Of a DNA stretch of 13,254 bases, positions 1-13,254 are shown one piece after another. Below the pieces are notes generated by a model that was not told the DNA's origin, ran no database searches, and worked only from the letters and a program-made list of their open reading frames with translations. Source of the stretch: a virus. Taxonomy: Duplodnaviria; Heunggongvirae; Uroviricota; Caudoviricetes. The number at the start of each line of letters is the position of its first letter. Positions within the stretch are counted from its first letter, which is position 1. Location of the stretch: the IMG/VR virus record IMGVR_UViG_2734482778_000014, positions 1 through 13,254 of that record; one strand, written 5' to 3'. The translations under genes and the position numbers were made by a program.

Positions 1-318
1 ATGAAAAAGATAGCTGCTATATCATTAATTAGTATTTTTATTATGTCTGGTTGTGCTGTGCATAATGATGAGACAAGTATCGGTAAATTTGGTCTTGCAT
101 ATAAAAGTAATATTCAGCGTAAACTCGATAACCAATACTACACCGAAGCCGAAGCTTCTTTAGCCAGGGGTAGAATATCTGGTGCAGAAAATATAGTAAA
201 AAATGATGCAACTCATTTCTGTGTTACTCAGGGCAAAAAAATGCAAATAGTTGAGCTGAAGACAGAAGGTGTAGGATTACATGGTGTCGCTCGTCTGACA
301 TTCAAATGTGGAGAGTGA
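1..318 (+). CDS. small predicted outer-membrane lipoprotein (105 aa), function unknown; probable prophage moron
   Basis: ATG at window position 1; N-terminus MKKIAAISLISIFIMSGC has a basic n-region, hydrophobic h-region and lipobox-like MSG|C (Cys18); residue +2 is Ala rather than Asp, so outer-membrane sorting is expected; stop TGA 316-318; visibly AT-richer than the tail genes downstream. Confidence 0.6.
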   Translation: MKKIAAISLISIFIMSGCAVHNDETSIGKFGLAYKSNIQRKLDNQYYTEAEASLARGRISGAENIVKNDATHFCVTQGKKMQIVELKTEGVGLHGVARLTFKCGE

Positions 319-380
319 GAATATTTTTTGGTAAGCGTCAAATATGCGCGTTCTGGCTGTGCGTAGCCGGAACCTGTGGG

Positions 381-413
381 AGCACGATGCCGATAAGTGA
401 AAGGCATCGTGCT
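381..413 (+). other. perfect 11-bp stem-loop (agcacgatgcc / ggcatcgtgct, 11-nt loop) immediately upstream of a strong Shine-Dalgarno AAGGAGG (417-423)
   Basis: Read directly: 381-391 is the exact reverse complement of 403-413. No T-run follows, so it is not a classical intrinsic terminator; it could be a translational or RNA-stability element or a junction remnant. Confidence 0.4.
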
Positions 414-2294
414 ATGAAGGAGGATTCTATCGATGTGGTCAATGGAAGACGGTTACCAGAGATAGGGCTTATGCATAAAAAAATAAGCCCGTGTACCCGC
501 CCTTTGAGTACGACTATAGACCTGAATACGCTTGGAGCCGCCGAACATCTTGGTTTATGGCGTAACAGTAGCTCGGCTATAGCTTCATATGAACGCAATT
601 ATCCAGAGGAAGGCGGCTTTGCTCAGGGGATGCTTGAGATCCTCGAAGGCGGGAATTATGGAAGAACGCAACGTTATACCACTCGCCGTGGAAATATGTA
701 TGTCCGCTGCCTTGCGGCAAGCTGGGATGTATCAAATCCGCAGTGGGAACCGTGGTTAAGAGTCGGTCATCAGTCAGAGAGTCGTTATTACGAAGGTGAT
801 TTAAATGTTCTAACCGACCCCGGTATTTACAGTGTTACAGGAAAGGCAACAAACGGTCCGATGCTGGACACCGTTGGCGCGACACTACTTGGGATACTGG
901 AAGTAATCAGACGTTTTGATGGTGTGTCTGTCTGGCAGCGTTACACAACCACAGGGAAATCAGAAACCACACAGGGACGCACTTTTGAGCGCGTCTACGC
1001 CGGGAGCAAATGGACCGAATGGCGAGAAGTATATAACTCCTTTTCGTTGCCTCTGAATCTGGGCATCGGTGGCGCAGTGGCAAAACTATCCAGTCTGGAC
1101 TGGCAGACCTACGATTTTGTGCCGGGCAGTCTGATAACCGTGCGGCTTGATAACATGACCAACATTCCCGACGGTATGGACTGGGGCGTCATTGATGGCA
1201 ACCTGATAAACATCGCAGTTGGTCCGAGTGATGATTCCGGTACGGGACGCTCAATGCATGTATGGCGAAGCACTGTAAGTAAAGCCAACTACCGCTTTTT
1301 TATGGTGCGCGTTTCAGGAAATCCGGGAAGCCGCACGATTACAACAAGACGAGTACCAATCATTGACGAAGCCCAGACATGGGGCGCGAAACAGACATTC
1401 AGTGCTGGCCTTTCTGGTGAACTGTTCGGCAATGCTGCGACAGCAACAAAGCTGAAAACAGCCCGTAAAATTAATAACGTTTCGTTTGATGGAACATCAG
1501 ATATTAACCTGACGCCTGAAGATATTGGTGCATTGCCAATAACGGGAGGAACTCTTACCGGCGGTTTAACTGCTGCTGGCGAGATTATTTCCAAATCGGC
1601 GAATGGTCTTCGTATTGCCTATGGCAACTATGGATTCTTTATCCGAAACGATGGTTCAAGCACATACCTCATGTTGACCAATTCGGGCGACAGCCTGGGA
1701 ACATGGAATAGTTTAAGGCCGCTTACCATTAATAACGCCAGTGGAGCTGTTTCTATCGGTAATAGTTTAACTGTTAATGGTGATATAGGAACCAATGCTT
1801 GGGTATATGCAAATCGTTTTGCAATTAATAGCAGTACCGGAATGTGGATAAATATGCGTGACCAGAATGTTATTTTTGGACGTAATGCGGTATCCACCGA
1901 TGGTGCTCAGGCATTGTTACGTCAGGACCATGCTGATCGCAAATTTATGATTGGTGGTCTGGGGAATAAGCAATTTGGCATCTACATGATTAATAATTCA
2001 AGGACAGCCAATGGCACCGATGGTCAGGCGTACATGGATAATAACGGGAATTGGCTTTGCGGTGCGCAAGTTATTCCCGGCAATTATGGTAATTTTGACT
2101 CACGCTATGTGAGAGATGTCAGACTTGGCACACGTGTTGTTCAGACCATGCAAAAAGGCGTGATGTATGAAAAATCAGGTCATGTAATCACGGGGCTTGG
2201 TATTGTCGGTGAAGTCGATGGTGATGACCCGGCAGTATTCAGACCTGTTCAAAAATACATTAACGGAACATGGTATAACGTATCGCAGGTGTAA
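414..2294 (+). CDS. H: phage tail fiber protein with P2 gpH-like C-terminus; N-terminal part divergent, start codon ambiguous
   Basis: Long ORF in frame with the track ORF 306..2294. The C-terminal ~70 aa (NYGNFDSRYVRDVRLGTRVVQTMQKGVMYEKSGHVITGLGIVGEVDGDDPAVFRPVQKYINGTWYNVSQV) matches the conserved P2 H / Mu S / P1 S-type fiber C-terminus as I recall it; the motif GNAATATKLKTARKINNVSFDGTSDINLTPEDIGAL is typical of enterobacterial prophage tail fibers; it is followed by a tail fiber assembly gene. Possible starts: ATG 306 (no SD, overlaps lipoprotein gene), ATG 387, ATG 414, or GTG 435 (11 nt after AAGGAGG). Symbol refers to the P2 homologue by C-terminal similarity only. Confidence 0.8.
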   Translation: MKEDSIDVVNGRRLPEIGLMHKKISPCTRPLSTTIDLNTLGAAEHLGLWRNSSSAIASYERNYPEEGGFAQGMLEILEGGNYGRTQRYTTRRGNMYVRCLAASWDVSNPQWEPWLRVGHQSESRYYEGDLNVLTDPGIYSVTGKATNGPMLDTVGATLLGILEVIRRFDGVSVWQRYTTTGKSETTQGRTFERVYAGSKWTEWREVYNSFSLPLNLGIGGAVAKLSSLDWQTYDFVPGSLITVRLDNMTNIPDGMDWGVIDGNLINIAVGPSDDSGTGRSMHVWRSTVSKANYRFFMVRVSGNPGSRTITTRRVPIIDEAQTWGAKQTFSAGLSGELFGNAATATKLKTARKINNVSFDGTSDINLTPEDIGALPITGGTLTGGLTAAGEIISKSANGLRIAYGNYGFFIRNDGSSTYLMLTNSGDSLGTWNSLRPLTINNASGAVSIGNSLTVNGDIGTNAWVYANRFAINSSTGMWINMRDQNVIFGRNAVSTDGAQALLRQDHADRKFMIGGLGNKQFGIYMINNSRTANGTDGQAYMDNNGNWLCGAQVIPGNYGNFDSRYVRDVRLGTRVVQTMQKGVMYEKSGHVITGLGIVGEVDGDDPAVFRPVQKYINGTWYNVSQV

Positions 2295-2297
2295 TTT

Positions 2298-2825
2298 ATG
2301 CAACACTTAAAAAACATTATTGCGGGAAATCCAAAAACGGTTGAGCAATATAAACTGACAAAGAATTTTGATGTTATCTGGTTATGGGCCGAAGACGGAA
2401 AAAACTGGTATGAGGAAGTAAGTAATTTTCAGGAAGACACGATAAAGATTGTTTACGACGAGCATAATATTATTGTCGCCATCACCAAAGATGCCTCCAC
2501 GCTTAACCCTGAAGGTTTTAGCGTTGTCGAGGTTCCTGATATTACCGCCAACCGACGTGCTGATGACTCAGGTAAATGGATGTTTAAGGGTGGTGCCGTG
2601 ATTAAGCGGATTTATACGGCAGATGAACAGCAGCAACAGGCAGAATCACAAAAGGCCGCGTTACTTTCCGAAGCGGAAAGCGTTATTCAGCCACTGGAAC
2701 GCGCTGTCAGGCTGAATATGGCGACGGATGAGGAGCGCACACGGCTGGCTGTATGGGAACGCTACAGTGTTCTGGTCAGTCGTGTGGATCTTGCAAATCC
2801 CGAATGGCCGGAAATGCCGCAATAA
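2298..2825 (+). CDS. G: tail fiber assembly protein (P2 gpG / Tfa family), 175 aa
   Basis: ATG 2298 with AGGTG SD, 3 nt after the fiber stop; 175 aa, the same length as P2 G; sits directly downstream of the fiber gene, the conserved Tfa position. Similarity is from recalled sequence, not a search. Confidence 0.88.
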
Positions 2826-2859
2826 GTTGTATGAGCTCTGGAGTGAGCTAACGTATCGA

Positions 2860-2901
2860 TAGCACAGAGTAAAGCCTAATCTGACAGTCCGCTCTGTGCT
2901 A
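2860..2901. repeat. perfect 10-bp inverted repeat (tagcacagag ... ctctgtgcta) separated by 22 bp
   Basis: Read directly: 2860-2869 is the exact reverse complement of 2892-2901. Lies in the intergenic region between gene G and the convergent ABC ATPase gene, at the left boundary of the AT-rich cassette. Confidence 0.6.
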
Positions 2902-2959
2902 GGTGCAGACATAGCTTAGAGCAGCTTGTGTAAATCTGCAGGGACGAGCTTAAAGAAGC

Positions 2960-2986
2960 GCCGCCTTCATAGAAGGCAGCATTTTA
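2960..2986. terminator. candidate bidirectional intrinsic terminator between convergent genes
   Basis: Stem gccgccttc (2960-2968) / gaaggcagc (2972-2980), 9 bp with one C-A mismatch and a 3-nt loop, followed by ATTTT on the plus strand and by CTTCTTT on the minus strand; 4 nt from the ABC ATPase stop codon (2984-2986). Confidence 0.45.
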
Positions 2987-5344
2987 CATTTGTCTACTAT
3001 CAATACCTGAACGTGCTGCTTCCATGAAGTTGATCCTTCCTGCTGGCATACCAAATTTTTTGTATTTATAACGAAAATAGGCCGACATACGGTCTTCATG
3101 CGTTGATATAATTATCTGACGATCTCGGAATTCAGTTCGTAGTAACTCGACAAAGCCAGCTACATTAATTTCGTCCAGTGTCTGAACAGGATCATCTACG
3201 AGCAATAGAGAGTGCTTGGCGTACCGCTGATTCAAGGCAAGAGTAAATGATAGTACCAATGCTGAAAGCTGGCCCGAACTCATGGAAAAGACGGCATCAT
3301 GCTCATGCCCTGGTGTTTCATTGAAGGCGATAGAATTACCATCATTTTCTATGAAGATACCCAGCCCCTGCTGATAACTTTGCATAAGGCGACCTGAATA
3401 GATATGAAATAGAATCTCAATCTCTTTAACTATAGATTCGAGATACGATCTTTTCTCACTCTCATAAATTCTTTTGATTTTCTGTAGATGACCTTTCAGT
3501 TTATCGGCCTTTCTAATTAATATTTCAGCTTTATTATACTCCAACTCACATTCCGAGATGTATTTAGATAAAGCAATGGATTGTTGCTGCCCTAAATAAG
3601 TTTTTTTCAATTCAAGTCTTGAGGGGGTGATATATTTAACCGAGAGGGGGTCGTTATTAAACACTTCACGAAAAACTCTCTCAAAATCATCATGGATACA
3701 GCTGTCGTCAACTGGTTTAAATATTTCACGAACGCGACGCTCGAGTTCATCTATCGCGAGTTGTGTTACAGGTTCAAAATTATCGCACAGTAAGTCCTGA
3801 AATATAACCCCCCCAGCTAGTAGTTGTTTATAATAATTTTCTAACCACAGGATTTGTTCTTCTGATAAACTTGTTAGTTGGCGCTTACGCTCAATACTTT
3901 CTTTCTCTTGCACCAGATATGTCTGCAGTACAATTTCAATGGGCTCCTGCCAGTTGCGTCTGAAATTGGCTAGTGCTTGTGAGAATTGATCATTCTGTTG
4001 CTCGGCTAAATTTTCTAGAATTATACGTTGGTTTTCAATTCCTCCAAGCAGAGCATCAGCCGTTGGCCAAGGATGTCCACACGTAGGGCAAATATTTGTC
4101 AAATCGCAGTGAGATTCATGCTTCCTGAAAGCACTTACCATTTGCTCGCGTGTTTGTAGCAGCGCCGCATAGCATTCCTGAACTTTATCTGAATTAGCTA
4201 ACTGCAATTTGAGCCCGGCTACCTGTTGATGAAACTCCTCCGGCGATAGGGTTTCCGGGAGGAGAGTGACCAGTGGAGCAGTGATCACCAAACGATCTTC
4301 ATTGATAGCCTTTATTGTATCTTTAAATGCGTCACTTAGTGCTAAGGCTGATTCAAAACAAGCAACGTCATCCTGCCATTTGTTCCTTTGTTCAATAGAT
4401 TGATAATACATCAAAAACCGCTGTTGTAGCTCCTGTTTAGGGAGGAGTTTCTTTATCAATTCATTATTATATAGCTGATTTTCATATTGTTCGAAATTTT
4501 CAGTAAAACGTCGGACTCGGAATAACTCTCCATCTGCAGATAACCACTGTTCGAATTGCTGTGCATCAACCTCCACAACATCACGATCCCATGGTTGATC
4601 TGTAATTGCGATAATCCTTTCATATGCAACAGAACTATCTGCTGGTAGCATCTGCTGCTTAGCTAGGTCCCATTTATCTTTAAGTTGTTTCATTTCGGCA
4701 TATTTCTGTGGATTACACAATTTACCGATTTTGGTTGATGCCAAGTTAATATTACTAATTTTGTCCTGAATGTCTCCAATATCGAACAGATGTGCAATCT
4801 GGCTCTGTCTATCTTTTTCCTTTTGTTTTAGCAACCGAGTGTTTTCTTCTTGCTCAACATAATGAAACAATTCAAAATCACGTTGATACTGATCTCCTAG
4901 TAAGGCAGAAAGGTATGATTCTTCTTGCGAAATAGCTTCACCTCGCTCCGCGTTGAAATCGGCTAATTCATAAAGAGGAAGCCTTAAATCAGCTACGCCT
5001 TTATGTTCATCTAGAACTGCTTTGCTGGCTGCTCTCTCGAGAAAACAACTACTCCCATCAACTAAGATCTCGGCACGGATTGAAAGCCAATCATCATTTC
5101 TCGCTTGTTTGAATAACCAAGGACAGCCAGTTTTCAAGCTTCGTCGATCTATTGTAAGTTTTTCGAGTTCAATATAGCGCCGGATTTTTCCTGTCAGTAG
5201 CAGTTCTAGTGCATCAAAAAAAGATGATTTACCGAAACCATTGGGACCATCAAGAACAATGAGATATTCACTTTCAAGAGTTAACTCTAGTTTCTCAAAG
5301 ACTTTAAAATTACGTACTTCTAGGCGTTTAACAATCAATTTCAT
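2984..5344 (-). CDS. SMC/Rad50-like ABC ATPase with long coiled-coil insert (LmuB / DdmC-like, ABC-three-component family)
   Basis: Preferred start ATG 5344-5342 (MKLIVKRLEVRNFKVF..., preceded by GAGG); the track ORF begins at an upstream GTG at 5368. Walker A GPNGFGKS at nt 5225-5248; about 650 residues rich in Q/E/K/L heptad-like sequence; CPTC (CxxC) at nt 4079-4090 near the protein midpoint; C-terminal signature-like SSGQ (3269-3280), Walker B LLLVDD (3191-3208) and H-loop STHED (His codon 3098-3100). Stop TAA 2984-2986. Confidence 0.85.
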   Translation of the reverse strand: MKLIVKRLEVRNFKVFEKLELTLESEYLIVLDGPNGFGKSSFFDALELLLTGKIRRYIELEKLTIDRRSLKTGCPWLFKQARNDDWLSIRAEILVDGSSCFLERAASKAVLDEHKGVADLRLPLYELADFNAERGEAISQEESYLSALLGDQYQRDFELFHYVEQEENTRLLKQKEKDRQSQIAHLFDIGDIQDKISNINLASTKIGKLCNPQKYAEMKQLKDKWDLAKQQMLPADSSVAYERIIAITDQPWDRDVVEVDAQQFEQWLSADGELFRVRRFTENFEQYENQLYNNELIKKLLPKQELQQRFLMYYQSIEQRNKWQDDVACFESALALSDAFKDTIKAINEDRLVITAPLVTLLPETLSPEEFHQQVAGLKLQLANSDKVQECYAALLQTREQMVSAFRKHESHCDLTNICPTCGHPWPTADALLGGIENQRIILENLAEQQNDQFSQALANFRRNWQEPIEIVLQTYLVQEKESIERKRQLTSLSEEQILWLENYYKQLLAGGVIFQDLLCDNFEPVTQLAIDELERRVREIFKPVDDSCIHDDFERVFREVFNNDPLSVKYITPSRLELKKTYLGQQQSIALSKYISECELEYNKAEILIRKADKLKGHLQKIKRIYESEKRSYLESIVKEIEILFHIYSGRLMQSYQQGLGIFIENDGNSIAFNETPGHEHDAVFSMSSGQLSALVLSFTLALNQRYAKHSLLLVDDPVQTLDEINVAGFVELLRTEFRDRQIIISTHEDRMSAYFRYKYKKFGMPAGRINFMEAARSGIDSRQM

Positions 5345-6032
5345 AACCTGCCTCAGATAATTTATCACCCATGGAAATTAATAGATCTTCCGGTAATACA
5401 TCCTGTGATACAATCTGAGCAGCTAAAGAATCAATAACTGAGTCGAATGTAGTTAATAGAGCAGGGTTATCCGTGCGCTGAATTTTTTCATTAATACTTC
5501 GTTCAAGGCTAGCTAAATCAGAATTACCAAAGCTATTAACTGCTATAAAAGGCAGTTTTATCACAAGTCTGTATAGTAGGCTTTGCCATCCACCTTGTAG
5601 GTAATGAGATTTATATTCGGTAAAGGTATCAGGAGAAGTAATCAATTCGCGAAAGACTGCTGCGAGTCCTTGGGTATCAACCTGCTGGTATAAAGCTTCA
5701 AGCTCTGCGGTAGTATATGGAAGTACGTGTTTCTTGAAGAAATAACTATCTTCTTCCGCATGATGAACTCTTTTACTACAAAGCACACTTGAGCTGTCAG
5801 TGTTCCATACAATCAATAAATTAATGTTTTTCTCAAGTGCGGGATCGGATGTGGCTTTTTTACATTCATTCAACCACCCAGCTTGGATTTCAGGTGTAAT
5901 TATCGGCTCACCAAAGACTACTAACCAGAAATTTTTCTTACCCAGTGTACTGTATTCGTATAACGCCAAGTCTGTGGAATGTTTACGCGTCAGTCCTTCT
6001 GATTCCAACAATTGCTCAATTAGGTTCTGCAT
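5328..6032 (-). CDS. hypothetical protein, 234 aa; candidate middle component of an ABC-three-component / Lamassu-like system (LmuC / DdmB position)
   Basis: ATG 6032-6030; stop TAA 5328-5330; no motif I can recognise. Sandwiched between the putative effector and the ABC ATPase with 17-nt overlaps on both sides, indicating a co-translated operon. Family assignment is by position only. Confidence 0.5.
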   Translation of the reverse strand: MQNLIEQLLESEGLTRKHSTDLALYEYSTLGKKNFWLVVFGEPIITPEIQAGWLNECKKATSDPALEKNINLLIVWNTDSSSVLCSKRVHHAEEDSYFFKKHVLPYTTAELEALYQQVDTQGLAAVFRELITSPDTFTEYKSHYLQGGWQSLLYRLVIKLPFIAVNSFGNSDLASLERSINEKIQRTDNPALLTTFDSVIDSLAAQIVSQDVLPEDLLISMGDKLSEAGYEIDC

Positions 6033-7332
6033 CTTTCAAACTCTCAGGTACATTGTTTAAAGAAACCATAGCCACCTTCTTATAATTCCCGATGCGGTTT
6101 TCCCTTAGTAATTCGTGTTCAATGGTATCCACTCCCTCAGTGGCGTCGATACCTACGAGTACGTCAGAGATTGAAGGTCTGTCTATGGCGCTGGTGATAA
6201 GTACACCGCCCTCAAATAAACATTCTACATCTTCGCTAATTGCCTGTTGCATGATGTCATGACAGATACTTTCCTGATGCTCTACAGCATGGTGGATACC
6301 TGTTGGATAATAGAAAAGCCCATCATTTAGCCAAGAGAATGCAACACCAGAAACTTCATTTCGTGCAGCCTGAACTAGTTTCCAGAAAATTGTAAACATC
6401 CCAAGTCGCATTGCATCACGATCAAGTGATTGTTCCTTAAATTCATCAAGAGTTCTAAAACGTCCCTTTTTATGCGGCATCGTTGCTCTCAGGAATGACT
6501 TCATTCCATCAACATCCAACGCAGTGATAGCAGCCAGATAGTCATCTAACTTTTGACATGCTGCTTGGGAGAAGCCGTCTTGGCGATCACAAAACTCTTG
6601 GTAGTATGTGCCAATATCAATCTGCAGGCGGCTAAGGAAGAACGCTTCATTCTCAAACGGAGTATAATCGTTTGCTTCGATTACACCATACAACTCAGAA
6701 AACTCGATGAATTCGCCAGCTGCGATTGCCGTCTGATGACGCACAGACTCGTGTATCCGACTATGGGTCATAATGACTTTTGAATTTACTATGGCTTCAA
6801 GCGTGTTCTGAATATTTGCAACGAGATGAATCTTCCAGGCGGGTAGTACTGCGATATTAGAAAGTAGGCTGGTAAGTTTATTCCTAATCAATCTGTCCAC
6901 CTCACTCAGTGGGCAAAAGGATTGTGTGGCATTTCCTTCTACATCAGGTGGAATAGGGTAAGCATAAAATCTCACTGGTCCATAGTCAGCCTCAAATGTT
7001 GCCGGAACGTTCATTACTTCGCGAGCCACATGGAAATAAGCGAGCTGCACACCTCGCTCCCTCGCACTATCCCGTTGGGTAGTGATGCCATCTCTGTAGG
7101 CGGAAAAGCGCGTGTCTTTGTACGCTTTGACCTGATGCATTGACAGGCATTGCTGGTGACGAAAAATTGCGAAATCATCCTGGCTTTCTAGCTGCAGTTT
7201 CAAATCTCGGTTCGCTTCATAATCTGAGGACATCATCTTCAAACAGTGGTACAGCGCCAGCTTGCCCTGATAGACAAATCCACTCCACGTAGAGATGGCT
7301 GTGTGTGGAAAAACTTGAGGAACAACTGCCAT
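6016..7332 (-). CDS. putative nuclease effector with N-terminal PD-(D/E)xK-like motifs (Cap4/DUF4297-like; LmuA / DdmA position)
   Basis: Preferred start ATG 7332-7330 (MAVVPQVF..., upstream AAGGGA); the track ORF begins at GTG 7347. N-terminal region contains GFVYQ (nt 7267-7281), then LQLESQDDFAIF and MHQVK: Asp codons at 7174-7179 and Q-x-K at 7126-7134, a spacing and context consistent with a restriction-endonuclease-like D...(E/Q)xK core. The C-terminal ~300 aa has no recognisable motif. Stop TGA 6016-6018. Confidence 0.5.
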   Translation of the reverse strand: MAVVPQVFPHTAISTWSGFVYQGKLALYHCLKMMSSDYEANRDLKLQLESQDDFAIFRHQQCLSMHQVKAYKDTRFSAYRDGITTQRDSARERGVQLAYFHVAREVMNVPATFEADYGPVRFYAYPIPPDVEGNATQSFCPLSEVDRLIRNKLTSLLSNIAVLPAWKIHLVANIQNTLEAIVNSKVIMTHSRIHESVRHQTAIAAGEFIEFSELYGVIEANDYTPFENEAFFLSRLQIDIGTYYQEFCDRQDGFSQAACQKLDDYLAAITALDVDGMKSFLRATMPHKKGRFRTLDEFKEQSLDRDAMRLGMFTIFWKLVQAARNEVSGVAFSWLNDGLFYYPTGIHHAVEHQESICHDIMQQAISEDVECLFEGGVLITSAIDRPSISDVLVGIDATEGVDTIEHELLRENRIGNYKKVAMVSLNNVPESLKDAEPN

Positions 7333-7415
7333 GAGATCCCTTATCACTTTAGATTCACATCATTGGGACATTCTCAGCACGGAGACTCTTCCCATCCTCT
7401 AACGATATATAGCCT

Positions 7416-7444
7416 ATTGACATATAAAATACTCTTAGTATTTT
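7416..7444 (+). promoter_or_regulatory. candidate sigma70 promoter: TTGACA (7416-7421), 17-bp spacer, TATTTT (7439-7444)
   Basis: Perfect -35 hexamer and acceptable -10 with correct spacing in the AT-rich region between the cassette and FI; predicted transcription start near 7451, reading toward the terminator at 7781-7809. Confidence 0.35.
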
Positions 7445-7780
7445 CGTGGATATTGTTCTATCCCCTAGATTTACATGCTTGTTGCTTATCATATCCTTAC
7501 ACTGAATCTTCGTTGGTTTGGTCAGCATCTCTAACCAGTCCCTCACGGAGAATTACTGCAACAATACAATTGTCATAAAACCTTCCGCTTAGAAGGGAAA
7601 ATGTCAACTCAACAAAGTGGTTGGCCCACTATTGATTAATAAACAATACTAGTAATGCTTCCATCGGCTGTAAGAAAAATTGAGGACTTCCGCTCCTCGC
7701 TCAAAGCAGGCTATCAGACTTGATAGCGTTTTGGCTATGTAAATTGTCAGTTGGAAAATGAGTGAGTACAAATCAGGACA

Positions 7781-7809
7781 GGCGGGCGAATTGCCCGCCT
7801 TTTCTTTAT
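7781..7809 (+). terminator. rho-independent terminator (GGCGGGC gaatt GCCCGCC then TTTTCTTTAT)
   Basis: Perfect 7-bp GC stem with 5-nt loop followed by a T-rich tract on the plus strand; no annotated plus-strand ORF of meaningful size ends upstream of it. Confidence 0.7.
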
Positions 7810-7903
7810 CTGTTGTTTCATCCACTGACCAGCCAGGTCAAATAGCGTCTCATGCACTGTCCAACAGAAAATAGTTGCACCCATTAACCACGGAGTTAAA
7901 CGG

Positions 7904-8565
7904 ATGAGTGACTATCATCATGGCGTGCAGGTGCTGGAGATTAACGACGGCACCCGCGTCATTTCCACCGTATCCACCGCCATTGTTGGCATGGTCTGCA
8001 CGGCCAGCGATGCGGATGCGGAAACCTTCCCCCTCAATAAACCGGTGCTGATTACCAATGTGCAGAGCGCAATTGCAAAGGCCGGTAAAAAAGGCACGCT
8101 GGCGGCGTCGTTGCAGGCCATCGCTGACCAGTCAAAACCAGTCACCGTTGTCGTGCGTGTTGAAGACGGCACCGGCGACGACGAGGAAACGAAACTCGCG
8201 CAGACCGTTTCCAATATCATCGGCACCACTGACGAAAACGGTCAGTACACCGGACTGAAAGCCCTGATGACACGATGGCTGAGGCGCACATGTGGGCTAT
8301 TGATAAGCCCATCACCGCAACGCTGATTCGCGACATCGTTGACGGCATCAATGCCAAATTCCGTGAACTGAAAAGCAACGGTTATATCGTGGATGGCACA
8401 TGCTGGTTCAGTGAAGAAGCCAATGATGCGGAAACCCTCAAGGCCGGAAAACTGTATATCGACTACGACTATACCCCGGTGCCTCCTCTCGAAAACCTGA
8501 CCCTGCGCCAGCGTATTACTTCAAGATACCTGGCAAGTCTGGTCACCTCGGTTAACAGCAATTAA
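7904..8565 (+). pseudogene. FI: tail sheath protein gene FI, disrupted: frame break and apparent internal deletion of about 0.5 kb
   Basis: ATG 7904 with GGAG SD. The N-terminal ~121 codons ([54 protein letters not shown]...TGLKAL) match the P2 sheath N-terminus as recalled. At about 8265-8270 the frame changes, and the sheath C-terminus ([35 protein letters not shown]...LVTSVNSN) continues in another frame to stop 8563-8565. Total coding capacity is about 220 codons, against the roughly 390-400 aa expected for a P2-type sheath. Confidence 0.8.
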
Positions 8566-8577
8566 GGAGCCTGACCG

Positions 8578-9096
8578 ATGGCAATGCCGCGCAAACTCAA
8601 GTTAATGAACGTCTTTCTGAACGGCTACAGCTATCAGGGCGTCGCGAAGTCCGTCACGCTGCCAAAACTGACCCGTAAGCTCGAAAACTATCGCGGTGCG
8701 GGGATGAACGGCAGCGCACCGGTAGACCTCGGCCTTGATGACGATGCGCTGTCAATGGAGTGGTCGCTCGGGGGCTTCCCGGATTCGGTTATCTGGGAAC
8801 TTTACGCCGCAACCGGTGTGGATGCCGTGCCGATTCGTTTTGCAGGCTCTTACCAGCGTGACGATACCGGCGAAACGGTGGCCGTCGAAGTGGTCATGCG
8901 TGGCCGTCAGAAAGAAATCGACACCGGCGAGGGTAAACAGGGAGAAGACACCGAGTCGAAAATCTCCGTGGTCTGCACCTATTTCCGGCTGACGATGGAC
9001 GGTAAGGAGCTGGTCGAAATTGACACCATCAACATGATTGAGAAGGTGAACGGCGTCGACCGGCTGGAGCAACACCGCCGCAATATCGGCCTGTGA
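8578..9096 (+). CDS. FII: tail tube protein (P2 gpFII), 172 aa
   Basis: ATG 8578 preceded by AAGGAG (8564-8569); 172 aa, the same length as P2 FII; sequence MAMPRKLKLMNVFLNGYSYQGVAKSVTLPKL... recalled as P2-type tube; conserved position after the sheath gene. Confidence 0.92.
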   Translation: MAMPRKLKLMNVFLNGYSYQGVAKSVTLPKLTRKLENYRGAGMNGSAPVDLGLDDDALSMEWSLGGFPDSVIWELYAATGVDAVPIRFAGSYQRDDTGETVAVEVVMRGRQKEIDTGEGKQGEDTESKISVVCTYFRLTMDGKELVEIDTINMIEKVNGVDRLEQHRRNIGL

Positions 9097-9103
9097 TTTT
9101 CAT

Positions 9104-9124
9104 CCGGTCAGCCTGGCTGACCGG
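9104..9124 (+). other. stem-loop between tube gene and gene E (ccggtcagc ctg gctgaccgg)
   Basis: Read directly: 9104-9112 is the reverse complement of 9116-9124 (9-bp stem, 3-nt loop), 8 nt after the FII stop. No strong T-run follows, so it is a possible attenuator, processing or stability element rather than a full terminator. Confidence 0.35.
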
Positions 9125-9152
9125 TTAACCCTGATTCAGAAGTGAGAAAACC

Positions 9153-9428
9153 ATGAACAAAGAAAATGTGATTACCCTGGACAATCCGGTCAAGCGTGGT
9201 GAGCAGGTTATCGAACAGGTCACGCTGATGAAACCCAATGCCGGGACGCTGCGCGGTGTCAGTCTGGCAGCGGTCGCGAACTCCGAAGTCGATGCACTGA
9301 TTAAGGTGCTGCCGCGCATGACGGCACCGATGCTGACCGAGCAGGAGGTCGCCGCGCTGGAACTGCCTGACCTTGTGGCGCTGGCCGGTAAGGTGGTCGG
9401 TTTTTTGTCGCCGAACTCGGTGCAGTAA
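9153..9428 (+). CDS. E: tail assembly chaperone (P2 gpE), 91 aa
   Basis: ATG 9153; 91 aa, the same length as P2 E; conserved position between tube and tape measure genes; contains the slippery heptamer near its 3' end. Confidence 0.88.
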   Translation: MNKENVITLDNPVKRGEQVIEQVTLMKPNAGTLRGVSLAAVANSEVDALIKVLPRMTAPMLTEQEVAALELPDLVALAGKVVGFLSPNSVQ

Positions 9429-9580
9429 CGTTTCCGAAAAATCTCTCGGTCGATGACCTGATGGCGGATGTGGCAGTGATATTTCACTGGCCGCCATCAG
9501 AACTGTATCCCATGAGCCTGACCGAACTCATCACATGGCGCGAAAAGGCGCTCCGGCGAAGCGGAAACACGAATGAGTAA
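9153..9580 (+). CDS. E': tail assembly chaperone E+E' fusion made by programmed -1 ribosomal frameshift
   Basis: Slippery heptamer T TTT TTG at 9401-9407 in the correct phase of the E frame (ggT TTT TTG); after a -1 shift the frame stays open to TAA 9578-9580, overlapping the T start codon at 9573. Combined product is about 142 aa. E/E' frameshifting is established for P2 and analogous to lambda G/GT. Confidence 0.75.
9401..9407 (+). promoter_or_regulatory. -1 frameshift slippery site TTTTTTG for E/E'
   Basis: Heptamer fits the X XXY YYZ pattern in the E reading frame; the -1 frame downstream is open for about 58 codons. Confidence 0.75.
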
Positions 9581-12020
9581 CAATGTAAAATTACAGGTAT
9601 TGCTCAGGGCTGTTGACCAGGCATCCCGCCCGTTTAAATCCATCCGCACAGCGAGTAAGTCGCTGTCGGGGGATATCCGGGAAACACAACAATCACTGCG
9701 CGAGCTGAACGGTCACGCATCCCGTATTGAGGGATTTCGCAAGACCAGCGCACAGCTCGCCGTGACTGGTCAGGAACTGAAAAAAGCCAGACAGGAAGCC
9801 GCAGCTCTGGCTGTCCAGTTTAAAAATACTGAACGACCGACAAATGCACAGGCAAAGGCAATGGAAGCCGCGCGTAAAAATGCGTCTGAGTTACAGGCGA
9901 AATATAACAGCCTGAGATTGTCGGTACAGCGCCAGCGTCAGGAATTGAGTCAGGCGGGTATTAATACCCGTAATCTGGCGCATGATGAACGAGGGCTGAA
10001 AAACCGTATCAGTGAAACCACCGCACAGCTTAACCGGCAGCGTGACGCGCTGGTGCGTGTCAGTGCGCAACAGGCAAAACTTAATGCAGTAAAACAGCGT
10101 TATCAGGCCGGAAAGGAACTGGCCGGAAACATGGCCTCAGTGGGCGCTGCTGGTGTGGGGATTGCGGCGGCGGGAACGATGGCCGGAGTTAAGCTGCTGA
10201 TGCCCGGCTATGAGTTTGCGCAGAAAAACTCAGAATTGCAGGCCGTGCTGGGTGTGGCAAAAGACTCCGCCGAAATGGCCGCGCTACGCAAGCAGGCGCG
10301 CCAGCTCGGCGACAATACCGCAGCCTCGGCGGATGATGCAGCCGGTGCGCAGATTATCATTGCGAAAGCCGGTGGGGATGTTGATGCCATTCAGGCGGCA
10401 ACGCCGATCACGCTGAATATGGCGCTGGCGAACCGTCGCACGATGGAAGAAAACGCCGCTCTGCTGATGGGGATGAAATCCGCCTTTCAGCTTTCAAACG
10501 ATAAGGTCGCTCATATCGGGGATGTTCTCTCCATGACGATGAACAAAACCGCCGCCGATTTTGACGGCATGAGCGATGCGCTGACCTATGCCGCACCTGT
10601 GGCAAAAAATGCCGGTGTCAGCATTGAAGAAACCGCCGCAATGGTCGGGGCACTGCATGATGCAAAAATCACAGGCTCAATGGCGGGGACGGGAAGTCGT
10701 GCCGTGTTAAGCCGCCTGCAGGCACCGACGGGAAAAGCATGGGATGCACTCAAAGAACTTGGTGTGAAAACCTCAGACAGTAAGGGAAACACCCGGCCAA
10801 TATTTACCATTCTGAAAGAAATGCAGGCCAGTTTTGAGAAAAACCGGCTCGGTACTGCCCAGCAGGCTGAATACATGAAAACCATTTTCGGGGAGGAAGC
10901 CAGCTCAGCCGCCGCCGTGCTGATGATTGCCGCCTCAACCGGAAAGCTGGACAAACTGACTGCTGCGTTTAAAGCCTCAGACGGGAAGACCGCAGAGCTG
11001 GTAAATATCATGCAGGACAATCTCGGCGGTGACTTTAAGGAGTTTCAGTCCGCTTATGAAGCGGTGGGGACAGACCTGTTTGACCAGCAGGAAGGCGCAC
11101 TGCGTAATCTCACGCAGACGGCCACAAAGTATGTGTTAAAACTAGACGGCTGGATCAAGAAAAACAAATCACTGGCGTCAACCATCGGCCTCATTGTCGG
11201 TGGCGCACTGGCGCTTATTGGCATCATCGGTGCCATTGGTCTTGTAGCCTGGCCGGTTATCACCGGCATCAATGCCATTATCGCGGCAGTGGGCGCAATA
11301 GGGGCAATCTTCACGACGGTTGGCAGTGCCGTTATGACGGCCATCGGGGCGATTAGCTGGCCGGTTGTGGCCGTGGTGGCCGCCATTGTCGCCGGGGCGT
11401 TGCTTATCCGTAAATACTGGGAGCCTGTCAGCGCATTCTTTGGCGGTGTGGTTGAAGGGCTGAAAGCAGCATTTGCGCCGGTGGGGGAACTGTTCACGCC
11501 ACTTAAGTCGCTGTTTGACTGGCTGGGCGAAAAGTTACAGGCCGCTTGGCAGTGGTTTAAAAACCTGATTGCCCCGGTTAAAGCCACCCAGGACACCCTG
11601 AACCGTTGCCGTGACACGGGCGTCATGTTCGGGCAGGCACTGGCTGACGCGTTGATGTTGCCGCTTAATGCGTTCAACAAACTGCGCAGTGGTATTGACT
11701 GGGTACTGGAAAAACTCGGTGTTATCAACAAAGAGTCAGACACACTTGACCAGACCGCCGCCAGAACTCATGCCGCCACGTATGGCACCGGTGGTTATAT
11801 TCCGGCGACCAGCTCTTATGCAGGCTATCAGGCTTATCAGCCGGTCACGGCACCGGCTGGCCGCTCTTATGTAGACCAGAGTAAAAACGAATATCACATC
11901 AGCCTGACGGGTGGTACTGCGCCGGGGACACAGCTTGACCGCCAGTTACAGGATGCGCTCGAAAAATACGAGCGGGATAAACGTGTGCGCGCCCGTGCCA
12001 GCATGATGCATGACGGTTAA
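9573..12020 (+). CDS. T: tail tape measure protein (P2 gpT), 815 aa
   Basis: ATG 9573; 815 aa, the same length as P2 T; coiled-coil-rich N-terminal half and a long Gly/Ala/Ile-rich hydrophobic segment (around nt 11150-11420) typical of tape measure proteins; conserved position after E/E'. Confidence 0.93.
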   Translation: MSNNVKLQVLLRAVDQASRPFKSIRTASKSLSGDIRETQQSLRELNGHASRIEGFRKTSAQLAVTGQELKKARQEAAALAVQFKNTERPTNAQAKAMEAARKNASELQAKYNSLRLSVQRQRQELSQAGINTRNLAHDERGLKNRISETTAQLNRQRDALVRVSAQQAKLNAVKQRYQAGKELAGNMASVGAAGVGIAAAGTMAGVKLLMPGYEFAQKNSELQAVLGVAKDSAEMAALRKQARQLGDNTAASADDAAGAQIIIAKAGGDVDAIQAATPITLNMALANRRTMEENAALLMGMKSAFQLSNDKVAHIGDVLSMTMNKTAADFDGMSDALTYAAPVAKNAGVSIEETAAMVGALHDAKITGSMAGTGSRAVLSRLQAPTGKAWDALKELGVKTSDSKGNTRPIFTILKEMQASFEKNRLGTAQQAEYMKTIFGEEASSAAAVLMIAASTGKLDKLTAAFKASDGKTAELVNIMQDNLGGDFKEFQSAYEAVGTDLFDQQEGALRNLTQTATKYVLKLDGWIKKNKSLASTIGLIVGGALALIGIIGAIGLVAWPVITGINAIIAAVGAIGAIFTTVGSAVMTAIGAISWPVVAVVAAIVAGALLIRKYWEPVSAFFGGVVEGLKAAFAPVGELFTPLKSLFDWLGEKLQAAWQWFKNLIAPVKATQDTLNRCRDTGVMFGQALADALMLPLNAFNKLRSGIDWVLEKLGVINKESDTLDQTAARTHAATYGTGGYIPATSSYAGYQAYQPVTAPAGRSYVDQSKNEYHISLTGGTAPGTQLDRQLQDALEKYERDKRVRARASMMHDG

Positions 12021-12034
12021 GGAGGTGACGAAAA

Positions 12035-12514
12035 ATGATGCTCGCGTTAGGTATGTTTGTTTTTATGCGCCAGACGCTGCCACACCAGACCATGCAGCGT
12101 GAATCTGATTATCGCTGGCCGTCAAATTCCCGTATCGGTAAACGGGATGCCTACCAGTTTCTCGGTGTTGGCGAGGAAAACATGACGCTTGCCGGTGTGC
12201 TTTATCCTGAACTGACCGGCGGAAAGCTGACGATGACCACGCTCAGGCTGATGGCAGATGAAGGCCGGGCGTGGCCGTTGCTGGATGGCACCGGCATGAT
12301 TTACGGCATGTATGTCATCAGCAAGGTGAGTGAAACAGGGAGTATTTTCTTTGCAGACGGCACACCCCGGAAAATTGATTTTACGCTGTCGCTCACCCGC
12401 GTTGATGAATCACTGGCCGCGCTTTATGGCGATATCAGTAAACAGGCGGAGTCGCTCATCGGTAAGGCCGGCAGTATGGCGACCAGATTCACAGGTATGA
12501 CGGGGGCGGGATAA
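12035..12514 (+). CDS. U: tail protein gpU, 159 aa
   Basis: ATG 12035 preceded by AAGGAGGTGA; 159 aa, the same length as P2 U; stop TAA 12512-12514 overlaps the D start by 1 nt. Confidence 0.9.
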   Translation: MMLALGMFVFMRQTLPHQTMQRESDYRWPSNSRIGKRDAYQFLGVGEENMTLAGVLYPELTGGKLTMTTLRLMADEGRAWPLLDGTGMIYGMYVISKVSETGSIFFADGTPRKIDFTLSLTRVDESLAALYGDISKQAESLIGKAGSMATRFTGMTGAG

Positions 12515-13254
12515 TGCTGGATGCGCTGACATTTGATGCAGGCAGTACGCTGACGCCGGATTATATGCTGATGCTCGACAGCAGGGATATTACCGGCAAT
12601 ATCAGCGACCGTCTGATGAGCATGACCCTGACGGATAACCGGGGCTTTGAGGCTGACCAGCTTGATATTGAACTGAACGATGCCGACGGGCAGGTCGGGC
12701 TGCCGGTTCGTGGCGCTGTCCTGACGGTGTATATCGGCTGGAAAGGTTTTGCCCTGGTATGCAAAGGAAAATTTACCGTTGATGAGGTTGAACACCGGGG
12801 CGCACCGGATGTGGTCACCATCCGCGCCCGGAGTGCAGATTTTCGCGGGACGCTCAATTCCCGCCGTGAAGGCTCCTGGCATGACACCACGCTCGGTGCG
12901 ATTGTTGAGGCGATAGCCTCCCGTAACAGGCTGGAAGCCAGTGTCGCTCCGTCACTGGCCGGAATTAAAATCCCGCACATCGACCAGTCGCAGGAGTCTG
13001 ATGCAAAATTCCTGACCCGCCTTGCTGAACGCAACGGCGGTGAGGTGTCGGTAAAAATGGGAAAACTGTTGTTTCTCAATGCGGGGCAGGGGGTGACGGC
13101 CAGCGGTAAAAAAATCCCGCAGATTACCATCACCCGCAGCGATGGCGACCGTCATCATTTTGCGATTGCTGACCGCGGAGCCTACACAGGTGTAACGGCA
13201 AAGTGGTTACACACCAAAGACCCGAAGCCGCAAAAGCTGCGTATTACCGTGAAG
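12514..13254 (+). CDS. D: tail protein gpD (late control / tail formation), 5' portion only; runs off window end
   Basis: ATG 12514 in a TAATG overlap with the U stop; frame open for 247 codons to the end of the window (MLDALTFDAGSTLTPDYMLMLDSRDITGNISDRLMSMTLTDNRGFEADQLDIELNDADGQ...). Not in the ORF track because no stop codon lies within the window. Confidence 0.88.
   Translation, partial: MLDALTFDAGSTLTPDYMLMLDSRDITGNISDRLMSMTLTDNRGFEADQLDIELNDADGQVGLPVRGAVLTVYIGWKGFALVCKGKFTVDEVEHRGAPDVVTIRARSADFRGTLNSRREGSWHDTTLGAIVEAIASRNRLEASVAPSLAGIKIPHIDQSQESDAKFLTRLAERNGGEVSVKMGKLLFLNAGQGVTASGKKIPQITITRSDGDRHHFAIADRGAYTGVTAKWLHTKDPKPQKLRITVK

Follow-up and report, generated by a model that had tools for sequence, protein, structure and literature searches.

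Cargo genes inserted between genes G (tail fibre assembly) and FI (tail sheath) of P2-like phages have been described previously (PMC3573123), and this hotspot is also cited in PMC13586616. One such case is the neaT moron of prophage phi-b0847, a P2-like prophage of E. coli CFT073, which occupies moron position 2 between G and FI, is oriented opposite to the tail genes, has low G+C and deviant codon usage, and consists of a single virulence-linked acyltransferase gene whose homologues were reported to be un-ameliorated across hosts (PMC3573123). The same position is the Z/fun site of P2, or “Z-region” of P2-like coliphages (AJ512683 and related), in which the cargo varies from phage to phage between borders annotated as a left and a right inverted repeat. 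AT-rich defence cargo in a P2-like remnant is also known from E. coli BL21, where the Retron Eco1 locus has a low G+C compared to its neighbors and is bound and silenced by H-NS; in strain ECOR28 a Lamassu locus was de-repressed upon hns deletion (bioRxiv 10.64898/2026.09.05.749240). Among the Lamassu systems, those solved, Vc-Cap4 (DdmABC) of V. cholerae and LmuACB of Salmonella (PMC12663957; PDB 9nxx, 9hr5, 9hqx, 9ux8), are of the short type and consist of three proteins, namely an SMC-like ATPase, a small middle protein and a nuclease of the Cap4 type that also has a C-terminal domain. Long Lamassu systems have a LmuB of ~800 aa with the Walker A motif Gx4GK[ST], a Walker B of the form hhhhDD and a single central CxxC (PMC12663957). 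The sole experimentally validated long system in that work is from Bacillus and has hydrolase-protease effectors, and it reports no test of a long Lamassu that has a Cap4 effector.

Here, we have analyzed a window of 13,254 nt (the whole of the DNA studied, positions 1 to 13,254 of IMG/VR record IMGVR_UViG_2734482778_000014) in which moron position 2 of a P2-like prophage carries, unlike the single gene of the neaT moron, a 4.4-kb three-gene predicted defence operon within a degraded remnant. The features of the region are the following.

2298..2825, plus strand: G, tail fibre assembly, left anchor of the hotspot (Pfam Caudo_TAP, E 2.6e-35), homologous to G of the sibling phages
2826..2912: P2-conserved non-coding flank that ends in the left border repeat (2880-2912)
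2913..7685, minus strand: variable cargo segment, with no homology to the sibling phages
2959..2981, minus strand: terminator-like hairpin directly 3' of the lmuB stop, with a 10-pair stem (6 G-C pairs) and a T-rich tail (consensus scan)
2984..5344, minus strand: lmuB, predicted long-type SMC/Rad50-like ATPase, 786 aa from the ATG at 5344
5328..6032, minus strand: lmuC, predicted middle component, 234 aa, overlapping each neighbor by 17 nt
6016..7332, minus strand: lmuA, predicted effector, 438 aa from the ATG at 7332, with an N-terminal Cap4-type PD-(D/E)xK nuclease and an ABC-3C CTD1
7333..7525, minus strand: conserved non-coding leader or putative promoter region, which aligns with the regions upstream of cassette copies found elsewhere
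7686..7719: right border repeat, where sibling homology resumes
7720..7903, plus strand: P2-conserved intergenic region upstream of FI, 93-97% identical in the siblings
7780..7800, plus strand: terminator-like hairpin in this intergenic region (terminator scan)
7904..8565, plus strand: FI, right anchor of the hotspot, here a pseudogene that lacks 529 nt internally (deletion at 8269)

The gene order H-G-[cargo]-FI-FII-E-T-U-D agrees with that of P2, and by this sequence evidence the slot is the Z/fun site, i.e., moron position 2. Homology to five sibling phages with unrelated inserts breaks at 2896-2912 and resumes at 7686-7697 (at 7775 in L003), and the flanks are 91-96% identical in P2-like phages and prophages with unrelated inserts at the same position. 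These inserts include Shedu, DUF5677, DUF3800, HNH, S1 peptidase, AbiGi and the Z/fun genes of P2, among others. The flanks are identical to those of the Z-region phages, and the left border repeat coincides with the “left inverted repeat” annotated in AJ512683; what distinguishes the present locus is its long Lamassu cargo. The cargo would be exchanged precisely at the two short inverted border repeats. The original prediction had placed foreign cargo in 2826-7903, which is the entire gap between G and FI, while the segment that varies between phages is 2913-7685. It had also pointed out that the cassette lies on the strand opposite to its flanking genes, as is indeed the case (three cassette genes on the minus strand; H, G, FI, FII, E, T and U on the plus strand). 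However, this orientation is not diagnostic of acquisition, because sibling cargo was found in both orientations. The acquisition itself, at a recombination hotspot, is supported by evidence independent of composition, namely the unrelated inserts of the siblings, the copies of the cassette in non-phage islands and the rarity of relatives among complete E. coli genomes.

Judged from its sequence, the cargo is an intact lmuA-lmuC-lmuB operon of a long Lamassu (ABC-3C) system with a predicted Cap4-type nuclease effector. LmuB matched the PADLOC LmuB profile (E 1.1e-61, residues 9-777) and Pfam SMC_N (1.3e-18). Its mechanical ORF begins at a GTG at 5368 (794 aa), and in an independent contig, L009, the gene was called with 786 aa. 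In the 794-aa numbering, the protein has a Walker A (GPNGFGKS) at 41, an SSGQ signature at 697, a Walker B (LLLVDD) at 721 and only one CxxC, the CPTC at 427 of the zinc hook, so that size, both Walker motifs and the single CxxC are those of the long type (PMC12663957). The order A-C-B, with lmuC between the other two genes, and the layout of LmuA, an N-terminal Cap4 effector followed by a C-terminal ABC-3C domain, are also those of long systems. LmuC was recognized by Pfam MComp1 (ABC-3C middle component 1; 40.2 bits over a cut-off of 27.3) and had no match in PADLOC or NCBIfam. LmuA matched PADLOC LmuA (E 9e-18) and Pfam CTD1; its Cap4 Pfam score was 0.5 bit under the cut-off, and its structure model matched Cap4 and solved LmuA chains with weak Foldseek E-values (0.03). 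No sequence-level match to any solved chain was found, and the three kinds of component are common to the short systems and to this one. The catalytic Lys of the QxK motif is K69 here and K57 in the V. cholerae protein, and the Walker A Lys is K39 (786-aa numbering) and K40, respectively. In contrast, LmuB has 786 aa here against ~600 in the short type, with a Walker B of the form hhhhDD and one CxxC zinc hook that the V. cholerae protein lacks, and LmuA has 438 aa against 304-385 residues in the solved chains.

The downstream hairpin at 2959-2981 was assigned to the cassette because it falls within 2951-7502, the stretch common to the island copies. At the other end, a consensus scan found no consensus sigma-70 site on the minus strand of the leader upstream of lmuA. 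This leader may act as a promoter, and in the window it has an 8-nt deletion, being otherwise conserved among copies, that might affect expression.

As for composition, the cassette had been described as markedly richer in AT than the tail genes from spot counts of single lines. The computed profile bears this out toward the right, with 41.1% G+C in the cassette (2984-7347) and 55.3% in the downstream tail genes (7904-13254); the figures are 41.3% for 2826-7903 and 41.0% for the variable segment (2913-7685, 4,773 nt). The size of the shift had been overstated. The 60-base lines within 3400-4100 have 27-47% G+C (mean 37%), and the value of about 67% given for the tape measure gene corresponds to an upper-tail line, since its lines span 42-72% and average 55% (55.1% for the whole gene). 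The shift was also called sharp, which holds for the right edge only. A three-segment maximum-likelihood fit placed change points at 2980 and 7920, and the right-hand step had a dLL of 104.7 versus at most 11.4 across 300 block shuffles. The step is found at ~7920 rather than at 7686 because 7686-7903 has only 46.3% G+C. To the left, the drop begins within H, and the best single change point is at ~1444 and not at the border between G and the cassette; homology to sibling phages also stops inside H, at 1534. As G and the C-terminal part of H are already AT-shifted (H and G have 46-47% G+C and a GC3 of 0.43-0.46), composition alone would not delimit the cargo.

The mean G+C of E. coli genomes is ~50.8%. 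A 31-kb sample of the E. coli host had 52.0% and the P2 backbone 57%. The cassette stands 10-14 points under host and phage, and no 4.4-kb window below 45% was found in the host sample or in P2. Codon usage and k-mers separate the cassette from both the phage backbone and the host. Per-gene GC3 was 0.31-0.42 in the cassette versus 0.59-0.72 in the tail genes (chi-square 201, p 1e-45; pooled, 0.36 versus 0.62, with 0.60 in the host). In RSCU the tail genes correlate with the host (0.86), unlike the cassette (-0.05). In tetranucleotide content the tail genes correlate with the P2 backbone (0.92) but not with the cassette (0.00), which in turn correlates with its island homologue (0.92). These values bear on whether the shift is foreign at all. 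AT-richness could come from the Lys/Glu/Ile/Asn-rich composition of coiled coils, or from regulatory needs, of native phage genes; LmuB is a long coiled-coil protein and GC2 is low in the cassette genes (0.31-0.37). However, the largest difference lies at synonymous third positions, codon usage is uncorrelated with that of the host, unrelated DNA replaces the segment in sibling phages, and the cassette is found elsewhere without any phage genes. We consider such a native origin extremely unlikely, and the presence/absence polymorphism refutes it.

Copies of the three-gene cassette with 76-90% nucleotide identity were found in E. coli, Edaphovirga, Serratia, Morganella and Aeromonas, all of them in non-phage islands; a locus of Edaphovirga cremea is 90.5% identical over 2894-7703. 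The island copies have Hachiman, restriction-modification systems and integrases as neighbors. Relatives were present in 3 of the 5,426 complete E. coli genomes. One of these carriers, PapM-32-1, has the cassette in an ssrA island and not in a P2 prophage, and in the other two no phage genes are named among the features annotated where the matches lie. Part of the query 2826-7903 is matched by 1,013 E. coli genomes, nearly all of them in the flanks only (~6% of the query). No long Lamassu was found at the Z/fun slot in the phage records or the 5,426 complete E. coli genomes searched; the arrangement G-cassette-FI recurs independently in a metagenome contig with 99.88% identity.

A recent transfer from a low-G+C donor, the cassette having yet to drift towards the composition of E. 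coli, would account for its distance from host and phage and for its absence from nearly all complete E. coli genomes. Nevertheless, at each of 12 other loci the homologue has a G+C 4-23 points lower than that of the neighboring DNA, including loci of Aeromonas and Pseudomonas where this DNA has 56-60% G+C. Across the 13 loci the cassette ranges from 0.30 to 0.43 and the neighboring DNA from 0.40 to 0.60, with no correlation between them (Spearman rho 0.00). The AT-richness lasts even though dS between copies reaches 0.5-2.1, also where synonymous sites are saturated, and no candidate donor at ~40% G+C emerged. In addition, E. coli DSM 103246 carries a P2 remnant next to yegR to which the T and D segments of the flank show 100% identity, a result that speaks against the prophage itself having arrived very recently. 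A recent donor is thus unlikely. The lineage keeps 30-43% G+C whatever its host, and therefore low G+C is a lineage trait and not a donor fingerprint. Very probably, then, the AT-rich tract is a horizontally exchanged long-Lamassu cassette in a P2-like Z/fun slot whose AT-richness is a stable property of its lineage, the same pattern reported for the homologues of neaT. The five sibling cargos compared have 32-41% G+C as well, versus 56% in the tail genes.

The cassette probably is a defence system, anti-phage or anti-plasmid. By analogy with the solved short complexes, a LmuB dimer together with LmuC would keep LmuA inactive, and LmuB would be the sensor of an invading phage or plasmid, recognizing its DNA ends or replication intermediates. 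The released LmuA would then oligomerise and its Cap4-type nuclease would degrade DNA, so that the infection is aborted. Transcription against the late tail operons would allow expression in the lysogen independently of the phage late genes. In the remnant, H lacks its 5' part and FI lacks 529 nt (Pfam sheath domains fall on two FI ORFs in different frames; the deletion was mapped against L003-L006), and the Lamassu operon is the sole intact non-structural unit. Survival in a decaying prophage would also be expected of a selfish addiction or stabilisation module, or of a SbcCD/Rad50-like DNA-repair relic, Lamassu being reportedly derived from SbcCD (PMC12663957). Against this, family profiles, island neighbors and the hotspot all fit defence, the validated Lamassu systems are anti-phage or anti-plasmid, and instead of a Mre11-like nuclease there is a Cap4-type effector; a primary role other than defence is very unlikely.

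Both cargo borders match the inward-facing tips of IS1182-family terminal repeats. With a tip-PWM built solely from metagenome IS copies, the right tip (first 19 bases of the right repeat, at 7686, minus strand) scored 15.8 bits and was the best site of the window, and the left tip (2894-2912, last 19 bases of the left repeat, plus strand) was the second best with 11.7 bits. In four siblings the two best sites were likewise at the cargo borders. The cargo is not an IS1182 transposon or composite transposon, an identity that we rejected as the tips face the cargo, which lies “outside” both ends, and the window contains no transposase. In Edaphovirga, the 90%-identical cassette is flanked at one end by a true IS1182 copy and at the other by a MITE of ~190 bp that belongs to this family, and the homology of the locus to the window ends exactly inside the repeat tips. 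It is conceivable, although we hold this only tentatively, that cargo turnover at Z/fun is directed by fossil IS1182-family ends in the phage backbone and is not random illegitimate recombination. Dispersed IS and MITE ends would then be portable exchange sites, by way of either short homology or a transposase that acts on abutted ends, and AT-rich defence cassettes would be carried by them back and forth between phages and chromosomal islands.

As a compositional finding, the AT-rich tract is real but ordinary and adds little, given that AT-rich morons on the opposite strand at the G-FI slot of P2-like phages and the AT bias of defence genes are already documented. Due to its AT-richness, with a G+C well below that of the host as in H-NS-silenced islands (41% against 52% in the host sample), the locus would likely be a target of H-NS-type silencing in E. 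coli. Retron Eco1 differs in cargo and strain, and H-NS binding at the present locus is a prediction. The cassette is a naturally occurring E. coli operon predicted to encode a Lamassu of the long type whose effector is of the Cap4 type. Its three genes are full length with dN/dS of 0.07-0.20, and an intact cassette under purifying selection in an otherwise decaying prophage suggests that the defence cargo is what selection retains. Its stable low G+C in hosts of 40-60% G+C calls for caution with readings of such tracts as donor fingerprints or recent arrivals, and the hotspot borders, by matching IS1182-family ends, offer a testable handle on how cargo is exchanged at phage hotspots.

The gap between tail genes G and FI of this P2-like prophage is ca. 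5 kb long and holds three overlapping minus-strand genes, the lmu cassette. The features of this region are the following:

2298-2825, gene G
2880-2912 and 7686-7719, border repeats, matching the annotated 'left/right inverted repeat' of AJ512683
2959-2981, terminator-like hairpin directly after lmuB
2984-5344, minus strand, lmuB, 786 aa (PADLOC LmuB 1e-61; Pfam SMC_N)
5328-6032, minus strand, lmuC, 234 aa (Pfam MComp1, 40 bits)
6016-7332, minus strand, lmuA, 438 aa (Pfam ABC-3C CTD1, 93 bits; PADLOC LmuA 9e-18)
7904-8565, FI (tail sheath) pseudogene, with a 529-nt internal frameshifting deletion at 8269 compared to all sibling phages

The original prediction took the region for foreign cargo from G+C counts made by eye on a few lines. 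In a computed profile the cassette does differ from the tail genes in G+C, GC3, RSCU and tetranucleotides. The gap as a whole (2826-7903) had 41.3% G+C and its coding block (2984-7347) 41.1%, against values of 55.3% for the tail genes (7904-13254) and 55.1% for the tape measure gene, i.e., the direction of the shift was right but the true contrast is about 14 points and not 20-40. The spot values fall within the real spread of 60-base lines (27-47% for 3400-4100; 42-72% for the tape measure gene), although the 67% quoted for the latter was a line from the upper tail. The compositional signal sits at synonymous sites, with GC3 of 0.31-0.42 in the cassette genes versus 0.59-0.72 in the tail genes. 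The RSCU of the tail genes correlated with that of a host gene sample at 0.86, the RSCU of the cassette at -0.05. In tetranucleotide frequencies the tail genes correlated with the P2 backbone at 0.92 and with the cassette at 0.00. Neither a 31-kb E. coli sample (52.0% G+C) nor the whole P2 genome contained a single 4.4-kb window below 45% G+C.

A three-segment likelihood fit placed the change points at 2980 and 7920. The right step is as sharp as had been claimed (dLL 104.7 versus at most 11.4 in 300 block shuffles), but the left one is not. H and G have only 46-47% G+C, and to the left of the cargo the best single change point was found at ca. 1444, inside H and near the end of sibling homology at 1534, so that the shift is sharp only on the right and proceeds in steps on the left. 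The left edge is blurred by the C-terminal part of H (1535-2069), where G+C goes down to 44% and for which none of the sibling P2-like phages compared gave a nucleotide match. This stretch is probably a separately exchanged receptor-binding module.

The reading as foreign cargo at a hotspot is also supported by evidence that does not depend on composition, namely the unrelated inserts of sibling phages and the presence of cassette copies in islands. Siblings with flanks 91-96% identical carry quite different DNA in the G-FI gap, including Shedu, DUF5677, DUF3800, HNH, S1 peptidase, AbiGi/M48 and ParA-like genes, and Z/fun in P2 itself. Their homology stops at 2896-2912 and restarts at 7686-7697 (7775 in the sibling L003), which defines 2913-7685 as the variable unit. 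Sibling cargo occurs on both strands and the opposite orientation of the cassette, used before as an argument, is therefore not diagnostic. The slot has been documented as 'moron position 2' or the Z/fun hotspot (PMC3573123; PMC13586616). An independent metagenome contig matched 2006-8020 at 99.88%, indicating that the H-G-cassette-FI arrangement is natural. The P2-conserved region just upstream of FI contains a strong terminator-like hairpin (7780-7800, plus strand; 9 pairs, 7 of them G-C, and a T tail), which would shield the FI operon from plus-strand cargo transcription or G read-through.

None of the phage records held the cassette, and a scan of viral contigs gave only distant LmuA relatives (27-38% identity), one of which (L019) was examined for G+C and tail genes. 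Relatives of the cassette were present in three of 5,426 complete E. coli genomes, at ca. 80% identity. The PapM-32-1 copy, the one of the three for which the context was fetched, lies in an ssrA-integrated island with an integrase and an Eco57I-type enzyme adjoining; no phage genes are named among the features annotated at the other two. Further copies were found in an ssrA island with Hachiman and in islands of Aeromonas, Serratia and Morganella, and that of Edaphovirga cremea lies among MoxR/VWA-type genes. No tail genes were detected near the cassette copies at any locus tested. The Edaphovirga locus was considered as another P2 remnant and rejected, as it had neither tail-gene matches nor flank similarity.

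Low G+C could be taken as the trace of DNA that came in recently from one low-G+C donor. AT-rich cargo was, however, seen in each of the five siblings examined (32-41% versus 56% in the tail genes), and neaT, at the same slot, has a likewise 'un-ameliorated' composition pattern (PMC3573123). We examined G+C at 12 loci of relatives, ranging from 90% nucleotide identity to 36% protein identity. In all 12 the cassette had 30-43% G+C, the neighboring DNA 40-60%, and cassette and neighboring values were uncorrelated (rho 0.00 across 13 loci). The dS between cassette copies reaches 0.5-2.1, i.e., third positions have turned over and yet are still AT-rich. The constant low G+C, the lack of correlation with the neighbors and this turnover indicate that the lineage keeps its own composition. 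The shift is thus the mark of a cassette lineage and not of a recent import from a particular donor. The AT-rich cargo of a P2-like remnant and, as a second case, a Lamassu locus are reported to be silenced by H-NS (2026 preprint, bioRxiv 10.64898/2026.09.05.749240). Silencing of the locus described here is a reasonable prediction.

The families of its proteins place the operon among the Lamassu defence systems. The analysis showed the domains and catalytic motifs, genes that are intact and under constraint, and neighbors of the defence-island kind. LmuA scored 25.7 bits with Pfam Cap4_nuclease, just below the cut-off of 26.2, and its D53 and Q67-V68-K69 were invariant in 31 homologues. LmuB has a Walker A (GPNGFGKS), a signature (SSGQ), a Walker B (LLLVDD) and one central CPTC. 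The 'long' Lamassu clade of Haudiquet et al. is characterized by an LmuB of ca. 800 aa, hhhhDD and one zinc hook (PMC12663957), and all these marks are present here. None of the cassette genes is shortened, and their dN/dS versus homologues is 0.07-0.20. No Lamassu chain was matched when PDB sequences were searched with LmuA, LmuC or an LmuA profile, and LmuB gave only weak matches to Rad50/SMC heads. Fold comparison had to be used instead, and in it the LmuA model matched Cap4 and solved LmuA chains, with weak Foldseek E-values (0.03). Neither LmuA nor LmuC is covered by an NCBIfam model, and the window gave no match to an Rfam family.

The ca. 190 nt that precede lmuA are conserved among cassette copies, and no consensus promoter was detected there. 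In the lmuA leader (ca. 7395-7405, minus strand), which is conserved in the closest cassette homologues, 8 nt are missing from the window (...tatatactt-aaaatcg... in the homologues, ...tatat--------atcg... in the window). A 63-aa ORF at 7355-7546, upstream of lmuA, was rejected as a fourth gene since indels disrupt it in homologues. Within 2984-7332, dS versus the island copies of E. coli (L002) and Morganella (L016) was ca. 0.5 for lmuA and 1.3-2.1 for lmuC and lmuB. This uneven divergence suggests that effector and sensor modules may have recombined.

From the solved short systems (PMC12663957), an LmuB dimer and LmuC would hold monomeric LmuA sequestered until DNA ends or phage replication intermediates are recognized; the freed LmuA would then oligomerize, its Cap4-type nuclease would cut DNA and the infection would be aborted. 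That study reports no test of a long-type Lamassu with a Cap4 effector, and details of the mechanism may therefore differ.

The cargo is bracketed by imperfect inverted repeats, CTGTGCCATGAGCGGACAT on the left and ATGTCCGCTCTTCGCTCA on the right (consensus from the comparison of sibling junctions). A first local-alignment test for flanking inverted repeats in the window was not significant (score 20 versus 17.9 +/- 2.3 in shuffles) and a general repeat search likewise missed them; what makes them convincing is only the sibling junctions together with a position-weight matrix obtained independently. A separate hairpin is present in the P2-conserved flank that follows G (2862-2900; AGCACAGAG ... 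CTCTGTGCT), and the left border of P2-EC58 has a perfect 13-bp palindrome (TGACAGTCCGCTC-N8-GAGCGGACTGTCA), i.e., the border repeats are themselves partly palindromic. The Edaphovirga locus (L024) matches 2894-7703 at 90.5% identity, a stretch that takes in all of the cargo and the inner portion of each repeat, and its cassette has 35-nt terminal inverted repeats (score 34 versus 10.8 +/- 2.0 in shuffles). Scanning metagenome contigs with this motif we found at least 120 loci (L030-L149) sharing a consensus of ca. 33 nt, GTTTTYACACAGYCTGGGCCAnnAGCGGACAT, that includes conserved bases outside the query pattern. The copies form inverted pairs either ca. 1.7 kb or ca. 150 nt apart. Both of the 1.7-kb pairs checked for ORFs (L102 and L091) enclose IS1182-type transposase ORFs (NF033551 at E 3.5e-139 in L102); the 150-nt pairs are MITEs. 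These transposase ORFs led us to reject the motif as a small-RNA 5' end or a tiny ORF (MSA.GPGCVK...) in favor of IS ends, here those of a widespread IS1182-family element and its MITEs; in the 14 loci compared with Rfam, no RNA family was found at the motif.

When the outermost 19 bases of the metagenome copies alone were made into a matrix, its two best hits in the window were the cargo borders (7686, minus strand, 15.8 bits; 2894, plus strand, 11.7 bits), the next best site scoring 4.2 and shuffles averaging 7.1 +/- 3.2. Border matches were likewise the best in four of five siblings, reaching 24 bits. The tips face inward, so that the cargo is formally 'outside' both ends, and there is no transposase in the window, indicating that the cargo is not an IS1182 transposon. 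At the Edaphovirga locus (9450-9640 and 14421-14456) the cassette adjoins an authentic IS1182 copy at one end and a MITE of ca. 190 bp at the other. This would be explained most economically by fossil IS or MITE ends of the P2 backbone acting as points of exchange with IS-flanked cassettes elsewhere, either by short homology or by transposase action. We found no paper linking IS1182 to the Z/fun hotspot, in a coverage that leaves out the 2004 study of Z-region repeats.

The prophage itself is defective. Bases 1-500 belong to the yegR region of the E. coli chromosome (99.8% identity), and from 494 on the window is a P2-like (Peduovirus) late region in the order H (without its 5' part), G, the gap, FI, FII, E, T, U and the start of D. 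At ca. 494-500 yegR joins H directly in mid-gene, via a short microhomology, and H is thus truncated. This junction was absent from the 5,426 complete E. coli genomes; in strain DSM 103246, the one examined, a gene I fragment lies beside yegR instead of H. The deletion in FI means that the prophage cannot make a tail. Its junction was absent from the best matches among these genomes, and every one of those best matches had an intact FI. The T and U/D segments (9892-10400 and 12394-13237) match the P2 remnant at yegR-ogrK of DSM 103246 with 100.000% identity, and on these sequences that remnant looks like a further-deleted derivative of the element in the window. Of this decaying element it is the cassette that has stayed intact.

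The phenomenon was already known, and what is added here is a long Lamassu-Cap4 at the P2 Z/fun slot. The match of the borders to IS1182 ends is the one lead worth following.

Follow-up and report, generated by a model that had tools for sequence, protein, structure and literature searches.

A predicted long-type Lamassu defence operon in the G-FI cargo slot of a decayed P2-like prophage

The window, a 13,254-nt stretch of Caudoviricetes DNA (IMG/VR record IMGVR_UViG_2734482778_000014), contained three minus-strand genes between the P2 genes G and FI, as a first-pass annotation of the letters had described. The features of the locus were as follows.

2298..2825, plus strand: P2 gene G (tail fibre assembly, Caudo_TAP), the P2-like left flank
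2913..7774, no strand assigned: cargo island between G and the FI late-promoter region, low in GC and with no homology to vB_EcoM-720R8
2959..2981, no strand assigned: GC-rich hairpin with T-runs on both strands, from a terminator scan
2984..5344, minus strand: lmuB, a 786-aa Rad50/SbcC-like ABC ATPase of the long Lamassu type
5328..6032, minus strand: lmuC, a 234-aa middle component, ABC-3C MC1
6016..7332, minus strand: lmuA, a 438-aa effector with an N-terminal Cap4-type PD-(D/E)xK nuclease and a C-terminal ABC-3C CTD1
7333..7502, minus strand: conserved lmuA leader that is carried along with the cassette; sequence homologous to the E. coli PapM-32-1 island extends to ~7502
7780..7800, plus strand: terminator-like hairpin of P2 origin, AGGCGGGCGAATTGCCCGCCT and then a T-rich stretch, from a terminator scan, just upstream of the FI start
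7904..8565, plus strand: P2 tail sheath gene FI, forming the right flank; a pseudogene here, frameshifted by a 529-bp deletion within the gene after 8269

The ORF list held three long minus-strand ORFs (2984-5368, 5328-6032 and 6016-7347). We favoured conserved ATG starts over the GTG-extended ORFs, which places the start of lmuB at 5344 (786 aa) and that of lmuA at 7332 (438 aa), and lengths of 438, 234 and 786 aa were also those of the gene calls on identical contigs. The order along the operon was effector (lmuA), middle component (lmuC) and ATPase (lmuB), with an overlap of 17 nt at both the lmuA/lmuC and lmuC/lmuB junctions that suggests translational coupling of the three genes. Aligned upstream regions from E. 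coli and Pectobacterium conserved a Shine-Dalgarno sequence, TAAGGGA, 6 nt ahead of the lmuA ATG at 7332. The native promoter probably lies within the leader at 7333..7502. At the other end, the hairpin at 2959..2981 (fold energy -17.3 kcal/mol, z = -2.5) is likely a bidirectional terminator separating the plus-strand G transcript from the minus-strand lmuB transcript. The cassette was AT-rich, with a GC content of 0.37-0.46 versus 0.52-0.59 for the sheath gene and the tail genes to its right.

P2 carries accessory genes at two sites, with Z/fun lying between G and FI and old/tin lying between A and Q, and the cassette shares with these the insertion of variable cargo between conserved late genes. 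BLAST against the P2-like phage vB_EcoM-720R8 matched the flanks at 2083-2912 and 7775-8269, and in some P2-like prophages homology resumed from ~7645-7692. The hairpin at 7780..7800 falls within the part that has homology to P2-like phages and marks the right edge of the slot. P2-like phages with these same flanks carried other genes in between, which agrees with the variable-cargo slot proposed in the first-pass annotation. The P2 defence hotspot that has been explored experimentally is the A-Q (old/tin) locus, not G-FI (Rousset et al. 2022). The flanks of the cassette are indeed P2-like, but the prophage that carries it is not intact: the element is a cryptic P2 remnant with a broken sheath gene, a truncated H fused to the yegR-side chromosome, and no left arm. 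The cassette was intact and identical in all ten assemblies read, nine of which had it at the yegQ/yegR site, and seven of those nine showed differing deletions of the surrounding prophage. At least six distinct prophage deletions were present among the sister loci, and all spared the cassette. The cassette protein sequences were identical across many assemblies, with LmuC indexed in 281 collection blocks. This retention is weak evidence of selection because divergence among the decaying prophages is near zero.

LmuA matched Pfam CTD1 (2.5e-26, residues 126-387), the PADLOC LmuA profile (8.9e-18) and Pfam Cap4_nuclease (1.5e-5, residues 20-83), the last at 25.7 bits and thus 0.5 bit under the 26.2 gathering cutoff. 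These Pfam and PADLOC matches give LmuA the layout seen in Lamassu, an N-terminal effector domain joined to an ABC-3C docking domain at the C terminus, the latter being CTD1 with a predicted docking/oligomerisation function. Read from the sequence, the Cap4-type PD-(D/E)xK catalytic site (D ... Q/E-x-K) is intact, with D53 at 7174-7176 and Q67-V-K69 at 7126-7134. D53, Q67 and K69 were invariant across 46 LmuA homologues down to ~23-24% identity, as was the segment W16-S-G-x-x-Y-Q-G-K24. The CTD of the AF2 model was helix-plus-sheet, matching published long forms, and the closest PDB neighbours of the model were solved LmuA (9nxx, 9hr5) and Cap4 (6vm5, 6wam), with weak Foldseek E-values of 0.03-0.2. 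In addition, the GFxYQ...DD...QVK motifs of the LmuA profile aligned to HamA 8zue. The earlier call of a putative nuclease effector gained support from the near-cutoff Cap4_nuclease match, the invariant catalytic residues and the LmuA and Cap4 structural neighbours.

The middle protein, previously described as having no recognisable motif, does belong to a recognisable family: LmuC matched Pfam MComp1 (Middle Component 1) at 3e-10. PADLOC v2 had no model that recognised it. In the AF2 model (pLDDT 86.6), an alpha/beta domain at the N terminus (1-106) was followed by a helical region, and a flexible linker (~160-172) led on to a helical domain at the C terminus; the N-terminal ~100 residues were modelled in a restriction-endonuclease-like alpha/beta fold, and the extra domain after the linker agrees with published long forms. 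The LmuC family comprised 560 clusters at 50% identity, and nearly all of the best 150 of these were stand-alone proteins of ~215-255 aa, the exceptions being shorter fragments and one 374-aa entry. N69, E93, K101 and K159 were invariant family-wide, and the residue pairs K68-N69, E93-E94 and K100-K101 were kept in the family.

LmuB matched the PADLOC LmuB profile over its full length (1.1e-61) and Pfam SMC_N (1.3e-18, residues 178-763), plus AAA_23 and AAA_21. Its N- and C-terminal head halves were split by a ~450-aa insert poor in Pro and Gly, and the protein had a single, central CPTC zinc hook (C419-P-T-C422, 4079-4090). The head contained a Walker A motif (G33-K39, with the K39 codon at 5228-5230), a Q-loop (Q165), a signature motif (S689-S-G-Q692), a Walker B motif (LLLVD717-D718, 3191-3196) and an H-loop (H749). 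K39, Q165, S689-G-Q, D717-D718, H749 and C419/C422 were invariant in 32 LmuB homologues down to 23% identity. The positions first given for the Walker A Lys39 codon and for D53 and Q67-x-K69 of LmuA were correct. Against the PDB, the LmuB family profile matched Rad50 heads and the RAD50 zinc-hook entry 5gox and did not find the solved short LmuB, which fits the published placement of long LmuB nearer to SbcC/Rad50 (PMC12663957). Since all three proteins had significant family matches, the cassette is far beyond chance.

The Pfam scheme for ABC-3C proteins (PF20276, PF20289) is said to follow Krishnan et al. 2020. A Lamassu-like/ABC-3C identity had been proposed for the cassette and held up in the Pfam and PADLOC profile searches, with the gene order as in LmuACB/DdmABC. 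The small middle-component gene between lmuA and lmuB in one operon corresponds to Lamassu type II. The long clade is defined by an LmuB of ~800 aa, a Walker B of the form hhhhDD and exactly one CxxC hook (Haudiquet et al. 2025, PMC12663957), and the LmuB here had 786 aa, LLLVDD and a single CPTC. LmuC of this clade has been described as resembling the C-terminal SbcC-binding domain of SbcD. The Cap4 effector subtype of long Lamassu (PMC12663957), which corresponds to ABC-3C with a CTD1-type effector plus MC1, has the same LmuB length, Walker B and hook, the same lmuA-lmuC-lmuB order and N-terminal Cap4 domain, a larger helix-plus-sheet CTD in LmuA, and a longer LmuC with a post-linker domain. 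We found no difference in kind from that subtype; what is particular here is the carrier and the G-FI slot at yegQ/yegR. By its sequence features, the cassette is an additional member of the known long Lamassu family and no new type of system. The first-pass annotation had left the choice between a Lamassu member and an undescribed variant. Membership stood, while the undescribed variant did not, since Pfam (PF20276, PF20289) and the long clade of PMC12663957 already cover the combination of CTD1, MC1 and a long LmuB. One long Lamassu only has been validated, and its effector is a hydrolase-protease, not Cap4 (PMC12663957). In the literature consulted we found neither a validated long Lamassu with a Cap4 effector nor a solved structure from the long clade, and all structural and biochemical work on Lamassu concerns short systems (CTD7/MC3 or CTD12).

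Short type II systems, namely V. cholerae DdmABC (Lamassu Vc-Cap4) and Salmonella enterica LmuACB (9nxx, 9hr5), have the same three-gene architecture with an SMC-like sensor and the same Cap4-type D...QxK nuclease, in which the catalytic lysine is K57/K68 versus K69 here. The logic of sensing, release and oligomerisation is presumed common to both. However, the short systems combine CTD7 with MC3 and have an LmuB of ~600 aa in which Walker B is deviant (D then Q/S/T/E), without a zinc hook in V. cholerae, whereas the cassette combines CTD1 with MC1 and has a 786-aa LmuB with a DD Walker B. Single-sequence and profile searches detected no homology between the LmuA-CTD or LmuC of the cassette and the solved short Lamassu chains in the PDB. 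The likeness to Vibrio DdmABC noted earlier thus applies to architecture only, because the cassette belongs to a different sub-clade (CTD1/MC1/long versus CTD7/MC3/short). LmuA and LmuC also sit at the kinked coiled-coil apex in the solved short complex, while in long forms they are predicted at the LmuB heads. SbcCD/Rad50-Mre11, the proposed ancestor of Lamassu, has the same zinc-hook ABC ATPase with a split head, and Rad50 was the best PDB sequence match to LmuB. The cassette differs from it in the absence of an Mre11/SbcD phosphoesterase, a shorter coiled coil, ABC-3C-specific partners and a mobile context.

The lmuACB trio, at identities as low as ~24%, recurred in an ICE, in an ssrA island and in islands adjoining RM genes. 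Synteny was kept in Shewanella, where the neighbours were a NACHT protein and TrbL, in a Pectobacterium ICE with VirB genes, in an Aeromonas island whose adjacent gene encodes a type I restriction subunit, and in an integrase-bearing E. coli ssrA island, where the trio stood beside an Eco57I-type RM system. The cassette and its homologues are therefore associated with defence islands and mobile elements, as is Lamassu in general. Copies at least 80% identical occurred in 3/5426 complete E. coli genomes, and no close copy of the cassette was found among complete RefSeq E. coli genomes or sequenced phages.

We consider it very likely (probability about 0.85) that the cassette is a complete, apparently functional long-type Lamassu operon (LmuA-LmuC-LmuB, ABC-3C) with a predicted defence role, horizontally acquired as G-FI cargo of a decayed P2-like prophage. 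The following mechanism is likely solely by analogy with short Lamassu systems, for which cryo-EM and genetic studies exist. In a predicted LmuA1:LmuB2:LmuC1 complex, an LmuB dimer joined by the zinc hook would associate with LmuC and would hold one LmuA monomer inactive via its CTD. If an invading phage or plasmid presents DNA ends or aberrant replication intermediates to LmuB/LmuC, an ATP-dependent rearrangement would release LmuA. Free LmuA could then oligomerise through its CTD, assembling the Cap4 nuclease active sites for indiscriminate dsDNA degradation, and the infected cell would die or arrest in abortive infection. Published AlphaFold models of the long clade place the LmuA-CTD and LmuC at the LmuB heads, like SbcD on SbcC (PMC12663957), so the sequestration geometry is probably unlike that of DdmABC.

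That head-bound placement also underlies a rather unlikely alternative, an SbcCD-like long Lamassu in which LmuA would remain attached to the LmuB heads and cleave invader DNA ends or hairpins in situ once they are sensed, with no released killer tetramer. The published AF3 models with long LmuA/LmuC at the heads are consistent with it, as are an LmuB that is nearer to Rad50/SbcC than to the solved short LmuB and keeps the canonical acidic DD Walker B and zinc hook, and a CTD1 unrelated in sequence to the CTD7 tetramerisation domain. However, the Cap4-type nucleases characterised to date cleave non-specifically and depend on oligomerisation, and the authors who defined the long clade continue to propose that, as a general mechanism, LmuA is released and oligomerises. 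Doubtful, too, is the version in which long CTD1/MC1 Lamassu is such a head-bound machine with LmuC itself directly recognising or processing DNA ends, in-situ cutting and no free-tetramer suicide; this version draws on the restriction-endonuclease-like N-terminal model of LmuC and on the invariant pairs K68-N69, E93-E94 and K100-K101. We give a minor but real chance to a main role in mobile-element competition or carrier stabilisation (plasmid/satellite exclusion), with defence against lytic phages secondary. DdmABC was discovered as a plasmid-elimination module that is toxic with plasmids, homologues occur in ICEs and integrative islands, and the cassette was kept while the surrounding prophage was deleted, but tested Lamassu systems protect against phages too. 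Such a role is compatible with the defence operon favoured here and does not exclude it.

The decay of the carrier (H truncated, FI frameshifted, left arm lost) could mean that the cassette is itself an inactive relic of a dying prophage. This is improbable given that all three ORFs were full-length with every catalytic and structural motif intact, the proteins were identical across many assemblies, and at least six distinct sister-locus deletions spared them. A housekeeping SbcCD/RecN-like DNA repair locus is hardly credible and was ruled out by domain content and distribution. The N-terminal ATPase region did have weak RecF, Rad50 and SMC matches, but NCBIfam repair equivalogs scored far under their cutoffs (e.g., RecF at 38.7 versus 172 bits) and the partner proteins matched CTD1 and MComp1, neither of them matching a calcineurin-like phosphoesterase (Metallophos) domain. 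The location was mobile, patchy and AT-rich, and the scarcity of 80%-identical copies (3/5426 complete E. coli genomes) likewise argues against housekeeping. An unrelated housekeeping family had been named as the finding to look for against the Lamassu assignment; we found no SbcD/Mre11 partner and no RecN, and related cassettes were in mobile or defence contexts.

The long-type Lamassu operon described here, compact, intact and native to an enterobacterium, represents the long clade with a Cap4 effector, and this clade has been proposed to link SbcCD repair with short Lamassu in evolution. A clonable version from E. coli would allow direct tests of whether the mechanism of sequestering, releasing and tetramerising generalises, and were the SbcCD-like, head-bound reading true, a P2 remnant with an intact E. 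coli cassette would be a convenient model for the clade. In near-identical assemblies, a P2 prophage has been whittled away by at least six different deletions with its cargo untouched, an instance of defence genes outliving their vehicle, which has been described statistically for P2 and P4 (2026 preprint).

The window contained three long ORFs on the minus strand (2984-5368, 5328-6032, and 6016-7347), and gene calls on identical public contigs gave product sizes of 438 (LmuA), 234 (LmuC), and 786 (LmuB) aa. The ATG at 7332 had TAAGGGA six nucleotides upstream, at the end of an upstream region that aligned with homologous loci. We therefore used the gene calls, together with this conserved region and the TAAGGGA before the ATG, to define the best models of lmuA and lmuB. 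The cassette and its surroundings are as follows.

Features of the cassette and its flanks
2298-2825: P2 gene G, left flank of the cassette, matching Caudo_TAP
2959-2981: GC-rich hairpin separating the stop codons of G and lmuB, with T-rich tracts on both strands
2984-5344, minus strand: lmuB, best gene model, SMC/Rad50-like ABC ATPase
5328-6032, minus strand: lmuC, best gene model, middle component
6016-7332, minus strand: lmuA, best gene model, effector
7333-7502: lmuA leader, the ~170 nt upstream of lmuA, which travels with the cassette
7780-7800: P2-derived hairpin preceding the FI start
7904-8565: sheath gene FI (start 7904), right flank of the cassette; a pseudogene with a 529-bp internal deletion after 8269 at a 2-nt microhomology, frame shifted

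The lmuA/lmuC and lmuC/lmuB junctions each overlapped by 17 nt. GC content was 0.37-0.46 in the AT-rich cassette vs 0.52-0.59 in the P2 tail genes to the right, sheath gene included. Matches to a reference P2-like phage ended at 2912 and resumed at 7775, with unrelated genes between these points in that phage, and the right flank alone occurred in ~1000 genomes of E. coli and in 68 phage records. The first-pass annotation, which had placed a three-gene minus-strand operon between G and FI, was correct on what is present and where. We detected no direct or inverted repeats flanking the cargo that would point to an insertion mechanism, and no Rfam family matched within the window.

The hairpin at 2959-2981 is probably a bidirectional terminator for the G and lmuB transcripts, judging from its T-rich tracts, and probably insulates the convergent late-phage and defense transcripts. 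Because it resembles a terminator on both strands, we dropped the idea that late transcripts reading out of G cross the cassette in antisense. The lmuA leader was also conserved in E. coli and Pectobacterium homologues located elsewhere, and it contained the invariant GTGATAAGGGATCTCATG. A promoter scan found no convincing sigma-70 promoter for lmuA, and promoter-like sites were less frequent than in shuffled sequence, leaving the conserved leader and the Shine-Dalgarno (TAAGGGA) as the only definable signals upstream of lmuA.

LmuB had Pfam matches to SMC_N (1.3e-18), AAA_23, and AAA_21, and matched the PADLOC LmuB model over its full length (1.1e-61). The following motifs were invariant in 32 homologues, down to 23% identity.

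Invariant motifs of LmuB
G33-K39: Walker A
Q165: Q-loop
C419-P-T-C422: central CxxC
S689-x-G-Q: signature motif
D717-D718: Walker B
H749: H-loop

LmuA residues 126-387 matched the Pfam family ‘C-terminal domain 1 of ABC-3C systems’ (2.5e-26), and its N-terminus scored just under the cutoff for Cap4_nuclease (1.5e-5, 25.7 bits; cutoff 26.2). The PADLOC LmuA model matched the effector at 8.9e-18. Across 46 homologues, down to 23% identity, W16-S-G-x-x-Y-Q-G-K24, D53, and Q67-V-K69 were invariant, and D53 with Q67-V-K69 is the predicted Cap4-type variant of a PD-(D/E)xK site; its catalytic lysine is close in position to those of V. cholerae LmuA (K57) and Salmonella LmuA (K68). Motif mapping also bore out the codon ranges previously assigned to the Walker A lysine and to D/QxK. 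The AlphaFold2 model of LmuA (pLDDT 79.5) had LmuA (9nxx, 9hr5) and Cap4 (6vm5, 6wam) structures as its best PDB neighbors, with weak E-values, and its CTD was modeled as helices and a beta-sheet with a low-confidence acidic loop.

The 234-aa LmuC, previously described as having no recognizable motif, matched Pfam ‘ABC-3C Middle Component 1’ (3e-10); PADLOC had no model matching it. In its structural model, a flexible linker led into an additional helical domain. An exhaustive profile search returned 560 clusters, and the best 150 of these were nearly all stand-alone proteins of ~215-255 aa, the exceptions being shorter fragments and a single 374-aa entry, with no function-informing fusions among them.

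Two Lamassu clades, short and long, have been described by Haudiquet et al. (PMC12663957). Short-clade LmuB is ~600 aa, carries between zero and two CxxC motifs, and has Q, S, T, or E after the hhhhD of Walker B; this clade includes DdmABC. Long-clade LmuB is ~800 aa with hhhhDD and one CxxC, and the long-clade LmuA-CTD and LmuC are longer than and different from those of the short clade. The LmuB of the window agreed with the long clade on all three counts (786 aa, LLLVDD, and one CPTC). Because size, Walker B, and CxxC number all fit, the cassette is, on its protein sequences, a long-clade Lamassu pairing Cap4-CTD1 with MC1, and the monomer models of LmuA and LmuC agree with how long forms have been described in print. 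The CTD and MC names used here follow Pfam matches and papers citing the ABC-3C classification of Krishnan et al. (2020). In the structural studies considered here, the Lamassu systems were all of the short type, with Cap4-CTD7 and MC3 in V. cholerae and Salmonella and Cap4-CTD12 without LmuC in Bacillus. CTD1 and MC1 show no sequence relationship to CTD7 and MC3, and we excluded the DdmABC subfamily, as the cassette has CTD1/MC1 and a long LmuB instead. Neither single-sequence nor family-profile searches with the window proteins found solved Lamassu chains; solved structures matched by sequence were only Rad50/SMC/PtuA N-termini, the RAD50 hook, and designed TIM barrels, the last being spurious matches to the LmuA ‘QVK’ segment. 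The cassette had earlier been proposed as either a Lamassu member or an undescribed variant; Pfam and PADLOC uphold membership, and the long-clade Cap4-CTD1/MC1 type was already catalogued bioinformatically. Only one validated long-clade system was reported in PMC12663957, with a hydrolase-protease effector, and the cassette gives this uncharacterized clade a convenient native representative from E. coli.

The arrangement of a CTD1 protein, an MC1 protein, and a ~780-aa SMC-like ATPase was kept at several other loci. A Pectobacterium trio (85% LmuA identity) was inside an integrative conjugative element with an integrase and VirB genes, and an Aeromonas caviae trio (~24%) shared its island with genes for a resolvase, RadC, CbeA, and a type I restriction subunit. 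In E. coli, three complete genomes carried the trio (80% nucleotide identity) on an island integrated at ssrA, adjoining an integrase and an Eco57I-type restriction-modification gene. A Shewanella algae trio (48%) adjoined guaA as an identical cassette in two assemblies, and in a third the identical cassette adjoined a 1922-aa NACHT (Avs-like) protein and TrbL; these neighbors (loci L013-L015) suggest one chromosomal spot taking different mobile cargo. LmuA homologues were undetectable in a collection of 50,697 sequenced phage records, and those on plasmids had ≤31% identity.

These contexts in other genomes led us to disfavor a housekeeping repair role, and NCBIfam repair models scored the window ATPase far below their cutoffs, which also tells against a repair locus. 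The LmuB family profile matched Rad50 heads in the PDB and, at positions 316-457, the human RAD50 zinc-hook crystal entry (E = 0.0065); SbcD was not among the matches listed when an SbcD-CTD ancestry of LmuC was looked for. SbcCD-like cleavage of DNA in situ is, in our judgment, a less likely but live alternative mode of action. We infer a Lamassu scheme of sensing, release, oligomerization, and degradation by analogy with work on short Lamassu, the components, intact motifs, and organization being what is seen here. A zinc-hook LmuB dimer and LmuC would hold monomeric LmuA via the LmuA CTD, and DNA ends or phage replication intermediates would be sensed. ATP-dependent changes would then release LmuA, whose oligomers would be the active Cap4 nuclease, causing non-specific DNA degradation and abortive infection. 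Published models of the long forms place LmuA and LmuC at the heads of LmuB; given this placement and the lack of relation between CTD1/MC1 and CTD7/MC3, the geometry and possibly the logic of the cassette may differ from short Lamassu.

One public assembly matched the window end to end at 99.99% identity. The first ~495 bases were chromosomal, with ORF 1-318 encoding YegR, and this flank was joined to the interior of tail-fiber gene H, which lacked ~329 N-terminal codons; the 662-aa ORF at 306-2294 is a chimera of the two. This leaves the prophage without its left arm (all that would lie past H toward yegR), and the carrier is a cryptic, decaying P2 remnant at the yegQ/yegR site. Gene calls identified an identical LmuC at this site in nine other assemblies, with zero to a few substitutions in cassette DNA relative to the window. 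FI was intact (396 aa) in sister assemblies with the same cassette, and a complete late region was apparent in 2/9. The remaining seven had the chromosomal junction of the window, but the inner point at which their phage DNA began varied: within gene I, within H, at window 1175, or at window 2750, the last removing H and most of G. Window positions 10401-12393 (part of T and U) were absent from seven sister assemblies. Such a nested series of deletions sharing one fixed end may have arisen by aberrant excision or by serial deletion.

The Lamassu operon was intact at 10/10 loci, and the window and its sister loci give a clear picture of cargo outliving its prophage. Retention in decaying loci fits the statement in a 2026 P2/P4 preprint that near-identical defense genes are kept by defective elements, though sparing of the cassette is weak evidence of selection because sequence divergence is essentially absent. 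That preprint also mentions hotspots for defense genes among the P2 late genes, as well as an accessory hotspot in the tail genes; the P2 hotspot examined experimentally by Rousset et al. is A-Q (old/tin) rather than G-FI. Within H, positions 1535-2082, the central part of what remains of the gene, had no match to the reference P2-like phage, though both sides matched, and by this pattern the stretch resembles an exchanged receptor-binding segment of the tail fiber.

What the first reader, a model, noticed from the sequence alone, without database searches (positions are those of the whole stretch)
2984..5344. SMC-like ABC ATPase carries a mid-protein CxxC in the position of a Rad50-type zinc hook
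The ATPase has a canonical N-terminal Walker A (GPNGFGKS, nt 5225-5248) and C-terminal signature, Walker B and H-loop (SSGQ 3269-3280; LLLVDD 3191-3208; His 3098-3100). These are separated by about 650 residues of coiled-coil-like sequence. Almost exactly midway lies CPTC (nt 4079-4090), followed by GHPWP. A CxxC at the coiled-coil apex is the hallmark of the Rad50/SbcC zinc hook that mediates dimerisation or tethering, which would imply a DNA-bridging sensor rather than a transporter-type ABC protein.
Basis: partly seen in the sequence, partly recalled or inferred. Interest (0 to 1): 0.6.

Follow-up and report, generated by a model that had tools for sequence, protein, structure and literature searches.

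The report
Lamassu defence ATPase with zinc hook
The gene encodes LmuB, the Rad50-like sensor ATPase of a "long" Lamassu anti-phage system carried in a decaying P2-like prophage of E. coli.

Summary
ORF 2984-5344 (-) encodes a 786-aa ABC ATPase, and every motif sits at the stated coordinates. CPTC (aa 419-422) is its only CxxC.

The gene is the last of a three-gene operon:
- lmuA: Cap4-like nuclease plus CTD1.
- lmuC: MComp1.
- lmuB: this ATPase.

This is a Lamassu / ABC-3C defence system. Three features match the published "long", Rad50/Mre11-like Lamassu sub-family: a length near 800 aa, a hhhhDD Walker B and a single CxxC. In a short Lamassu, the LmuB zinc hook was reported as required for phage defence.

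"DNA-bridging" is not supported. Published work on short Lamassu points to hook-mediated dimerisation and DNA-end sensing by the heads. Zinc binding has not been shown directly for any LmuB.

Novelty: already known. Interest is low. The one open point is how the long sub-family, which has no solved structure, activates its nuclease.

The parts
2984..5344 (-). lmuB: 786-aa Rad50/SbcC-like ABC ATPase of a long Lamassu system. An alternative GTG start lies at 5368.
5225..5248 (-). Walker A, GPNGFGKS (aa 33-40)
   Evidence: G33, P34, N35, G36, G38 and K39 are invariant in 48 homologues.
4850..4852 (-). Q-loop glutamine Q165, in YVEQEEN
   Evidence: Invariant.
4076..4090 (-). Zinc-hook motif CPTCG (C419, C422, G423) at the coiled-coil apex
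   Evidence: Cysteines invariant in 65/65 homologues. Sits in the turn between helices 368-412 and 429-491 of the AF2 model. Matches the published LmuB hook 'CPxCG' (PMC10586767).
3386..4777 (-). Coiled-coil arms with the hook: aa 190-412, hook turn 413-428, aa 429-653
   Evidence: DSSP of AF2 model mbd6feffd68c9, mean pLDDT 85.7. Arm lengths are conserved in homologues.
3269..3280 (-). ABC signature motif SSGQ (aa 689-692)
3191..3208 (-). Walker B, LLLVDD (hhhhDD; Asp replaces the usual catalytic Glu)
   Evidence: DDP is present in 65/65 homologues. hhhhDD is the published long-Lamassu consensus (PMC12663957).
3098..3100 (-). H-loop histidine H749, in STHE
   Evidence: Invariant.
5328..6032 (-). 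lmuC: 234-aa middle component (MComp1 / MC1 type). Overlaps lmuB by 17 nt and lmuA by 17 nt.
   Evidence: Pfam MComp1 E=3e-10. The same gene lies next to distant LmuB homologues.
6016..7332 (-). lmuA: effector, 438 aa from the ATG at 7332 or 443 aa from the GTG at 7347. N-terminal Cap4-like PD-(D/E)xK nuclease plus ABC-3C CTD1.
   Evidence: Pfam CTD1 E=2.5e-26. Cap4_nuclease E=1.5e-5, 25.7 bits, just under the 26.2 cut-off. PADLOC LmuA E=8.9e-18. D58 and H71-Q72-V73-K74 are invariant in 5 homologues down to 19% identity (nt 7174-7176 and 7126-7134).
2959..2981 (-). Terminator-like hairpin directly after the lmuB stop codon
   Evidence: 10-bp stem with 6 GC pairs, followed by a T-rich tail.
2913..7774 (.). 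AT-rich cargo segment inserted between the P2-type tail-fibre assembly gene G and the tail sheath gene FI
   Evidence: Homology to Peduovirus genomes stops at 2912 and resumes at 7775. GC is about 0.38-0.45 over 3001-7500, against 0.52-0.59 in the tail genes from 8001. Other prophages hold other cargo here.

Best explanation
**What it is.** The ORF is LmuB of a three-gene 'long' (Rad50/Mre11-like) Lamassu / ABC-3C anti-phage system, with gene order lmuA-lmuC-lmuB on the minus strand. The operon sits in the G/FI cargo slot of a degraded P2-like prophage at the E. coli yegR-ogrK locus.

**Proposed mechanism, with the basis of each step.**
1. Two LmuB chains fold back on themselves into antiparallel coiled coils. 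They pair at the apex, each giving C419 and C422 to one shared tetrahedral zinc site. Shown here: exactly two invariant Cys per chain, in the turn between the two arms. Zinc and dimerisation are inferred from Rad50 and from short-LmuB cryo-EM structures.
2. The ABC heads bind ATP and sense abnormal DNA produced during phage or plasmid replication, such as free dsDNA ends or hairpin/palindrome intermediates. This is inferred from published work on short Lamassu.
3. LmuC (MC1 type, reported from structure prediction to resemble the Mre11/SbcD C-terminal region) and the CTD1 domain of LmuA hold the Cap4-like nuclease inactive on LmuB. This is inferred.
4. DNA sensing frees or re-arranges LmuA. 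LmuA then oligomerises, cuts DNA indiscriminately and aborts the infection. This is inferred from short Lamassu. I give roughly 55% to this 'release' mode in the long sub-family, and about 30% to a nuclease that stays bound at the heads.

The Walker B Asp-for-Glu change (hhhhDD) suggests slow, regulatory ATP turnover.
For: **Family assignment**
- PADLOC LmuB E=1.1e-61 and LmuA E=8.9e-18.
- Pfam CTD1 E=2.5e-26, MComp1 E=3e-10, SMC_N E=1.2e-18.
- RefSeq annotates the 80%-identical copy as 'ABC-three component system protein / middle component 1'.
- The CTD1-LmuA / MComp1 / LmuB order recurs next to LmuB homologues of 40%, 28% and 28% identity in Marinobacter, Aeribacillus and a metagenome.

**Hook**
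- C419 and C422 are invariant in 65/65 homologues.
- 64/65 homologues have a single CxxC, with conserved arm lengths.
- The motif lies in the turn between long helices of the AF2 model.
- No conserved third or fourth metal ligand is present nearby.

**Fold**
- Foldseek: Rad50 7zr1 E=1.7e-14, Salmonella LmuB 9hqu E=1.6e-11.

**Long sub-family**
- 786 aa, hhhhDD Walker B, one CxxC, CTD1 plus MC1. These match PMC12663957 and bioRxiv 10.1101/2025.03.14.643221.

**Published mechanism in the family**
- The zinc hook, nuclease and ATP motifs were reported as required for defence. LmuA is sequestered and then forms a tetramer.
- dsDNA-end sensing.
- Palindrome triggers.

**Defence context**
- Prophage cargo slot, AT-rich.
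- The same module also lies in an ssrA island beside an integrase and an Eco57I-type restriction-modification methylase-domain gene.
Against: - No experiment exists on this locus or, according to PMC12663957, on any long Cap4-type Lamassu. Only one long system, a hydrolase-protease type from Bacillus cereus, had been shown to defend.
- Zinc has not been resolved in any LmuB structure.
- Some functional short LmuB proteins lack a hook altogether (V. cholerae DdmC), so a hook is not essential to the Lamassu principle.
- Published AF3 models place long LmuA and LmuC at the heads, not at the hook. The sequestration geometry of short Lamassu may therefore not transfer.
- My structural evidence is a monomer prediction with pLDDT 74-80 around the hook. 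I could not read its coordinates.
- The Cap4 Pfam hit is just below its gathering threshold.
Confidence: 0.85

Rival explanations
1. Same long Lamassu system, but it works in cis like Mre11-Rad50/SbcCD. The LmuA nuclease stays bound at the LmuB heads through the Mre11-like LmuC and cuts DNA next to the sensed end or hairpin. It is not released to oligomerise and degrade DNA globally. The hook would then serve only to close the LmuB ring.
For: - Published AF3 models put long LmuA and LmuC around the heads, as SbcD sits on SbcC.
Against: - LmuA keeps a Cap4-type nuclease plus an ABC-3C CTD, as in systems where release and tetramerisation were shown.
- Cap4-type nucleases are activated by oligomerisation in CBASS, as discussed.
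- No structure or biochemistry exists for either mode in the long sub-family.
Confidence: 0.3
2. The hook does more than dimerise. It could tether two complexes or two DNA molecules over a distance. Alternatively it could act as a zinc-responsive switch, as proposed for the hook-bearing anticodon nuclease RloC.
For: - Rad50 hooks are classically discussed as tethers (established knowledge; see also PMC10586767).
- RloC is among the LmuB relatives and is described as zinc-responsive (reference 27).
- Besides the cysteines, the hook has extra near-invariant residues (P420, G423, W426, L432).
Against: - In the three solved short or type I Lamassu complexes the two hooks of one dimer are simply juxtaposed. 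No inter-complex contact is reported.
- Nothing in the sequence tests bridging.
Confidence: 0.1
3. The CxxC is a structural turn, or a chance motif, that does not bind metal. The protein dimerises only through its heads or coiled coils.
For: - A shuffled sequence of this composition carries a CxxC 13% of the time.
- Zinc is unresolved in LmuB maps.
- Hook-less LmuBs function.
Against: - Both Cys are invariant in 65/65 homologues down to 22% identity, while all other Cys vary.
- The CPxCG knuckle is the classical metal-binding form; a profile of the region picks out rubredoxin and C2H2 zinc knuckles.
- The zinc hook was reported as required for defence in the Salmonella system.
Confidence: 0.04
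4. It is a housekeeping SbcC/Rad50 DNA-repair paralogue rather than a defence protein.
For: Best PDB matches by sequence profile and by fold are Rad50 and SbcC. Some sources name relatives 'SbcCD ATPase subunit' or 'recombination protein F'.
Against: - There is no Mre11/SbcD phosphoesterase gene nearby. The partners are a Cap4-like nuclease with CTD1 and MComp1.
- Walker B is DD, not DE.
- About 250 aa shorter than SbcC-named relatives of about 1040-1050 aa.
- Located in mobile-element cargo slots with patchy strain distribution: only three 80%-identical copies among 5,426 complete E. coli genomes.
Confidence: 0.02

Closest known systems
Long (Rad50/Mre11-like) Lamassu: LmuA(CTD1-5) + LmuC(MC1) + large LmuB (Haudiquet et al. 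PNAS 2025, PMC12663957; Li et al. bioRxiv 10.1101/2025.03.14.643221; originally ABC-3C of Krishnan et al. 2020)
   Same: LmuB of about 800 aa, Walker B hhhhDD, exactly one CxxC hook, CTD1-type LmuA with a Cap4 effector, MComp1/MC1 LmuC, A-C-B gene order with overlapping genes, and location in a mobile defence slot.
   Different: No difference in kind was found. This copy sits in a degraded P2-like prophage at yegR-ogrK. It is absent from the 5,426 complete RefSeq E. coli genomes, apart from three 80%-identical copies.
Short type II Lamassu with solved structures: Salmonella enterica LmuACB (PDB 9hqu/9hqx) and V. cholerae DdmABC (9uxh/9uxl)
   Same: Same three-component logic. Cap4-type LmuA. 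A Rad50-like LmuB dimer with folded coiled coils. The Salmonella LmuB has a zinc hook reported as required for defence.
   Different: - LmuB is about 630-650 aa there, against 786 aa here.
- Walker B is hhhhD[Q/S/T/E], not DD.
- Different LmuA CTD and LmuC families (V. cholerae DdmA/DdmB are CTD7/MC3); not detectable by sequence search.
- V. cholerae LmuB has no hook.
Rad50 / SbcC of the Mre11-Rad50 (SbcCD) DNA-repair complex
   Same: Split ABC head, antiparallel coiled coil, CPxCG hook at the apex, and the best fold and profile matches.
   Different: No Mre11/SbcD phosphoesterase partner. Shorter arms. Walker B is DD instead of DE. The partner is a Cap4-like PD-(D/E)xK nuclease carried on a separate ABC-3C CTD.
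Other hook- or coiled-coil-bearing defence ABC ATPases (RloC, DndD, Wadjet JetC, Gabija GajA, PtuA)
   Same: ABC/SMC-type head. Some (RloC, DndD) are reported as LmuB relatives.
   Different: Only weak N-terminal P-loop matches here. Partner genes and domain layout differ.

Membership tests
Lamassu / ABC-3C defence system | LmuB: SMC/Rad50-like ABC ATPase whose head is split by a long coiled-coil insertion | tested here: met
   PADLOC LmuB E=1.1e-61. Pfam SMC_N and AAA_23. AF2 secondary structure. Rad50 and LmuB fold hits.
Lamassu / ABC-3C defence system | LmuA: N-terminal effector domain fused to an ABC-3C C-terminal domain | tested here: met
   CTD1 E=2.5e-26. Cap4_nuclease E=1.5e-5, 0.5 bit under the cut-off. 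PADLOC LmuA E=8.9e-18. Invariant D58 and QxK74.
Lamassu / ABC-3C defence system | LmuC middle component encoded between lmuA and lmuB | tested here: met
   MComp1 E=3e-10. 17-nt overlaps on both sides. Same order in L001 and L007-L009.
Lamassu / ABC-3C defence system | Protects against phage or plasmids, typically by abortive infection | not testable with these tools
   Context only: prophage cargo slot and defence-island neighbours.
Long (Rad50/Mre11-like) Lamassu sub-family | LmuB of about 800 aa (short LmuB is about 600 aa) | tested here: met
   786 aa here; homologues are 771-820 aa. Solved short LmuBs are 562-653 aa.
Long (Rad50/Mre11-like) Lamassu sub-family | Walker B consensus hhhhDD | tested here: met
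   LLLVDD here; DDP in 65/65 homologues.
Long (Rad50/Mre11-like) Lamassu sub-family | Exactly one CxxC zinc-hook motif | tested here: met
   One CxxC here. 64/65 homologues have exactly one.
Long (Rad50/Mre11-like) Lamassu sub-family | Partners of CTD1-5 (LmuA) and MC1 (LmuC) type | tested here: met
   Pfam CTD1 and MComp1. Criterion taken.
Long (Rad50/Mre11-like) Lamassu sub-family | LmuC structurally resembles the C-terminal, Rad50-binding region of Mre11/SbcD | tested here: inconclusive
   The single-sequence AF2 model of LmuC was unusable (mean pLDDT 46.6), so no fold search was run.
Rad50 / SbcC proper | CxxC hook at the coiled-coil apex that co-ordinates zinc between two chains | tested here: inconclusive
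   Motif, invariance and apex position are met. Zinc binding and dimerisation cannot be tested with these tools. A profile of the hook region matched only generic CPxCG knuckles among the 60 hits listed (of 131), with no solved Rad50 hook among them.
Rad50 / SbcC proper | Adjacent Mre11/SbcD metallophosphoesterase nuclease | tested here: not met
   The neighbours are Cap4-like/CTD1 and MComp1. No Mre11/SbcD-type (Metallophos) domain was found among the 10 window proteins scanned.
Rad50 / SbcC proper | Canonical Walker B hhhhDE | tested here: not met
   hhhhDD is invariant.
Transporter-type ABC ATPase | Contiguous nucleotide-binding domain that works with membrane permease subunits | tested here: not met
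   [not shown]

The most novel reading that the evidence does not exclude
The long, Rad50/Mre11-like Lamassu represented here may not follow the release-and-tetramerise model solved for short Lamassu. It might instead keep its Cap4-like nuclease docked at the LmuB heads through the Mre11-like LmuC and cut in cis at sensed DNA ends or hairpins, with the zinc hook closing a Rad50-style ring. That would make it a mechanistic intermediate between a repair machine and an abortive-infection system. This natural E. coli locus would be a convenient model for the test.
Probability: 0.3. Interest if true: 0.5.

Novelty: already known. Interest (0 to 1): 0.15.

Why it matters
The finding adds no new biology. 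The zinc hook of LmuB, the long sub-family with a single CxxC and a DD Walker B, and its descent from SbcCD/Rad50 are all published.

Its practical value is annotation. Public records name this protein 'AAA family ATPase', 'purine NTPase' or 'recombination protein F'. It should be read as LmuB of a long Lamassu-Cap4 system.

A secondary point is that the long sub-family has no experimental structure and, by the literature read here, no tested Cap4-type member. A native E. coli copy that stays intact while its prophage decays is a reasonable candidate for that work.

Tried and rejected
1. Sequence searches of the PDB with LmuB alone and with a 48-sequence profile found Rad50, SMC and PtuA heads but no solved LmuB. 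Only fold searches recovered LmuB.
2. LmuA against PDB sequences gave only a spurious repeat hit.
3. A profile of the hook region (aa 380-460) against the PDB returned C2H2 zinc fingers and rubredoxins, that is the generic CPxCG knuckle. No Rad50 hook structure was among the 60 hits listed, out of 131. This supports a metal knuckle but not specific hook homology. The C2H2 reading was rejected because no conserved histidines follow the motif.
4. A crude 3.5-residue hydrophobic periodicity scan was only weakly higher in parts of the arms. It is not informative.
5. NCBIfam has no specific model for any of the three proteins.
6. The single-sequence AF2 model of LmuC was too poor to use, with mean pLDDT 46.6.
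7. Supplementary tables of PMC12663957 are not held, so I could not check whether an E. coli copy is in their catalogue.
8. A dimer or hook-fragment model was not attempted. 'Apex' therefore rests on secondary structure, arm symmetry and fold matches, not on measured distances.
9. The promoter scan found no more sigma-70-like sites than shuffles (8 found, 11.8 expected). No promoter is proposed.
Full report
**Observation.**
The ORF on the minus strand from 5344 to 2984 encodes a 786-aa protein. The ATG at 5344 has a GAGG about 7 nt upstream, and an in-frame GTG lies at 5368.
- Walker A, GPNGFGKS (aa 33-40)
- CPTC (aa 419-422), followed by GHPWP
- signature motif SSGQ (aa 689-692)
- Walker B, LLLVDD (aa 713-718)
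- H-loop H749

CPTC is the only CxxC among 11 cysteines. On this sequence alone that is weak evidence. Shuffles of the protein contain a CxxC 13% of the time, and one within aa 405-435 0.5% of the time.

**Conservation.**
A homologue search returned 88 proteins. They include an identical E. coli protein and full-length relatives of 771-820 aa from Enterobacterales, Vibrio, Marinobacter, Pseudomonas, Aeribacillus and metagenomes.
- In 65 full-length homologues (22-90% identity), C419 and C422 are invariant. The other nine cysteines are freely replaced.
- In a 48-sequence alignment the hook consensus is CP[T/A/L]CG[H/Y]xW.
- Within the whole central region (aa 200-650) the only invariant positions are D253, C419 and C422.
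- 64 of 65 homologues have exactly one CxxC.
- Its distance from the Q-loop (248-259 aa) and from the signature motif (265-281 aa) is tightly kept.
- No third or fourth conserved metal ligand lies nearby. A tetrahedral site would therefore need two chains, which is the logic of a Rad50 hook.

**Structure.**
An AlphaFold2 model built on the 48-sequence alignment has mean pLDDT 85.7.
- It shows N- and C-terminal head lobes at about aa 1-189 and 654-786.
- The arms are about aa 190-412 and 429-653, that is 223 and 225 residues. They have interruptions at about 231-260, 349-367 and 511-573.
- CPTC lies in a 16-residue turn (413-428) between helices 368-412 and 429-491.
- Foldseek against the PDB ranks the Chaetomium Rad50 composite structure first (7zr1, E=1.7e-14). 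Salmonella enterica Lamassu LmuB is third (9hqu_A, E=1.6e-11).
- I could not read the model coordinates. 'Apex' therefore rests on secondary structure, arm symmetry and these fold matches.

**Surroundings.**
The two genes upstream on the same strand each overlap their neighbour by 17 nt.
- One is a 234-aa protein with Pfam MComp1 (ABC-3C middle component 1, E=3e-10).
- The other is a 438/443-aa protein with CTD1 of ABC-3C systems (E=2.5e-26) and an N-terminal Cap4-nuclease match just under threshold (E=1.5e-5).
- PADLOC calls the ATPase LmuB (E=1.1e-61) and the 443-aa protein LmuA (E=8.9e-18).
- Five LmuA homologues down to 19% identity keep D58 and H71-Q72-V73-K74, a PD-(D/E)xK-type site.
- The same CTD1 / MComp1 / LmuB order recurs beside LmuB homologues of 40%, 28% and 28% identity. 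Some have restriction-modification and other defence-type neighbours.
- A terminator-like hairpin follows the lmuB stop codon.

This is a Lamassu (ABC-3C) operon in the order lmuA-lmuC-lmuB.

**Genomic context.**
- The window is a P2-like (Peduovirus) prophage remnant next to yegR.
- Phage homology stops at 2912, after tail-fibre assembly gene G, and resumes at 7775, before sheath gene FI.
- The 4.9-kb segment between them is AT-rich: GC about 0.38-0.45, against 0.52-0.59 in the tail genes.
- Related prophages carry different cargo at this position, such as Shedu or a DUF5677 protein. It is a cargo slot of the kind described for P2-like phages (PMC13586616).

**Comparison with the literature.**
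- Haudiquet et al. (PNAS 2025, PMC12663957) divide Lamassu into short and long types.
  - Short LmuB is about 600 aa, with Walker B hhhhD[Q/S/T/E] and zero, one or two CxxC.
  - Long LmuB is about 800 aa, with Walker B hhhhDD and always one CxxC.
  - Cap4 is among the long-type effectors.
  - They derive Lamassu from SbcCD, with the long type as the intermediate.
- Li et al. (bioRxiv 10.1101/2025.03.14.643221) report that phage protection by a Salmonella LmuACB required the LmuB zinc hook, and that the two hook motifs are juxtaposed in the cryo-EM dimer.
  - They note that MC1-type LmuC goes with larger LmuB and CTD1-5 LmuA, in a Rad50/Mre11-like sub-family.
- A type I Bacillus LmuB also shows juxtaposed CQYC hooks.

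The protein here meets every sequence-level criterion of the long sub-family: 786 aa, LLLVDD, one CxxC, CTD1 and MComp1.

**Mechanism.**
- Shown here:
  - a split, apparently intact ABC head, with invariant Walker A, Q-loop, signature, D-loop and H-loop motifs;
  - Asp in place of the Walker B Glu;
  - two invariant cysteines in the turn between the two arms;
  - a translationally coupled nuclease and adaptor.
- Inferred from the family:
  - zinc-mediated LmuB dimerisation;
  - sensing of dsDNA ends or palindrome-derived structures by the heads;
  - restraint of LmuA by LmuB and LmuC;
  - activation of the Cap4-like nuclease by oligomerisation after release, giving abortive infection.
- Open:
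  - Published AF3 models place long LmuA and LmuC at the heads, as SbcD sits on SbcC.
  - The Salmonella authors limit their release model to the short sub-family.
  - A cis-acting, Mre11-Rad50-like mode therefore remains possible for this system.
- 'DNA-bridging' has no support in any Lamassu study I read.
- Zinc itself has not been resolved in any LmuB map.

**Verdict.**
The feature is a textbook member of an already described family, so novelty is 'already known' and interest is low.

Noticed in passing
window 7904-8565 (breakpoint at 8269): The tail sheath gene FI carries an internal deletion of about 529 bp relative to phage vB_EcoM-720R8 (L002 4762-5289) and to E. coli assemblies L004/L006. 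It is split into two out-of-frame ORFs, 7904..8326 and 8275..8565. This prophage cannot make a normal contractile tail.
   Followed up: yes
window 1-500: The host gene yegR (1..318) abuts the prophage. Phage homology begins only at 494, inside tail-fibre gene H. ORF 306..2294 therefore has a non-phage N-terminus, and everything upstream of H is missing. The prophage is a remnant at the yegR-ogrK locus.
   Followed up: partly
window 10401-12393; loci L003, L004, L006: Other E. coli assemblies that encode the identical LmuB share 99.9-100% identical flanks but show different decay. All three lack 1,993 bp of tape-measure gene T, which is intact here, and all three keep the sheath segment deleted here. 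L003 has also lost genes H and G. The lmuACB operon is intact in every variant, which suggests the defence cargo is retained while the phage genes decay. This agrees with PMC13586616 on defective P2 elements.
   Followed up: partly
L001 (E. coli PapM-32-1, NZ_CP049204.1) 8001-12364: An 80%-identical copy of the whole lmuACB module sits in an island at ssrA, next to an integrase and an Eco57I-type restriction-modification methylase-domain gene. It is not in a P2-like prophage. Only 3 of 5,426 complete E. coli genomes hold a copy, and all three are of the 80% type.
   Followed up: partly
window 3001-7500: The cargo is markedly AT-rich (GC about 0.38-0.45). A 2026 preprint reports H-NS silencing of the AT-rich retron Eco1 cargo in the P2-like remnant of E. 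coli BL21 (10.64898/2026.09.05.749240). This operon might likewise be silenced under laboratory conditions.
   Followed up: no
window 7780-7800 (+): A strong GC-rich hairpin (AGGCGGGCGAATTGCCCGCCT) followed by a T-run lies 5 bp inside the point where phage homology resumes, upstream of the sheath gene. It could be a terminator that insulates the late tail operon from the cargo slot.
   Followed up: no
lmuB aa 380-460 (window 3965-4207): A profile of the hook region scores against C2H2 zinc fingers (E down to 6e-11) and rubredoxins, through the shared CPxCG-x-[FW] knuckle followed by a helix. This is a reminder that hook motifs can produce false zinc-finger hits in profile searches.
   Followed up: yes
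[not shown]
   Followed up: partly

Follow-up and report, generated by a model that had tools for sequence, protein, structure and literature searches.

A recently grounded P2-like prophage with three independent lesions

The window, by which we mean the whole analyzed stretch of 13,254 nt, covers the chromosomal edge of a P2-like prophage of E. coli, part of its tail gene cluster and a three-gene cargo cassette. The prophage has the P2-like gene order H-G-(hotspot)-FI-FII-E-E'-T-U-D-ogr and shows synteny with Peduovirus P24B2 at 89–96% nucleotide identity. The host and phage features of the window, and the position of the cargo, are the following:

1..318, + strand: host yegR, the chromosomal edge of the prophage (105 aa; Pfam YegR, PF27694, in identical loci)
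477..495, + strand: 19 nt from the left side of the P2 att core (AAAAAAATAAGCCCGTGTA), which breaks off after GTGTA and continues directly into the middle of gene H
496..2294, + strand: 3' part of the tail-fiber gene H (about codons 330–928 of 928; Pfam Gp34_trimer)
2298..2825, + strand: intact tail-fiber assembly gene G (175 aa; Pfam Caudo_TAP, 2.6e-35)
2899..7688, − strand: 4.8-kb cargo insert in the P2 G-FI (Z/fun) hotspot, with P24B2 homology absent between its ends
7904..8565, + strand: sheath gene FI, internally deleted (junction 8268/8269)
8578–9096, + strand: FII
9153–9428, + strand: E
about 9461–9580, + strand: E'
9573–12020, + strand: T
12035–12514, + strand: U
12514..13237, + strand: 5' part of gene D, with homology to the intact prophage stopping at 13237
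13238..13254, strand not given: terminal part of an IS21-family element (TGCGTATTACC...) that interrupts D

The yegR region is 100% identical to that of E. coli K-12. Beside it, a deletion junction at 495/496 lies in the att core, and the prophage has lost all sequence from int through the 5' third of H, the alignment of H to an intact sister prophage beginning at ref 8197. The full 27-nt core (AAAAAATAAGCCCGTGTAAGGGAGATT) is present in an empty attB (L039) and an intact attR (L038), and also at attL of sister loci (ref 22311). The mechanically called ORF 306–2294 is a chimera with its start in host sequence. The exact G protein was found on 134 contigs, and FII, E, E', T and U (8578..12514) are equal in length to their counterparts in the intact sister prophage. 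At the far end, the window is 100% identical to two other loci (L014 and L015), in which IstB and IstA (Pfam rve) follow and D then resumes.

The remaining lesion lies in FI. Window positions 7689–8269 and 8268–13237 align to P24B2 6001–6581 and 7110–12078, respectively; compared with the intact sister prophage, precisely 529 nt are missing, with 2 nt (TG) of microhomology. The frameshifting deletion takes out approximately codons 123–298 of 396, and with them the Phage_sheath_1 domain, leaving an N-terminal ORF of 140 aa (7904–8326) and a C-terminal ORF of 96 aa (8275–8565). Since 9 contigs, assembled from independent runs (ERR6449211, ERR14366135, SRR27594024, ERR2060070 and others), all encode this 140-aa product, the break is inherited and is no sequencing error. 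The sequence-only reading, which had described the sheath gene next to the cassette as disrupted, was correct on this point, and the strain-specific sequencing error that it had named beforehand as a threat to its argument does not account for the break.

A broader version of the same objection, namely, that FI only looks broken through an assembly or sequencing artefact and that the prophage is really functional, has some general plausibility, given that short-read assemblies with several P2-like prophages per genome can be mis-joined and that an apparent lesion in a sister locus (L018) proved to consist of scaffold gaps of N. However, the identical 529-nt junction recurs with its product on all nine contigs, the window equals two of these base for base, and the absence of int through I and of 5' H, as well as the IS in D, are all independent of FI, so that we attach next to no credence to this explanation. 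Genes needed for excision, replication and virion production are missing or broken, and the prophage is a recently grounded wreck with three independent lesions in the window, that is, with more damage than the sheath break from which its decay had originally been proposed.

The Lamassu cassette and its insertion site

Homology to P24B2 ends at 2898 and returns at 7689, and the G+C content of the insert is ~40%, versus ~55% in the tail genes. A second P2 hotspot (fun in P2) has been described by Vassallo et al. (bioRxiv 10.1101/2022.05.12.491691), and the insert resembles it in occupying the same P2 map position and in that the cargo varies among related prophages, differing in that the cargo here is a 4.8-kb Lamassu. 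In other E. coli P2-like prophages, the same site holds Shedu, HNH, DUF5677, AbiGi, RES or other genes. The hotspot reported by Rousset et al. (PMC9122126) is the other one in P2, between A and Q, and Lamassu is absent from their text. The insert contains:

2959..2981, − strand: terminator-like hairpin directly 3' of lmuB, kept with cassette copies outside P2
2984..5344, − strand: lmuB (ORF 2984–5368; gene call of 786 aa, start ATG at 5344), SMC/Rad50-like ATPase
5328..6032, − strand: lmuC (234 aa), middle component (MComp1)
6016..7332, − strand: lmuA (ORF 6016–7347; gene call of 438 aa, start ATG at 7332), predicted effector
7333..7690, − strand: the cassette's own 5' non-coding region with putative promoter or regulatory elements, conserved in non-P2 copies

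The three minus-strand ORFs (2984–7347) are uninterrupted, as gene calls confirmed, with neighbors overlapping by 17 nt each; they are co-oriented, and the order lmuA-lmuC-lmuB is identical in 8 loci from 6 genera. LmuB matches the PADLOC LmuB model (1.1e-61) over residues 9–777 and Pfam SMC_N (1.3e-18; 67.7 bits, cut-off 40), and displays a Walker A motif (G33-K39-S40), a signature motif (S689-S-G-Q692), a Walker B motif (LLLVDD, 713–718) and H749, together with a zinc hook, C419-P-T-C422, which is the sole invariant CxxC in the homologue alignment; the motif residues show no variation in the 8 aligned homologues. For LmuC, Pfam MComp1 (PF20289) was detected at 40.2 bits (3e-10; cut-off 27.3), and the PADLOC search of the cassette gave no match to an LmuC model. 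LmuA matches PADLOC LmuA (8.9e-18) and Pfam CTD1 (2.5e-26, 93 bits), with a Cap4_nuclease score of 25.7 bits, just under the cut-off of 26.2; 7 of the 8 homologues do match this domain, and the N-terminal Cap4-type motif (E49, D52/D53, Q67-V-K69) is invariant in the homologue alignment. A single-sequence AlphaFold model of LmuA (pLDDT 37.5) was too poor for judging the fold, and sequence-level comparison of the cassette proteins with solved Lamassu chains gave no match.

Judged by these sequence features, the cassette is a long-type Lamassu (ABC-3C) of the composition lmuA-lmuC-lmuB. The long type is characterized by an LmuB of ~800 aa, a Walker B motif of the form hhhhDD and a single CxxC zinc hook (PMC12663957), and the present LmuB has 786 aa, LLLVDD and one CPTC. 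Only one long-type system, from B. cereus and with hydrolase-protease effectors, has been validated experimentally (PMC12663957). Compared with the Vibrio cholerae Lamassu Vc-Cap4/DdmABC described in the same work, the cassette has the same three-gene operon, an SMC/Rad50-like LmuB ATPase, a small LmuC middle component and an LmuA that appears to combine a Cap4-type nuclease, borderline here, with a C-terminal docking domain; Vc-Cap4, however, is of the short type and has no zinc hook. By analogy, an LmuB dimer together with LmuC would keep monomeric LmuA inactive until DNA ends or phage replication intermediates are sensed, whereupon LmuA would be freed and would oligomerize into an active Cap4-type DNase, aborting the infection. 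The long-term dN/dS of the three genes is 0.07–0.17, which reflects the time before the prophage decayed and suggests that the family is normally under constraint and, hence, that the module is probably functional here. The PADLOC and Pfam matches thus bear out the proposal that the cassette is a defense system, and its location in the G-FI hotspot the proposal that it is phage cargo.

As a complete unit with no P2 genes, the cassette is also found in Edaphovirga, in Vibrio relatives and in an E. coli ssrA island. Its 5' non-coding region is conserved over ~330 nt in the Edaphovirga cremea copy and over ~170 nt in the ssrA-island copy; a consensus scan of 7333–7690 detected no strong sigma-70 match on the cassette strand. 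With a 5' region and a terminator of its own, the Lamassu module would seem to be independent of the Ogr-driven late phage program. The likely starting point of the locus would be a P2-like phage that carried the Lamassu cargo between G and FI and integrated at the E. coli yegQ/yegR att site.

Sister remnants and a possible direction of decay

Only 2 substitutions in ~12.7 kb separate the window from the intact sister prophage, and no related remnant falls below 99.8% identity (divergence ≤0.2%). Among loci at this level of identity, we distinguished at least 6 decay states beyond that of the window itself. Inspection of ~57 cassette-linked contigs detected no nonsense mutation or frameshift in the cassette. 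Outright loss was observed in 8 complete E. coli genomes of chicken, duck, fish meat and human origin, which carry both derived junctions of the same remnant (one between the att core and I', the other at the T/U deletion) and from which a further deletion of 10,967 nt has removed the entire cassette. In at least two other assemblies, lmuA is split at residue 99, at the same codon, and the gene is probably disrupted in that additional sublineage. At high identity, the cassette was found in 0 of 5,426 complete E. coli genomes, 359 of which contain a cargo-free, minimal remnant of K-12 type from the same prophage lineage. Sampling was mostly anchored on the cassette or its neighbor, and comparisons of draft-genome frequencies are not free of bias.

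The K-12-type remnant is represented by the cryptic prophage PR-X (ogrK-yegZ) of E. coli K-12, which resembles the present locus in its att site between yegQ and yegR, in an att core likewise broken after GTGTA, and in a phage part that differs by 1 nt in 640 from the lineage of the present prophage. In PR-X, however, the deletion reaches D and has taken with it the complete tail cluster, along with any cargo in the hotspot.

Taken together with PR-X, the left junctions raise the possibility that the cassette owes its survival to its position, rather than to selection or pure chance, with erosion advancing one way from the int/attR end through att-core-anchored, recombinase-type deletions that have not yet reached the cassette, in the half nearest to attL. 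Four different deletions begin at the same core nucleotide, immediately after GTGTA, and end in I, H, G and D (the last in PR-X); their partner sites end in GTTA, GCTA, TGTA and GTGTA; and three loci (L005, L006 and L018) have common derived markers but three different left junctions. The att-anchored deletion of L006 ends 234 nt short of lmuB. This explanation draws its mechanism entirely from junction sequences, however, and would require Int in trans for the later events, while the deletion that removed the cassette from the 8 genomes, like those in FI and T/U, is not att-anchored. On balance, we find it plausible but somewhat doubtful as the reason for the survival of the cassette.

The more general proposition, that decay of these prophages is non-random, comes a little closer to an even prospect in our estimation. 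Nested, one-directional deletions would extend from one fixed phosphodiester in the att core (between ...CCCGTGTA and AGGGAGATT) to secondary, GTGTA-like microhomology sites, resembling products of P2 integrase acting on attR, with Int possibly supplied in trans by other P2-like prophages after the loss of int, and the Lamassu-bearing remnants and K-12 PR-X would represent successive stages of one erosion. If so, the survival time of cargo would be set by its position relative to attR, not by its usefulness to the host.

Selection or neutral retention of the cassette

An intact cassette next to a broken sheath gene had been read as domestication, with host-level purifying selection maintaining the Lamassu genes while the phage genes decay. 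The age of the remnants argues against this reading. With 2 substitutions in ~12.7 kb, open frames over 4.35 kb are the null expectation, and the finding of all three genes intact on each cassette-linked contig inspected, in no fewer than 7 decay states, is therefore uninformative on selection in remnants this young. By our own calculation, a random 529-nt deletion in a remnant of ~14 kb would spare the cassette in ~60% of cases.

The distribution of lesions can be viewed from either side. Counted per event, 9 of 11–12 independent lesions leave the cassette untouched, as domestication would predict, and 2–3 destroy it, compared with ~30% expected from its length; the probability of 2 or fewer hits among 11 lesions is 0.31, in a sample that is not unbiased, and the tally accordingly shows no depletion. 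Two details lean toward protection of the cassette, namely, that nine independent lesions fall in structural DNA only and that the L006 deletion stops so close to lmuB. The substitution data are similarly sparse: SNPs in the cassette within the lineage are 5 nonsynonymous to 0 synonymous, too few changes for a dN/dS check, and the structural genes show about 13N:2–7S, while for the host flanking genes the ratio is 3N:1S, with so few changes that a comparison with the cassette is without power. Domestication draws further support from the regulatory flanks of the cassette and its low long-term dN/dS, and the general phenomenon is documented (PMC7744054 and reviews); conversely, the 5N:0S pattern, the persistence of 8 genomes that lost the cassette, its absence at high identity from the complete genomes, the 359 cargo-free remnants and the probable disruption of lmuA all run counter to it.

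Degradation of the cassette in relatives as frequent as that of the structural genes, which the sequence-only reading had itself named as evidence against its view, was observed in part, in the form of the 8 genomes without the cassette. Its central claim, that selection has kept the cassette after the death of the phage, finds no support in remnants at most 0.2% diverged, in sister genomes that have lost the cassette or in the undepleted lesion tally. Host-level selection is possible but is not evidenced here, and we consider domestication unlikely. The account that we favor, with reasonable confidence, is that a Lamassu carried as cargo in the G-FI hotspot of a recently wrecked prophage is intact by neutral retention, there having been too little time and too few lesions to destroy it; any protection that it confers would be incidental.

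Domesticated or grounded defective prophages have reportedly been recognized by Bobay and colleagues (in 2014), with selection inferred from many old elements. The present remnant resembles the grounded prophages of other studies (PMC7744054, PMC6379469) in that potentially host-beneficial genes are kept and lytic functions are lost, but selection was inferred there from many old elements, whereas here the remnant is not old enough and the cassette is lost in sister lineages.

The case is an ordinary one, in which system, hotspot and concept were all known already; even domestication, if true, would add one more example of phage-borne immunity outliving the phage, an idea well established for defective prophages. 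The methodological point is that intact cargo beside a broken structural gene, in a single genome and a young wreck, is no evidence of selection, and by the lesion tally the sister genomes have lost the cassette just as readily. Two by-products may prove useful: a long-type Lamassu-Cap4 with its native regulatory flanks, which would be a handy candidate for testing a barely validated subtype, and a natural series of att-core-anchored deletions that would tie K-12 PR-X to a still-circulating phage.

Lamassu cargo in a P2-like prophage remnant

The window covers the end of a P2-like (Peduovirus) prophage remnant where it meets the Escherichia coli chromosome, and contains the following features.

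1-318, plus strand: host gene yegR
ending at 495, plus strand: P2 att core, truncated
up to 2294, plus strand: tail-fibre gene H, 3' two-thirds
2298-2825, plus strand: tail-fibre assembly gene G
2899-7688: low-GC insert of 4.8 kb, with three genes on the minus strand
7904-8565, plus strand: sheath gene FI, broken
8578-12514, plus strand: FII, E/E', T and U, all intact
up to 13237, plus strand: gene D, 5' part
13238-13254: IS21-family element, first 17 nt, TGCGTATTACCGTGAAG

The host is named Escherichia coli in the source names of the records, one of which is O12:H48; Shigella, first assumed since the cassette is absent from complete E. coli genomes, was rejected as host because of these names. 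The window is identical, base for base, to two Logan contigs (runs ERR14366135 and SRR27594024). A mechanical 662-aa ORF at 306-2294 starts in the 3' end of yegR and passes through the att-core scar into H, which contributes the C-terminal 599 codons; gene callers gave products of 626 aa or 251 aa.

The sequence-only reading had described the insert as an intact defence cassette carried as cargo by a decaying prophage, and each element of that description held. The three cassette ORFs are long and uninterrupted, neighbouring ORFs overlap by 17 nt, and PADLOC and Pfam identify the products as the Lamassu proteins LmuB (PADLOC 1.1e-61; Pfam SMC_N), LmuC (Pfam MComp1, 40.2 bits) and LmuA (PADLOC 8.9e-18; Pfam CTD1, 93 bits). 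LmuA scores 25.7 bits with Cap4_nuclease, slightly short of the cut-off of 26.2 bits; of the 8 homologues, 7 match this profile. In alignments of eight homologues (57-90% identity), the LmuB Walker A (G33..K39-S40), zinc hook (C419-P-T-C422), signature motif (S689-SGQ) and Walker B (LLLVDD, 713-718), together with the LmuA nuclease motif (E49, D52/D53, Q67-V-K69), are invariant, and all are present in the window copy. Existing annotations already class the three products as ABC-three-component proteins; NCBIfam returned no specific family for LmuA, LmuB or LmuC, PDB sequence searches with single proteins and 8-sequence profiles matched only generic Rad50/SMC/ABC heads, with no Lamassu structure among the hits, and an AlphaFold single-sequence model of LmuA (pLDDT 37.5) was too poor for fold comparison.

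Judged by its sequence, the cassette is a 'long' Lamassu as defined by Haudiquet et al. (PMC12663957), with an LmuB of ~800 aa, a Walker B of the form hhhhDD and one CxxC, all of which the window copy has. In the short Lamassu of V. cholerae, monomeric LmuA is sequestered by an LmuB2-LmuC core; in response to DNA ends or phage replication origins, LmuA assembles into tetramers and the Cap4 nuclease is activated (PMC12663957). By homology, the window cassette may work in the same way.

Homology to Peduovirus P24B2 ends at 2898 and picks up again at 7689; P24B2 carries an unrelated 177-aa ORF at this position, and the same slot in other E. coli P2-like prophages is occupied by Shedu, HNH, DUF5677 with a recombinase, AbiGi with M48, RES, FRG, an S1 peptidase and other genes, marking the cassette as phage cargo. 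Vassallo et al. (bioRxiv 10.1101/2022.05.12.491691) noted this slot (2899-7688), which holds fun in P2, as the second of the P2 defence hotspots; it differs from the A-Q hotspot of Rousset et al. (PMC9122126).

The cassette is also found as a unit without P2 genes: in Edaphovirga cremea (88-92% amino-acid identity), in an E. coli ssrA island adjoining an integrase and an Eco57I-like enzyme (78-85% amino-acid identity), and in Enterovibrio, Vibrio, Shewanella and Oceanisphaera (49-63%). Three complete E. coli genomes carry an 80%-identity copy in an ssrA island, next to an Eco57I-like enzyme. Both ~330 nt of 5' non-coding DNA (7333-7690) and a 3' terminator hairpin (2930-2983) are kept in the Edaphovirga cremea and ssrA-island copies, which indicates that the mobile unit includes its own regulatory flanks and, since these travel with the cassette, that its expression should be independent of the phage late programme. 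This argument relies on conservation of the 5' region, as a consensus scan for a sigma-70 promoter found none that was convincing.

A decay series with deletions from the att core

The prophage is more heavily damaged than the sequence-only reading had recognized. Alignment of FI with P24B2 and with the intact sister prophage, a near-identical undamaged relative, gives two blocks with exactly 529 nt absent between them; the junction (8268/8269) shows TG microhomology, and the frameshifting deletion spans approximately codons 123-298 of 396. The disruption of the sheath gene adjacent to the cassette is thus confirmed, and a strain-specific sequencing error does not account for it: the same 140-aa frameshifted product occurs on 9 contigs from independent sequencing runs, so the break is real and inherited. 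In addition, everything from int to I and the ~330 first codons of H are absent from the window, and gene D is interrupted by an IS21-family element (IstA/IstB) whose end occupies 13238-13254, a third inactivating lesion that the earlier reading did not list.

Searching with the exact proteins yielded dozens of loci at this chromosomal site with at least 99.8% identity to the window, and these form a decay series. Three of them (L002, L009 and L022) are full prophages with FI intact and the same Lamassu. A deletion starting in the att core is common to all remnants. Most remnants have its far end in I (the J0 junction); the window group and L005 have it in H, and L006 has it in G. Most remnants, excluding the window group, carry a 1,995-nt T/U deletion (equivalent to window 10400-12394), and the 529-nt FI deletion is confined to the window group. 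Further lesions comprise in-frame H deletions in L007/L020 and in L018, an IS10 in H in L025, and the IS21-family element in D, which the window shares with L014-L016. Because the junctions show a mere 2-3 nt of microhomology, each marks one event. Exact LmuA, LmuB and G occur on 152, 117 and 134 contigs, respectively, and LmuC on 120 plus 33 with a variant, compared with only 14 contigs with intact T and 18 with intact U, implying that Lamassu-bearing loci are mostly T/U-deleted remnants; in the same counts the product of broken FI is on 8 contigs.

All four combinations of the H truncation (window 495/496) and the T/U deletion occur among near-identical loci (L005 and L003 being those compared). 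Recurrent deletion was rejected as the explanation, given only 2 nt of microhomology at the junctions; homologous recombination between strains appears more likely to have produced the four combinations. Mosaicism is also seen in L002 (GCA_012920045.1), which is 99.9% identical to the window through H, G and Lamassu but only 97.4% across the stretch matching window 7970-13237, which runs from the middle of FI to D; the boundary inside FI indicates that a Lamassu-bearing phage recombined with another P2-like phage.

In all remnant types the 27-nt att core is cut at one nucleotide, after AAATAAGCCCGTGTA (window 477-496; L017 6862-6881; L006; and L036, which is K-12), whereas the full core, AAAAAATAAGCCCGTGTAAGGGAGATT, is present in both empty attB and an intact attR. 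Four different deletions start at this nucleotide (after CCCGTGTA) and end in I, H, G or D, the deleted partner sites ending in GTTA (I), GCTA (H), TGTA (G) and GTGTA (D, in K-12). L005, L006 and L018 have derived markers in common (SNP 16003T and the T/U deletion) and three different left junctions, so later deletions began again at the same nucleotide. The series extends to PR-X (ogrK-yegZ), the cryptic prophage of E. coli K-12, whose left junction is identical to that of the remnants and whose phage part matches this lineage at 639 of 640 positions, compared with 94% identity to P24B2. Int-promoted deletions from att occur in lambda, and the nested, att-core-anchored deletions described here look like integrase-type recombination at secondary sites.

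Retention and loss of the cassette

From the contrast between three open cassette ORFs and a broken sheath gene, the sequence-only reading had proposed host domestication, with selection maintaining the cassette after the ability to form virions was lost. None of the tests that we ran supports such selection. The window and the intact prophage differ by 2 substitutions in 12.7 kb; at this depth the cassette should have received ~1 substitution, and stop codons arise from ~4% of random substitutions, so open frames are the null expectation. Comparison of dN/dS between cassette and tail genes, suggested as a check, revealed no purifying selection at lineage depth in the cassette, the structural genes or the host flank. 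The five cassette SNPs among sister loci (2984-6032, in lmuB and lmuC) are all nonsynonymous (LmuB Q740R, A591T, R276Q and S69I; LmuC V38L), compared with ~13 nonsynonymous and 2-7 synonymous changes in the dead structural genes, and 3 nonsynonymous and 1 synonymous in 6.9 kb of host flank; the ratio in the flank itself means that the time depth is too shallow for within-lineage dN/dS to decide. Over the long term the cassette has a dN/dS of 0.07-0.17, evidence only of a constraint that is normal for the family.

The earlier reading also held that domestication would fail if related prophages degraded the cassette as often as their other genes, and this proved partly the case. Junction probes were searched against 5,426 complete E. 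coli genomes, recovering the K-12-type junction (att core joined to D) in 359, J0 (att core joined to I) in 8 and the window-type junction in none. All 8 J0 genomes (sources: chicken, duck, fish meat and human) have the T/U deletion junction, and all 8 (E. coli DSM 103246, L037, at 17150-17984; and H104-H110) have in common an additional deletion of 10,967 nt (8-nt microhomology), which fuses I' with T' and takes away H, G, lmuB, lmuC, lmuA, FI, FII, E and part of T. Because J0 and the T/U deletion are each single events, and all loci with both that retain the hotspot carry Lamassu, these genomes descend from a Lamassu-bearing remnant and have lost the cassette. At >80% identity, the cassette is present in none of the 5,426 complete RefSeq E. 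coli genomes, and its exact proteins lie on ~120-150 draft or Logan contigs.

Elsewhere, lmuA is split over two contigs between residues 98/99 and 100 in two NCBI assemblies (GCA_018838515.1 and GCA_039644005.1) and two Logan contigs; the split site is position 1 of L034 and L035 and equivalent to ~7034 in the window. This pattern probably reflects an IS insertion inactivating the effector gene. A further candidate for a broken cassette, L018 (GCA_006233335.1; LmuB 708 aa, LmuC 236 aa), was rejected because its apparent lesions are N runs at scaffold gaps.

In total, nine lesions are confined to structural DNA, and 2-3 destroy the cassette; with the cassette occupying ~30% of the remnant (p = 0.30), 2 or fewer hits among 11 have a probability of 0.31. 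The loci were mostly sampled via the cassette or its neighbour G, so that cassette-destroying events are, if anything, under-counted. Set against the near-absence of substitutions, the 8 genomes that shed the cassette and this unremarkable distribution of lesions, active host domestication seems unlikely. The most economical account, which we favour with reasonable confidence, is that a very young wreck has retained the cassette neutrally, and that the cassette is probably still active and incidentally useful while present.

Lamassu, the hotspot, the prophage family and the domestication of defective prophages, an established concept (PMC7744054), are all already known. The present analysis adds a long-type Lamassu-Cap4, a barely validated subtype, and an att-anchored deletion series that ties the remnants to K-12 PR-X. 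If these deletions are indeed of the integrase type, erosion of the prophage would be directional, proceeding from the int end.

What the first reader, a model, noticed from the sequence alone, without database searches (positions are those of the whole stretch)
5328..6032. Identical 17-nt gene overlaps link the three cassette genes; middle protein is sequence-orphan
Effector stop to middle-gene start overlap is ATGCAGAACCTAATTGA (6016-6032) and middle-gene stop to ATPase start overlap is ATGAAATTGATTGTTAA (5328-5344). Both are exactly 17 nt, each placing the downstream ATG inside the upstream gene's last six codons. This indicates tight translational coupling and fixed stoichiometry, and it supports ATG 5344 rather than the upstream GTG 5368 as the ATPase start. 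The 234-aa middle protein has no motif I recognise and is the least characterised part.
Basis: seen in the sequence. Interest (0 to 1): 0.5.

Follow-up and report, generated by a model that had tools for sequence, protein, structure and literature searches.

The report
Overlapping genes in a known Lamassu operon
The two 17-base gene overlaps are real and inherited, but they join the three genes of a known anti-phage system (Lamassu) carried by a P2-like prophage, and the "orphan" middle protein is its recognised LmuC subunit, so the finding is largely ordinary.

Summary
Both overlaps are exactly as described: 6016-6032 and 5328-5344 on the minus strand, 17 nt each. The cassette is a lmuA-lmuC-lmuB Lamassu (ABC-3C) operon of the long, Rad50/Mre11-like subtype. 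It has a Cap4-like nuclease with CTD1, an MC1 middle component, and a 786-aa SMC-like ATPase with one CxxC hook and Walker B LLLVDD. It sits in a variable cargo slot of a P2-like E. coli prophage.

The middle protein is not an orphan. It passes Pfam PF20289 (MComp1), NCBI names it, about 740 cluster representatives match it, and its dN/dS is 0.07-0.2.

In 22 related loci both junctions overlap almost always (1-20 nt; one 1-nt gap). Most of the gammaproteobacterial relatives show 17/17. Other lineages show 8, 4, 11 or 20, and the two junctions vary independently. The equal lengths are therefore coincidence, while the overlap itself is conserved.

ATG 5344 is well supported as the lmuB start, and ATG 7332, not GTG 7347, is the likely lmuA start. 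Translational coupling is plausible but untested. Solved short Lamassu complexes are A1:C1:B2, not equimolar. The system is already known and interest is low.

The parts
2897..7685 (.). Variable cargo segment in a P2-like prophage, lying between the tail-fibre assembly gene and the tail-sheath gene. GC is about 0.40, against about 0.55 in the phage backbone.
   Evidence: Homology to the prophage in E. coli S22EC ends at window 2896 and resumes at 7686; that prophage carries a Shedu nuclease in this slot. GC profile. Flanking Pfam hits: Caudo_TAP, Gp18/sheath, Phage_tube.
6016..7332 (-). lmuA: Cap4-like nuclease N-terminal domain plus CTD1. It is 438 aa from ATG 7332; the ORF extends to GTG 7347.
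   Evidence: PF20276 CTD1 at 93.1 bits. Cap4_nuclease at 25.7 bits, just under its 26.2 cutoff. PADLOC LmuA 8.9e-18. SD AAGGGA (7342-7337) gives -5.3 kcal/mol for ATG 7332, against -0.3 for GTG 7347. Gene callers give 438 aa.
6016..6032 (-). 17-nt lmuA/lmuC overlap, ATGCAGAACCTAATTGA. The lmuA stop TGA is formed from lmuC codons Ile5-Glu6 (ATT GAG).
   Evidence: The same 17 nt is kept in WIN, L001-L003 and L006-L011. L004 has 8 nt. More distant loci have 8, 4, 20, or a 1-nt gap.
5328..6032 (-). lmuC: MC1-type middle component, 234 aa.
   Evidence: PF20289 at 40.2 bits, above the 27.3 cutoff. 49+ homologues, all PF20289. 740 representatives. dN/dS 0.07-0.20. AF2 model pLDDT 86.
5328..5344 (-). 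17-nt lmuC/lmuB overlap, ATGAAATTGATTGTTAA. The lmuC stop TAA is formed from lmuB codons Val5-Lys6 (GTT AAA).
   Evidence: 17 nt in WIN, L001-L003, L005-L010 and L013/14/17; 11, 8, 4, 20 or 1 nt elsewhere.
5347..5354 (-). Shine-Dalgarno sequence of lmuB (GAGGCAGG), encoded by the lmuC codons for Glu-Ala-Gly.
   Evidence: Duplex energy with the anti-SD is -9.0 kcal/mol, against a cassette background of -2.3 +/- 2.5. It is strong in most related loci.
2984..5344 (-). lmuB: SMC/Rad50-like ABC ATPase, 786 aa. Walker A GPNGFGKS (5225-5248), zinc hook CPTC (4079-4090), signature SSGQ, Walker B LLLVDD (3191-3208).
   Evidence: PADLOC LmuB 1.1e-61. Pfam SMC_N and AAA_23. Motif positions. PDB sequence hits only to Rad50/SMC heads.
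2959..2981 (-). Terminator-like hairpin directly after the lmuB stop, marking the likely end of the operon.

Best explanation
The region is the middle of a three-gene Lamassu (ABC-3C) anti-phage operon, lmuA-lmuC-lmuB. It belongs to the long, Rad50/Mre11-like subtype: Cap4-like nuclease with CTD1, an MC1 middle component, and a roughly 800-aa LmuB with a single zinc hook. It is carried as cargo in a P2-like E. coli prophage. Those points are shown here.

By analogy with solved short Lamassu complexes, an LmuB dimer together with LmuC would hold a monomeric LmuA inactive. Sensing of foreign DNA ends would then release LmuA, which oligomerises into an active nuclease. This mechanism is inferred, not shown.

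The two overlaps are ordinary 3n+2 ('phase 1') overlaps. Each upstream gene simply reads on to the first out-of-frame stop inside the conserved N-terminal codons of the next gene (ATT GAG gives TGA; GTT AAA gives TAA). What is conserved across the family is close abutment or overlap, which places each start site inside the preceding gene. This is consistent with coupled, co-localised translation of subunits of one complex. The exact length of 17 nt, and its equality at the two junctions, is incidental.

lmuC has only a weak SD and probably depends most on ribosomes arriving from lmuA. lmuB has a strong SD of its own, which could supply the extra LmuB needed for a 1:1:2 complex. Both points are inference.
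For: Identity of the system: together with the subtype criteria in PMC12663957 and bioRxiv 10.1101/2025.03.14.643221.

Prophage cargo slot.

Overlap survey of 22 loci. Junction alignments.

Start sites and SD strength.

The junction RNA is no more structured than shuffled controls (z = +1.8 and +1.2), so no masking hairpin is needed or seen.

Purifying selection on lmuC.

Overlapping pairs are enriched for subunits of heteromeric complexes, and long overlaps favour the 3n+2 phase: PMC10666635. A neutral origin for such overlaps by 3' elongation: PMC3887535.

Stoichiometry A1:B2:C1 in short Lamassu: PMC12663957.
Against: There are no expression, ribosome-profiling or protein data for this locus, so coupling is inferred only from anatomy.

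Seventeen nt lies outside the -8 to +10 nt range that Huber et al. took as predictive of termination-reinitiation.

The strong lmuB SD and the open RNA would also allow fully independent initiation.

The mechanism and stoichiometry come from short Lamassu systems whose LmuC and LmuA CTD show no detectable sequence similarity to these proteins. None of the papers read here reports a solved long-type structure.
Confidence: 0.8

Rival explanations
1. One reading: the two identical 17-nt overlaps are a designed, length-specific device that fixes the stoichiometry of three proteins, and the middle protein is an uncharacterised orphan.
For: Both overlaps are exactly 17 nt. 17/17 is kept across E. 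coli, Edaphovirga, Enterovibrio, Vibrio, Shewanella and Oceanisphaera.
Against: The two junctions vary independently: 17/11, 4/17, 8/11, 8/4 and 8/8 all occur. A close relative has 8 nt through a single point mutation. The known complexes are 1:1:2, not equimolar. The middle protein belongs to Pfam PF20289, that is MC1-type LmuC.
Confidence: 0.07
2. The overlaps are neutral by-products of stop-codon drift. Each gene is initiated independently at its own ribosome-binding site, and there is no functional coupling.
For: Long 3n+2 overlaps can be explained without selection (PMC3887535). lmuB has a strong SD. The junction RNA is unstructured. Overlap length drifts within the family.
Against: No spacer longer than 1 nt appears at either junction in 22 loci reaching down to 24% identity. 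The lmuC SD is at background level in the window's clade. The region from -25 to +8 around the lmuC ATG is nearly invariant, including synonymous sites, from E. coli to Vibrio.
Confidence: 0.2
3. The annotated starts are wrong. The true starts lie downstream (for example TTG 5338 for lmuB, or the TTG codons just after the lmuA stop for lmuC), so the real overlaps are shorter or absent.
For: Alternative in-frame TTG codons exist 6 nt downstream of ATG 5344, and 4-7 nt past the lmuA stop.
Against: The ATG is invariant at both sites across the family, whereas the TTGs are not. Met1 of LmuC is an invariant alignment column, and the N-terminal residues are conserved. The LmuB profile alignment begins at residue 1.
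Confidence: 0.04

Closest known systems
Long ('Rad50/Mre11-like') Lamassu: LmuA-CTD1..5 / LmuC-MC1 / LmuB of about 800 aa (Haudiquet et al. PNAS 2025, PMC12663957; Li et al. bioRxiv 10.1101/2025.03.14.643221)
   Same: All the listed hallmarks are present: gene order A-C-B, CTD1, MC1, a 786-aa LmuB, a single CxxC, Walker B hhhhDD, and a Cap4-type effector.
   Different: Nothing essential differs. This copy sits in a P2-like prophage cargo slot. In the papers read here this subtype has little experimental work and no solved structure.
Short Lamassu Vc-Cap4 (DdmABC) and Salmonella LmuACB, solved by cryo-EM
   Same: A three-gene A-C-B operon with a Cap4 nuclease effector, an SMC-like sensor and a middle component. 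The mechanism proposed here is borrowed from these systems.
   Different: Their LmuB is about 600 aa, and the V. cholerae one has no zinc hook. Walker B is hhhhD[QSTE]. Their LmuC and LmuA CTD belong to other families, and no PDB chain matches the window's LmuC or LmuA by sequence.
SbcCD / Mre11-Rad50
   Same: A Rad50-like ATPase with a zinc hook, preceded by its partner gene. E. coli sbcD and sbcC also overlap, by 4 nt. The literature proposes that long LmuC derives from the SbcD/Mre11 C-terminal region.
Translationally coupled overlapping gene pairs that encode heteromeric complexes (Huber et al. 2019 and 2023)
   Same: Co-directional overlap between genes for subunits of one complex, with the downstream start site inside the upstream gene.
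   Different: 17 nt is longer than the usual 4, 1 or 8 nt and lies outside the -8 to +10 nt range taken as predictive of reinitiation.

Membership tests
Lamassu / ABC-3C | LmuB: an SMC/Rad50-like ABC ATPase with Walker A, signature and Walker B motifs separated by a coiled-coil insert | tested here: met
   PADLOC LmuB 1.1e-61 over the full length. Pfam SMC_N at 67.8 bits. GPNGFGKS at residue 33, SSGQ at 689, LLLVDD at 713.
Lamassu / ABC-3C | LmuA: an N-terminal effector domain plus a family-specific C-terminal domain | tested here: met
   PF20276 CTD1 at 93.1 bits and PADLOC LmuA 8.9e-18. The Cap4_nuclease domain scores 25.7 bits, marginally below its 26.2 cutoff, so the effector assignment is probable rather than certain.
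Lamassu / ABC-3C | A middle component (LmuC) encoded between lmuA and lmuB | tested here: met
   PF20289 MComp1 at 40.2 bits, above the 27.3 cutoff. The order A-C-B on one strand holds in all 22 related loci. No PADLOC LmuC model matched.
Lamassu / ABC-3C | Protects against phage or plasmid | not testable with these tools
   Only context is available: a prophage cargo slot that holds a Shedu nuclease in a related prophage, and in others DUF5677-domain or MFS-transporter/hydrolase genes of unknown role.
Long (Rad50/Mre11-like) Lamassu subtype | LmuB of about 800 aa, a single CxxC, Walker B hhhhDD, MC1 LmuC, and CTD1-5 LmuA | tested here: met
   786 aa, one CPTC at residue 419, LLLVDD, MC1 and CTD1. 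Criteria taken.
Long (Rad50/Mre11-like) Lamassu subtype | LmuC structurally like the Mre11/SbcD capping domain plus Rad50-binding region | tested here: inconclusive
   [not shown]
Termination-reinitiation coupled gene pair | Translation of the downstream gene depends on translation of the upstream gene | not testable with these tools
   Anatomy only: conserved overlap, a weak lmuC SD, and no masking hairpin.

The most novel reading that the evidence does not exclude
Two readings are not excluded.

(a) The junctions encode the subunit ratio. lmuC, which has a background-level SD and a nearly invariant 30-nt start region, would be made only by ribosomes reinitiating from lmuA, giving 1:1. lmuB would add de novo initiation at its strong SD, giving the second LmuB copy.

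(b) The N-terminal domain of MC1-type LmuC would be a degenerate restriction-endonuclease-fold module rather than an Mre11 capping domain. That would change the proposed SbcD origin of long Lamassu.
Probability: 0.2. Interest if true: 0.4.

Novelty: already known. Interest (0 to 1): 0.15.

Why it matters
It matters little beyond correct annotation. The checks fix the start codons (lmuB ATG 5344, lmuA ATG 7332) and identify the cassette as a long-type Lamassu with a Cap4-like effector in a P2-like prophage cargo slot. They also show that the overlap, not its length, is the conserved trait.

The long subtype is the less studied branch of Lamassu and, in the papers read here, has no solved structure. 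This abundant E. coli copy is listed in 281 index blocks of the assembly collection. It would be a convenient model for testing stoichiometry, coupling and the fold of MC1 LmuC.

Tried and rejected
1. A hairpin masking the downstream start sites (coupling by unmasking). Both junctions fold less stably than shuffled controls, so this was rejected.

2. Sequence identity between the two overlaps, or a shared motif. Only 8 of 17 positions match, and no repeat family covers them.

3. Known RNA families. No Rfam hit anywhere in the window.

4. PDB sequence relatives of LmuC, by single sequence and by profile, and of LmuA. None found.

5. Profile comparison of LmuC with E. coli SbcD, and with the window's own LmuA. 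No similarity in either.

6. Foldseek against PDB and BFVD. Essentially nothing significant. The afdb50 library was unavailable.

7. A catalytic PD-(D/E)xK motif in LmuC. The canonical positions are not conserved: D21 is variable and there is no ExK on the third strand. An active second nuclease is therefore not supported.

8. An internal promoter for lmuC or lmuB. Promoter-like hits are fewer than in shuffled sequence.

9. The original ABC-3C classification paper (Krishnan et al. 2020) could not be retrieved. MC1 and CTD1 definitions are taken from Pfam and.

10. Phage database. There is no near match to the cassette.
Full report
**Observation**

On the minus strand the ORF 6016-7347 ends with TGA at 6018-6016. 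The next ORF starts with ATG at 6032-6030, so the two share ATGCAGAACCTAATTGA. That ORF ends with TAA at 5330-5328, and the third has an ATG at 5344-5342, so they share ATGAAATTGATTGTTAA. The sequences themselves match at only 8 of 17 positions.

**What the genes are**

- The 443/438-aa protein has Pfam CTD1 of ABC-3C systems (93 bits), a near-threshold Cap4 nuclease domain (25.7 bits against a 26.2 cutoff), and a PADLOC LmuA hit.
- The 234-aa middle protein passes Pfam PF20289, 'ABC-3C middle component 1' (40.2 bits against 27.3).
- The 786-aa protein is a full-length PADLOC LmuB (1e-61). It has Walker A GPNGFGKS, signature SSGQ, Walker B LLLVDD and one CxxC (CPTC).

This is a Lamassu operon, lmuA-lmuC-lmuB. 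LmuB length of about 800 aa, a single zinc hook, an hhhhDD Walker B, MC1 and CTD1 are the marks of the 'long', Rad50/Mre11-like subtype. These criteria come from Haudiquet et al. (PMC12663957) and Li et al. (bioRxiv 10.1101/2025.03.14.643221).

The middle protein is therefore not an orphan. The identical sequence is listed in 281 index blocks of the public assembly collection. NCBI names homologues 'ABC-three component system middle component 1'. A profile search finds 740 cluster representatives at E<=1e-3. Pairwise dN/dS of 0.07-0.20 shows it is a protein under purifying selection.

**Context**

The flanking genes are P2-type tail genes: fibre, fibre-assembly, sheath, tube, tape measure and gpU. 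The cassette is low in GC, about 0.40 against about 0.55 in the backbone.

Homology to related E. coli P2-like prophages stops at 2896 and resumes at 7686. In the same slot strain S22EC carries a Shedu nuclease, and other strains carry different cargo. From my own knowledge this corresponds to the Z/fun position of P2. The hotspot studied by Rousset et al. (PMC9122126) is the other one, between gpA and gpQ.

An 80%-identical cassette sits in a different island, next to ssrA, in E. coli PapM-32-1.

**Are the overlaps meaningful?**

I located both junctions in 22 genome loci with LmuC identity from 92% to 24%. Starts were assigned by conservation of the N-termini.

- lmuA/lmuC junction: 17 nt in E. 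coli, Edaphovirga, Enterovibrio, Vibrio, Shewanella, Oceanisphaera and Alcanivorax. It is 8 nt in Rahnella and in several distant lineages, 4 nt in Pseudomonas and Pedobacter, 20 nt once, and a 1-nt gap once.
- lmuC/lmuB junction: 17 nt in the enteric and vibrio clade and in Pseudomonas; 11, 8, 4, 20 or 1 nt elsewhere.

Close abutment or overlap is therefore a family trait. The length drifts, and it drifts independently at the two junctions. Only 2 of 11 lineages have equal lengths.

The lengths are set by where the upstream frame meets its first stop inside the conserved N-terminal codons of the next gene. Ile-Glu (ATT GAG) gives TGA, and Val-Lys (GTT AAA) gives TAA. A single G-to-T change in Rahnella creates an earlier TAA and shortens the overlap from 17 to 8 nt.

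All the lengths seen are 4 or 1 nt, or belong to the 3n+2 phase. That phase is the commoner one among long overlaps and has been explained by 3' elongation after stop loss (PMC10666635; PMC3887535).

**Start codons**

ATG 5344 is preceded by GAGGCAGG (-9.0 kcal/mol with the anti-SD), while GTG 5368 has -0.9. In many homologues an in-frame stop lies between the two positions, and three loci have only the ATG.

By the same criteria lmuA starts at ATG 7332 (SD -5.3) rather than at GTG 7347 (-0.3). Gene callers agree, giving 438 aa.

**Coupling and stoichiometry**

The RNA around both junctions folds less stably than shuffled controls (z = +1.8 and +1.2), so there is no evidence for a masking hairpin.

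The lmuC SD is at background level (-2.7 against a mean of -2.3). Yet the 30 nt around its ATG are nearly invariant from E. coli to Vibrio, including synonymous sites. This fits dependence on ribosomes coming from lmuA.

lmuB carries a strong SD in most loci. Solved short Lamassu complexes are LmuA1:LmuB2:LmuC1, so 'fixed stoichiometry' cannot mean equimolar output. Extra SD-driven initiation at lmuB would fit a 1:1:2 ratio, but that is my inference.

Huber et al. tested termination-reinitiation only at increasing positive distances and took -8 to +10 nt as predictive of it; 17 nt lies outside that range. From my own knowledge, post-termination ribosomes can reach nearby upstream starts (Adhin and van Duin 1990). 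Nothing has been measured for this locus.

**The middle protein's fold**

An AF2 model built on 33 sequences has pLDDT 86. It shows an N-terminal alpha/beta domain (about residues 1-106) and a C-terminal helical domain.

The canonical catalytic positions are not conserved. The invariant residues are K68, N69, E93, E94, D95, K100, K101, K141, R155 and K159, which may form protein or DNA contacts.

The literature proposes an Mre11/SbcD C-terminal origin on the basis of weak structural matches. My data neither confirm nor exclude this.

**Verdict**

One is plausible but untested (coupling). One is wrong (orphan middle protein).

Noticed in passing
window 7904-8565, breakpoint at about 8269: The tail-sheath gene (gpFI) has an internal deletion of about 529 bp and a frameshift, leaving two ORFs of 140 and 96 aa in place of 396 aa. 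Identity to the E. coli assembly locus L026 steps from 99.9% left of 8269 to 97.4% right of it. This points to a recombinant or decayed prophage, or possibly a misassembly.
   Followed up: partly
L027-L030 (E. coli assemblies carrying the identical LmuC): Several copies are P2-like prophage remnants next to yegR/yegS that have lost the tape measure, gpU, baseplate or most of the fibre gene. The Lamassu cassette is intact in all of them, so the defence cargo outlives the phage.
   Followed up: no
L005 4144-4905 (Vibrionales bacterium SWAT-3): An IS4/IS5-family transposase is inserted about 12 nt upstream of the lmuC ATG. It cuts off the 3' end of lmuA and separates the two genes by about 800 nt, a natural uncoupling or inactivation.
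   Followed up: partly
L002 6377-7080 (E. coli A26; also A3): lmuC is split into two ORFs annotated as hypothetical proteins, while lmuA and lmuB stay intact. This is probably a recently inactivated system.
   Followed up: no
window 6033-6060: The roughly 25 nt upstream of the lmuC ATG (AATGTACCTGAGAG..AAAG) are almost invariant from E. coli to Vibrio, including third codon positions of lmuA, even though the SD match is only weak.
   Followed up: partly
window 7333-7903: A leader of about 570 nt lies between the sheath start and lmuA, and gene callers find no gene in it. It contains a strong bidirectional terminator-like hairpin (7780-7800), further hairpins (7581-7596, 7682-7698) and a 63-aa ORF (7355-7546, minus strand). 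The promoter of the operon was not located.
   Followed up: no
window 7332-7347: The ORF list starts lmuA at GTG 7347. ATG 7332 has the SD (AAGGGA), and PGAP and other gene callers choose it, giving 438 aa.
   Followed up: yes
[not shown]
   Followed up: partly
window 5800-6060, plus strand: An 86-aa GTG ORF lies antisense to lmuC and spans the lmuA/lmuC junction. Nothing supports it as a gene. Purifying selection in the minus-strand frame explains the conservation of the region.
   Followed up: partly
L032 4751-4754 (E. coli K-12 sbcD/sbcC): The proposed ancestral pair, sbcD-sbcC, also overlaps, by 4 nt.
   Followed up: no

Follow-up and report, generated by a model that had tools for sequence, protein, structure and literature searches.

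A 529-bp deletion in the tail sheath gene FI of a P2-like remnant carrying a Lamassu-type cassette at the yegR/ogrK-cyaR site

The DNA considered here, referred to below as the window, is a stretch of 13,254 nucleotides that makes up positions 1 to 13,254 of the IMG/VR record IMGVR_UViG_2734482778_000014; related loci with which it was compared are designated by L numbers. The left end of the window is chromosomal. Positions 1–318 (plus strand) hold yegR, a lipoprotein gene that forms the left flank of the phage-derived DNA and was identified by its 99.8–100% match to annotated yegR and by the Pfam YegR profile; 5418 of 5426 E. coli genomes have this gene. The sequence AAAAAATAAGCCCGTGTA follows at 478–495 (plus strand) and corresponds to the first 18 bases of the 27-bp sequence AAAAAATAAGCCCGTGTAAGGGAGATT, which we take to be the P2 att core. 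This left copy is cut after ...AAGCCCGTGTA, ending at GTGTA, and marks the left boundary of the remnant, while the complete 27-bp copy is found directly to the right of ogr in the full-length context provided by L006. Phage-derived sequence then begins with H′ (496–2294, plus strand), a tail-fibre gene lacking approximately its first 329 codons, as indicated by tblastn and by DNA homology to the full H gene (928 aa) that starts at position 494. Full-length H is found in the parent loci L028 and L033. The reading frame called at this position (414–2294, 626 aa) is a chimera, in which 27 codons of chromosomal and att sequence downstream of yegR are followed by H codons ~330–928. The tail-fibre assembly gene G (2298–2825, plus strand) is full length, with residues 1–176 of 176 aligned and a Pfam Caudo_TAP match.

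The accessory slot between G and FI (2984–7347, minus strand) is occupied by a Lamassu, or ABC-three-component, cassette, as assigned by PADLOC, by Pfam and by the RefSeq names given to relatives of 80% identity. The cassette contains an SMC-like ATPase, LmuB (2984–5368, minus strand, 794 aa; PADLOC LmuB 1.1e-61, Pfam SMC_N), a small middle component of the MComp1 type (5328–6032, minus strand, 234 aa; Pfam MComp1), and an LmuA-like protein of the Cap4-nuclease type (6016–7347, minus strand, 443 aa; PADLOC LmuA 8.9e-18 with a faint Pfam Cap4_nuclease match). The ATPase, the LmuA effector and the middle component thus lie in one operon, and none of the three reading frames is truncated in the window. 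This arrangement resembles that of the known Lamassu systems (LmuA-LmuC-LmuB), as the cassette likewise consists of three minus-strand genes with matches to the LmuA and LmuB profiles and to MComp1; its role in defence is predicted, and its relation to the lesion described below is that of a neighbour only.

The genes to the right of FI are all on the plus strand. The tail tube gene FII (8578–9096) is full length, with 173 of 173 positions aligned at 99.4% identity, and the tail assembly chaperone gene E (9153–9428) is aligned over all 92 positions at 100%. The E′ extension continues to 9580, so that the E/E′ pair spans 9153–9580, and a GpE call is present in L020 at the position of window 9461–9580 (E′). 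The tape measure gene T (9573–12020; 816 of 816 aligned), which is partly deleted in a sister allele, and the gene U (12035–12514; 160 of 160 aligned) are likewise full length. The preliminary description, made from the sequence of the window alone, had regarded tube, E/E′, T, U and the visible part of D as intact. This holds for FII, E/E′, T and U but not for D, of which approximately the first 241 codons are present (D′, 12514–13237) and in which homology to the uninterrupted gene of L006 and L022 stops at 13237. The last 17 bases of the window (13238–13254), where the sequence diverges from L006 and equals L007, are the terminus of ISEc12, an element of the IS21 family. The complete insertion is seen in L007, where the IS occupies 15335–17911 (2577 bp), is 100% identical to annotated ISEc12, and continues into IstA/IstB. 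The insertion point is 13237/13238, at approximately codon 241 of D, with up to 9 bp of D (CGCAAAAGC) repeated across the site. ISEc12 is absent from D in L006 and L021.

The tail sheath gene FI lies between the Lamassu cassette and FII. The open reading frame listing gives two frames at this locus, one of 140 aa (7904–8326) and one of 96 aa (8275–8565), which are in different frames. When a 1.1-kb probe around these frames was searched, matches were obtained in 113 phage records and in 1716 of 5426 complete E. coli genomes. The best of these matches were all in two pieces, in which ~1628 bp of the record corresponded to 1099 bp of the window, and the genes concerned are annotated as tail sheath FI. 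Alignment of the window with the FI genes of Yersinia phage L-413C (NP_839870, 396 aa) and E. coli SC487, each 1191 bp in length, shows a single clean gap of 529 bp, and alignment with the near-identical intact allele of L012 yields the same gap with the same endpoints. The window region 7904–8565 is consequently 662 bp long instead of 1191 bp and lacks FI nucleotides 367–895. FI nucleotides 1–366 correspond to window 7904–8269 and nucleotides 894/896–1191 to window 8268/8270–8565, because the left alignment with L012 is good through 8269 while the right alignment starts at 8268. The dinucleotide TG at the junction (8268–8269) is therefore common to both ends of the lost 529 bp, and no longer repeat is found at the deletion ends in the alignment with L012.

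At the protein level, FI residues 1–122 map to 7904–8269 in frame 2, and residues 299–396 (397 by tblastn) map to 8269–8565 in frame 1, so that 176 codons (123–298) and one base are missing. The N-terminal remnant (codons 1–122, 7904–8269, plus strand) has 98.4% amino acid identity to FI 1–122 and matches Pfam Gp18_domIII_N only. Since 529 is not divisible by 3, the N-terminal frame continues past the junction through 18 foreign codons to a TGA at 8324–8326 (8270–8326, plus strand; read from the sequence of ORF 7904–8326). The C-terminal remnant, comprising codons 299–396 and the stop (8269–8565, plus strand), is identified by tblastn in frame 1 and by Pfam Phage_sheath_1C, and its 96-aa reading frame begins at an internal ATG at 8275. 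The preliminary description had placed a frame break near 8265–8270 between ~121 and ~99 codons and had estimated that the central ~170 codons, or ~0.5 kb, were lost. These estimates are borne out closely by the measured 122 and 98 codons, the junction at 8268–8269, and the loss of 176 codons and one base in 529 bp; the alignment to FI that it had proposed for defining endpoints and microhomology gave the gap at nt 367–895 and a microhomology of 2 bp (TG).

The missing segment is central to the sheath protein. In intact FI, Pfam recognizes three domains: Gp18_domIII_N (residues 26–86), Phage_sheath_1 (113–279), and Phage_sheath_1C (280–382). The fragments in the window retain Gp18_domIII_N and profile positions 23–104 of Phage_sheath_1C, and Phage_sheath_1 is wholly gone. 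Furthermore, the R-type pyocin sheath PA0622 (PDB 3J9Q) matches intact FI over residues 4–389 (E 2e-60). As the alignment of intact FI with PA0622 runs end to end, the segment missing here belongs to the conserved fold of the sheath rather than being an insertion carried by the other FI genes, and a copy without the part that matches the middle of PA0622 would be unable to attain this fold. Compared with the P2-type gpFI of Peduovirus, such as that of L-413C, the window copy occupies the same slot in the same gene order (G – accessory slot – FI – FII – E – T – U – D) and its retained parts have ~96–97% DNA identity to P2 relatives, with 98% and 93% protein identity to FI of a complete E. coli P2-like prophage (UPEC132). 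In contrast, residues 123–298 are absent, and neither a continuous reading frame nor the Phage_sheath_1 domain remains. The orthologous position upstream of FII and the sequence are thus those of a P2-type sheath gene, while the single reading frame of ~396 codons and the set of three Pfam domains are not found. Judged from its sequence, the window FI is a pseudogene from which no sheath subunit is predicted to be made. An intron, intein or mobile element carried by other copies of FI was also considered as the origin of the 529 bp. This was rejected, since all P2 relatives and ~1500 E. coli copies contain the segment, Pfam Phage_sheath_1 covers it, and it can be aligned with the pyocin sheath. 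A programmed frameshift joining the two frames was likewise discarded; no slippery site is seen by eye at the junction, and the core domain would be missing regardless.

The identity of the element as a whole becomes clear from sequences that extend beyond the window. The full context, as read from L006, L020 and L021, has the order yegS – yegR – H′ – G – Lamassu – FI′ – FII – E – T – U – D – ogr – att – yegQ, and no phage genes are present between yegR and H′ in these three sequences. Since yegR directly precedes H′, and D is followed by ogr, a complete att core and yegQ, approximately 20 kb of a P2-like prophage is missing. The remnant is ~13.6 kb in size and has lost two thirds of the phage genome, including int, C, cox, B and A, all genes for head, lysis and baseplate, and the initial third of H. 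The integrase gene, the C/Cox switch and the replication, head, lysis and baseplate genes of a complete P2-like prophage are not found, nor is a pair of complete att cores, as the right core is complete and the left is cut after GTGTA. The features of a PR-X-type remnant are found instead: the element is situated between yegR and ogrK-cyaR-yegQ (trhP), and its left junction falls at the same nucleotide as in K-12. The yegR/cyaR site of K-12 is annotated as the cryptic prophage PR-X (yegZ, ogrK). PR-X, in which yegZ is a D fragment, shares with the present remnant the site, the left junction after GTGTA, and the right end formed by ogr and the complete core. The two differ in extent, as PR-X retains ~0.6 kb (D′ and ogr) compared with the 13.6 kb found here, which includes H′, G, the Lamassu cassette, and the FI–D tail module. 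No literature specific to the yegR/ogrK remnant, or to Lamassu in the G–FI slot, was found; the subject of Rousset 2022 is a different P2 hotspot.

Comparison with closely related loci places the FI deletion within a series of lesions. L033 is of the complete type and contains terminase, head-completion and lysis genes, R, S, V, W, J, I, H (928 aa) and G, together with the same defence genes, FI (396 aa), FII, E and T. The loci L022–L025 have full H, intact FI, T, U and D, and ogr adjoining yegQ, and differ from the window by 1–3 SNPs over 12.7 kb. The preliminary description had suggested a relatively recent lesion, and this inference is sound given complete prophages of the same type at such a small distance. 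The FI deletion occurs without ISEc12 in L006 and L021, so the ISEc12 insertion is the later event. Among the matches listed, the FI deletion is found only on H′-truncated copies, which places it after the left truncation or at least on truncated copies only in this set.

L010, L012 and L018 carry a sister allele with the H′ junction of the window and 99.9–100% identity to it, in which FI is intact and 1995 bp of T–U are deleted. This deletion corresponds to window 10401–12395 or 10399–12393, as CA is common at the junction, and is in frame, fusing T to U in a 310-aa product. The T–U deletion is carried by L010, L012, L018 and L028–L032, all of which have the SNP G>A at reference position 8941 (window 8513). 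The H′ junction (494–496) therefore occurs on two backgrounds, one with T–U intact (the window form) and one with the T–U deletion and 8941A, and a junction within gene I (I′) is also found with the T–U deletion and 8941A. Because the H′ junction is present on two backgrounds, a linear history would require recombination or a repeated identical deletion. The left-flank SNPs over 5.3 kb number 0–2 among all forms, which is too few to separate a single from a double origin of this junction. Other relatives start inside gene I, have extra deletions in H, or have a deletion of ~325 bp in the defence genes (L029, in LmuB/C). In total, at least nine structural lesions (two att-anchored truncations, FI, T–U, D::ISEc12, two H deletions, the LmuB/C deletion, and the I′–T′ joint of E. 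coli DSM 103246) are found in a set of sequences that vary at 21 sites in 14.6 kb; the lesion count is biased, as the sample was gathered by searching for variants. In DSM 103246 (L004, 14495–15329), at the same site, an I fragment is joined directly to a tape-measure fragment, followed by D and ogr; this further-reduced locus represents a more advanced step of the decay series.

Taken with these comparisons, the FI locus is very probably a pseudogene formed by a 529-bp deletion in an already truncated, Lamassu-carrying P2-like remnant at the yegR/ogrK-cyaR attachment site of E. coli. In this scheme, a first deletion would have extended from a point within the left att core to approximately codon 330 of H, with the loss of ~20 kb that held the genes from integrase to baseplate and the initial third of H. 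FI codons 123–298 and one base would then have been removed by one illegitimate deletion joining two TG dinucleotides that lay 529 bp from each other, which took the whole subtilisin-like core domain and the start of the C-terminal domain and left the last 98 codons out of frame. This FI deletion would have preceded the insertion of ISEc12 in D, and sister lineages of the same remnant would have kept FI and lost T–U. The anatomy of the locus, the endpoints of the deletion, a part of the order of events, and the independent recurrence across assemblies are direct observations. The deletion may have arisen by illegitimate recombination, replication slippage or end-joining at the 2-bp microhomology, and the loss of FI was probably neutral and followed by neutral persistence.

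Several other explanations bear on the FI gene itself. The possibility that the genome contains a full-length FI and that the gap was made by an assembler, which the preliminary description had also raised, could draw on the facts that many E. coli hold more than one P2-like element (up to four places per genome) and that some related contigs (L013, L014) break at the start of FI, at window 7907. However, the exact 140-aa frameshift product is found on nine contigs of a public assembly collection (sources Logan and ENA), and the whole window (13,254 bases) is 100% identical to six other sequences. Three of these are SRA-derived assemblies (L007, L008, L016), one is an ENA metagenome scaffold (L026), and two are NCBI isolate assemblies (L020, GCA_047580665.1, and L027, GCA_000797695.1). 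The same junction is thus present in independent isolate, SRA (Logan) and ENA metagenome assemblies, which rules out the suspected assembly error. In addition, an assembler would have had no repeat to collapse, as the deletion ends have only 2 bp in common, and the probability of an artefact is close to nil. The allele is a rare one, as the junction was found in 0 of 5426 complete E. coli genomes, in which a 161-bp junction probe gave only two-piece matches spanning 690 bp; no complete E. coli genome covers the whole window, and the best covers 56% of it. This rarity, with the allele limited to a few near-identical sequences, also argues against a function for the short FI pair, either as a split or minimal sheath or as fragments that poison the tails of superinfecting P2-like phages when the late promoter is activated by Ogr or P4 delta. 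Such a role would be compatible with both fragments being open reading frames, with the retention of ogr in the remnant, and with the location of 7700–7903 within segments ~96–97% identical to P2 relatives, so that the putative late promoter may survive. Yet the central domain is gone, the parts are in different frames, sister remnants retain full FI, and no sign of selection for the fragments is seen, making a functional pair highly improbable.

The remaining explanations concern the element and the forces acting on it. In the preliminary description the lesion in FI was read as the event that made a prophage tail-defective, and on that view a P2-like prophage, complete in other respects and recently inactivated, would have the sheath deletion as its main defect and would produce heads and DNA without working tails. 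This would agree with FII, E/E′, T and U being full length and 95–100% identical to functional phage genes, and with an element that is only 1–3 SNPs from complete prophages. It is contradicted by the left boundary, where yegR and the cut att core directly adjoin H codon ~330, by the loss of the genes from integrase to baseplate, with no phage gene separating yegR from H′ in L006, L020 and L021, and by the ISEc12 insertion in D. An intact prophage crippled by its sheath gene is accordingly an extremely improbable description of this locus. As the remnant was already unable to make particles, the FI deletion is a secondary lesion and not the inactivating event. It is also conceivable that the deletion was not neutral and that loss of late tail genes was favoured, for example if a useless tail module that is activated in trans is costly. 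Such a cost would account for independent hits on several tail genes in a very short period, and the structural lesions noted above (at least nine, with only 21 variable sites in 14.6 kb) could be taken in this sense, but the variant-directed sampling biases the lesion count, one lesion strikes the defence cassette itself (L029), and deletional bias on unselected DNA gives the same pattern; a favoured loss of FI is thus considered unlikely. The lesion pattern by itself fits deletional decay of unselected prophage DNA, and selection against a useless late-gene module could also produce it.

The left boundary is of interest in its own right. The att core breaks off at one and the same nucleotide (...AAGCCCGTGTA) in all P2-type remnants at the yegR site, as compared in the window (478–496), L004 (14482), L005 (8482), L028 (6867), and K-12 (L034, reverse strand). 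This end is joined to four internal partners, which lie within I, at approximately codon 330 of H, in the C-terminal portion of the H gene and, in K-12, within D. A constant end combined with differing partners points to deletions promoted by integrase that join att to secondary sites, and not to random deletion. A more extensive scheme, in which dismantling around Lamassu is fast and stepwise, always beginning with an integrase-type cut from the att core to a secondary site and continuing with removal of late genes by selection, is tentative and rather doubtful. If it were true, P2 prophages would as a rule be converted into fixed chromosomal defence islands through abortive Int-promoted excision. 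The pattern of att-core ends is one aspect of specialist interest that falls outside the FI finding proper.

The Lamassu cassette differs from that of the complete prophage L022 by one base (reference position 3025), a difference also present in the complete prophage L024, and its relatives in complete E. coli genomes number only three, at ~80% identity. A recent preprint (bioRxiv 10.64898/2026.02.27.708500, 2026) describes defective P2-like elements with core-gene pseudogenes beside conserved defence genes, and mentions an accessory-gene hotspot within the P2 tail genes. The elements in that work resemble the present one in that core pseudogenes lie by a defence cassette that is nearly identical to the cassette of intact elements. 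That work is a survey, whereas the present locus offers an intact parent and several decay intermediates at near-zero divergence. The remnant may have persisted because of the putative defence cassette.

These results have consequences for annotation, as FI, H and D at this locus are best treated as pseudogenes and the region as a cryptic P2 remnant with a Lamassu cassette, not as a prophage. Predictions of inducibility or of tailocins from this region would be wrong. Events of this type are familiar, as decaying prophages commonly have internal deletions in their structural genes. An intact parent with at least five decay intermediates at almost zero divergence nevertheless constitutes a natural series for prophage reduction, which could be used to measure the speed and the types of lesion with which a prophage is reduced to a defence island.

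Two minor observations concern the deposited sequences. The L013 and L014 contigs end 3–4 bases into FI (window 7907), where conserved P2 late-gene sequence starts, which suggests that a second P2-like element in those genomes disrupted the assembly. The NCBI-derived gene lists of L020 and L027 have no product at H′, FI′ and D′, consistent with pseudogene flags in the deposited annotation.
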